Positions 1-64,000 of a stretch of DNA of 64,000 nt are shown here, piece by piece; within the stretch, counting starts at the first letter, position 1, and each line of letters begins with the position of its first letter. Origin of the DNA: Pristiophorus japonicus (taxonomy: Eukaryota); assembly GCF_044704955.1 (NCBI RefSeq), contig NC_091995.1, positions 53,382,001-53,446,000 of the forward strand, written 5' to 3'. Position numbers and translations under genes: made by a program. The notes beneath the pieces were generated by a model, which worked only from the letters and a program-made list of their open reading frames with translations, had not been told where the DNA came from and made no database searches.

Positions 1-3000
1 GCCTCCAACAGTGCAGAGGCCCTCTGTACTTCCCCTCCGACAGTGCAGCACTCTCTCAGTACTGTACCTCCGACAGTGCAGCAGTCCCTCAGTACTACTC
101 CTCCAACAGTGCAAATCTCTCCCAGTACTGCCCTTCCCACAGTGCAGCACTCCCTCAGTACTGCCCCTCCAACAGTGCAGCGTTGCCTCCGTACTGTCCC
201 TCCGACACTGCAGCGCTCCCTCAGTACTGCCCCTCCGACAGTGCAGCACTCCCTCAGTACTGCCCCTCCAACAGTGCAGCGTTGCCTCAGTACTGTCCCT
301 CCGACACTGCAGCGCTCCCTCAGTACTGCCCCTTCTAAAGTGCAGTGCTCCATCAGTACCTCACCTCCAACAGCGCAGCGCTCCCTCAGTACTGCCCCTC
401 CCACAATGCAGCACTCCCTCAGTACTGTCCCTCCCACAATGCAGCACTCCCTCAGTACTGCCCCTCCAACAGTGCAGCACTCCGTCAGTACTACCCCTCC
501 AACAGTGCAGCGCTCCCTCAGTACTGCCCCTCCGACAGTGCAGCACTCCATCAGTACTACCCCTCCGACAGTGCAACGCTCCCTCAGTACTGTCCTTCCA
601 ACAGTGCAGCACTCGCTCAGTATTGCCCCTCCCACAGTGCAGCAACTCCTCAGTACTTCCCCTCCGACAGTGCAGCACTCCCTCAGTACTACCCCTCCGA
701 CAGTGTAGCACTCCCTCAGTAGTGCCCCTCCGACAGCACAGCGCTCCCTCTGTAGTGCCCCTCCGCCAGTGCAGCACTCCCTGAGTACTGCCCCTCCCAC
801 AGTGCAGTGTTCCCTCAGTACTACCCCTCCGACAGTGCAGCGCTCCCTCAGTACTGCTTCTCCTACAGTGCAACACTCCCTCAGTACTGCTCCTCCAACA
901 GCACAGCGCTCCCTCTGTAGTGCCCCTCCGCCAGTGCAGCACTCCCTGAGTACTGCCCCTCCCACAGTGCAGTGTTCCCTCAGTACTACCCCTCCGACAG
1001 TGCAGCGCTCTCTCAGTACTGCTTCTCCTACAGTGCAACACTCCCTCAGTACTACACATCCCAAAGTCTAGCACTCCCTCAGTACTGCCCCTCCCAAAGT
1101 CTAGCACTCCCTCAGTACTGCCCCTCCCAAAGTCTAGCACTCCCTCAGTATTGCCCCTCCCAAATTCTAGCACTCCCTCAGTACTACACATCCGAGAATG
1201 CAGTGCTCCCTCAGTACTGCTCCTCTGACAGTGCAACGCTCCCTCAGTACTGCCCCTCCGACAGTGCGGCGCTCCCTCCAACAGTGCAACTCTCTCTCAG
1301 TACTCCGCCTCCAACAGTGCAGAGGCCCTCTGTACTTCCCCTCCGACAGTGCAGCACTCTCTCAGTACTGTACCTCCGACAGTGCAGCAGTCCCTCAGTA
1401 CTACTCCTCCAACAGTGCAAATCTCTCCCAGTACTGCCCTTCCCACAGTGCAGCACTCCCTCAGTACTGCCCCTCCAACAGTGCAGCGTTGCCTCAGTAC
1501 TGTCCCTCCGACACTACAGCGCTCCCTCAGTACTGCCCCTCCGACAGTGCAGCACTCCCTCTGTACTGCCCCTTCCAAAGTGCAGTGCTCCATCAGTACC
1601 TCACCTCCAACAGCGCAGCGCTCCCTCAGTACTGCCCCTCCCACAATGCAGCACTCCCTCAGTACTGTCCCTCCCACAATGCAGCACTCCCTCAGTACTG
1701 CCCCTCCGACAGTGTAGCACTCCCTCAGTAGTGCCCCTCCGACAGTGCAACACTCCCTCAGTACTACCCATCCCAAAGTCTAGCACTTCCTCAGTACTGC
1801 CCCTCCCAAAGTCTAGCACTCCCTCAGTATTGCCCCTCCCAAAGTCTAGCACTCCCTCAGTACTGCCCCTCCCAAAGTCGAGCGCTCCCTCAGTACTGCC
1901 CTGCTCACAATGCAACACTCCTTCAGTACTACCCATCCGAGAATGCAGTGCTCCCTCAGTACTGCCCCTCCGACAGTGCAGCGCTCCCTCAGTACTGCTC
2001 CTCTGACAGTGCAACGCTACCTCCAACAGTGCAACTCTCTCTCAGTACTCCGCCTCCAACAGTGCAGAGGCCCTCTGTACTTCCCCTCCGACAGTGCAGC
2101 ACTCTCTCAGTACTGTACCTCCGACAGTGCAGCAGTCCCTCAGTACTACTCCTCCAACAGTGCAAATCTCTCCCAGTACTGCCCTTCCCACAGTGCAGCA
2201 CTCCCTCAGTACTGCCCCTCCAACAGTGCAGCGTTGCCTCCGTACTGTCCCTCCGACACTGCAGCGCTCCCTCAGTACTGCCCCTCCAACAGTGCTGCAC
2301 TCCCTCTGTACTGCCCCTTCTAAAGTGCAGTGCTCCATCGGTACCTCACCTCCAACAGCGCAGCGCTCCATCAGTACTGCCCCTCCCACAATGCAGCACT
2401 CCTTCAGTACTGTCTCTCCCACAATGCAGCACTCCCTCAGTACTGCCCGTCCGACAGTGCAGCACTCCGTCAGTACTACCCCTCCGACAGTGCAGCACTC
2501 CCTCAGTACTGCCCCTCCGACAGTGCAGCACTCCCTCAGTACTGTCCCTCCGACAGTGCAGCACTCCCTCAGTACTGCCCGTCCGACAGTGCAGCACTCC
2601 GTCAGTACTACCCCTCCGACAGTGCAGCACTCCCTCAGTACTGCCCCTCCGACAGTGCAGCACTCCCTCAGTACTGTCCCTCCGACAGTGTAGCACTCCC
2701 TCAGTACTACCCCACCAACAGTGCAGCGCTCCCTCAGTACTGCCCCACCGACAGTGCAGCACTCCATCAGTACTACCCCTCCGACAGTGCAACGCTCCCT
2801 CAGTACTGTCCTTCCAACAGTGCAGCACTCGCTCAGTATTGCCCCTCCCACAGTGCAGCAACTCCTCAGTACTTCCCCTCCGACAGTGCAGCACTCCCTC
2901 AGTACTACCCCTCCGACAGTGTAGCACTCCCTCAGTAGTGCCCCTCCGACAGCACAGCGCTCCCTCTGTAGTGCCCCTCCGCCAGTGCAGCACTCCCTGA

Positions 3001-6000
3001 GTACTGCCCCTCCCACAGTGCAGTGTTCCCTCAGTACTACCCCTCCGACAGTGCAGCGCTCTCTCAGTACTGCTTCTCCTACAGTGCAACACTCCCTCAG
3101 TACTGCTCCTCCAACAGCACAGCGCTCCCTCTGTAGTGCCCCTCCGCCAGTGCAGCACTCCCTGAGTACTGCCCCTCCCACAGTGCAGTGTTCCCTCAGT
3201 ACTACCCCTCCGACAGTGCAGCGCTCTCTCAGTACTGCTTCTCCTACAGTGCAACACTCCCTCAGTACTACACATCCCAAAGTCTGGCACTCCTTCAGTA
3301 CTGCCCCTCCCAAAGTCTAGCACTCCCTCAGTACTGCCCCTCCCAAAGTCTAGCACTCCCTCAGTATTGCCCCTCCCAAATTCTAGCACTCCCTCAGTAC
3401 TACACATCCGAGAATGCAGTGCTCCCTCAGTACTGCTCCTCTGACAGTGCAACGCTCCCTCAGTACTGCCCCTCAGACAGTGCGGCGCTCCCTCCAACAG
3501 TGCAACTCTCTCTCAGTACTCCGCCTCCAACAGTGCAGAGGCCCTCTGTACTTCCCCTCCGACAGTGCAGCACTCTCTCAGTACTGTACCTCCGACAGTG
3601 CAGCAGTCCCTCCGTACTACTCCTCCAACAGTGCAAATCTCTCCCAGTACTGCCCTTCCCACAGTGCAGCACTCCCTCAGTACTGCCCCTCCAACAGTGC
3701 AGCGTTGCCTCAGTACTGTCCCTCCGACACTACAGCGCTCCCTCAGTACTGCCCCTCCGACAGTGCAGCACTCCCTCTGTACTGCCCCTTCCAAAGTGCA
3801 GTGCTCCATCAGTACCTCACCTCCAACAGTGCAGCGCTCCCTCAGTACTGCCCCACCCACAATGCAGCACTCCATCAGTACTACCCCTCCGACAGTGCAA
3901 CGCTCCCTCAGTACTGTCCTTCCAACAGTGCAGCACTCGCTCAGTATTGCCCCTCCGACAGTGCAGCGCTCCCTCAGTACTACCCCTCCTACAGTGCAGC
4001 ACTCCCTCTGTACTGCCCCTTCTAAAGTGCAGTGCTCCATCAGTACCTCACCTCCAACAGCGCAGCGCTCCCTCAGTACTGCCCCTCCCACAATGCAGCA
4101 CTCCCTCAGTACTGTCCCTCCCACAATGCAGCACTCCCTCAGTACTGCCCCTCCGACAGTGTAGCACTCCCTCAGTAGTGCCCCTCCGACAGTGCAGCAC
4201 ACCCTCAGTACTGCCCCTTCAACAGTGCAGTACTCCCTCAGTACTGCCCCTCCGACAGTGCAGCACTTCCTCACTCCTGCCCCTCCGACAGTGCAGTACT
4301 CCCTCAGTACTGCCCCTCCAACAGCACAGCGCTCCCTCTGTAGTGCCCCTCCGTCAGTGCAGCACTCCCTGAGTACTGCCCCTCCCACAGTGCAGTGTTC
4401 CCTCAGTACTACCCCTTCGACAGTGCAGCGCTCTCTCAGTACTGCCTCTCCGACAGTGCAACACTCCCTCAGTACTACCCATCCCAAAGTCTAGCACTTC
4501 CTCAGTACTGCCCCTCCCAAAGTCTAGCACTCCCTCAGTATTGCCCCTCCCAAAGTCTAGCACTCCCTCAGTACTGCCCCTCCCAAAGTCGAGCGCTCCC
4601 TCAGTACTGCCCTGCTCACAATGCAACACTCCTTCAGTACTACCCATCCGAGAATGCAGTGCTCCCTCAGTACTGCCCCTCCGACAGTGCAGCGCTCCCT
4701 CAGTACTGCTCCTCTGACAGTGCAACGCTACCTCCAACAGTGCAACTCTCTCTCAGTACTCCGCCTCCAACAGTGCAGAGGCCCTCTGTACTTCCCCTCC
4801 GACAGTGCAGCACTCTCTCAGTACTGTACCTCCGACAGTGCAGCAGTCCCTCAGTACTACTCCTCCAACAGTGCAAATCTCTCCCAGTACTGCCCTTCCC
4901 ACAGTGCAGCACTCCCTCAGTACTGCCCCTCCAACAGTGCAGCGTTGCCTCCGTACTGTCCCTCCGACACTGCAGCGCTCCCTCAGTACTGCCCCTCCAA
5001 CAGTGCTGCACTCCCTCTGTACTGCCCCTTCTAAAGTGCAGTGCTCCATCGGTACCTCACCTCCAACAGCGCAGCGCTCCATCAGTACTGCCCCTCCCAC
5101 AATGCAGCACTCCTTCAGTACTGTCTCTCCCACAATGCAGCACTCCCTCAGTACTGCCCGTCCGACAGTGCAGCACTCCGTCAGTACTACCCCTCCGACA
5201 GTGCAGCACTCCCTCAGTACTGCCCCTCCGACAGTGCAGCACTCCCTCAGTACTGTCCCTCCGACAGTGTAGCACTCCCTCAGTAATGCCCCTCCGACAG
5301 TGCAGCACTCCCTCAGTACTACCCCTCCGACAGTGCAGCACTCCCTCAGTACTGCCCCTCCGACAGTGCAGCACTCCCTCAGTACTGTCCCTCGGCCAGC
5401 GCAGCACTCCCTCAATACTGTGCCTCCGACAGTGCTGCACTTCCTCACTCCTGCCCCTCCGACAGTGCAGTACTCCCTCAGTACTTCCCCTCCAACAGCA
5501 CAGCGCTCCCTCTGTAGTGCCCCTCCGCCAGTGCAGCACTCCCTGAGTACTGCCCCTCCCACAGTGCAGTGTTCCCTCAGTACTACCCCTCCGACAGTGC
5601 AGCGCTCTTTCAGTACTGCCTCTCCGACAGTGCAGCGCTCCCTCAGTACTACACCTCCTACAGTGCAACACTCCCTCAGTACTACCCATCCCAAAATCTA
5701 GCACTTCGTCAGTACTGCCCCTCCCAAAGTCTAGCACTCCCTCAGTATTGCCCCTCCCAAAGTCTAGCACTCCCTCAGTACTGCCCCTCCCAAAGTCGAG
5801 CGCTCCCTCAGTACTGACCTGCTCACAATGCAACACTCCTTCAGTACTACCCATCCGAGAATGCAGTGCTCCCTCAGTACTGCCCCTCTGACAGTGCAGC
5901 GCTCCCTCAGTACTGCTCCTGTGACAGTGCAGCAGTCCCTCAGTACTACCCCTCCCAAAGTCTAGCGCTCCCTCAGTATTGCCCCACCCATAGTCTAGCA

Positions 6001-9000
6001 CTCCCTCAGTACTGCCCCTCCCAAAGTCGAGCGCTCCCTCAGTACTGCCCTGATCACAATGCAACACTCCCTCAGTACTACCCATCCGACAGTGCGGCGC
6101 TCCCTCAGTACTGCTCCTCTGACAGTGCAACGCTCCCTCCAACAGTGCAACTCTCTCTCAGTACTCCGCCTCCAACAGTGCAGGGGCCCTCTGTACTTCC
6201 CCTCCGACAGTGCAGCACTCTCTCAGTACTGTACTTCCGACAGTGCAGCAGTCCCTCAGTACTACTCCTCCAACAGTGCAAATCTCTCCCAGTACTGCCC
6301 TTCCCACAGTGCAGCACTCCCTCAGTACTGCCCCTCCAACAGTGCAGCATTGCCTCAGTACTGTCTCTCCGACACTGCAGCGCTCCCTCAGTACTGCCCC
6401 TTCTAAAGTGCAGTGCTCCATCAGTACTGCCCTCCCACAATGCAGCACTCCCTTAGTACTGTCCCTCCCACAATGCAGCACTCCCTCAGTACTGCCCCTC
6501 CGACAGTGCAACACTCCATCAGTATTACCCCTCCGACAGTGCAGCGCTCCCTCAGTACTGCCCCTCCGACAGTGCAGTGCTCCCTCAGTACTGCCGCTCC
6601 GACAGTGAAGCTCTCCATCAGTACTGCCGCTCCAACAGCGCAGCGCTCCCTCAGTAGTGCCCTTCCGCCAGTCCAGCACTCCCTCACTACTGCCCCTCCG
6701 ACAGTGCAACTCTCACAGAGTTGTGCCAATCGGATGGTGCAGCACTCCCTCACTGTGGCCGCTCCGACTGTGTGGCGCTCCCTCAATACGGACCTTCCGA
6801 CAGTGCAGTGCTCCCTCAGTACTGCCCCGCTGACAGTGCAGCATTCCCTGAGTGCTGCCACTCCGACAGTGCAGCATGCCCTCAGTATTGCCCCTCCAAC
6901 AGTGCAGCGCTCCCTCAGTACTACCCCTCCGACAGTGCAGCACTCCCTCAGTACTGCCCCTCCGGCAGTGCAGCGCTCCCTCAGTACTGTCCTTCCAACA
7001 GTGCAGCACTCCCTCAGTAATGCCCCTCCGACAGTGCAGCACTCTCTTAGTGCTGTCCCTCGGCCAGCGCAGCACTCCCTCAATACTGTGCCTCTTACAG
7101 TGAAGCACTCCCTCAGTACTGCCCCTCCGACAGTGCAACACACCCTCAGTAGTGCCCCTCCAACAGCACAGCGCTCCCTCTGTACTGCCCCTCCCACAGT
7201 GCAGCACTCCCTCAGTACTGCCCCTCCGACAGTGCAGCGCTCTCTCAGTACTGCCTCTCCGACAGTGCAGCGCTCCCTCAGTGCTGCCCCTCCAACAGTG
7301 CAGCGCTCCCTCAGTACTACCCATCCCAAAGTCTAGCATTCCCTCAGTACTGCCCCTCCCAAAGTCTAGCACTCCCTCAGTATTGCCCCTCCCACAATGC
7401 AGCACTCCCTCAGTACTGTCCCTCCCACAATGCAGCACTCCCTCAGACCTGCCCCTCCAACAATGCAGCACTCCGTCAGTACTACCCCACCAACAGTGCA
7501 GCGCTCCCTCAGTACTGCCCCTCCGACAGTGCAGCACTCCATCAGTACTACCCCTCCGACAGTGCAACGCTCCCTCAGTACTGTCCTTCCAACAGTGCAG
7601 CACTCGCTCAGTATTGCCCCTCCGACAGTGCAGCGCTCCCTCAGTACTACCCCTCCTACAGTGCAACACTCCCTCAGTATTACCCAAACCAAAGTCTAGC
7701 ACTCCCTCAGTACTGCCCCTCCCAAAGTCGAGCGCTCCCTCAGTATTGCCCTGCTCACAATGCAACACTCCCCCAGTACTACCCATCCGAGAATGCAGTG
7801 CTCCCTCAGTACTGTCCCTCCGACAGTGCGCCGCTCCCTCAGTACTGTCCCTCCGACAGTGCGCCGCTCCCTCAGTACTGCTCCTCTGACAGTGCAACGC
7901 TCCCTCAGTACTGCCCCTCCGACAGTGCAGCGCTCCCACACTACTGCTCCTCTGACAAGTGCAACGCTCCCTCCAACAGTGCAACTCTCTCTCAGTACTC
8001 CGCCTCCAACAGTGCAGAGGCCCTCTGTACTTCCCCTCCGACAGTGCAGCACTCTCTCAGTACTGCCCTTCCCACAGTGCAGCACTCCCTCAGTACTGCC
8101 CCTCCAACAGTGCAGCGTTGCCTCCGTACTGTCCCTCCGACACTGCAGCGCTCCCTCAGTACTGCCCCTCCGACAGTGCAGCACTCCCTCAGTACTGCCC
8201 CTCCAACAGTGCAGCGTTGCCTCAGTACTGTCCCTCCGACACTGCAGCGCTCCCTCAGTACTGCCCCTTCTAAAGTGCAGTGCTCCATCAGTACCTCACC
8301 TCCAACAGCGCAGCGCTCCCTCAGTACTGCCCCTCCCACAATGCAGCACTCCCTCAGTACTGTCCCTCCCACAATGCAGCACTCCCTCAGTACTGCCCCT
8401 CCAACAGTGCAGCACTCCGTCAGTACTACCCCTCCAACAGTGCAGCGCTCCCTCAGTACTGCCCCTCCGACAGTGCAGCACTCCATCAGTACTACCCCTC
8501 CGACAGTGCAACGCTCCCTCAGTACTGTCCTTCCAACAGTGCAGCACTCGCTCAGTATTGCCCCTCCCACAGTGCAGCAACTCCTCAGTACTTCCCCTCC
8601 GACAGTGCAGCACTCCCTCAGTACTACCCCTCCGACAGTGTAGCACTCCCTCAGTAGTGCCCCTCCGACAGCACAGCGCTCCCTCTGTAGTGCCCCTCCG
8701 CCAGTGCAGCACTCCCTGAGTACTGCCCCTCCCACAGTGCAGTGTTCCCTCAGTACTACCCCTCCGACAGTGCAGCGCTCCCTCAGTACTGCTTCTCCTA
8801 CAGTGCAACACTCCCTCAGTACTGCTCATCCAACAGCACAGCGCTCCCTCTGTAGTGCCCCTCCGCCAGTGCAGCACTCCCTGAGTACTGCCCCTCCCAC
8901 AGTGCAGTGTTCCCTCAGTACTACCCCTCCGACAGTGCAGCGCTCTCTCAGTACTGCTTCTCCTACAGTGCAACACTCCCTCAGTACTACACATCCCAAA

Positions 9001-12000
9001 GTCTAGCACTCCCTCAGTACTGCCCCTCCCAAAGTCTAGCACTCCCTCAGTACTGCCCCTCCCAAAGTCTAGCACTCCCTCAGTATTGCCCCTCCCAAAT
9101 TCTAGCACTCCCTCAGTACTACACATCCGAGAATGCAGTGCTCCCTCAGTACTGCTCCTCTGACAGTGCAACGCTCCCTCAGTACTGCCCCTCCGACAGT
9201 GCGGCGCTCCCTCCAACAGTGCAACTCTCTCTCAGTACTCCGCCTCCAACAGTGCAGAGGCCCTCTGTACTTCCCCTCCGACAGTGCAGCACTCTCTCAG
9301 TACTGTACCTCCGACAGTGCAGCAGTCCCTCAGTACTACTCCTCCAACAGTGCAAATCTCTCCCAGTACTGCCCTTCCCACAGTGCAGCACTCCCTCAGT
9401 ACTGCCCCTCCAACAGTGCAGCGTTGCCTCAGTACTGTCCCTCCGACACTACAGCGCTCCCTCAGTACTGCCCCTCCGACAGTGCAGCACTCCCTCTGTA
9501 CTGCCCCTTCCAAAGTGCAGTGCTCCATCAGTACCTCACCTCCAACAGCGCAGCGCTCCCTCAGTACTGCCCCTCCCACAATGCAGCACTCCCTCAGTAC
9601 TGTCCCTCCCACAATGCAGCACTCCCTCAGACCTGCCCCTCCAACAATGCAGCACTCCGTCAGTACTACCCCACCAACAGTGCAGCGCTCCCTCAGTACT
9701 GCCCCTCCGACAGTGCAGCACTCCATCAGTACTACCCCTCCGACAGTGCAACGCTCCCTCAGTACTGTCCTTCCAACAGTGCAGCACTCGCTCAGTATTG
9801 CCCCTCCCACAGTGCAGCAACTCCTCAGTACTTCCCCTCCGACAGTGCAGCACTCCCTCAGTACTACCCCTCCGACAGTGTAGCACTCCCTCAGTAGTGC
9901 CCCTCCGACAGCACAGCGCTCCCTCTGTAGTGCCCCTCCGCCAGTGCAGCACTCCCTGAGTACTGCCCCTCCCACAGTGCAGTGTTCCCTCAGTACTACC
10001 CCTCCGACAGTGCAGCGCTCTCAGTACTGCTTCTCCTACAGTGCAACACTCCCTCAGTACTGCTCCTCCAACAGCACAGCGCTCCCTCTGTAGTGCCCCT
10101 CCGCCAGTGCAGCACTCCCTGAGTACTGCCCCTCCCACAGTGCAGTGTTCCCTCAGTACTACCCCTCCGACAGTGCAGCGCTCTCTCAGTACTGCTTCTC
10201 CTACAGTGCAACACTCCCTCAGTACTACACATCCCAAAGTCTGGCACTCCCTCAGTACTGCCCCTCCCAAAGTCTAGCACTCCCTCAGTACTGCCCCTCC
10301 CAAAGTCTAGCACTCCCTCAGTACTGCCCCTCCCAAAGTCTAGCACTCCCTCAGTACTGCCCCTCCCAAAGTCTAGCACTCCCTCAGTATTGCCCCTCCC
10401 AAATTCTAGCACTCCCTCAGTACTACACATCCGAGAATGCAGTGCTCCCTCAGTACTGCTCCTCTGACAGTGCAACGCTCCCTCAGTACTGCCCCTCAGA
10501 CAGTGCGGCGCTCCCTCCAACAGTGCAACTCTCTCTCAGTACTCCGCCTCCAACAGTGCAGAGGCCCTCTGTACTTCCCCTCCGACAGTGCAGCACTCTC
10601 TCAGTACTGTACCTCCGACAGTGCAGCAGTCCCTCAGTACTACTCCTCCAACAGTGCAAATCTCTCCCAGTACTGCCCTTCCCACAGTGCAGCACTCCCT
10701 CAGTACTGCCCCTCCAACAGTGCAGCGTTGCCTCAGTACTGTCCCTCCGACACTACAGCGCTCCCTCAGTACTGCCCCTCCGACAGTGCAGCACTCCCTC
10801 TGTACTGCCCCTTCCAAAGTGCAGTGCTCCATCAGTACCTCACCTCCAACAGCGCAGCGCTCCCTCAGTACTGCCCCTCCCACAATGCAGCACTCCCTCA
10901 GTACTGTCCCTCCCACAATGCAGCACTCCCTCAGGCCTGCCCCTCCAACAATGCAGCACTCCGTCAGTACTACCCCACCAACAGTGCAACGCTCCCTCAG
11001 TACTGTCCTTCCAACAGTGCAGCACTCGCTCAGTATTGCCCCTCCGACAGTGCAGCGCTCCCTCAGTACTACCCCTCCTACAGTGCAACACTCCCTCAGT
11101 ATTACCCAAACCAAAGTCTAGCACTCCCTCAGTACTGCCCCTCCCAAAGTCGAGCGCTCCCTCAGTATTGCCCTGCTCACAATGCAACACTCCCCCAGTA
11201 CTACCCATCCGAGAATGCAGTGCTCCCTCAGTACTGTCCCTCCGACAGTGCGCCGCTCCCTCAGTACTGTCCCTCCGACAGTGCGCCGCTCCCTCAGTAC
11301 TGCTCCTCTGACAGTGCAACGCTCCCTCAGTACTGCCCCTCTGACAGTGCAGCGCTCCCACACTACTGCTCCTCTGACAAGTGCAACGCTCCCTCCAACA
11401 GTGCAACTCTCTCTCAGTACTCCGCCTCCAACAGTGCAGAGGCCCTCTGTACTTCCCCTCCGACAGTGCAGCACTCTCTCAGTACTGTACCTCCGACAGT
11501 GCAGCAGTCCCTCAGTACTACTCCTCCAACAGTGCAAATCTCTCCCAGTACTGCCCTTCCCACAGTGCAGTGCTCCATCAGTACCTCACCTCCAACAGCG
11601 CAGCGCTCCCTCAGTACTGCCCCTCCCACAATGCAGCACTCCCTCAGTACTGTCCCTCCCACAATGCAGCACTCCCTCAGACCTGCCCCTCCAACAATGC
11701 AGCACTCCGTCAGTACTACCCCACCAACAGTGCAGCGCTCCCTCAGTACTGCCCCTCCGACAGTGCAGCACTCCATCAGTACTACCCCTCCGACAGTGCA
11801 ACGCTCCCTCAGTACTGTCCTTCCAACAGTGCAGCACTCGCTCAGTATTGCCCCTCCGACAGTGCAGCGCTCCCTCAGTACTACCCCTCCTACAGTGCAA
11901 CACTCCCTCAGTATTACCCAAACCAAAGTCTAGCACTCCCTCAGTACTGCCCCTCCCAAAGTCGAGCGCTCCCTCAGTATTGCCCTGCTCACAATGCAAC

Positions 12001-15000
12001 ACTCCCCCAGTACTACCCATCCGAGAATGCAGTGCTCCCTCAGTACTGTCCCTCCGACAGTGCGCCGCTCCCTCAGTACTGCTCCTCTGACAGTGCAACG
12101 CTCCCTCAGTACTGCCCCTCTGACAGTGCAGCGCTCCCACACTACTGCTCCTCTGACAAGTGCAACGCTCCCTCCAACAGTGCAACTCTCTCTCAGTACT
12201 CCGCCTCCAACAGTGCAGAGGCTCTCTGTACTTCCCCTCCGACAGTGCAGCACTCTCTCAGTACTGTACCTCCGACAGTGCAGCAGTCCCTCAGTACTAC
12301 TCCTCCAACAGTGCAAATCTCTCCCAATACTGCCCTTCCCACAGTGCAGCACTCCCTCAGTACTGCCCCTCCAACAGTGCAGCGTTGCCTCAGTACTGTC
12401 CCTCCGACACAGCAGCGCTCCCTCAGTACTGCCCCTCCGACAGTGCAGCAGTCCCTCTGTACTGCCCCTTCTAAAGTGCATTGCTCCATCAGTACCTCAC
12501 CTCCAACAGCGCAGCGCTCCCTCAGTACTGCCCCTCCCACAATGCAGCACTCCCTCAGTACTGTCCCTCCCACAATGCAGCACTCCCTCAGTACTGTCCC
12601 TCCGACAGTGCAGCACTCCGTCAGTACTACCCCTCCGACAGTGCAGCACTCCCTCAGTACTGCCCCTCCGACAGTGCAGCACTCCCTCAGTACTGTCCCT
12701 CCGACAGTGCAGCACTCCCTCAGTACTGCCCGTCCGACAGTGCAGCACTCCGTCAGTACTACCCCTCCGACAGTGCAGCGCTCCCTCAGTACTACACCTC
12801 CTACAGTGCAACACTCCCTCAGTACTACCCATCCCAAAATCTAGCACTTCCTCAGTACTGCCCCTCCCAAAGTCTAGCAGTCCCTCAGTATTGCCCCTCC
12901 CAAAGTCTAGCACTCCCTCAGTACTGCCCCTCCCAAAGTCGAGCGCTCCCTCAGTACTGACCTGCTCACAATGCAACACTCCTTCAGTACTACCCATCCG
13001 AGAATGCAGTGCTCCCTCAGTACTGCCCCTCTGACAGTGCAGCGCTCCCTCAGTACTGCTCCTGTGACAGTGCAGCAGTCCCTCAGTACTACCCCTCCCA
13101 AAGTCTAGCGCTCCCTCAGTATTGCCCCACCCATAGTCTAGCACTCCCTCAGTACTGCCCCTCCCAAAGTCGAGCGCTCCCTCAGTACTGCCCTGATCAC
13201 AATGCAACACTCCCTCAGTACTACCCATCCGACAGTGCGGCGCTCCCTCAGTACTGCTCCTCTGACAGTGCAACGCTCCCTCCAACAGTGCAACTCTCTC
13301 TCAGTACTCCGCCTCCAACAGTGCAGAGGCCCTCTGTACTTCCCCTCCGACAGTGCAGCACTCTCTCAGTACTGTACTTCCGACAGTGCAGCAGTCCCTC
13401 AGTACTACTCCTCCAACAGTGCAAATCTCTCCCAGTACTGCCCTTCCCACAGTGCAGCACTCCCTCAGTACTGCCCCTCCAACAGTGCAGCATTGCCTCA
13501 GTACTGTCTCTCCGACACTGCAGCGCTCCCTCAGTACTGCCCCTTCTAAAGTGCAGTGCTCCATCAGTACTGCCCTCCCACAATGCAGCACTCCCTTAGT
13601 ACTGTCCCTCCCACAATGCAGCACTCCCTCAGTACTGCCCCTCCGACAGTGCAACACTCCATCAGTACTACCCCTCCGACAGTGCAGCGCTCCCTCAGTA
13701 CTGCCCCTCCGACAGTGCAGTGCTCCCTCAGTACTGCCGCTCCGACAGTGAAGCTCTCCATCAGTACTGCCGCTCCAACAGCGCAGCGCTCCCTCAGTCG
13801 TGCCCTTCCGCCAGTCCAGCACTCCCTCACTACTGCCCCTCCGACAGTGCAACTCTCACAGAGTTGTGCCAATCGGATGGTGCAGCACTCCCTCACTGTG
13901 GCCGCTCCGACTGTGTGGCGCTCCCTCAATACGGACCTTCCGACAGTGCAGTGCTCCCTCAGTACTGCCCCGCTGACAGTTCAGCATTCCCTGAGTGCTG
14001 CCACTCCGACAGTGCAGCATGCCCTCAGTATTGCCCCTCCAACAGTGCAGCGCTCCCTCAGTACTACCCCTCCGACAGTGCAGCACTCCCTCAGTACTGC
14101 CACTCCGACAGTGCAGCTCTCCCTCAGTACTGCCCCTCCGACAGTGCAGCACTCCCTCAGTACTGCCCCTCCGACAGTACAACTCTCCCTCACCATTGAG
14201 CTTCCGACAGCATGGCGCTGCCTCAGTATTGCCCCTCCGACAGCGCAGCACTTCCTCAGTCGTGTCCCTCCGGCAGTGTGGTGCTCCCTCAGTACTGCCT
14301 CTCCAACAGTGCAGCAACCCTCAGTACTGCCTTCGGACAGTGCAGTGCTCCCTCATTACTACCTCTCCGACAGTGCAGCGCTCCCTCATTACTACCCCTC
14401 CGACAGTGCAGCACTCCCTCAGTACTGCCCCTCCGGAGTGCAGCGCTCCCTCATTACTACCCCTCCGACAGTGCAGCACTCCCAGTACTGCCCCTCCGAC
14501 AGTACAGCACTCCCTCAGTAGTGTACCTCCGACAGCGCAGAATCCCTCAGTATTGCCCCTCCGACAGTACAGCGCTCCCTCAGTACTGTACCTCCGACAG
14601 TGCAGCAGTCCCTCAGTACGACTGCTCCAACAGTGCAAATCTCTCCCAGTACTGCCCCTCCAAAAGTGCAGCGCTCCCTCAGTACTACCCCTCCGACAGT
14701 GCAGCGCTCCCTCAGTACTGCCCCTCCGCAGTGCAGCATGCTCTCAATACTGCCCCTCCGGCAGTGCAGCTCTCCCTCAGTAATGCCTCTCCGACAGTGC
14801 AGCACACCCTCAGTACTGCCCCTCCGACAGTGCAGCACTCCCTCAGTACTGTCCCTCCGACAGTGCGGCGCTCCCTGAGCACTGTCCCTCTGACAGTGCG
14901 GCACTCCCTCAGTACTGCCCCTCCGCAGTGCAGCATGCTCTCAGTACTGCCGCTCTGGCAGTGCAGCTCTCCCTCAGTACTGCCCCACCGACAGTGCAGC

Positions 15001-18000
15001 ACTCCATCAGTATTGCCCCTCAGACAGTGCAGCACTCCCTCACTACTGCCCCTCCGGCAGTGCGGCGCTCCCTCAGTACTGCCCCTCTGACATTGCAGCA
15101 TTCCCTCAGTACTGCCCCTCCGACAGTGCAGCACTTCCTGAGTACTGCCCCTCAGACAGTGCAGCGCTACCTCACTACTGCCCCTCTGGCAGTGCGGCGC
15201 TCCCTCAGTACTGTCCCTCCAACAGTGCAGCACTCGCTTAGTATTGCCCCTCCAACAGTGCAGCACTCCCTCAGTACTGCCCCTCCGACAGTGCAGCACT
15301 CCCTCAGTACTGCCACTTCGACAGTGCAGTGCTCCCTCAGTAGTGCCCCTCTGCCAGTGCAGCACTCCCTCAGTACTGCCCCTCCCACAGTGCAGCGCAC
15401 CCTCAGTACTACCCATCCGACAGTGCAGCGCTCCCTCAGTACTGCCCCTCAAAAAGTGCAGCGCTCCCTCACTACTGCCCCGCTGACAGTGCAGAATTCC
15501 TCAGTACTGCCCCTCCAACAGTGCAGCGCTCCCTCAGTACTGCCCCTCTGACAGTGCAGCATTCCCTGAGTGCTGCCCCTCCGACAATGCAGCACGCCCT
15601 CAGTACTGCCCCTCCGACAGTGCAGCGCTCCCTCAGTACTGCCCCTCCGCAGTGCAGCATGCTCTCAGTACTGCCCCTCCGACAGTGCAGCTCTCCCTCA
15701 GTACTGCCCCACCGATGGTGAAGCACTCCATCAGTACTGCCCCTCCGACAGTGCGGCGCTCCCTTAGTACTGCCCCTCCGACAGTGCAGCATTCCCTCAG
15801 TACTGCCGCTCCGACAGTGCAGCACTTCCTCAGTACTGCCCCTCAGACAGTGCAGCGCTCCCTCACTACTGCCCCTCCGGCAGTGCAGCGCTCTCTCAGT
15901 ACTGCCCCTCCCAAAGTCGAGCGCTCCCTCAGTACTGCCCTGCTCACAATGCAACACTCCCTCAGTACTACCCATCCGAGAATGCAGTGCTCACTCAGTA
16001 CTGCTCCCCTGACAGTGCAACGCTCCCTCAGTACTGCGCCTCCGACAGTGCGGCGCTCCCTCAGTACTGCTCCTCTGACAGTGCAACGCTCCCTCCAACA
16101 GTGCAACTCTCTCTCAGTACTCCGCCTCCAACAGTGCAGAGGCCCTCTGTACTTCCTCTCCGACAGAGCAGCCCTCTCTCAGTACTGTACCTCCGACAGT
16201 GCAGCAGTCCCTCAGTACTACTCCTCCAACAGTGCAAATCTCTCCCAGTACTGCCCTTCCCACAGTGCAGCACTCCCTCAGTACTGCCCCTCCAACAGTG
16301 CAGCGTTGCCTCAGTACTGTCCCTCCGACACAGCAGCGCTCCCTCAGTACTGCCCCTCCGACAGTGCAGCAGTCCCTCTGTACTGCCCCTTCTAAAGTGC
16401 ATTGCTCCATCAGTACCTCACCTCCAACAGCGCAGTGCTCCCTCAGTACTGTCCTCCCACAATGCAGCGCTCCCTCAGTACTGCCCCTCCGACAGTGCAG
16501 CACTCCATCAGTACTACCCCTCCGACAGTGCAGCGCTCCCTCAGTACTGTCATTCCAACAGTGCAGCACTCGCTCAGTATTGCCCCTCCGACAGTGCAGC
16601 AACTCCTCAGTACTTCCCCTCCGACAGTGCAGCACTCCCTCAGTAGTGCCCCTCCGACAGTGCAGCACTCTCTTAGTGCTGTCCCTCGGCCAGCGCAGCA
16701 CTCCCTCAATACTGTGCCTCTTACAGTGAAGCACTCCCTCAGTACTGCCCCTCCGACAGTGCAGCACACCCTCAGTACTGCCCCTTCGACAGTGCAGCAC
16801 TCCCTCAGTACTGCCCCTCCGACAGTGCAGCACTTCCTCACTACCGCCCCTCCGACAGTGCAGTACTCCCTCAGTACTGCCCCTCCAACAGCACAGCGCT
16901 CCCTCTGTACTACCCATCCCAAAGTCTAGCACTCCCTCAGTACTGCCCCTCCCACAGTGCAGTATTCCCTCAGTACTACCCCTCCGACAGTGCAGCGCTC
17001 TCTCAGTACTGCCTCTCCGACAGTGCAGCGCTCCCTCAGTACTACCCCTCCTACAGTGCAACACTCCCTCAGTACTACCCATCCCAAAGTCTAGCACTCC
17101 CTCAGTACTGCCCCTCCCAAAGTCTAGCACTCCCTCAGTATTGCCCCTCCCAAAGTGTAGCACTCCCTCAGTACTGCCCCTCCCAAAGTCGAGTGCTCCC
17201 TCAGTACTGCCCTGCTCACAATGCAACACTCCCTCAGTACTACCCATCCGAGAATGCAGTGCACCCTCAGTACTGCTCCTCTGACAGTGCAACGCTCCCT
17301 CAGTACTGCCCCTCCGACAGTGCAGCACTCCCTCAGTACTGCTCCTCTGACAGTGCAACGCTCCCTCCAACAGTGCAACTCTCTCTCAGTACTCCGCCTC
17401 CAACAGTGCAGTGGCCCTCTGTACTTCCCCTCCGACAGTGCAGCACTCTCTCAGTACTGTACCTCCGACAGTGCAGCAGTCCCTCAGTACTACTCCTCCA
17501 ACAGTGCAAATCTCTCCCAGTACTGCCCTTCCCACAGTGCAGCACTCCCTCAGTACTGCCCCTCCAACAGTGCAGCGTTGCCTCAGTACTGTCCCTCCGA
17601 CACTGCAGCGCTCCCTCAGTACTGCCCCTCAGACAGTGCAGCACTCCCTCTGTACTGCCCCTTCTAAAGTGCAGTGCTCCATCAGTACCTCACCTCCAAC
17701 AGCGCAGCGCTCCCTCAGTACTGCCCCTCCCACAATGCAGCACTCCCTCAGTACTGTACCTCCCACAATGCAGCACTCCCTCAGTACTGTACCTCCCACA
17801 ATGCAGCACTCCCTCAGTACTACCCCTCCGACAGTGCAGCACTTCCTCAGTCGTGCCCCTCCGACAGTGTGGTGCTCCCTCAGTACTGCCCCTCCAACAG
17901 TGCAGCAGCCCTCAGTACTGCCTTCGGACAGTGCAGTGCTCCCTCATTACTACCTCTCCGAAAGTGCAGCGCTCCCTCATTACTACCCCTCCGACAGTGC

Positions 18001-20244
18001 AGCACTCCCTCAGTACTGCCCCTCCGGAGTGCAGCGCTCCCTCATTACTACCCCTCCGACAGTGCAGCACTCCCAGTACTGCCCCTCCGACAGTACAGCG
18101 TTCCCTCAGTACTGTACCTCCGACAGCGCAGAATCGCTCAGTATTGCCCCTCCGACAGTACAGCGCTCCCTCAGTACTGTACCTCCGACAGTGCAGCAGT
18201 CCCTCAATACTACTGCTCCAACAGTGAAAATCTCTCCCAGTACTGCCCCTCCAAAAGTGCAGCGCTCCCTCAGTCCTACCCCTCCGACAGTGCAGCGCTC
18301 CCTCAGTCCTACCCCTCCGACAGTGCAGCGCTCCCTCAGTAGTGCCCCTCCGACAGTGCAGCACTCCCTCAGTACTGTCCCTCCGACAGTGCAGCACACC
18401 CTCAGTACTGCTCCTCTGACAGTGCAGCACTTCCCCACTACTGCCCCTCCGACAGTGCAATGCTCCCTCAGTACTGCCCCTCCAACAGCACAGCGCTCCC
18501 TCTGTAGTGCCCCTCCGCCATTGCAGCCCTCCCTCAGTACTGCCACTCCCACAGTGCAGCGCTCCCTCAGTACTACCCCTCCGCTAGTGCAGCGCTCCCT
18601 CAGTACTGCCTCTCCGACAGTGCAGCGCTCCCTCAGTACTGCTCCTCCTACAGTGCAACACTCCCTCAGTACTACCCATCCCAAAGTCGAGCACTCCCTC
18701 AGCATTGCCCCTTCTAAAGTCTTGCACTCCCTCAGTACTGCCCCTCCCAAAGTCGAGCGCTCCCTCAGTACTGCCCTGCTCACAATGCAACACTCCCTCA
18801 GTACTACCCATCCGAGAATGCAGTGCTCCCTCAGTACTGTCCCTCCGACAGTGCGGCGCTCCCTCAGTATTGCCCCTCCGACAGTGCAGCACACCCTGAG
18901 TACTGCCCCTCTGACAGTGCAGTGCTCCCTCAGTACTGACCCTCCCACAGTGCAGCACTCCCTCAGTACTACTCTTCCGACAATGCGGTGCTCCCTCTAC
19001 TGTCCCTCACACAGTGTGGCGCTCCCTCAGTACTGCCCCTCCGACAGTGCGGCGCTCCCTCGGTACTGCTGCTCCAAAATTGCAGCGCTCCCTCAGTACT
19101 GCCCCTCCGACATTGCAACTCTCCCTCAGCATTGAGCTTCCGACAGTATGGCGCTGCCTCAGTATTGCCCCTCCAACAGCGCAGCACTTCCACAGTCGTG
19201 CCCCTCCGGCAGTGTGGTGCTCCCTCAGTACTGCCCCTCCAACAGTGCAGCAGCCCTCATTACTTCCCCTCCGACAGTGCAGCACTCCCTCAGTACTGCC
19301 CCTCCGGAGTGCAGCGCTCCCTCATTACTACCCCTCCGACAGTGCAGCACTCCCAGTACTGCCCCTCCGACAGTACAGCGCTCCCTCAGTACTGTACCTC
19401 CGACAGTGCAGCAGTCCCTCAGTACTACTCCTCCAACAGTGCAAATCTCTCCCTGTACTGCCCTTCCCACAGTGCAGCACTCCCTCAGTACTACCCCTCC
19501 GACAGTGCAGCACTCCCTCGGTACTAACCCTCCGACAGTGCGGCGCTCCCTCAGTACTGCCCCTCCGACAGTGCAGCCCCTTCCTCACTACTGCCCCTAC
19601 GACAGTGCAGTGCTCCCTCAGCAGTGCCCCTCCGCCAGTGCAGCACTCGCTCAGTATTGCCTCTCCGACAGTGCAGCACTCCCTCAGTACTGCCCCTCCG
19701 ACAGTGCAGCACACCCTCAGTACTGCCCCTCCCACAATGCAGCACTCCCTCATTACTACCCCTCCGACAATGCAGCACTCCCTCAGTACTTACCCTCCCA
19801 CAATGCAGCACTCCCTCATTACTACCCCTCCGACAGTGCAGCACTCCCTCATTACTACCCCTCCGACAATGCAGCACTCCCTCAGTACTGTGCCTCCCAC
19901 AGTGCAGCACTCCCTCATTGCTACCCCTCCGACAGTGCAGCACTCCCTCAGTACTACCCCTCCGGAGTGCAGCGCTCCTTCATTACTACCCCTCCGACAG
20001 TGCAGCACTCCCAGTACTGCCCCTCCGACAGTACAGCGCTCCCTCAGTACTGTACCTCTGACAGCGCAGAATCCCTCACCACTGCACCTCCGACAGTGCA
20101 ACTCTCACAGAGTTGTGCCAATCGGATGGTGCAGCAATCCCTCACTATGGCCGCTCCGACTGTGTGGCGCTCCCTCAATACGGACCTTCCGACAGTGCAT
20201 TGCTCCCTCAGTACTGCCCCGCTGACAGTTCAGAATTCTTCAGT
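1..20244 (+). repeat. 33-bp satellite array, segment 1 (consensus CTCCCTCAGTACTGCCCCTCCGACAGTGCAGCA)
   Basis: Continuous head-to-tail 33-bp periodicity read directly. Translations repeat every 11 aa (LPQYCPSDSAA / SLSTAPPTVQH / PSVLPLRQCST). Recurrent variant monomers and occasional shortened monomers. The array runs off the left edge of the window. Confidence 0.98.
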
Positions 20245-20270
20245 CGGCCTTTTGGCTAAGATCATGCGTA
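20244..20270 (+). pseudogene. U2 snRNA 5' fragment (about nt 9-35, stem-loop I)
   Basis: TCGGCCTTTTGGCTAAGATCA (20244-20264) is a 21/21 match to vertebrate U2 nt 9-29 as recalled. It is followed by TGCGTA where U2 has AGTGTA. Confidence 0.92.
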
Positions 20271-20337
20271 ACTGACCTGACAGGGGAGTAACCATGACCC
20301 CAAAGTGGTTCTCCCTGGATCAGGAAGGTGGTTCTCC
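20271..20337 (+). pseudogene. U1 snRNA 5' fragment (about nt 3-51, stem-loop I) plus a second copy of loop I and the 3' stem arm
   Basis: ACTGACCTGACAGGGGAGTAACCATGACCCCAAAGTGGTTCTCCCTGG vs U1 ACTTACCTGGCAGGGGAGATACCATGATCACGAAGGTGGTTTTCCCAGG (about 39/49 by eye). GATCAGGAAGGTGGTTCTCC (20318-20337) vs U1 GATCACGAAGGTGGTTTTCC (18/20). Confidence 0.85.
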
Positions 20338-20340
20338 TAC

Positions 20341-20467
20341 GCTTTTTGGAAATAGTAGGTGGGTGGGGTGGCTTGACCCATCGACCTCCTCGGAGGTGTG
20401 TGGGGGGCCTGACCCATCCACCTCCATGGCACGAACCTGGTATTGCAGTACTTCCAGGAACGGTGCA
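20341..20467 (+). pseudogene. U2 snRNA 3' domain fragment: degenerate Sm site, two stem-loop III-like hairpins, stem-loop IV
   Basis: CTTTTTGGA (Sm-like, 20342-20350). Two related hairpins at ~20355-20389 and ~20392-20425 ending in ACCTCC. ACCTGGTATTGCAGTACTTCCAGGAACGGTGCA (20435-20467) is a 32/33 match to U2 stem-loop IV and the 3' end. Confidence 0.9.
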
Positions 20468-20495
20468 GTGGCTCCCGGCCTTTTGGCTAAGAGCA
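20468..20495 (+). pseudogene. second U2 snRNA 5' fragment (about nt 1-29)
   Basis: GTGGCTCCCGGCCTTTTGGCTAAGAGCA vs U2 ATCGCTTCTCGGCCTTTTGGCTAAGATCA. The last 20 nt match 19/20. Confidence 0.88.
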
Positions 20496-20592
20496 TTGGC
20501 GCAGAGTGATCCTTGATGTGTGCAAGGTGACCTCTGGCGTTTGTGATTTGACAAAGAATTGGAAAGATTGGCAACGAAAAATTAAAAAAAAA

Positions 20593-22693
20593 ACTGCCCC
20601 TTCAACAGTGCAGCGCTCCCTCAGTACTGCCCCTCTGACAGTGCAGCATTCCCTGAGTGCTGCCCCTCCGACAGTGCAGCACGCCCTCAGTACTGCCCCT
20701 CCCACAGTGCAGCGCTCCCTCAGTACTGCCCCTCCGACAGTACAGCGCTCCCTCAGTACTGTACCTCCGACAGCGCAGAATCCCTCAGTAGTGCCCCTCC
20801 GACAGTGCAGCACTCCCTCAGTACTGTCCCTCCGACAGTGCAGCACACCCTCAGTACTGCTCCTCTGACAGTGCAGCACTTCCCCACTACTGCCCCTCCG
20901 ACAGTGCAATGCTCCCTCAGTACTGCCCCTCCAACAGCACAGCGCTCCCTCTGTAGTGCCCCTCCGCCATTGCAGCCCTCCCTCAGTACTGCCACTCCCA
21001 CAGTGCAGCGCTCCCTCAGTACTACCCCTCCGCTAGTGCAGCGCTCCCTCAGTACTGCCTCTCCGACAGTGCAGCGCTCCCTCAGTACTGCTCCTCCTAC
21101 AGTGCAACACTCCCTCAGTACTACCCATCCCAAAGTCGAGCACTCCCTCAGCATTGCCCCTTCTAAAGTCTTGCACTCCCTCAGTACTGCCCCTCCCAAA
21201 GTCGAGCGCTCCCTCAGTACTGCCCTGCTCACAATGCAACACTCCCTCAGTACTACCCATCCGAGAATGCAGTGCTCCCTCAGTACTGTCCCTCCGACAG
21301 TGCGGCGCTCCCTCAGTATTGCCCCTCCGACAGTGCAGCACACCCTGAGTACTGCCCCTCTGACAGTGCAGTGCTCCCTCAGTACTGACCCTCCCACAGT
21401 GCAGCACTCCCTCAGTACTACTCTTCCGACAATGCGGTGCTCCCTCTACTGTCCCTCACACAGTGTGGCGCTCCCTCAGTACTGCCCCTCCGACAGTGCG
21501 GCGCTCCCTCGGTACTGCTGCTCCAAAATTGCAGCGCTCCCTCAGTACTGCCCCTCCGACATTGCAACTCTCCCTCAGCATTGAGCTTCCGACAGTATGG
21601 CGCTGCCTCAGTATTGCCCCTCCAACAGCGCAGCACTTCCACAGTCGTGCCCCTCCGGCAGTGTGGTGCTCCCTCAGTACTGCCCCTCCAACAGTGCAGC
21701 AGCCCTCATTACTTCCCCTCCGACAGTGCAGCACTCCCTCAGTACTGCCCCTCCGGAGTGCAGCGCTCCCTCATTACTACCCCTCCGACAGTGCAGCACT
21801 CCCAGTACTGCCCCTCCGACAGTACAGCGCTCCCTCAGTACTGTACCTCCGACAGTGCAGCAGTCCCTCAGTACTACTCCTCCAACAGTGCAAATCTCTC
21901 CCTGTACTGCCCTTCCCACAGTGCAGCACTCCCTCAGTACTACCCCTCCGACAGTGCAGCACTCCCTCGGTACTAACCCTCCGACAGTGCGGCGCTCCCT
22001 CAGTACTGCCCCTCCGACAGTGCAGCCCCTTCCTCACTACTGCCCCTACGACAGTGCAGTGCTCCCTCAGCAGTGCCCCTCCGCCAGTGCAGCACTCGCT
22101 CAGTATTGCCTCTCCGACAGTGCAGCACTCCCTCAGTACTGCCCCTCCGACAGTGCAGCACACCCTCAGTACTGCCCCTCCCACAATGCAGCACTCCCTC
22201 ATTACTACCCCTCCGACAATGCAGCACTCCCTCAGTACTTACCCTCCCACAATGCAGCACTCCCTCATTACTACCCCTCCGACAGTGCAGCACTCCCTCA
22301 TTACTACCCCTCCGACAATGCAGCACTCCCTCAGTACTGTGCCTCCCACAGTGCAGCACTCCCTCATTGCTACCCCTCCGACAGTGCAGCACTCCCTCAG
22401 TACTACCCCTCCGGAGTGCAGCGCTCCTTCATTACTACCCCTCCGACAGTGCAGCACTCCCAGTACTGCCCCTCCGACAGTACAGCGCTCCCTCAGTACT
22501 GTACCTCTGACAGCGCAGAATCCCTCACCACTGCACCTCCGACAGTGCAACTCTCACAGAGTTGTGCCAATCAGATGGTGCAGCAATCCCTCACTATGGC
22601 CGCTCCGACTGTGTGGCGCTCCCTCAATACGGACCTTCCGACAGTGCATTGCTCCCTCAGTACTGCCCCGCTGACAGTTCAGAATTCTTCAGT
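20593..22693 (+). repeat. 33-bp satellite array, segment 2
   Basis: Same monomer and orientation, lying between the two snRNA-derived inserts. Confidence 0.98.
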
Positions 22694-23041
22694 CGGCCTT
22701 TTGGCTAAGATCATGCGTAACTGACCTGACAGGGGAGTAACCATGACCCCAAAGTGGTTCTCCCTGGATCAGGAAGGTGGTTCTCCTACGCTTTTTGGAA
22801 ATAGTAGGTGGGTGGGGTGGCTTGACCCATCGACCTCCTCGGAGGTGTGTGGGGGGCCTGACCCATCCACCTCCATGGCACGAACCTGGTATTGCAGTAC
22901 TTCCAGGAACGGTGCAGTGGCTCCCGGCCTTTTGGCTAAGAGCATTGGCGCAGAGTGATCCTTGATGTGTGCAAGGTGACCTCTGGCGTTTGTGATTTGA
23001 CAAAGAATTGGAAAGATTGGCAACGAAAAATTAAAAAAAAA
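22694..23041 (+). mobile_element. snRNA-derived (U2/U1 mosaic) poly(A)-tailed retroposon, SINEU-like, copy 2
   Basis: No differences seen from 20245-20592 at offset +2449, including both flanks and the 10-A run. ORF translations at 20240/22689, 20294/22743, 20320/22769 and 20328/22777 are identical. Confidence 0.85.
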
Positions 23042-26000
23042 ACTGCCCCTTCAACAGTGCAGCGCTCCCTCAGTACTGCCCCTCTGACAGTGCAGCATTC
23101 CCTGAGTGCTGCCCCTCCGACAGTGCAGCACGCCCTCAGTACTGCCCCTCCCACAGTGCAGCGCTCCCTCAGTACTGCCCCTCCGACAGTACAGCGCTCC
23201 CTCAGTACTGTACCTCCGACAGCGCAGAATCCCTCAGTATTGCCCCTCCGACAGTACAGCGCTCCCTCAGTACTGTACCTCCGACAGTGCAGCAGTCCCT
23301 CAGTACTACTCCTCCAACAGTGCAAATCTCTCCCAGTACTGCCTTTCCACAGTGCGGCGCTCCCTCAGTACTGCCCCTCCGACAGTGCAGCATTCCCTCA
23401 GTACTGCCCCTCCGACAGTGCAGCGCTCCCTCACTATTGCTCCTCCGGCAGTGCGGCGCTCCCTCAGTACTGTCCTTCCAACAGTGCAGCACTCGCTCAG
23501 TATTGCCCCTCCGACAGTGCAGCACTCTCTTAGTGCTGTCCCTCGGCCAGCGCAGCACTCCCTCAATACTGTGCCTCTTACAGTGCAGCACTCCCTCAGT
23601 ACTGCCCCTCCGACAGTGCAGCACACCCTCAGTACTGCCCCTCCGACAGTGCAGCACTCCCTCAGTACTGCCCCTCCGACAGTGCAGCACACCCTCAGTA
23701 CTGCCCCTCCGGAGTGCAGCGCTCCCTCATTACTACCCCTCCGACAGTGCAGCACTCCCAGTACTGCCCCTCCGACAGTACAGCACACCCTCAGTACTGT
23801 ACCTCCGACAGCGCAGAATCCCTCAGTATTGCCCCTCCGACAGTACAGCGCTCCCTCAGTACTGTACCTCCGACAGTGCAGCAGTCCCTCAGTACTACTC
23901 CTCCAACAGTGCAAATCTCTCCCTGTACTGCCCTTCCCACAGTGCAGCACTCCCTCAGTACTACCCCTCCGACAGTGCAGCACTCCCTCGGTACTAACCA
24001 TCCGACAGTGCGGCGCTCCCTCAGTACTGCCCCTCCGACAGTGCAGCACTCCCTCACTACTGCTCCTACGACAGTGCAGTGCTCCCTCAGCAGTGCCCCT
24101 CCGCCAGTGCAGCACTCCCTCAGTACTACCCCACCCACAGTGCAGCGCACCCTCAGGACTACCCCTCCAACAGTGCAGCACTCCATCAGCAGTGCCTCTC
24201 CGCCAGTGCAGCACTCCCTCAGTACTGCCCCTCCGGCAGTGCAACTCTCCATCAGTACTGCCCCTTCGACAGTGCGGCGCTCCCTCAGTACTGCTCCTCC
24301 GACAGTGCACCATTCCCTCAGTACTGCCTCTTCGGCAGTGCAGCACTTCCTCAGTACTGCCCCTCAGACAGTGCAGCGCTCCCTCGCTACTGCCCCTCCG
24401 GCAGTGCGGCGCTCCCTCAGTACTGTCCTTCCAACAGTGCAGCACTCCCTCAGTACTGCCCCTCCGACAGTGCAGCACACCCTCAGTACTGCCCCTCCCA
24501 CAATGCAGCACTCCCTCATTACTACCTCTCCGACAGTGCAGCACACCCTCAGTACTGTCCCTCCCACAATGCAGCACTCCCTCATTACTATCCCTCCGAC
24601 AATGCAGCACTCCCTCAGTACTGTTCTTCCCACAATGCAGCACTCCCTCATTACTACCCCTCCGACAGTGCAGCACTCCCTCAGTACTGCCCCTCCGGAG
24701 TGCAGCGCTCCCTCATTACTACCCCTCCGACAGTGCAGCACTCCCAGTACTGCCCCTCCGACAGTACAGCGCTCCCTCAGTACTGTACCTTTGACAGCGC
24801 AGAATCCCTCAGTATTGCCCCTCCGACAGTACAGCGCTCCCTCAGTACTGTACCTCTGACAGTGCAGCAGTCCCTCAGTACTACTCCTCCAACAGTGCAA
24901 ATCTCTGCCAGTACTGCCCTTCCCACAGTGCAGCACTCCCTCAGTACTACCCCTCCGACAGTGCAGCACTCCCTCTGTACTAACCCTCCGACAGTGCGGC
25001 GCTCCCTCAGTACTGCCCCTCCGACAGTGCAGCCCCTTCCTCACTACTGCTCCTACGACAGTGCAGTGCTCCCTCAGCAGTGCCCCTCCGCCAGTGCAGC
25101 ACTCCCTCAGTACTGCCCCACCCACAGTGCAGCGCACCCTCAGTACTACCCCTCCAACAGTGCAGCACTCCATCAGCAGTGTCCCTCCGCCAGTGCAGCA
25201 CTCCCTCAGTACTGCCCCTCCAGCAGTGCAACTCTCCCTCAGCACTGCCCCTCCGACAGTGTAGCACTCCCTCAGTAGTGCCCCTCCGACAATGCAGCAC
25301 TCTCTTAGTGCTGTCCCTCGGCCAGCGCAGCACTCCCTCAATACTGCCCCTCCGACAGTGCAACGCTCCCTCATTACTACCCCACCGACAGTGTAGCGCT
25401 CCCTCAGTACTGCCCCTCCGACATTGCAGCACTCCCTCAATACTGCCCCTCCGACAGTGCAGCGCTTCCTCAGTACTGCCCCTCCGACAGTGCAGCGCTC
25501 CATCAGTACTACCCCTCCAACAGTGCAGCGTTCCCTCAGTACTGCCCCTCCGACAGTGCAGCGCTCCCTCAGTACTGCCCCTCCAACAGTGCAGCATTCC
25601 CTGAGTGCTGCCCCTCCGACAGTGCAGCGCTCCCTCAGTACTGCCCCTCCGACAGTGCAGCACTCCCTCAGTACTGCCCCTCCAACAATGCGGTGCTCCC
25701 TCAGTACTGCCCCTCTGACAGTGCAGTGCTCCCTCAGTATTTTCTCTCCGACAGTGTGGCACTCCCTCAGTACTGCCCCTCCGATAGTACAGCGATCCCT
25801 CAGTATTGCCCCTCCAACAGTGCAGCACTCCCTCCGTACTGCCCCTCCGACAGTTCAGCACTCCCTCCGTACTGTCCCTCCGACAGTTCAGCACTCCCTC
25901 CATACTGTCCCTCCGACAGCGCAGCACGACCTCAGTGCTGCCCCTCCGACAGTGTAGCGCTCCCTCAGTACTGCCGCTCCGACAATGCAGCGCTCCCTCT

Positions 26001-26563
26001 GTACTGACCCTTCAACAGTGCAGCACTCCCTCAGTACTGCCCCTCTGACTGTGCAGTGCTCCCTCAGTATTGATCCTCCGACAGTGTAGCGCACCCACAC
26101 TACTGCCCCTCTGACAGTGCAGCACTCCCTCAGTACTGCCGCCCCAAAAGTGCGGCGCTCCCTCAGTACTGCCCCTCCGACAGTGCAACTCTCCCTCAGC
26201 ATTGAGCTTCCGACAGTATGGCGCTGCCTCAGTGGTGCCCCTCCAACAACGCAGCACTCCCTCAGTACTGCCCCTCCGACAGCGCAGCAGCCTTCAGTAC
26301 TGCCTTCGGACAGTGCAGCGCTCCCTCATTACTACCCCTCCGACAGTGCAGCACTCCCTCAGTACTGCCCCTCCGGAGTGCAGCGCTCCCTCATTACTAC
26401 CCCTCCGACAGTGCAGCACTCCCAGTACTGCACCTCCGACAGTACAGCGCTCCCTCAGTACTGTACCTCCGACAGCGCAGAATCCCTCAGTATTGCCCCT
26501 CCGACAGTACAGCGCTCCCTCAGTACTGTACCTCCGACAGTGCAGCACTCTCTCGGTACTAAC
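23042..26563 (+). repeat. 33-bp satellite array, segment 3
   Basis: Same monomer and orientation up to the CR1 tail junction. Confidence 0.98.
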
Positions 26564-26628
26564 ATAGAAACATAGAAACATAGAAAATAGGTGCAGGAGC
26601 AGGCCATTCAGCCCTTCTTGCCTGCACC
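26561..26628 (-). repeat. CR1 3' terminal hairpin and (TCTATGTT)3 tail
   Basis: Plus strand (AACATAGA)x3 at 26561-26584. Inverted repeat GGTGCAGG (26590-26597) / CCTGCACC (26621-26628). This is the typical CR1 3' recognition structure. Confidence 0.9.
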
Positions 26629-29188
26629 GCCATTCAATGAGTTCATGGCTGAACATGAAACTTCAGTACCCGCTTCCTGCTTTCACGCCATAACCCTTGA
26701 TCCCCCAAGTAGTAAGGACTACATCTAACACCCTTTTGAATATATTTAGTGAATTGGCCTCAACTACTTTCTGTGGTAGAGAATTCCACAGGTTCACCAC
26801 TCTCTGGGTGAAGAAGTTTCTCCTTATCTCGGTCCTAAATGGCTTACCCCTTATCCTTAGACTGTGACCCCTGGGTCTGGACTTCCCCAACATTGGGAAC
26901 ATTCTTCCTGCATCCAACCTGTCCAAACCCGTCAGAATTTTAAACGTTTCTATGAGGTCCCCTCTCACTCTTCTGAACTCCAGTGAATACAAGCCCAGTT
27001 GATCCAGTCTTTCTTGATAGGTCAGTCCCACCATCCCGGGAATCAGTCTGGTGAATCTTCGCTGCACTCCCTCAATAGCAAGAATGTCCTTCCTCAAGTT
27101 AGGAGACAAAAACTGTACACAATACTCCAGGTGTGGCCTCACCAAGGCCCTGTACAACTGTAGCAACACCTCCCTGCCCCTGTACTCAAATCCCCTCGCT
27201 ATGAAGGCCAACATGCCATTTGCTTTCTTAACCGCCTGCTGTACCTGCATGCCAACCTTCAATGACTGATGTACCCAGGTCTCGTTGCACCTTCCCTTTT
27301 CCTAATCTGTCACCATTCAGATAATAGTCTGTCTCTCTGTTTTTACCACCAAAGTGGATAACCTCACATTTATCCACATTATACTTCATCTGCCACGCAT
27401 TTGCCCACTCACCTAACCTATCCAAGTCACTCTGCAGCCTCATAGCATCCTCCTGGCAGCTCACACTGCCACCCAACTTAGTGTCATCCGCAAATTTGGA
27501 GATACTACATTTAATCCCCTCGTCTAAATCATTAATGTACAATGTAAACAGCTGGGGCCCCAGCACAGAACCCTGCGGTACCCCACTAGTCACTGCCTGC
27601 CATTCCGAAAAGTACCCATTTACTCCTACTCTTTGCTTCCTGTCTGACAACCAATTCTCAATCCACGTCAGCACACTACCCCCAATCCCATGTGCTTTAA
27701 CTTTGCACATTAATCTCCTGTGTGGGACCTTGTCGAAAGCCTTCTGAAAGTCCAAATATACCACATCAACTGGTACTCCTTTGTCCACTTTATTGGAAAC
27801 ATCCTCAAAAAATTCCAGAAGATTTGTCAAGCATGATCTCCCTTTCACAAATCCATGCTGACTTGGACCTATCATGTCATCATTTTCCAAATGCGCTGCT
27901 ATGACATCCTTAATAATTGATTCCATCATTTTACCCACTACTGAGGTCAGGCTGACCGGTCTATAATTCCCTGCTTTCTCTCTCCCTCCTTTTTTAAAAA
28001 GTGGGGTTACATTGGCTACACTCCACTCGATAGGAACTGGTCCAGAGTCAATGGAATGTTGGAAAATGACTGTCAATGCATCCGCTATTTCCAAGGCCAC
28101 CTCCTTAAGTACTCTGGGATGCAGTCCATCAGGCCCTGGGGATTTATCGGCCTTCAATCCCATCAATTTCCCCAACACAATTTCCCGACTAATAAAGATT
28201 TCCCTCAGTTCCTCCTCCTTACTAGACCCTCTGACCCCTTTTATATCCGGAAGGTTGTTTGTGTCCTCCTTAGTGAATACTGAACCAAAGTACTTGTTCA
28301 ATTGGTCTGCCATTTCTTTGTTCCCCGTTATGACTTCCCCTGATTCTGACTGCAGGGGACCTACGTTTGTCTTTACTAACCTTTTTCTCTTTACATACCT
28401 GTAGAAACTTTTGCAATCCGCCTTAATGTTCCCTGCAAGCTTCTTCTCGTACTCCATTTTCCCTGCCCTAATCAAACCCTTTGTCCTCCTCTGCTGAGTT
28501 CTAAATTTCTCCCAGTCCCCAGGTTCGCTGCTATTTCTGGCCAATTTGTATGCCATTTCCTTGGCTTTAATACTATCCCTGATTTCCCTAGATAGCCACG
28601 GTTGAGCCACCTTCCCTTTTTTATTTTTACGCCGGACAGGAATGTACAATTGTTGTAATTCATCCATGCAGTCTCTAAATGTCTGCCATTGCCCATCCAC
28701 AGTCAACCCCTTAAGTATCATTAGCCAATCTATCTTAGCCAATTCATGCCTCATACCTTCAAAGTTACCCTTCTTTAAGTTCTGGACCATGGTCTCTGAA
28801 TGAACTGTTTCATTCTCCATCCTAATGCAGAATTCCACCATATTATGGTCACTCTTCCCCAAGGGGCCTCGCACAATGAGATTGCTAATTAATCCTCTCT
28901 CATTACACAACACCCAGTCTAAGATGGCCTCCCCCCTGGTTGGTTCCTCGACATATTGGTCTAGAAAACCATCCCTTATGCACTCCAGGAAATCCTCCTC
29001 CACCGTATTGCTTCCAGTTCGGCTAGCCCAATCTATGTGCATATTAAAGTCACCCATTATAACTGCTGCACCTTTATTGCATGCACTCCTAATTTCCTGT
29101 TTGATGCCCTCCCCAACATCACTACTACTGTTTGGAGGTCTGTACACAACTCCCACTAACGATTTTTGCCCTTTCGTGTTCTGCAGCT
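26564..29188 (-). mobile_element. CR1-clade LINE (non-LTR retrotransposon), 5'-truncated, ~2.6 kb
   Basis: Abrupt switch to AT-richer unique sequence. ORF2 with endonuclease and RT motifs, ~100-bp 3' UTR with a hairpin and an octamer-repeat tail. CTAAC occurs at both junctions (26559-26563 and 29189-29193), and the satellite monomer ...CTCGGTACTAACCCTCCGAC... resumes in phase. Confidence 0.96.
26663..29188 (-). pseudogene. CR1 ORF2 (partial APE endonuclease + reverse transcriptase), 5'-truncated, one frameshift near 27274
   Basis: EN motifs VGVVYRPP, IMGDFN, LDWVL, SDHNMV. RT motifs KSPGPDG, NYRPVSLTSVVGK, QHGF, YLDFQKAFDKVPH, GVPQGSVLGP, FADDTK. The C-terminus (LYRALVRPHLEYC...RGHSL...FFTQRVVNLWNSLP) continues in another frame (ORF 26663..27262) to TGA at 26663-26665. 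Confidence 0.95.
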
Positions 29189-32100
29189 CTAACCCTCCGA
29201 CAGTGCGGCGCTCCCTCAGTACTGCCCCTCCGACAGTGCAGCATTCCCTCAGTACTGCCCCTCCGACAGTGCAGCACATCCTCAGTACTGCCCCTCAGAC
29301 AGTACAGCGCTCCCTCACTACTGCCCCTCCGGCAGTGCGGCGCTCCCTCAGTACTGTCCTTCCAACAGTGCAGCACTCACTCAGTATTGCCCCTCCGACA
29401 GTGCAGCAACTCCTCAGATCTTCCCCTCAGACAGTGCAGCACTCCCTCAGTACTGCCCCTTCGACAGTGCAGCACTCTCTTAGTGCTGTCCCTCGGCCAG
29501 CGCAGCACTCCCTCAATACTGTGCCTCTTACAGTGCAGCACTCCCTCAGTACTGCCCCTCCGACAGTGCAGCACACCCTCAGTACTACCCCTCCGACAGT
29601 GCAGCACACCCTCAGTACTGCCCCTCCGACAGTGCAGCACTCCCTCAGTACTGCCCCTCCGACAGTGCAGCACTCCCTCAGTACTGCCCCTCCGACAGTG
29701 TAGCGCTCCCTCTGTAGTGCGCCTCCGACAGTGCAGCGCTCCCTCAGTACTGCCTCTCCAACAGTGCAGCGCTCCCTCAGTACTGCCCCTCCGACAGTGC
29801 AGTGCTCCGTCAGTACTACCCCTACGACAGTGCAGCACTCCCTCAGTACTGTCCCTCCCACAATGCAGCACTCCCTCAGTACTGCCCCTCCGACAGTGCA
29901 GCACTCCGTCAGTACTACCCCTCCGACAGTGCAGCGCTTTCTCAGTACTGCCCCTCCGACAGTGCAGTGCTCCCTCAGTACTGCCGCTCCGACAGTGCAG
30001 CTCTCCATCAGTACTGCCCCTCCAACAGCGTAGCGCTCCCTCAGTCGTGCCCTTCCGCCAGTCCAGCACTCCCTCACTACTGCCCCTCCGACAGTGCAAC
30101 TCTCACAGAGTTGTGCCAATCGGATGGTGCAGCACTCCCTCACTATGGCCGCTCCGACTGTGTGGCGCTCCCTCAATACGGACCTTCTGACAGTGCATTG
30201 CTCCCTCAGTACTGCCCCGCTGACAGTTCAGAATTCCTCAGCACTGCCCCTTCAACAGTGCAGCGCTCCCTCAGTACTGCCCCTCTGACAGTGCAGCATT
30301 CCCTGAGTGCTGCCCCTCCGACAGTGCAGCACGCCCTCAGTACTGCCCCTCCCACAGTGCAGCACTCCCTCAGTATTGTCCCTCCCACAGTGCAGCGCTC
30401 CCTCAGTACTGCCCCTCTGACAGTGCAGCACTCCCTCATTACTGCCCCTCTGACAGTGCAGCACTCCCTCATTACTGCCCCTCTGACAGTGCAGCACTCC
30501 CTCAGTACTGCCGCTCCAAAAGTGCGGCGCTCCCTCAGTACTGCCCCTCCGACAGTGCAACTCTCCCTCAGCATTGAGCTTCCGACAGCATGGCGCTGCC
30601 TCAGTATTGCCCCTCCGACAGCGCAGCACTTCCTCAGTCGTGCCCCTCCGGCAGTGTGGTGCTCCCTCAGTACTGCACCTCCAACAGTGCAGCAGCCCTC
30701 AGTACTGCCTTCGGACAGTGCAGTGCTCCCTCATTACTTCCCCTCCGACAGTGCAGCACTCCCTCAGTACTGCCCCTCCGACAGTGCAGCACATCCTCAG
30801 TACTGCCCCTCAGATAGTGCAGCGCTCCCTCACTACTGCCCCTCCGGCAGTGCGGCGCTCCTTCAGTACTGTCCTTCCAACAGTGTAGCACTCCCTCAGT
30901 ACTGCCCCTTCGACAGTGCAGCACTCTCTTAGTGCTGTCCCTCGGCCAGCGCAGCACTCCCTCAATACTGTGCCTCTTACAGTGCAGCACTCCCTCAGTA
31001 CTGCCCCTCCGACAGTGCAGCACACCCTCAGTACTGCCCCTCCGACAGTGCAGCGCTCTCTCTGTAGTGCACCTCCGCCAGTGCAGCGCTCCCTCAGTAC
31101 TACCCCTCCGACAGTGCAGCGCTCCCTCAGTACTGCCTCTCCGACAGTACAGTGCTCCCTCAGTCCTGCCCTCCAACAGTGCAGCGCTCCCTCAGTACTA
31201 CCCCTCCAACAGTGCAGCGCTCCCTCAGAACTGCCCCTCCTACACTGCAACACTCCCTCAGTACTACCCATCCCAAAGTCTAACACTCCCTCAGTATTGC
31301 CCCTCCCAAAGTCTAGCTCTCCCTCACCACTGCCCCTCCAGCAGTGCGGCGCTCCCTCAGTACTGTCCTTCCAACAGTGCAGCACTCCCTCAGTACTGCC
31401 TCTCCGACAGTGCAGCACACCCTCAGTACTGCCCCTCCGACAGTGCAGCACTCCCTCAGTACTGCCCCTCCGACAGTGCAGCGCTTCCTCACTACTGCCC
31501 CTCTGACAGTGCAGTGCTCCCTCAATACTGCCCCACCAACAGCACAGCGCTCCCTCTGTAGTGCGCCTCCGCCAGTGCAGCACTCCCTCAGTACTGTCCC
31601 TCCCACAGTGCAGCGCTCCCTCAGTACTGCCTCTCCAACAGTGCAGCGCTCCCTCAGTACTGCCCCTCCAATAGTGCAACGCTCCCTCAGAACTGCCCCT
31701 CCTACAGTGCAACACTCCCTCAGTACTACTCATCCCAAAGTCTAGCACTCCCTCAGTATTGCCCCTCCCAAAGTCTAGCACTCCCTCAGTACTGCCCCTC
31801 CCAATGTCGAGCGCTCCCTCAGTACTGCCCCTCCGGCAGTGTGGTGCTCCCTCAGTACTGCCCCTCCAACAGTGCAGCAGCCCTCAGTACTGCCTTCGGA
31901 CAGTGCAGTGCTCCCTCATTACTACCTCTCCGACAATGGAGCGCTCCCTCATTACTACCACTCCGACAGTGCAGCACTCCCTCAGTACTGCCCCTCCGGA
32001 GTGCAGCGCTCCCTCATTATTACCCCTACGACAGTACAGCACTCCCTCAGTACTGTACCTCCGACAGTGCAGCAGTCCCTCAGTACTACTCATTCAACAG

Positions 32101-32386
32101 TGCAAATCTCTCCCAGTACTGCCCTTCCCACAGTGCAGCACTTCCTCAGTACTAACCCTCCGACAGTGCAGCACTCTCTCAGTACTGCCCCTCCAACAGC
32201 GCAGCATTCCCTCACTACTGCCCCTCCGGCAGTGAAGCGCTCCCTCAGTACTGCCCCTCCCACAGCGCAGCATTCCCTCACTAGTGCCCTTCCGGCAGTG
32301 CAGCGCTCCCTCTGTACTGACCCTCCAACAGTGCAGCGCTTCCTCATTACTACCCCTCCGACAGTGCAGCATTCCCTCAGTACTGC

Positions 32387-35300
32387 CCCTCCGACAGTGC
32401 AGCACGCCCTCAGTACTGCCCCTCAGACAGTGCACCACTCCTTCAGGACTGTCCCTCCGACAGTGTAGCATTCCCTCCGTACTGTCCCTCCGACAGTGCA
32501 GCACTCCTTTAGTGCTGTCCCTCGGCCAGCGCAGCACTCCCTCAGTACTGCCCCTCCGACAGTGCAGCAATCCCTCAATACTGCCCCTCCGACAGTGCAG
32601 CGCTTCCTCAGTACTGCCCCTCCGACAGTGCAGCGCTCCATCAGTACTACCCCTCCAACAGTGCAGCGTTCCCTCAGTACTGTCCCTCCGACAGTGCAGC
32701 GCTCCCTCAGTACTGCCCCTCCAACAGTGCAGCATTCCCTGAGTGCTGCCCCTCCGACAGTGCAGCGCTCCCTCAGTACTGACCCTCCGACAGTGCAGCA
32801 CTCCCTCAGTACTGCCCCTCCAACAATGCGGTGCTCCCTCAGTACTGCCCCTCTGACAGTGCAGTGCTCCCTCAGTATTTTCCCTCCGACAGTGTGGCAC
32901 TCCCTCAGTACTGCCCCTCCGATAGTACGGCGATCCCTCAGTATTGCCCCTTCAACAGTGCAGCACTCCCTCCGTACTGCCCCTCCGACAGTTCAGCACT
33001 CCCTCCGTACTGTCCCTCCGACAGTTCAGCACTCCCTCCGTACTGTCCCTCCGACAGCGCAGCACTCCCTCAGTACTGCCCCTCTGGCTGTGCAGTGCTC
33101 CCTCAGTATTGATCCTCCGACAGTGTAGCGCACCCACACCACTGCCCCTCCGACAGTGCAGCAATCCCTCAGTACTGCCACTCCGACAGTGCAGCGCTCC
33201 CTCAGTATTGCCACTCCGACAGTGCAGCGCTCCCTCAGTACTGCTCCTCTGACAGTGCAAGGCTCCCTCCAACAGTGCAACTCTCTCTCAGTACTACGCC
33301 TCCAACAGTGCAGCGCTCCCTCAGTACTGCCCCTCCGACAGTGCAGCACTCCCTCAGTACTGCCCCTCCGACAGTGCAGCGCTCCCTCAGTACTGGTCCT
33401 CTGACAGTGCAAGGCTCCCTCCAACAGTGCAACTCTCTCTCAGTACTACGCCTCCATCAGTGCAGCGCTCCCTCAGTGCTGCCTCACCGACAGTGCAGTG
33501 CTCCCTCAGTACTGCCGCTCCGTCAGTGCAGCTCTCCATCAGTACTGCCCCTCCAGCAGCGTAGCGCTCCCTCAGTAGTGCCCTTCCGCTAGTCCAGCAG
33601 TCTCTCACTACTGCCCATCCGACAGTGCAACTCTCAGAGTTGTGCCAATCGGATGGTGCAGCACTCCCTCACTATGGCCGCTCCGACTGTGTGGCGCTCC
33701 CTCAATACTGACCTTCCGACAGTGCAGCGCTCCCTCAGCACTGCCCCGCTGACAGTGCAGAATTCCTCAGTACTGCCCCCCAACAGTGCAGCGCTCCCTC
33801 AGTACTGCCCCTCTGACAGTGCAGCATTCCCTGAGTGCTGCCCCTCCGACAGTTCAGCACGCCCTCAGTACTGCCCCTCCCACAGTGCAGCACTCCCTCA
33901 GTACTACTCTTCCAACAATGCGGTGCACCCTCAGTACTTACCCTCCCACAGTGCGGCGCTCCCTCAGTACTGCTCCTCCGACAGTGCGGCGCTCCCTCAG
34001 TACTGCCCCTGTGACAGTGCAGCACTCCCTCATTACAGCCCCTCCAACAGTGCAGCGCTCCCTCAGTACTGCCGCTCCAAAAGTGCGGCGCTCTCTCAGT
34101 ACTGCCCCTCCAACAGCACAGCGCTCCCTCAGTACTGCCCCTCGCCAGTGCAGCACTCCCTCAGTACTGCCCCTCCCACAGTGCAGCACTCCCTCAGTAC
34201 TACCCCTCCGACAGTGCAGTGCTCTTTCAGTACTGCCTCTCCGACAGTGCAACACTCCCTCAGTACCACCCATCCCAAAGTCTAGCACTCCCTCAGTACT
34301 GCCCCTCCCAAAGTCTAGCACTCCCTCAGTATTGCCCCTCCCAAAGTCTAGCACTCCCTCAGTACTGCCCCTCCCAAAGTCGAGCGCTCCCTCAGCACTG
34401 CCCTGCTCACAGTGCAACACTGCCCCAGTACTACCCATCCGAGAATGCAGTGCTCCCTCAGTACTGTCCCTCCGACAGTGCGCCGCTCCCTCAGTATTGC
34501 CCCTCCGACAGTGCAGCACTCCCTCAGTACTGCACCTCCGACAGTGCGGCGCTCCCTCAGTACGGGTCCTCTGACAGTGCAAGGCTCCCTCCAACAGTGC
34601 AACTCTCTCTCAGTACTACGCCTCCAACAGTGCAGCACTCCCTCAGTACTGTCCCTCCGACACTGCAGCGCTCCCTCAGTACTGACCCTCCGACAGTGCA
34701 GCACTCCGTCAGTACTACCCCTCCGACAGTGCAGCGCTTTCTCAGTACTGCCCCTCCGACAGTGCAGTGCTCCCTCAGTACTGCCGCTCCGACAGTGCAG
34801 CTCTCCATCAGTACTGCCCCTCCAACAGCGTAGCGCTCCCTCAGTCGTGCCCTTCCGCCAGTCCAGCACTCCCTCACTACTGCCCCTCCGACAGTGCAAC
34901 TCTCACAGAGTTGTGCCAATCGGATGGTGCAGCACTCCCTCACTATGGCCGCTCCGACTGTGTGGCGCTCCCTCAATACGGACCTTCCGACAGTGCATTG
35001 CTCCCTCAGTACTGCCCCGCTGACAGTTCAGAATTCCTCAGCACTGCCCCTTCAACAGTGCAGCGCTCCCTCAGTACTGCCCCTCTGACAGTGCAGCATT
35101 CCCTGAGTGCTGCCCCTCCGACAGTGCAGCACGCCCTCAGTGCTGCCCCTCCCACAGTGCAGCACTCCCTCAGTACTGCCCCTCCGACAGTGCAGCGCTT
35201 CCTCACTACTGCCCCTCTGACAGTGCAGTGCTCCCTCAATACTGCCCCACCAACAGCACAGCGCTCCCTCTGTAGTGCGCCTCCGCCAGTGCAGCACTCC

Positions 35301-38300
35301 CTCAGTACTGTCCCTCCCACAGTGCAGCGCTCCCTCAGTACTGCCTCTCCAACAGTGCAGCGCTCCCTCAGTACTGCCCCTCCAATAGTGCAACGCTCCC
35401 TCAGAACTGCCCCTCCTACAGTGCAACACTCCCTCAGTACTACTCATCCCAAAGTCTAGCACTCCCTCAGTATTGCCCCTCCCAAAGTCTAGCACTCCCT
35501 CAGTACTGCCCCTCCCAATGTCGAGCGCTCCCTCAGTACTGCCCCTCCGGCAGTGTGGTGCTCCCTCAGTACTGCCCCTCCAACAGTGCAGCAGCCCTCA
35601 GTACTGCCTTCGGACAGTGCAGTGCTCCCTCATTACTACCTCTCCGACAATGGAGCGCTCCCTCATTACTACCACTCCGACAGTGCAGCACTCCCTCAGT
35701 ACTGCCCCTCCGGAGTGCAGCGCTCCCTCATTATTACCCCTACGACAGTACAGCACTCCCTCAGTACTGTACCTCCGACAGTGCAGCAGTCCCTCAGTAC
35801 TACTCATTCAACAGTGCAAATCTCTCCCAGTACTGCCCTTCCCACAGTGCAGCACTTCCTCAGTACTAACCCTCCGACAGTGCAGCACTCTCTCAGTACT
35901 GCCCCTCCAACAGCGCAGCATTCCCTCACTACTGCCCCTCCGGCAGTGAAGCGCTCCCTCAGTACTGCCCTATCCCACAGCGCAGCATTCCCTCACTAGT
36001 GCCCTTCCGGCAGTGCAGCGCTCCCTCTGTACTGACCCTCCAACAGTGCAGCGCTTCCTCATTACTACCCCTCCGACAGTGCAGCATTCCCTCAGTACTG
36101 CCCCTCCGACAGTGCAGCACTCTCAATACTGCCCCTCTGACAGCGCAGCACTCACTCACGACTGCCCCTCCGGCAGTGCGGCACTCCCTCTGTACTGACC
36201 CTCCAACAGAGCAGAGGCCCTCGGTACTGCCCCTCCGACAGTGCAGCAACTCCTCAGCACTGCCCCTTCGACAGTGCAGCACTCCCTCAGTATTGCCCCT
36301 CTGACAGTGCAGCACTCCCTCAGTACTACCCTTCCGACAGTGCAGCACTCCCTCAGTGCTATCCCTACGCCAGCGCAGAACTCCCTCAGTATTATGCCTC
36401 CTACAGTGCAGCACTCCCTTAGTACTGCCTCTCCAACAGCTCAGCGCTCCCTGAGTACTGCCCCTCCGACAGTGCGGAACGCCCTCGGTACTGGCTCTCC
36501 CACAGTGTAGCGCTCCCTCACTACTGCCCCTCCCACAGTGCAGCACTCCGTCAGTACTACCTCTCCGAAAATACAGTGCTCCCTCAGTACTGCCCCTCTG
36601 ACAGTGCAGTGCTCCCTCAGTATTTTCCCTCCGACAGTGCAGCACGCCCTCAGTACTGCCCCTCAGACAGTGCACCACTCCTTCAGGACTGTCCCTCCGA
36701 CAGTGTAGCATTCCCTCCGTACTGTCCCTCCGACAGTGCAGCACTCCTTTAGTGCTGTCCCTCGGCCAGCGCAGCACTCCCTCAGTACTGCCCCTCCGAC
36801 AGTGCAGCAATCCCTCAATACTGCCCCTCCGACAGTGCAGCGCTTCCTCAGTACTGCCCCTCCGACAGTGCAGCGCTCCATCAGTACTACCCCTCCAACA
36901 GTGCAGCGTTCCCTCAGTACTGTCCCTCCGACAGTGCAGCGCTCCCTCAGTACTGCCCCTCCAACAGTGCAGCATTCCCTGAGTGCTGCCCCTCCGACAG
37001 TGCAGCGCTCCCTCAGTACTGACCCTCCGACAGTGCAGCACTCCCTCAGTACTGCCCCTCCAACAATGCGGTGCTCCCTCAGTACTGCCCCTCTGACAGT
37101 GCAGTGCTCCCTCAGTATTTTCCCTCCGACAGTGTGGCACTCCCTCAGTACTGCCCCTCCGATAGTACGGCGATCCCTCAGTATTGCCCCTTCAACAGTG
37201 CAGCACTCCCTCCGTACTGCCCCTCCGACAGTTCAGCACTCCCTCCGTACTGTCCCTCCGACAGTTCAGCACTCCCTCCGTACTGTCCCTCCGACAGCGC
37301 AGCACTCCCTCAGTACTGCCCCTCTGGCTGTGCAGTGCTCCCTCAGTATTGATCCTCCGACAGTGTAGCGCACCCACACTACTGCCCCTCCGACAGTGCA
37401 GCAATCCCTCAGTACTGCCACTCCGACAGTGCAGCGCTCCCTCAGTATTGCCACTCCGACAGTGCAGCGCTCCCTCAGTACTGCTCCTCTGACAGTGCAA
37501 GGCTCCCTCCAACAGTGCAACTCTCTCTCAGTACTACGCCTCCAACAGTGCAGCGCTCCCTCAGTACTGCCCCTCCGACAGTGCAGCACTCCCTCAGTAC
37601 TGCCCCTCCGACAGTGCAGCGCTCCCTCAGTACTGGTCCTCTGACAGTGCAAGGCTCCCTCCAACAGTGCAACTCTCTCTCAGTACTACGCCTCCATCAG
37701 TGCAGCGCTCCCTCAGTGCTGCCTCACCGACAGTGCAGTGCTCCCTCAGTACTGCCGCTCCGTCAGTGCAGCTCTCCATCAGTACTGCCCCTCCAGCAGC
37801 GTAGCGCTCCCTCAGTAGTGCCCTTCCGCTAGTCCAGCAGTCTCTCACTACTGCCCATCCGACAGTGCAACTCTCAGAGTTGTGCCAATCGGATGGTGCA
37901 GCACTCCCTCACTATGGCCGCTCCGACTGTGTGGCGCTCCCTCAATACTGACCTTCCGACAGTGCAGCGCTCCCTCAGCACTGCCCCGCTGACAGTGCAG
38001 AATTCCTCAGTACTGCCCCCCAACAGTGCAGCGCTCCCTCAGTACTGCCCCTCTGACAGTGCAGCATTCCCTGAGTGCTGCCCCTCCGACAGTTCAGCAC
38101 GCCCTCAGTACTGCCCCTCCCACAGTGCAGCACTCCCTCAGTACTACTCTTCCAACAATGCGGTGCACCCTCAGTACTTACCCTCCCACAGTGCGGCGCT
38201 CCCTCAGTACTGCTCCTCCGACAGTGCGGCGCTCCCTCAGTACTGCCCCTGTGACAGTGCAGCACTCCCTCATTACAGCCCCTCCAACAGTGCAGCGCTC

Positions 38301-38937
38301 CCTCAGTACTGCCGCTCCAAAAGTGCGGCGCTCTCTCAGTACTGCCCCTCCAACAGCACAGCGCTCCCTCAGTACTGCCCCTCGCCAGTGCAGCACTCCC
38401 TCAGTACTGCCCCTCCCACAGTGCAGCACTCCCTCAGTACTACCCCTCCGACAGTGCAGTGCTCTTTCAGTACTGCCTCTCCGACAGTGCAACACTCCCT
38501 CAGTACCACCCATCCCAAAGTCTAGCACTCCCTCAGTACTGCCCCTCCCAAAGTCTAGCACTCCCTCAGTATTGCCCCTCCCAAAGTCTAGCACTCCCTC
38601 AGTACTGCCCCTCCCAAAGTCGAGCGCTCCCTCAGCACTGCCCTGCTCACAGTGCAACACTGCCCCAGTACTACCCATCCGAGAATGCAGTGCTCCCTCA
38701 GTACTGTCCCTCCGACAGTGCGCCGCTCCCTCAGTATTGCCCCTCCGACAGTGCAGCACTCCCTCAGTACTGCACCTCCGACAGTGCGGCGCTCCCTCAG
38801 TACGGGTCCTCTGACAGTGCAAGGCTCCCTCCAACAGTGCAACTCTCTCTCAGTACTACGCCTCCAACAGTGCAGCACTCCCTCAGTACTGTCCCTCCGA
38901 CACTGCAGCGCTCCCTCAGTACTGACCCTCCGACAGT
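32387..38937 (+). repeat. Duplicated satellite block: ~32387-34697 repeated at ~36627-38937 (offset 4240)
   Basis: Identical ORF translations at a constant +4240 offset (32423/36663, 32496/36736, 33653/37893, 33938/38178). Boundaries are approximate. Confidence 0.85.
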
Positions 38938-41900
38938 ACAGCACTCCCTCAGTACTGCCCCTCCGACAGTGCAGTGCTCCCTCAGTACTGCCGCTCCGAC
39001 AGTGCAGCTCTCCATCAGTACTGTCCCTCCAACAGCGTAGCGCTCCCTCAGTAGTGCCCTTCCGCCAGTCCAGCACCCCCTCACGACTGCCCCTCCGACA
39101 GTGCAACTCTCACAGAGTTGTGCCAATCGGATGGTGCAGCACTCCCTCACTATGGCCGCTCCGACTGTGTGGCACTCCCTCAGTACTGCCCCTCCGACAG
39201 TGCAGCGCTCCCTCAGCACTGCTCCGCTGACAGTGCAGAATTCCTCAGTGTAGCCCCTCCAACAGTGCAGTGCTCCCTCAGTACTGCCCCTCCAACAGTG
39301 CAACTCTCCCTCAGCATTGAGCTTCCGACAGTATGGCGCTGCCTCAGTATTGCCCCTCCGACAGCGCAGCACTTCCTCAGTCGTGCCCCTCCGGCAGTGT
39401 GGTGCTCCCTCAGTACTGCACCTCCAACAGTGCAGCAGCCCTCAGTACTGCCCCTCCAACAGTGCAGCAGCCCTCAGTACTGCCCCTCCAACAGTGCAGC
39501 AGCCCTCAGTACTGCCTTCGGACAGTGCAGTGCTCCCTCATTACTACCTCTCCGACAGTGCAGCGCTCCCTCATTACTGCCCCTCCGGAGTGCAGCGCTC
39601 CCTCATTACTACCCCTCCGACAGTGCAGCACTCCCAGTACTGCTCCTCCGACAGTACAGCGCTCCCTCAGTATTGTACCTCCGACAGTGCAGAATCCCTC
39701 AGTATTGCCCCTCCGACAGTACAGCGCTCCCTCAGTACTGTACCTCCGACCGTGCAGCAGTCCCTCAGTACTACTCCTACAACAGTGCAAATCTCTCCCA
39801 GTACTGCCCTTCCCACAGTGCAGCACTCCCTCAGTACTGCCCCTACAACAGTGCAGTGCTCCCTCAGCAGTGCCCCTCCGCCAGTGCAGCACTCCCTCAG
39901 TACTGCCCCACCCACAATGCAGCGCACCCTCAGTACTGCCCCTACAACAGTGCAGTGCTCCCTCAGCAGTGCCCCTCCGACAGTGCACCATTCCCTCAGT
40001 ACTGCACCTCCGACAGTGCAGCACACCCTCAGTACTGCCCCTCCGACAGTGCAGCACTCTCTCAGTACTGCCCCTCCCACAGTGCAGCACGCCCTCAGTA
40101 CTGCCCCTCTGACAGTGCGGCGTTCCCTCAGTATTGTCCCTCCAACAGTGCAGAGGCCCTCTGTACTTCCCCTCCGACAGTGCAACACTCTCTCAGTACT
40201 GTACCTCCGACAGTGCGGCGTTCCCTCAGTACTGTCCCTCCAACAGTGCAGAGGCCCTCTGTACTTCCCCTCCAACAGTGCAGCGCTCCCTCAGTACTGC
40301 CCCTCTGACAGTGCAGCATTCCCTGAGTGCTGCCCCTCCCACAGTGCAGCTCGCTTTCAGTACTGCCCCTCCAACAGTGCAGCGGTCCCTCAGTACTGCC
40401 CCTCTGACAGTGCAGCATTCCCTGAGTGCTGCCCCTCCCACAGTGCGTCGCTCCCTCAGTATTGTCCCTCCCACAGTGCAGCGCTCCCTCATTACTGCCC
40501 CTCTGACAGTGCAGCACTCCCTCATTTCTGCCCCTCTGACAGTGTAGCACTCCCTCAGTACTGCCGCTCCAAAAGTGCGGCGCTCCCTCAGTACTGCCCC
40601 TCCGACAGTGCAACTCTCCCTCAGCATTGGCTTCCGACAGTATGGCGCTGCCTCAGTATTGCCCCTCCGACAGCGCAGCACTTCCTCAGTCGTGCCCCTC
40701 CGGCAGTGTGGTGCTCCCTCAGTACTGCACCTCCAACAGTGCAGCAGCCCTCAGTACTGCCTTCGGACAGTGCAGTGCTCCCTCATTACTACCTCTCCGA
40801 CACAGCAGCACTCCCTCATTACTACCCCTCCGACAGTGCAGCACTCCCTCAGTACTGCTCCTCCGACAGTGCAGTGCACCCTCAGTACTGCCCCTCGAAC
40901 AGCACAGCGCTCCCTCTGTAGTGCGCCTCCGCCAGTGCAGCACTCCCTCAGTACTGTCCCTCCCACAGTGCAGCGCTCCCTCAGTACTACCCCTCCGACA
41001 GTGCAGCGCTCCCTCAGTACTGCCCCTCCAACAGTGCAGCACTCCCTCAGTACTGCCCCTTCTAAAGTGCAGTGCTCCATCAGTACCTCTCCTCCAACAG
41101 CGCAGCGCTCCCTCAGTACTGCCCCTCCCACAATGCAGCACTCTCTCAGTACTGTCCCTCCCACAATGCAGCACTCCCTCAGTACTGCCTCTCCGACAGT
41201 GCAGCACTCCGTCAGTACTACCCCTCCGACAGTGCAGCGATCCCTCAGTACTGCCCCTCCGACAGTGCAGCGCTCTCTCAGTACTGCCGCTCCGACAGTG
41301 CAGCTCTGCCTAAGTACTGCCCCTCCAACAGCGCAGCGCTCCCTCAGTAGTGCCCTTCCGCCAGTCCAGCACTCCCTCACTACTGCTCCTCCAACAGTGC
41401 AACTCACACAGAGTTGTGCCAATCGGATGGTGCAGCACTCCCTCACTATGGCCGCTCCGACTGTGTGGCGCTCCCTCAATATGGACCTTCCGACAGTGCA
41501 TTGCTCCCTCAGTACTGCCCCGCTGACAGTTCAGAATTCCTCAGTACTGCCCCTTCAACAGTGCAGCGCTCCCTCAGTCCTGCCCCTCTGACAGTGCAGC
41601 ATTCCCTGAGTGCTGCCCCTCCGACTGTGCAGCACGCCCTCAGTACTGCCCCTTCGACAGTGCGGCGCTCCCTCAGTATTGTCCCTCCCACAGTGCAGCG
41701 CTCCCTCATTACTGCCCCTCTGACAGTGCAGCACTCCCTCATTACTGCCCCTCTGACAGTGCAGCACTCCCTCATTACTGCCCCTCTGACAGTGCAGCAC
41801 TCCCTCAGTACTGCCGCTCCAAAAGTGCGGCGCTCCCTTAGTACTGCCCCTCCGACAGTGCAGCAGCCCTCAGTACTGCCTTCGGACAGTGCAGTGCTCC

Positions 41901-44785
41901 CTCATTACTAACCCTCCAACAGTGCAGCGCTCCCTCAGTAGTGCCCTTCCGCCAGTCCAGCACTCCCTCACTACTGCCCCTCCGACAGTGCAACTCTCAC
42001 AGAATTGTGCCAATCGGATGGTGCAGGACTCCATCACTATGGCCGCTCCGACTGTGTGGCGCTCTCTCAATACTGACCTTCCGACAGTGCAGCACGCCCT
42101 CAGTACTGCCCCTCCCACAGTGCAGCGCTCCCTCAGTACTGCCCCTTCGACAGTGCGGCGCTCCCTCAGTACTGCCCCTTCGACAGTGCGGCGCTCCCTC
42201 AGTACTGCCTTTGGACAGTGCAGTGCTCCCTCATTACTACCTCTCCGACACTGCAGCACTCCCTCAGTACTACCCCTCCGACAGTGCAGCACTCCCTCAG
42301 TACTGCCCCTCAGGAGTGCAGCGCTCCCTCATTACTACCCCTCCGACAGTGCAGCACTCCCAGTACTACCCCTCCGACAGTGCAGCGCTCCCTCAGTACT
42401 GTACTTCCAACAGTGCAGCACTCCCTCAGTACTGCCCCTCCGACAATGCAGCACACCCTCAGCACTGCCCCTCCGACAGTGCAGTGCTCCCTCAGTACTG
42501 CCCCTCCGACAGTGCAGCACTCCCTCAGTACTGACCCTCCCACAGTGCTGCACTCCCTCAGTACTACTTTTCCGACAATGCGGTGCTCCCTCTACTGTCC
42601 CTCCCACAGTGCGGCGCTAGCTCAGTACTGCCCCTCCGACAGTGCAGCGCTCCCTCAGTATTGTCCCTCCCACAGTGCAGCGCTCCCTCATTCCTGCCCC
42701 TCTGACAGTGCAGCACTCCCTCAGTACTGCCGCTCCAAAAGTGCAGCGCTCCCTCAGTACTGCCCCTCCGACAGTGCAACTCTCCCTCACCATTGAGCTT
42801 CCGACAGTATGGCGCTGCCTCAGTATTGCCCCTCCAACAACGCAGCACTTCCTCAGTCGTGCCCCTCCAGCAGTGTGGTGCTCCCTCAGTACTGCCTCTC
42901 CAACAGTGCAGCAGCCCTCAGTACTGCCTTCGGACAGTGCAGTGCTCCCTCATTACTACCTCTCCGACATTGGAGCGCTCCCTCATTACTACCCCTCCGA
43001 CAGTGCAGCACTCCCTCAGTACTGCCCCTCCGGAGTGCAGCGCTCCCTCATTATTACCCCTCCGACAGTGCAGCACTCCCAGTACTGTCCCTCCGACACT
43101 GCAGCACTCCCTCAGTACTGCCTCTCCCAAAGTGCAGCGCTCCCTCAGTACTGCCCCTTCTAAAGTGCAGTGCTCCATCAGTACCTCTCCTCCAATAGCG
43201 CAGTGCTCCCTCAGTACTGCCCCTCCCACAATGCAGCACTCCCTCAATACTGCCCCTCCGACAGTGCAGCACTCCCTCAGTACTGCCCCTCCGACAGTGC
43301 AGCACTCCGTCAGTACTACCCCTCCGACAGTGCAGCGATCCCTCAGTACTGCCCCTCCGACAGTGCAGCGCTCTCTCAGTACTGCCACTCCGACAGTGCA
43401 GCTCTGCCTAAATACTGCCCCTCCAACAGCGCAGCGCTCCCTCAGTAGTGCCCTTCCGCCAGTCCAGCACTCCCTCACTACTGCTCCTCCAACAGTGCAA
43501 CTCACACAGAGTTGTGCCAATCGGATGGTGCAGCACTCCCTCACTATGGCCGCTCCGACTGTGTGGCGCTCCCTCAATATGGACCTTCCGACAGTGCATT
43601 GCTCCCTCAGTACTGCCCCGCTGACAGTTCAGAATTCCTCAGTACTGCCCCTTCGAGAGTGCAGCTCTCCATCAGTACTGCCCCTCCAACAGCATAGCGC
43701 TCCCTCAGTAGTGCCCTTCCGCCAGTCCAGCGCTTCCTCACTACTGCCCCTCCGACAGTGCAGTGCACCCTCAGTACTGCCCCTCCAACAGCACAGCGCT
43801 CCCTCTGTAGTGCGCCTCCGCCAGTGCAGCACTCCCTCAGTACTGTCCCTCCCACAGTGCAGCGCTCCCTCAGTACTACCCCTCCGACAGTGCAGCGCTC
43901 CCTCAGTACTGCCCCTCCAACAGTGCAGCACTCCCTCAGTACTGCCCCTTCTAAAGTGCAGTGCTCCATCAGTACCTCTCCTCCAACAGCGCAGCGCTCC
44001 CTCAGTACTGCCCCTCCCACAATGCAGCACTCTCTCAGTACTGTCCCTCCCACAATGCAGCACTCCCTCAGTACTGCCTCTCCGACAGTGCAGCACTCCG
44101 TCAGTACTACCCCTCCGACAGTGCAGCGATCCCTCAGTACTGCCCCTCCGACAGTGCAGCGCTCTCTCAGTACTGCCACTCCGACAGTGCAGCTCTGCCT
44201 AAATACTACCCCTCCAACAGCGCAGCGCTCCCTCAGTAGTGCCCTTCCGCCAGTCCAGCACTCCCTCACTACTGCTCCTCCAACAGTGCAACTCACACAG
44301 AGTTGTGCCAATCGGATGGTGCAGCACTCCCTCACTATGGCCGCTCCGACTGTGTGGCGCTCCCTCAATATGGACCTTCCGACAGTGCATTGCTCCCTCA
44401 GTACTGCCCCGCTGACAGTTCAGAATTCCTCAGTACTGCCCCTTCAACAGTGCAGCGCTCCCTCAGTCCTGCCCCTCTGACAGTGCAGCATTCCCTGAGT
44501 GCTGCCCCTCCGACTGTGCAGCACGCCCTCAGTACTGCCCCTTCGACAGTGCGGCGCTCCCTCAGTATTGTCCCTCCCACAGTGCAGCGCTCCCTCATTA
44601 CTGCCCCTCTGACAGTGCAGCACTCCCTCATTACTGCCCCTCTGACAGTGCAGCACTCCCTCAGTACTGCCCCTCCGACAGTGCGGCGCTCCCTCATTAC
44701 TGCCCCTCCGACACTGCAGCACTCCCTCAGTACTACCCCTCCGACAGTGCAGCACTCCCTCAGTACTGCCCCTCAGGAGTGCAGC

Positions 44786-47700
44786 GCTCCCTCATTACTA
44801 CCCCTCCGACAGTGCAGCACTCCCAGTACTACCCCTCCGACAGTACAGTGCTCCCTCAGTACTGTACTTCCAACAGTGCAGCACTCCCTCAGTACTGCCC
44901 CTCCGACAATGCAGCACACCCTCAGTACTGCCCCTCCGAAAGTGCAACACTCCCTCAGTACTGCCCCTCCGACAGTGCAGCGCTTCCTCACTACTGCCCC
45001 TCCGACAGTGCAGTGCTCCCTCAGTACTGCCCCTCCAACAGCACAGCGCTCCCTCTGTAGTGCGCCTCCGCCAGTGCAGTACTCCCTCAGTACTGTCCCT
45101 CCCACAGTGCAGCGCTCCCTCAGTACTCCTCCTCCAACAGTGCAGCGCTCCTTCAGTACTACCCCTCCAACAGTACAGCGCTCCCTCAGAACTGCCCCTC
45201 CAACAGTGCAACACTCCCTCAGTACTACCCCCCCAAAGTTGAGCGCTCCCTCAGTACTGCCCTGCTCACAATGCAACACTCCCTCAGTACTACCCATCCG
45301 AGAATGCAGTGCTCCCTCAGTACTGCCCCTCCGACAGTGCCGCGCTCCCTCTTTACTGCTCCTCTGACAGTGCAACGCTCCCTCCAACAGTGAAACTCTC
45401 TCTCAGTACTACGCCTCCAACAGTGCAGCACTCCCTCAGCACTACCCCTCCGACAGTGCAGCGCTCCCTCAGTACTGCCCCTCCGACAGTGCAGCGCTCC
45501 CTCAGTACTGACCCTCCCACAGTGCTGCACTCCCTCAGTACTACTTTTCCGACAATGCGGTGCTCCCTCTACTGTCCCTCCCACAGTGCGGCGCTAGCTC
45601 AGTACTGCCCCTCCGACAGTGCAGCGCTCCCTCAGTATTGTCCCTCCCACAGTGCAGCGCTCCCTCTGTACTGCCCCTTCTAAAGTGCAGTGCTCCATCA
45701 GTACCTCTCCTCCAATAGCGCAGTGCTCCCTCAGTACTGCCCCTCCCACAATGCAGCACTCCCTCAATACTGCCCCTCCGACAGTGCAGCACTCCCTCAG
45801 TACTGCCCCTCCGACAGTGCAGCACTCCGTCAGTACTACCCCTCCGACAGTGCAGTGCTCCCTCAGTACTGCCCCTTCGAGAGTGCAGCTCTCCATCAGT
45901 ACTGCCCCTCCAACAGCATAGCGCTCCCTCAGTAGTGCCCTTCCGCCAGTCCAGCACTCCCTCACTACTGCCCCTCCGACAGTGCAACTCTCACAGAGTT
46001 GTGCCAATCGGATGGTGCAGCACTCCCTCACTATGGCCGCTCCAACTGTGTGGCGCTCCCTCAATACTGACCTTCCGACAGTGCAGTGCTCCGTCAGCAC
46101 TGCGCCGCTGACAGTGCAGAATTCCTCAGTACTGCCCCTCCCACAGTGTGGCGCTCCCTCAGTACTGCCACTCCGACAGTGCGGCGCTCCCTCAGTATTG
46201 TCCCTCCCACAGTGCAGTGCTCCCTCATTACTGCCCCTCTGACAGTGCAGCACTCCCTCAGTACTGCCCCTCCAACAGTGCAGCAGCCCTCAGTACTGCC
46301 TTCGGACAGTGCAGTGCTCCCTCATTACTACCCCTCCAACAGTGCAGTACTCCCTCAGTACTGCCCCTCCAACAGTGCAGTGCTCCCTCAGTACTGCCCC
46401 TCTGACAGTGCAGCACTCCCTCAGTACTACTCTTCCGACAATGCGGTGCTCCCTCTACTGTCCCTCCCACAGTGTGGCGCTCCCTCAGTACTGCCACTCC
46501 GACAGTGCAGCGCTCCCTCATTACTGTCCCTCTGACAGTGCAGCACTCCCTCAGTACTGCCGCTCCAAAAGTGCAGCACTCCCTCAGTACTGTACCTCCG
46601 ACAGTGCAGCAGCCCTCAGATTTGCCTTCGGACAGTGCAGTGCTCCCTCATTACTACCCCTCCGACAGTGCAGCACTCCCAGTACTACCCCTCCGACAGT
46701 ACAGTGCTCCCTCAGTACTGTACTTCCAACAGTGCAGCACTCCCTCAGTACTGCCCCTCCGACAATGCAGCACACCCTCAGTACTGCCCCTCCGAAAGTG
46801 CAACACTCCCTCAGTACTGCCCCTCCGACAGTGCAGCGCTTCCTCACTACTGCCCCTCCGACAGTGCAGTGCTCCCTCAGTACTGCCCCTCCAACAGCAC
46901 AGCGCTCCCTCTGTAGTGCGCCTCCGCCAGTGCAGTACTCCCTCAGTACTGTCCCTCCCACAGTGCAGCGCTCCCTCAGTACTCCCCCTCCAACAGTGCA
47001 GCGCTCCTTCAGTACTACCCCTCCAACAGTACAGCGCTCCCTCAGAACTGCCCCTCCAACAGTGCAACACTCCCTCAGTACTACCCCCCCAAAGTTGAGC
47101 ACTCCCTCAGTACTGCCCTGCTCACAATGCAACACTCCCTCAGTACTACCCATCCGAGAATGCAGTGCTCCCTCAGTACTGCCCCTCCGACAGTGCCGCG
47201 CTCCCTCTTTACTGCTCCTCTGACAGTGCAACGCTCCCTCCAACAGTGAAACTCTCTCTCAGTACTACGCCTCCAACAGTGCAGCACTCCCTCAGCACTA
47301 CCCCTCCGACAGTGCAGCGCTCCCTCAGTACTGCCCCTCCGACAGTGCAGCGCTCCCTCAGTACTGACCCTCCCACAGTGCTGCACTCCCTCAGTACTAC
47401 TTTTCCGACAATGCGGTGCTCCCTCTACTGTCCCTCCCACAGTGCGGCGCTAGCTCAGTACTGCCCCTCCGACAGTGCAGCGCTCCCTCAGTATTGTCCC
47501 TCCCACAGTGCAGCGCTCCCTCAGTACTGCCCCTTCTAAAGTGCAGTGCTCCATCAGTACCTCTCCTCCAATAGCGCAGTGCTCCCTCAGTACTGCCCCT
47601 CCCACAATGCAGCACTCCCTCAATACTGCCCCTCCGACAGTGCAGCACTCCCTCACTACTGCCCCTCCGACAGTGCAACTCTCACAGAGTTGTGCCAATC

Positions 47701-48314
47701 GGATGGTGCAGCACTCCCTCACTATGGCCGCTCCGACTGTGTGGCGCTCCCTCAATACTGACCTTCCGACAGTGCAGTGCTCCGTCAGCACTGCGCCGCT
47801 GACAGTGCAGAATTCCTCAGTACTGCCCCTCCCACAGTGTGGCGCTCCCTCAGTACTGCCACTCCGACAGTGCGGCGCTCCCTCAGTATTGTCCCTCCCA
47901 CAGTGCAGTGCTCCCTCATTACTGCTCTTCTGACAGTGCAGCACTCCCTCAGTACTGCCGCTCCAAAAGTGCAGCACTCCCTCAGTACTGCCCCTCCAAC
48001 AGTGCAGCAGCCCTCAGTACTGCCTTCGGACAGTGCAGTGCTCCCTCATTACTACCCCTCCAACAGTGCAGTACTCCCTCAGTACTGCCCCTCCAACAGT
48101 GCAGTGCTCCCTCAGTACTGCCCCTCTGACAGTGCAGCACTCCCTCAGTACTACTCTTCCGACAATGCGGTGCTCCCTCTACTGTCCCTCCCACAGTGTG
48201 GCGCTCCCTCAGTACTGCCACTCCGACAGTGCAGCGCTCCCTCATTACTGTCCCTCTGACAGTGCAGCACTCCCTCAGTACTGCCGCTCCAAAAGTGCAG
48301 CACTCCCTCAGTAC
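44786..48314 (+). repeat. ~1.8-kb tandem duplication within the satellite (offset 1856, then 1691, then 1724)
   Basis: ORF pairs 44798/46654, 45225/47081, 45309/47165 (+1856); 46086/47777 (+1691); 46258/47982 (+1724). Boundaries are approximate. Confidence 0.8.
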
Positions 48315-50725
48315 TGCCCCTCCAACAGTGCAGCAGCCCTCAGTACTGCCTTCGGACAGTGCAGTGCTCCCTCATTACTACCCCTCCAACAGTGCAGTAC
48401 TCCCTCAGTACTGCCCCTCCGGAGTGCAGCGCTCCCTCATTATTACCCCTCCGACAGTGCAGCACTCCCAGTCCTGCCCCTCCGACAGTACAGCACTCCC
48501 TCAGTACTGTACCTCCGACAGTGCAGCAGTCCCTCAGTACTACTCCTTCAACAGTGCAAATCTCTCCCAGTACTGCCCTTCCCACAGTGCAGCACTCCCT
48601 CAATACTACCCCTCCGACAGTGCAGCACTCCCTCAGTACTAACCCTCCGACAGTGCGGCGCTCCCTCAGTACTGCCACTCCGACAGTACGGCGATCCCTC
48701 AGTATTGCCCCTCCAACAGTGCAGCGCTCCCTCAGTACTGTACCTCGGCCAGCGCAGCACTCCCCCAGTACTGCCCCTCTGACAGTGCGGCGTTCCCTCA
48801 TTACTATCCCACCGACAGTGCAGCACTCCCTCAGTACTGCCCCTCCGACAGTGCAGCGCTCCCTCAGTACTGCCTCTCCGACAGTGCAGCGCTCCCTCAG
48901 TACTGCCCCTCTGACAGTGCAGCACTCCCTCAGTACTGCCCCTCCGACAGTGCAGCGTTCCCTCAGTACTGCCCCTCCGACAGTGCAGCGCTCCATCAGT
49001 GCTGCCCCTCCGACAGTGCAGCACTCCCTCAGTACTGCCCCTCCGACAATGCAGCACTCCCACAGTACTGTCGCTCCAAAAGTGCACCACTCCATCAGGA
49101 CTGCCCCTCCAACAGTGCAGCAATCCCTCAGTACTGTCCCTCCGACAGTGCAGCACTCCCTCAGTACTGCCACTCCGACAGTACGGCGATCCCTCAGTAT
49201 TGCCCCTCCAACAGTGCAGCGCTCCCTCAGTACTGTACCTCGGCCAGCGCAGCACTCCCTCAGTACTGCCCCTCTGACAGTGCGGCGCTCCCTCATTACT
49301 ATCCCACCGACAGTGCAGCACTCCCTCAGTACTGCCCCTCCGACAGCGCAGCACTCCCTCACTACTGCCCCTCCGACAGTGCGGCGCTCCCTCAGTACTG
49401 TTGTTCCAAAAGTGCACCACTCCTTCAGGACTGCCCCTCCGACACTGCAGCACTCCCTCAGTATTGTCCCTCCGACAGTACGGTGATCCCTCAGTATTGC
49501 CCCTCCCACAGTGCAGCATTCCCTCACTACTGACCCTCAAATAGTGCAGCGCTCCCTCACTACTGATCCTCCGACAGTGTAGCGCAGCCTCAGTACTGCC
49601 CCTCTGACAGTGCAGCACTCCCTCAGTACTGGCATTCCCACAGTGCAGCACTCCCTCAGTACTGTCGCTCCAAAAGTCCACCAGTCCTTCAGGACTGCCC
49701 CTCCGACAGTGCAGCACTCCCTCAGTACTGTCCCTCCAAAAGTGCACCACTCCTTCAGGGCTGCCCCTCCTACAGTGCAGCACTTCCTCCGTACTGCCCC
49801 TCCGACAGTTCAGTGCTCCCTCCGTACTGTCCCTCCGACAGTGCAGCACTCCTTTAGTGCTGTCCCTCGCCCAGCACAGCACTCCCTCAGTACTGCCCCT
49901 CTGACAGTGCAGCGCTCCCTCAGTACTGCCCCTCCGACAGTGCAGCGCTCCCTGAGTACTGCCACTCCGACAGTGCAGCTCTCCCTCAGTACTGCCCCTC
50001 CCACAGTGCAGCACTCCCTCAGTACTGTCGCTCCAAAAGTGCACCACTCCTTCAAGACTGCCCCTCCGACCGTGCAGCACTCCCTCAGTACTGTCCCTTT
50101 GACAGTGTGGCACTCCCTCAGTACTGCCCCTCCGACAGTACGGCGATCCCTCAGTATTGCCCCTCCAACAGTGCAGCTCTCCATCAGTACTATCGCTCCA
50201 AAAGTGCACCACTCCTTCAAGACTGCCCCTCCGACCGTGCAGCACTCCCTCAGTACTGTCCCTTTGACAGTGTGGCACTCCCTCAGTACTGCCCCTCCGA
50301 CAGTGCAGCGCTCCCTCAGTACTGCCCCTCCGACAGTGCAGCACACCCTCAGTACTGCACCTCCCACAGTGCAGCGCTCCCTCAGTACTGTCGCTCCAAA
50401 AGTGCACCACTCCTTCAGGACTGCCCCTCCGACAGTGCAGCACTCCCTCAGTACTGTTCCTCCGACAGTGTGGCACTCCCTCATTACTGACCCTCCGACA
50501 GTACGGCGATCCCTCAGTATTGCGCCTCCAACAATGCAGCACTCCCTCCGTACTGCTCCTCCTACAGTTCAGCACTCCCTCATTACTACCCCTCCGACAG
50601 TGCAGCACTCCCTCAGTACTGCCCCTCCGACAGTGCAGCGCTCCCTCAGTCCTGCCCCTCCGACAGTGCAGCACTCTCTCAGTACTGCCCCTCCGACAGT
50701 GCAGCGCTCCCTCAGTACTGCCCCG

Positions 50726-52505
50726 CCGACAGTGCGGCACTCCCTCAGTACTGCCCTTCCAACAATGCGGCGCTCCCTCAGTACTGCCCCTCCGACAGTG
50801 TAGCACTCCCTCAGTACTGCCCCTCCGACAGTGCAGCAGTTCCTCAGTACTGGCCTTCCCACAGTGCAGCACTCCCTCAGTACTGTCGCTCCAAAAGTGC
50901 ACCACTCCTTCAGGACTGCCCCTCCAACAGTGCAGCACTCCCTCAGGACAGTCCCTCCGACAGTGTGGCACTCCCTCAATACTGCCCCTCCGACAGTACG
51001 GCGATCCCTCAGTATTGCCCCTCCAACTTTGCAGCTCTCCATCAGTACTGTCGCTCCAAAAGTGCACCACTCCTTCAGGACTGTCCCTCCTACAGTTCAG
51101 GACTCCCTCCGTACTGTCCCTCCGACAGTGCAGCATTCCTTTAGTGCTGTCCCTCGGCCAGCGCAGCACTCCCTCAGTACTGCCCCTGCGACAGTGCAGC
51201 GCTCCCTCAGTTCTGTCCCTCCTAAAGTGCACCACTCCCTCAGGACTGCCCCTCCGACAGTGCAGCACTCCCCAGTACTGCCCCTCTGACAGTGCAGCCC
51301 TCCCTCAGTACTGCCTCTCCGACAGTGCAGCACTCCCTCAGTACTGCCACTCCGACAGTGCAGCACTCCCTCAGTACTGCCACTCCGATAGTGCAGCACT
51401 CCCTCAGTACTGTCCATCCGACCGTGCAGCATTCCCTCACGACTGCGCCTCCTGCAGTGCAAATCTCTCCCAGTAGTACCCCTCCAACAGTGCCGCAGTC
51501 CCTCAGTACTGCCCCTCCGACAGTGAGGTGCTCCAGCAGTACCGCCCTGCCGACAGTGCAGCGCTCCCTCAGTACTGCCCCTCCAACAATGCGGCGCTCC
51601 CTCAGTACTGCACCTCCGACAGTGCGGCACTCCCTCAGTACTGCCCTTCCAACAATGCGGCGCTCCCTCAGTACTGCCCCTCCGACAGTGTAGCACTCCC
51701 TCAGTACTGCCCCTCCGACAGTGCAGCAGTTCCTCAGTACTGGCCTTCCCACAGTGCAGCACTCCCTCAGTACTGTCGCTCCAAAAGTGCACCACTCCTT
51801 CAGGACTGCCCCTCCAACAGTGCAGCACTCCCTCAGGACAGTCCCTCCGACAGTGTGGCACTCCCTCAATACTGCCCCTCCGACAGTACGGCGATCCCTC
51901 AGTATTGCCCCTCCAACTTTGCAGCTCTCCATCAGTACTGTCGCTCCAAAAGTGCACCACTCCTTCAGGACTGTCCCTCCTACAGTTCAGGACTCCCTCC
52001 GTACTGTCCCTCCGACAGTGCAGCATTCCTTTAGTGCTGTCCCTCGGCCAGCGCAGCACTCCCTCAGTACTGCCCCTGCGACAGTGCAGCGCTCCCTCAG
52101 TTCTGTCCCTCCTAAAGTGCACCACTCCCTCAGGACTGCCCCTCCGACAGTGCAGCACTCCCCAGTACTGCCCCTCTGACAGTGCAGCCCTCCCTCAGTA
52201 CTGCCTCTCCGACAGTGCAGCACTCCCTCAGTACTGCCACTCCGACAGTGCAGCACTCCCTCAGTACTGCCACTCCGATAGTGCAGCACTCCCTCAGTAC
52301 TGTCCATCCGACCGTGCAGCATTCCCTCACGACTGCGCCTCCTGCAGTGCAAATCTCTCCCAGCAGTACCCCTCCAACAGTGCCGCAGTCCCTCAGTACT
52401 GCCCCTCCGACAGTGAGGTGCTCCAGCAGTACCGCCCTGCCGACAGTGCAGCGCTCCCTCAGTACTGCCCCTCCAACAATGCGGCGCTCCCTCAGTACTG
52501 CACCT
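50726..52505 (+). repeat. 890-bp tandem duplication (50726-51615 / 51616-52505)
   Basis: ORF pairs 50831/51721 and 51292/52182. Direct comparison shows near identity (CAGTAGTACC at 51471 vs CAGCAGTACC at 52361). Confidence 0.88.
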
Positions 52506-55500
52506 CCGACAGTGCGGCGCTCCCTCAGTACTGCCCCTCCGACAGTGCAGCACTCCTTCAGTACTGTCCCTCCGACACTGTGGCGCTCCCTCAGTACTGC
52601 CCCTCCGACAGCGCAACACTCCCTCAGTACTGCCCATCCAACAATGCGGCGCTCCCTCAGTACTGCCCCTCCGACAGTGCAGCACTCCCTCAGTACTGCC
52701 CCTCCAACAATGCGGCGCTTCCTCAGTTCTGTCCCTCCTAAAGTGCACCACTCCCTCAGGACTGCCCCTCCGACAGTGCAGCCCTCCTTCAGTACTGCCT
52801 CTCCGACAGTGCAACACTCCCTCAGTACTGCCACTCCAACAGTGCAGCACTCCCTCAGTACTGCCACTCCGACAGTGCAGCACTCCCTCAGTACTGCCCC
52901 TCCGACAGTGCAGCCTTCCCTCATGACTGCGCCTCCTGAAGTGCAAATCTCTCCCAGTAGTGCCCCTCCAACAGTGCAGCAGTCCCTCAGTACTGCCCCT
53001 CCGACAGTGCAGCGCTCCCTCAATACTACCTCTCCGATTGTGCAAATCTCTCCAAGTAGTACCCCTCCAACAGTGCAGCATCCTTCAGTACTGCCCCTCC
53101 GACAGTTCAGCGCTCCCTCAGTACTGTCCCTCCGACAGTGCAGCACTCCCTCACGACTGCGCCTCCTGCAGTGCAGCGCTCTCTCAGTACTGCCCTGCCG
53201 ACAGTGCAGCGCTCTCTCAGTACTGCGTCTCCTGCAGTGCAGCACTCCCTCAGTACTGCCCTGCCGACAGTGCAGCGCTCTCTCAGTACTGCCCTGCCGA
53301 CAGTGCAGCGCTCTCTCAGTACTGCGTCTCCTGCAGTGCAGCACTCCCTCAGTATTGCCCCTCCAACAATGCGGCGCTCCCTCAGTACTGCACCTCCGAC
53401 AGTGCGGCGCTCCCTCAGTACTGCCCCTCCGACAGCGCAGCACTCCCTCAGTAATGCCCCTCCGACAGTGCAGCTTTCCCTCAGTACTGCCCCTCCGACA
53501 GTGCAGCGCTCCCTCAGTACTGCCCCTCCGACAGCGCAGCACTCCCTCAGTACTGCCCCTCCGACAGCGCAGCACTCACTCAGTACTGCCCCTCCGACAC
53601 TGGAGCATTCCCTCAGTACTGCCCCTCCGACAATGCAGCGCTCCCTCAGTACTGACGCTCCGACAGTGCAGCACTCCCTCAGTACTGCCCCTCCGACAGC
53701 GCAGCACTCCCTCACTACTGCCCCTCCGACAGTGCGGCGTTCCCTCAGTACTGTCGCTCCAAAGGTGCATCACTCCTTCAGGACGGCACCTCCGACAGTG
53801 TAGCACTCCCTCCGTACTGTCCCGCCGACAATGCAGCGCTCCTTTCGTGCTGTCCCTCGGCCAGCGCAGCGTTCCCTCACTACAGCCCCTCCGACAGTGC
53901 AGCGCTCCCTCAGTACTGCCCCTCCGACAGTGCAGCGCTCCCTCAGTACTGCCCCTCCGACAGTGCAGCGCTCCCTCAGTACTGCCCCTCCCACAGTGCA
54001 GCACTCCCTCAGTACTGTCGCTCCAAAAGTGCACCACTCCTTCAAGACTGACCCTCCGACCGTGCAGCACTCCCTCAGTACTGTCCCTTTGACAGTGTGG
54101 CACTCCCTCAGTACTGTCCCTCCGACAGTGTGGCACTCCCTCAGTACTGCCCCTCCGACAGTACGGCGATCCCTCAGTATTGCCCCTCCAACAGTGCAGA
54201 TCTCCATCAGTACTGTCGCTCCAAAAGTGCACAACTCCTTCAGGACTGCCCCTCCGACAGTGCAGCACTCCTTCCGTACTGCCCCTCCGACATTGCAGCA
54301 CTCCCTCCGTACTGTCCCTCCGACAGTGCAGCACTCCTTTAGTGCTGTCCATCGGCCAGCGCAGCGTTCCCTCAGTACTGCCCCTCCGACAGTGCAGGGC
54401 TCCCTCAGTACTGCCCCTCCGACGAAGCAGCACTCCCTCAGTACTGCCCCTCCGACACTGTGGCGCTCCCTCAGTACTGCCCCTCCGACAGCGCAGCACA
54501 CTCTCACTACTGCCCCTCCGACAGCGCAGCACTCCCTCAGTACTGCCCCTCCGACACTGCAGCATTCCCTCATTGGTGCCCCTCCGACAGTGCAGCAGTC
54601 CCTCAGTACTGCCCCTCTGACAGTGCGGTGTTCCCTCGTACTGCCCCTCCGACAGTGCGGCACTCCCTCAATACTACCTCTCCGACTGTGCAAATCTCTC
54701 CAAGTAGTACCCCTCCAACAGTGCAGTGTCCCTCAGTGCTGCCCCTCCGACAGTGAGGCGCTCCCTCAGTACAGTGCCCTCCGACAGCGCAGCGCCCCCT
54801 CAGTGCTGCCCCTCCCACAGTGTAGCACTCCTTCAGTACTGCCGCTCCGACAGTGCAGCGCTCCCTCAGTACTGCCCCTTCGACAGTGCAGCATTCCCTC
54901 ACTACTGCCCCTCCGACAGTGCAGCGCTCCCTCAGTACTGCCCCTCCGACAGCGCAGCTCTCCCTCAGTACTGCCCCTCCGACACTGGAGCATTCCCTCA
55001 GTACTGCCCCTCCGACAATGCAGCGCTCCCTCTGTACTGACGCTCCGACAGTGCAGCATTCCCTCAGTACTGCACCTCCGACAATGCAGCGCTCCCGCTG
55101 TAATGACGCTCCGACAGTGCAGCACTCCCTCACTACTGCCCCTCCGACAGTGCAGCGTTCCCTCAGTACTGTCGCTCCAAAAGTGCATCACTCCTTCAGG
55201 ACGGCCCCTCCGACAGTGTAGCACTCCCTCCGTACTGTCCCGCCGACAATGCAGCACTCCTTTAGTGCTGTCCCTCGCCCAGCGCAGCACTCCCTCATTA
55301 CTGCCCCTCTGACAGTGCAGCGCTCCTTTCGTGCTGTCCCTCGGCCAGCGCAGCGTTCCCTCAGTACAGCCCCTCCGACAGTGCAGGGCTCCCTCAGTAC
55401 TGCCCCTCCGACAGTGCAGCACTCCCTCAGTACTGCCCCTCCGACAGTGCAGCATTCTCTCAGTACTGCCCCTCCGACAGTGCAGCGCTCCCTCATTACT

Positions 55501-58500
55501 ACCCCTCCGACAGTGCAGCGCTCCCTCAGTACTGCCCCTCCAACAGTGCAGCGCTCCCTCAGTACTGCCCCTCCGACAGTGCAGCGCTCCCTCAGAACTG
55601 CCCCTCCCACAGTGCAGCCCTCCCTCAGTACTGTCGCTCCAAAAGTGCACCACTCCTTCAAGACTGACCCTCCGACCGTGCAGCACTCCCTCAGTACTGC
55701 CCCTCCGACATTGCAGCACTCCCTCCCTACTGTCCCTCCGACAGTGCAGCACTCCTTTAGTGCTGTCCCTCGGCCAGCGCAGCGTTCCCTCAGTACTGCC
55801 CCTCCGACAGTGCGGCGCTCCCTCAGTACTGCCCCTCCGACAGTGCAGCACTCCCTCAGTACTGCCCCTCCGACACTGTGGCGCTCCCTCAGTACTGCCC
55901 CTCCGACAGTGCGGCGCTCCCTCAGTACTGCCCCTCCGACAGTGCAGCACTCCCTCAGTACTGCCCCTCCGACACTGTGGCGCTCCCTCAGTACTGCCCC
56001 TCCAACAGCGCAGCACTCCCTCACTACTGCCCCTCCGACAGCGCAGCACTCCCTCAGTACTGCCCCTCCGACACTGCAGCATTCCCTCATTGGTGCCCCT
56101 CCGACAGTGCAGCAGTCCCTCAGTACTGCCCCTCTGACAGTGCGGTGTTCCCTCGTACTGCCCCTCCGACAGTGCGGCACTCCCTCAATACTACCTCTCC
56201 GACTGTGCAAATCTCTCGAAGTAGTACCCCTCCAACAGTGCAGCGTCCCTCAGTGCTGCCCCTCCGACAGTGAGGCGCTCCCTCAGTACAGTGCCCTCCG
56301 ACAGCGCAGCGCCCCCTCAGTGCTGCCCCTCCCACAGTGTCGCACTCCTTCAGTACTGCCCCTTCGACAGCGCAGCACTCCCTCATTACTGCCCCTCTGA
56401 CACTGGAGCATTCCCTCAGTACAGCCCCTCCGACAGTGCAGCGCTCCCTCAGTACTGCACCTCCGACAGTGCGGCGCTCCCTCAGTACTGCACCTCCGAC
56501 AGTGCGGCGCTCCCTCAGTACTGCCCCTCCGACAGTGCAGCACTCCCTCAGTAATGCCCCTCCGACAGTGCAGCTGTCACTCAGTACTGCCCCTCCGACA
56601 GTGCAGCGCTCCCTCAGTACTGCCCCTCCGACAGCGCAGCACTCCCTCACTACTGCCCCTCCGACACTGGAGCATTCCCTCAGTACTGCCCCTCCGACAA
56701 TGCAGCGCTCCCTCAGTACTGACGCTCCGACAGTGCAGCACTCCCTCAGTACTGCCCCTCCGACAGCGCAGCACTCCCTCACTACTGCCCCTCCGACAGT
56801 GCGGCGTTCCCTCAGTACTGTCGCTCCAAAAGTGCATCACTCCTTCAGGACGGCCCCTCCGACAGTGTAGCACTTCCTCCGTACTGTCCTGCCGACAATG
56901 CAGCACTCCTTGAGTGCTGTCCCTCGCCCAGCGCAGCACTCCCTCATTACTGCCCCTCTGACAGTGCAGCGCTCCTTTCGTGCTGTCCCTCGGCCAGCGC
57001 AGCGTTCCCTCAGTACAGCCCCTCCGACAGTGCAGGGCTCCCTCAGTACTGCCCCTCCCACAGTGCAGATCTCCCTCAGTACTGCCCCTCCAAAAGTGCA
57101 CCACTCCTTCAAGACTGACCCTCCGACCGTGCAGCACTCCCTCAGCACTGTCCCTTTGACAGTGTGGCACTCCCTCAGTACTGTCCCTCCGACAGTGTGG
57201 CACTCCCTCAGTACTGCCCCTCCGACAGTACGGAGATCCCTCAGTATTGCCCCTCCAACAGTGCAGATCTCCATCAGTACTGTCGCTCCAAAAGTGCACA
57301 ACTCCTTCAGGACTGCCCCTCCGACAGTGCAGCACTCCCTCCGTACTGCCCCTCCGACATTGCAGCACTCCCTCCGTACTGTCCCTCCGACAGTGCAGCA
57401 CTCCTTTAGTGCTGTCCCTCGGCCAGTGCAGCGTTCCCTCAGTACTGCCCCTCCGACAGTGCAGGGCTCCCTCAGTACTGCCCCTCCGACAGTGCGGCGC
57501 TCCCTCAGTACTGCCCCTCCAACAATGCAGCGCTCCCTCAGTACTGCACCTCCGACAGTGCGGCGCTCCCTCAGTACTGCCCCTCCGACAGTGCGGCGCT
57601 CCCTCAGTACTGCCCCTCCGACAGTGCAGCACACCCTCAGTACTGCACCTCCCACAGTGCAGCACCCCCTCAGTCCTGCAACTCCGACAGTGCAGCGCTC
57701 CCTCAGTACTGCCCCTCCGACAGTGCAGCGCTCCCTCAGTACTGCCCCTCCAACAGTGTAGCATTCCTTCAGTGGTGCCCCTCCGACAGCGCAGCACTCC
57801 CTCAGTACTGCCCCTCCGACACTGGAGCATTCCCTCAGTACTGCCCCTCCGACAATGCAGCGCTCCCTCAGTACTGCCCCTCCGACAGCGCAGCACTCCC
57901 TCACTACTGCCCCTCCGACAGTGCGGCGCTCCCTCAGTACTGTCGCTCCAAAAGTGCATCACTCCTTCAGGACGGCCCCTCCGACAGTGTAGCACTCCCT
58001 CCGTACTGTCCCGCCGACAATGCAGCACTCCTTTAGTGCTGTCCCTCGCCCAGCGCAGCACTCCGTCAGTACTGCCCCTCTGACAGTGCAGCGCTCCCTC
58101 AGTACTGCTCCTCCGACAGTGCAGCATTCCCTCAGTACTGCCCCTCCGACAGTGCGGCGCTCCCTCAGTACTGCCCCTCCAACAATGCGGCGCTTCCTCA
58201 GTACTGCACCTCCGACAGTGCGGCGCTCCCTCAGTACTGCCCCTCCGACAGTGCGGCGCTCCCTCAGTACTGCCCCTCCAACAGTGCAGCACTCCCTCAG
58301 TACTGCCCCTCCGACACTGTGGCGCTCCCTCAGTACTGCCCCTCCGACAGCGCAGCACTCCCTCACTACTGCCCCTCCGACAGTGCAGCGCTCCCTCAGT
58401 ACTGCCCCTCGACAGCGCAGCACTCCCTCAGTACTGCCCCTCCGACACTGCAGCATTCCCTCAGTACTGCCCCTCCGACAGTGCAGCATTCTCTCAGTAC

Positions 58501-61500
58501 TGCCCCTCCGACAGTGCAGCGCTCCCTCATTACTACCCCTCCGACAGTGCAGCGCTCCCTCAGTACTGCCCCTCCGACAGTGCAGCACTCCCTCAGTACT
58601 GCTCCTCCAACTGCGGCGCTCCCTCAGTACTGCCCCTCCGACAGTGCAGCGCTCCCTCAGTACTGCCCCTCCGACAGTGCAGCGCTCCATCAGTACTGCC
58701 CCTCCGACAGTGCAGCGCTCCATCAGTACTGCCCCTCCGACAGTGCAGCACTCTCTCAGTACTGCCCCTCCGACAGTGCAGCGCTCCCTCATTACTACCT
58801 CTCCGACAGTGCAGCGCTCCCTCAGTATAGCCCCTCCCACAGTGCAGCAGTTCCTCAGGACTGGCCTTCCCACAGTGCAGCACTCCCTCAGTACTGTCGC
58901 TCCAAAAGTGCACCACTCCTTCAGGACTGCCCCTCCGACAGTGCAGCGCTCCCTCAGTACTGCTCCTCCAACAGTGCAGCACTCCCTCAGTACTGCACCT
59001 CCCACAGTGCAGCACCCCCTCAGTCCTGCAACTCCGACAGTGCAGCCTTCCCTCAGTCCTGCAACTCCGACAGTGCAGCGCTCCCTCAGTACTGCCCCTC
59101 CAACAGTGTAGCATTCCCTCAGTGGTGCCCCTCCGACAGTGCAGCGCTCCCTCAGTACTGCCCCTCCGACAGTGCAGCACTCTCTCAGTACTGCCCCTCC
59201 GACAGTGCAGCGCTCCCTCATTACTACCCCTCCGACAGCGCAGCACTCCCTCACTACTGCCCCTCCGACAATGCAGCGCTCCCTCAGTACTGCCCCTCCG
59301 ACAGCGCAGCACTCCCTCAGTACTGCCCCTCCGACACTGCAGCATTCCCGCTGTACTGCCCCTCCGACAGTGCAGCAGTTCCTCAGGACTGGCCTTCCCA
59401 CAGTGCAGCACTCCCTCAGTACTGTCGCTCCAAAAGTGCACCACTCCTTCAGGACTGCCCCTCCGACAGTGCAGCGCTCCCTCAGTACTGCCCCTCCAAC
59501 AGTGCAGCACTTCCTCAGTACTGCACCTCCCACAGTGCAGCACCCCCTCAGTCCTGCAACTCCGACACTGCAGCATTCCCTCAGTCCTGCAACTCCGACA
59601 GTGCAGCGCTCCCTCAGTACTGCCCCTCCAACAGTGTAGCATTCCCTCAGTACTGCCCCTCCAACAGTGTAGCATTCCCTCAGTGGTGCCCCTCCGACAG
59701 TGCAGGGCTCCCTCAGTACTGCCCCTCCAACAATGCGGCGCTCCCTCAGTACTGCACCTCCGACAGTGCGGCGCTCCCTCAGTACTGCCCCTCCGACAGT
59801 GCAGCACTCCCTCAGTACTGCCCCTCCGACACTGTGGCGCTCCCTCAGTACTGCCCCTCCAACAGCGCAGCACTCCCTCACTACTGCCCCACCGACAGCG
59901 CAGCACTCCCTCAGTACTGCCCCTCCGACACTGCAGCATTCCCTCATTGGTGCCCCTCCGACAGTGCAGCAGTCCCTCAGTACTGCTCCTCTGACAGTGC
60001 GGTGTTCCGTCGTACTGCCCCTCCGACAGTGCGGCACTCCCTCAATACTACCTCTCCGACTGTGCAAATCTCTCCAAGTAGTACCCCTCCAACAGTGCAG
60101 CGTCCCTCAGTGCTGCCCCTCCGACAGTGAGGCGCTCCCTCAGTACAGTGCCCTCCGACAGCGCAGCGCCCCCTCAGTGCTGCCCCTCCCACAGTGTAGC
60201 ACTCCTTCAGTACTGCCCCTTCGACAGTGCAGCATTCCCTCACGACTGCGCCTCCTGCAGTGCAGCGCTCCCTCAGTACTGCCCTGCCGACAGTGCAGCG
60301 CTCTCTCAGTACTGCGTCTCCTGCAGTGCAGCACTCCCTCAGTATTGCCCATCCAACAATGCGGCGCTCCCTCAGTACTGCACCTCCGACAGTGCGGCGC
60401 TCCCTCAGTACTGCACCTCCGACAGTGCGGCGCTCCCTCAGTACTGCCCCTCCGACAGTGCAGCACTCCCTCAGTAATGCCCCTCCGACAGTGCAGCTGT
60501 CACTAAGTACTGCCCCTCCGACAGTGCAGCACCCCCTCAGTCCTGCAACTCCGACAGTGCAGCCTTCCCTCAGTCCTGCAACTCCGACAGTGCAGCGCTC
60601 CCTCAGTACTGCCCCTCCAACAGTGCAGCACTCCCTCAGTACTGCCCCTCCGACACTGTGGCGCTCCCTCAGTACTGCCCCTCCGACAGCGCAGCACTCC
60701 CTCACTACTGCCCCTCCGACAGTGCAGCGCTCCCTCAGTACTGCCCCTCCGACAGCGCAGCACTCCCTCAGTACTGCCCCTCCGACACTGCAGCATTCCC
60801 GCTGTACTGCCCCTCCGACAGTGCAGCAGTTCCTCAGGACTGGCCTTCCCACAGTGCAGCACTCCCTCAGTACTGTCGCTCCAAAAGTGCACCACTCCTT
60901 CAGGACTGCCCCTCCGACAGTGCAGCGCTCCCTCAGTACTGCCCCTCCAACAGTGCAGCACTCCCTCAGTACTGCACCTCCCACAGTGCAGCACCCCCTC
61001 AGTCCTGCAACTCCGACAGTGCAGCCTTCCCTCAGTCCTGCAACTCCGACAGTGCAGCGCTCCCTCAGTACTGCCCCTCCAACAGTGTAGCATTCCCTCA
61101 GTGGTGCCCCTCCGACAATGCAGCGCTCCCTCAGTACTGCCCCTCCGACAGTGCAGCACTCTCTCAGTACTGCCCCTCCGACAGTGCAGCGCTCCCTCAT
61201 TACTACCCCTCCGACAGTGCAGCGCTCCCTCAGTACTGCCCCTCCGACAGTGCAGCACTCCCTCAGTACTGCTCCTCCAACTGCGGCGCTCCCTCAGTAC
61301 TGCCCCTCCGACAGTGCAGCGCTCCCTCAGTACTGCCCCTCCGACAGTGCAGCGCTCCATCAGTACTGCCCCTCCGACAGTGCAGCGCTCCATCAGTACT
61401 GCCCCTCCGACAGTGCAGCACTCTCTCAGTACTGCCCCTCCGACAGTGCAGCGCTCCCTCATTACTACCTCTCCGACAGTGCAGCGCTCCCTCAGTACAG

Positions 61501-64000
61501 CCCCTCCCACAGTGCAGCAGTTCCTCAGGACTGGCCTTCCCACAGTGCAGCACTCCCTCAGCACTGTCGCTCCAAAAGTGCACCACTCCTTCAGGACTGC
61601 CCCTCCGACAGTGCAGCGCTCCCTCAGTACTGCACCTCCCACAGTGCAGCACCCCCTCAGTCCTGCAACTCCGACAGTGCAGCCTTCCCTCAGTCCTGCA
61701 ACTCCGACAGTGCAGCGCTCCCTCAGTACTGCCCCTCCGACAGTGTAGCATTCCCTCAGTGGTGCCCCTCCGACAGTGCAGCGCTCCCTCAGTACTGCCC
61801 CTCCGACAGTGCAGCAGTCTCTCAGTACTGCCCCTCCGACAGTGCAGCGCTCCCTCAGTACTGCCCCTCCGACAGCGCAGCACTCCCTCAGTACTGCCCC
61901 TCCGACACTGCAGCATTCCCGCTGTACTGCCCATCCGACAGTGCAGCAGTTCCTCAGGACTGGCCTTCCCACAGTGCAGCACTCCCTCAGTACTGTCGCT
62001 CCAAAAGTGCACCACTCCTTCAGGACTGCCCCTCCGACAGTGCAGCGCTCCCTCAGTACTGCCCCTCCAACAGTGCAGCACTTCCTCAGTACTGCACCTC
62101 CCACAGTGCAGCATCCCCTCAGTCCTGCAACTCCGACAGTGCAGCCTTCCCTCAGTCCTGCAACTCCGACAGTGCAGGGCTCCCTCAGTACTGCCCCTCC
62201 AACAATGCGGCGCTCCCTCAGTACTGCACCTCCGACAGTGCGGCGCTCCCTCAGTACTGCCCCTCCGACAGTGCAGCACTCCCTCAGTACTGCCCCTCCG
62301 ACACTGTGGCGCTCCCTCAGTACTGCCCCTCCAACAGCGCAGCACTCCCTCACTACTGCCCCTCCGACAGCGCAGCACTCCCTCAGTACTGCCCCTCCGA
62401 CACTGCAGCATTCCCTCATTGGTGCCCCTCCGACAGTGCAGCAGTCCCTCAGTACTGCCCCTCTGACAGTGCGGTGTTCCCTCGTACTGCCCCTCCGACA
62501 GTGCGGCACTCCCTCAATACTACCTCTCCGACTGTGCAAATCTCTCCAAGTAGTACCCCTCCAACAGTGCAGCGTCCCTCAGTGCTGCCCCTCCGACAGT
62601 GAGGCGCTCCCTCAGTACAGTGCCCTCCGACAGCGCAGCGCCCCCTCAGTGCTGCCCCTCCCACAGTGTAGCACTCCTTCAGTACTGCCCCTTCGACAGT
62701 GCAGCATTCCCTCACTACTGCGCCTCCTGCAGTGCAGCGCTCCCGCAGTACTGCCCTGCCGACAGTGCAGCGCTCTCTCAGTACTGCGTCTCCTGCAGTG
62801 CAGCACTCCCTCAGTATTGCCCATCCAACAATGCGGCGCTCCCTCAGTACTGCACCTCCGACAGTGCGGCGCTCCCTCAGTACTGCACCTCCGACAGTGC
62901 GGCGCTCCCTCAGTACTGCCCCTCCGACAGTGCAGCACTCCCTCAGTAATGCCCCTCCGACAGTGCAGCTGTCTCTCAGTACTGCCCCTCCGACAGTGCA
63001 GCGCTCCCTCAGTACTGCCCCTCCTACAGCGCAGCACTCCCTCACTACTGCCCCTCCGACAGTGCAGCGCTCCCTCAGTAATGCCCCTCCGACAGCGCAG
63101 CACTCCCTCAGTACTGCCCCTCCGACACTGGAGCATTCCCTCAGTACTGCCCCTCCAACAGTGTAGCATTCCCTCAGTGGTGCCCCTCCGACAGTGCAGC
63201 GCTCCCTCAGTACTGCCCCTCCGACAGTGCAGCAGTCTCTCAGTACTGCCCCTCCGACAGTGCAGCGCTCCCTCAGTACTGCCCCTCTGACAGCGCAGCA
63301 CTCCCTCAGTACTGCCCCTCCGACACTGCAGCATTCCCGCTGTACTGCCCCTCCGACAGTGCAGCAGTTCCTCAGGACTGGCCTTCCCACAGTGCAGCAC
63401 TCCCTCAGTACTGTCGCTCCAAAAGTGCACCACTCCTTCAGGACTGCCCCTCCGACAGTGCAGCGCTCCCTCAGTACTGCCCCTCCAACAGTGCAGCACT
63501 TCCTCAGTACTGCACCTCCCACAGTGCAGCATCCCCTCAGTCCTGCAACTCCGACAGTGCAGCCTTCCCTCAGTCCTGCAACTCCGACAGTGCAGGGCTC
63601 CCTCAGTACTGCCCCTCCAACAATGCGGCGCTCCCTCAGTACTGCACCTCCGACAGTGCGGCGCTCCCTCAGTACTGCCCCTCCGACAGTGCAGCACTCC
63701 CTCAGTACTGCCCCTCCGACACTGTGGCGCTCCCTCAGTACTGCCCCTCCAACAGCGCAGCACTCCCTCACTACTGCCCCTCCGACAGCGCAGCACTCCC
63801 TCAGTACTGCCCCTCCGACACTGCAGCATTCCCTCATTGGTGCCCCTCCGACAGTGCAGCAGTCCCTCAGTACTGCCCCTCTGACAGTGCGGTGTTCCCT
63901 CGTACTGCCCCTCCGACAGTGCGGCACTCCCTCAATACTACCTCTCCGACTGTGCAAATCTCTCCATGTAGTACCCCTCCAACAGTGCAGCGTCCCTCAG

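Follow-up and report, generated by a model that had tools for sequence, protein, structure and literature searches.

A candidate SINEU-like retroposon built as a mosaic of U1 and U2 snRNA pieces in satellite DNA of Pristiophorus japonicus

The segment at 20245–20592 (plus strand) of the window, by which we mean the whole 64,000-nucleotide stretch of Pristiophorus japonicus DNA analysed here, is a retroposed insert, as seen from its empty-site paralogues, its poly(A) and its clean boundaries. We consider it probable that this stretch represents one copy of a non-autonomous, non-coding elasmobranch retroposon of SINEU-like design, whose RNA had been assembled from snRNA pieces before it was inserted. 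The element is short (348 bp), non-coding and poly(A)-ended, the features by which a retroposon is recognised. SINEU is an established class and, judged from the sequence, an elasmobranch snRNA mosaic of this design is a new variant of it.

The insert and its satellite target

The entire 64-kb window consists of a C-rich 33-bp satellite (TRF and base composition), with the consensus CTCCCTCAGTACTGCCCCTCCGACAGTGCAGCG. A k-mer scan revealed three non-satellite stretches only, namely two copies of the insert and a CR1 LINE. The satellite (1–64000) has a strong strand asymmetry, with a GC skew of about -0.4, and contains 908 CAGTACTG palindromes. Its paralogous blocks are 94–99% identical and occur at irregular long-range spacing (for example at 30082, 34882, 41385 and 44274).

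Uninterrupted paralogues of the satellite block provide the empty site of the 348-bp insert and, because they are near-identical to the host satellite, both ends of the insertion can be placed at single-nucleotide resolution. The closest is the block at 34882–35191, with 98.7% identity to both flanks, in which the empty site (AATTCCTCAG C A...) lies at 35032–35043 (no strand assigned); further paralogues are found at 30082, 41385 and 44274. When aligned, the empty sites read ...GTTCAGAATTCCTCAG[C/T]ACTGCCCCTTCAAC... without a break. Together with the non-satellite k-mer stretch, these paralogues bear out the start at 20245 and the 348-bp extent given in the preliminary description, each end carrying an uncertainty of about 1 nt, in that T20244 and A20593 may belong to the target or to the element.

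Measured against the empty-site paralogues, the insertion at CAGY/ACTG (the slash marks the insertion point) is blunt, with no duplication or deletion of the target, and lies midway within a short palindrome, CAGYACTG. The L1-type hallmarks of a target-site duplication and a T-rich nick site are both absent from CAGY/ACTG in this comparison. An imperfect 20-bp target duplication (16/21) was considered and rejected, as the paralogues show only neighbouring satellite units at these positions. Rfam alignment also placed U2 nt 1–9 at 20234–20243 (AATTCTTCAG); this match is a coincidence, the paralogues showing satellite bases. The 5' flank, AATTCTTCAG(T) at 20234–20244 (no strand assigned), is thus satellite and not U2 nt 1–9, with paralogues that read AATTCCTCAG[C/T]ACTG unbroken, and the element therefore starts at about U2 nt 10. 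The 3' flank is satellite as well (ACTGCCCC...), not U2 from nt 39 onward.

A second, identical copy is located at 22694–23041 on the plus strand (100% BLAST match), and the exact match of this twin reaches 22683–23049. It is offset by 2449 and lies within a 2.4-kb block that has been duplicated in tandem (2449 bp; 18377–20797 versus 20826–23246, two mismatches), so that the two copies represent a single insertion event rather than two. Neither BLAST nor the k-mer scan revealed a second independent insertion of the element in the 64-kb window. The 2.4-kb duplication within the satellite suggests that blocks of the array were amplified recently, although it could also be an artefact of assembly.

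The CR1 LINE (26561–29193, minus strand) is 5'-truncated and carries a 3' repeat of the (AACATAGA)n type. Its EN-RT frame is open over 683 aa (27228–29279; Pfam RVT_1, 5e-34), and its best named relatives come from Hypanus, Pristiophorus, Mobula, Scyliorhinus and Chiloscyllium, with up to 78% identity; all of these are elasmobranchs, which marks the host as an elasmobranch too. We considered this CR1 as the partner LINE of the insert. It ends in the octamer repeat without poly(A) and has no sequence in common with the element by BLAST, and it is therefore not a candidate partner; no Tx1 LINE was found in the window. The 3' junction of the CR1 lies at CAGTACT/G, 2–3 nt from the satellite phase used by the snRNA retroposon, with a loss of about 2–3 nt of target. 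This proximity involves two events and may be due to chance (roughly 1 in 5).

Module architecture, tail and copy number

The preliminary description had listed a 5' U2 piece, a 5' U1 piece, a U1 repeat, a U2 3' half, a second 5' U2 piece, a tail and poly(A). All of these were recovered by Rfam, a repeat search and BLAST, nearly where it had placed them.

The element opens with a U2 5' module (20245–20270, plus strand) covering about U2 nt 10–35 in the Rfam alignment, including stem-loop I (GGCC-UUUU-GGCU); the first 20 nt (20245–20264) are identical, 20/20, to the Rfam U2 consensus at about 10–29. It is followed by the U1 5' end and stem-loop I (20271–20318, plus strand; U1 model 1/3–48 in Rfam), which is decayed and reads ACUGACCUG in place of the Rfam consensus ACUUACCUG. 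A partial repeat of the loop and 3' strand of U1 stem-loop I then occupies 20319–20340 (plus strand), and is seen as a 13-nt direct repeat (D2; 20302–20314 versus 20325–20337, 92%). Next comes a U2 3' half (20341–20467, plus strand; Rfam alignment and direct repeat D1) comprising an Sm-like site (CUUUUUGG), a doubled SL III-like segment, SL IV and the U2 3' terminus. The doubling of the SL III-like segment corresponds to D1 (20366–20389 versus 20402–20425, 88%). Both internal duplications had been seen in the preliminary description and are confirmed by the repeat search.

Downstream, a 3-nt linker, GTG, leads into a second U2 5' module (20468–20495, plus strand), which covers about U2 nt 4–29 as judged from Rfam and from its likeness to module 1. 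Scanning 20470–20600 alone placed U2 model positions 7–26 at 20473–20492, and the two U2 5' modules share 95% identity over 21 nt. Both stop before U2 nt 38, the first at about 35 and the second at about 29. Two of the junctions involve snRNA ends. At 20467/20468 the natural U2 3' end is joined via GTG to about nt 4 of the U2 5' piece and, further upstream, U1 nt 1–3 are joined to U2 nt ~35, which makes another 5'-end junction.

Covariance models agree with these assignments. In the local E-value scan, U2 (RF00004) scores 39.8 bits over 20234–20473 (E 1.4e-6; gathering score 46), and U1 model positions 1–48 align to 20269–20318 with 20.6 bits (E 4.4e-3) in the local Rfam scan, or 21 bits (E 4.9e-4) when 20262–20345 is scanned alone. 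The U1 and U2 parentage suggested earlier is thus upheld at scores that both lie under gathering, as is to be expected of fragments; at the gathering threshold, Rfam reports no RNA family in the whole window. As a U2 gene, the segment falls under the RF00004 gathering score, with model nt ~36–95 replaced by U1-derived sequence; 20245–20467 as a whole resembles U2 in which nt ~36–95 have been swapped for U1 nt 1–48. The divergence of the modules follows no simple 3'-to-5' gradient, with SL IV near consensus and U1 decayed. Part of the snRNA stem-loop structure survives, with U2 SL I, U1 SL I and SL IV able to fold and a z of -3.0 for the fold of 20244–20433. The CpG observed/expected ratio in the element is 0.47.

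The remainder of the element is a unique 88-nt tail (20496–20583, plus strand), to which no candidate origin was matched, and an A-run of 10 forming the poly(A) tail (20584–20593, plus strand, from the sequence and the paralogue alignment; the last A may be that of the target). ATTAAA at 20581–20586 runs into the A-run. The tail matched no Rfam family at E<=10 beyond chance-level matches, and on the same scan a small-RNA source, U6-like, U4-like or otherwise, was dropped. By BLAST it has no match elsewhere in the window, including the CR1, the only LINE compared. The tail had also been described as structured; its z of -0.68 shows no significant fold. Runs of T4/T5 occur at 20250, 20343 and 20481, and a search of the element for a B box found none.

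Translation of the stop-free minus-strand frame at 20243–20431 yielded no homologous proteins. Its two matches, to the repetitive ENA protein P0121 and weakly to Carcharodon (E 5e-4), were taken as chance. P0121 (1821 aa, predicted) consists of about 26 repeats of 67 aa and matches the antisense frame of the element with E 2.5e-37. The identity is 50% over 20 aa per repeat, and the low E-value arises because one weak 20-aa match recurs, repeats inflating HMMER scores.

Element words were found in seven sequencing runs from one organism in two studies, and three small runs of one study (109–165 M letters each) contain 46–54% of the sampled element words. This share suggests more than the present locus, being hard to square with two copies unless the libraries are enriched or are RNA. 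Metagenome pattern scans for the U2–U1 junction architecture and for a 22-nt tail motif gave no match. On balance, the element most likely belongs to a family.

Formation of the mosaic and competing explanations

The A-run, the ATTAAA motif and the clean ends point to a polyadenylated template that was reverse-transcribed at a nick. The enzyme would most likely be that of a LINE of the L1/Tx1 group, and the mover is probably a poly(A)-using LINE of the Tx1 type; the absence of a target-site duplication, unusual for an L1-type insertion, speaks against this reading, although blunt insertions have been reported for SINEU-2 (PMC4494074). Transcription was probably by pol II or by read-through, since the internal T4/T5 runs would stop pol III and a B box is absent.

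The mosaic itself appears to have been built up over several steps ahead of the present insertion. Its oldest core may have been a short U2 5' head joined to the tail, as in the crocodilian SINEU-1J. The U2 3' half would then have been gained when the reverse transcriptase, on reaching the 5' end of the core RNA, jumped end to end onto the 3' end of U2 snRNA, and the 20467/20468 junction points to such a jump, of which it would be the signature (the mechanism is discussed in PMC4494074). Further jumps or recombination may have added U1 and the outer U2 head, while slippage could have doubled U1 SL I and U2 SL III. The stretch of U1 that pairs with the 5' splice site is decayed and partial duplications are present, yet the boundaries show no flaw and the A-run is uninterrupted, a combination that points to a source RNA that had become a degenerate mosaic beforehand. 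We infer that this RNA belonged to a replicating, non-functional lineage rather than being a fresh copy of working snRNAs, decay being scored against the Rfam consensus. The several rounds of formation envisaged in the preliminary description explain the junctions most economically. The present copy would itself be inert.

These observations bear differently on a one-off origin, in which a LINE reverse transcriptase began on a polyadenylated tail RNA and then switched template to U2 and U1 four or five times, without any family being formed. Such an origin would account for the single insertion event visible in 64 kb, and the joining of a U2 3' end to a U2 5' piece is what a template jump produces; snRNA template-switch chimeras are moreover well documented (PMC4494074). 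Five modules, two partial duplications and a decayed U1 would, however, call for templates that were degenerate beforehand, and small runs from other individuals contain half of the element words. Known chimeras have two parts, rarely three. We therefore regard a single chimeric event as improbable. More remote still is the idea that the stretch is a functional variant snRNA gene, or that snRNA genes were rearranged at the DNA level and became trapped in the satellite. Partly kept stem-loops and the z of -3.0 for 20244–20433 are what such a gene would predict, but it would have to carry a poly(A) tail, lie inside satellite with no upstream promoter element and score under gathering with both Rfam models, and the parts needed for function, the 5' end of U1 and the U2 region that pairs with the branch point, are mutated or missing. 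We give this explanation hardly any credence.

A further possibility is a variant of the preferred reading rather than its opposite: the element may be a non-autonomous derivative or passenger of a U2-targeting LINE of the Tx1/Keno type. The U2 5' heads would then be target flank, derived from a master copy inserted between U2 nt 38 and 39 and transcribed from the U2 promoter, and the element would have grown by nested insertion, not template jumps. Keno and Utopia have their 3' junction at U2 38/39, before which both U2 5' modules end, and crocodilian Tx1-Mar LINEs, some of them with U2 heads, cluster with Keno. At the insertion point, CTCAGTA/CTG compared with TGTAGTA/TCTGTTCTT gives the best one-gap match (9/15) among all phases of the 33-bp unit, a post hoc result at one locus with a chance of roughly 1 in 33; without a gap the similarity to the target is weak (7/16). 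The likeness of AGTA/CTG to the U2 target GTAGTA/TCTG is, as a comparison of sequences, a weak lead. Against this possibility, the 3' flank is satellite and not U2, and nested insertion cannot join a U2 3' end to a U2 5' piece. A derivative of this kind consequently seems unlikely, and we retain as the preferred reading a retroposon whose RNA had become an snRNA mosaic before it was inserted.

Relation to known elements and implications

The likeness to SINEU put forward in the preliminary description stands, in that the short U2 5' head, the U1 head, the internal partial duplications, the unique 3' region and the poly(A) match the published architecture (PMC4494074). SINEU-1, and especially its complex subfamilies C, H, G and D, likewise has a short U2 5' head before a unique 3' region with poly(A). 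It also shares the stacking of U1 and U2 pieces at the 5' side, partial duplications in the U1 part, internal oligo-T runs and a length below 500 bp. Stacked additions of this SINEU-1 pattern are seen here in the order U2, U1, partial U1, U2 3' half, U2 and tail, in one copy. Only the shark element is described with a long U2 3' half, from the Sm site to the 3' end, in its middle. The targets and hosts also differ, with Mariner-N4_AMi in crocodilians for SINEU-1 and satellite in an elasmobranch here, the two elements being likened by published description. The simplest crocodilian subfamily, SINEU-1J, has the ‘U2 head + tail’ design (PMC4494074).

SINEU-2 consists of a 5' U1 piece joined to a 3' U2 piece, and a joining of U1 to U2 is likewise found in the shark element. 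SINEU-3 is a U2 that has lost an internal segment (its first 32 bp are followed by 83 bp from further along), and segment 20245–20467 is comparable to it. Compared with both, the shark element has more modules, adding an extra U2 head and the 88-nt unrelated tail. Blunt insertions have been reported for SINEU-2 (PMC4494074), and Kojima likewise took the internal T runs of SINEU as an argument against pol III (PMC4494074). Crocodilian SINEU and Keno-related Tx1 LINEs also have targets in common, and some of these LINEs are U2-headed, for example Tx1-11_Crp (PMC4494074).

Two other systems offer partial parallels. In chimeras of the U6-L1 type, as summarised in PMC4494074 (citing Buzdin 2002 and Garcia-Perez 2007), an snRNA piece is likewise joined by its natural 3' end to the 5' end of another retro-copied RNA, with poly(A). 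In that summary these are single events with two parts, L1-type target duplications and T-rich nick sites, whereas the shark element has five parts, no duplication and a site that is not T-rich. Keno (Tx1 clade) and Utopia insert into U2 at 38/39, within GTAGTA/TCTG, and have variable 5' junctions (PMC4640811). This Tx1-type association with the first ~30–38 nt of U2 is similar to the U2 heads of the shark element which, unlike Keno and Utopia, has no ORF and no downstream U2 flank.

SINEU has been detected in crocodilians only, and none was found outside them (Kojima 2015, PMC4494074). We found no report of a SINEU-type element in cartilaginous fish in the open literature that we searched. 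Crocodilians and sharks are separated by an estimated 450 million years or so. To our knowledge, SINEU is the sole class of SINEs with heads from snRNAs transcribed by pol II. A second occurrence would show that the SINEU design arises repeatedly, and would offer another system for studying the transcription of such elements and the identity of the LINE that mobilises them. The present locus contributes an insertion that can be read to the base as blunt, free of duplication and centred on a palindrome, a resolution that other copies may lack.

Put more broadly, and tentatively, elasmobranchs may possess their own family of snRNA-mosaic retroposons, independent of crocodilian SINEU and moved by a Keno-like Tx1 LINE that recognises AGTA/(T)CTG, with the U2 heads and the stacking of modules as by-products of target choice and template jumps. 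If this is true, U2-targeting LINEs would repeatedly give rise to snRNA-headed SINEs that do not depend on pol III, and crocodilians would be no special case.
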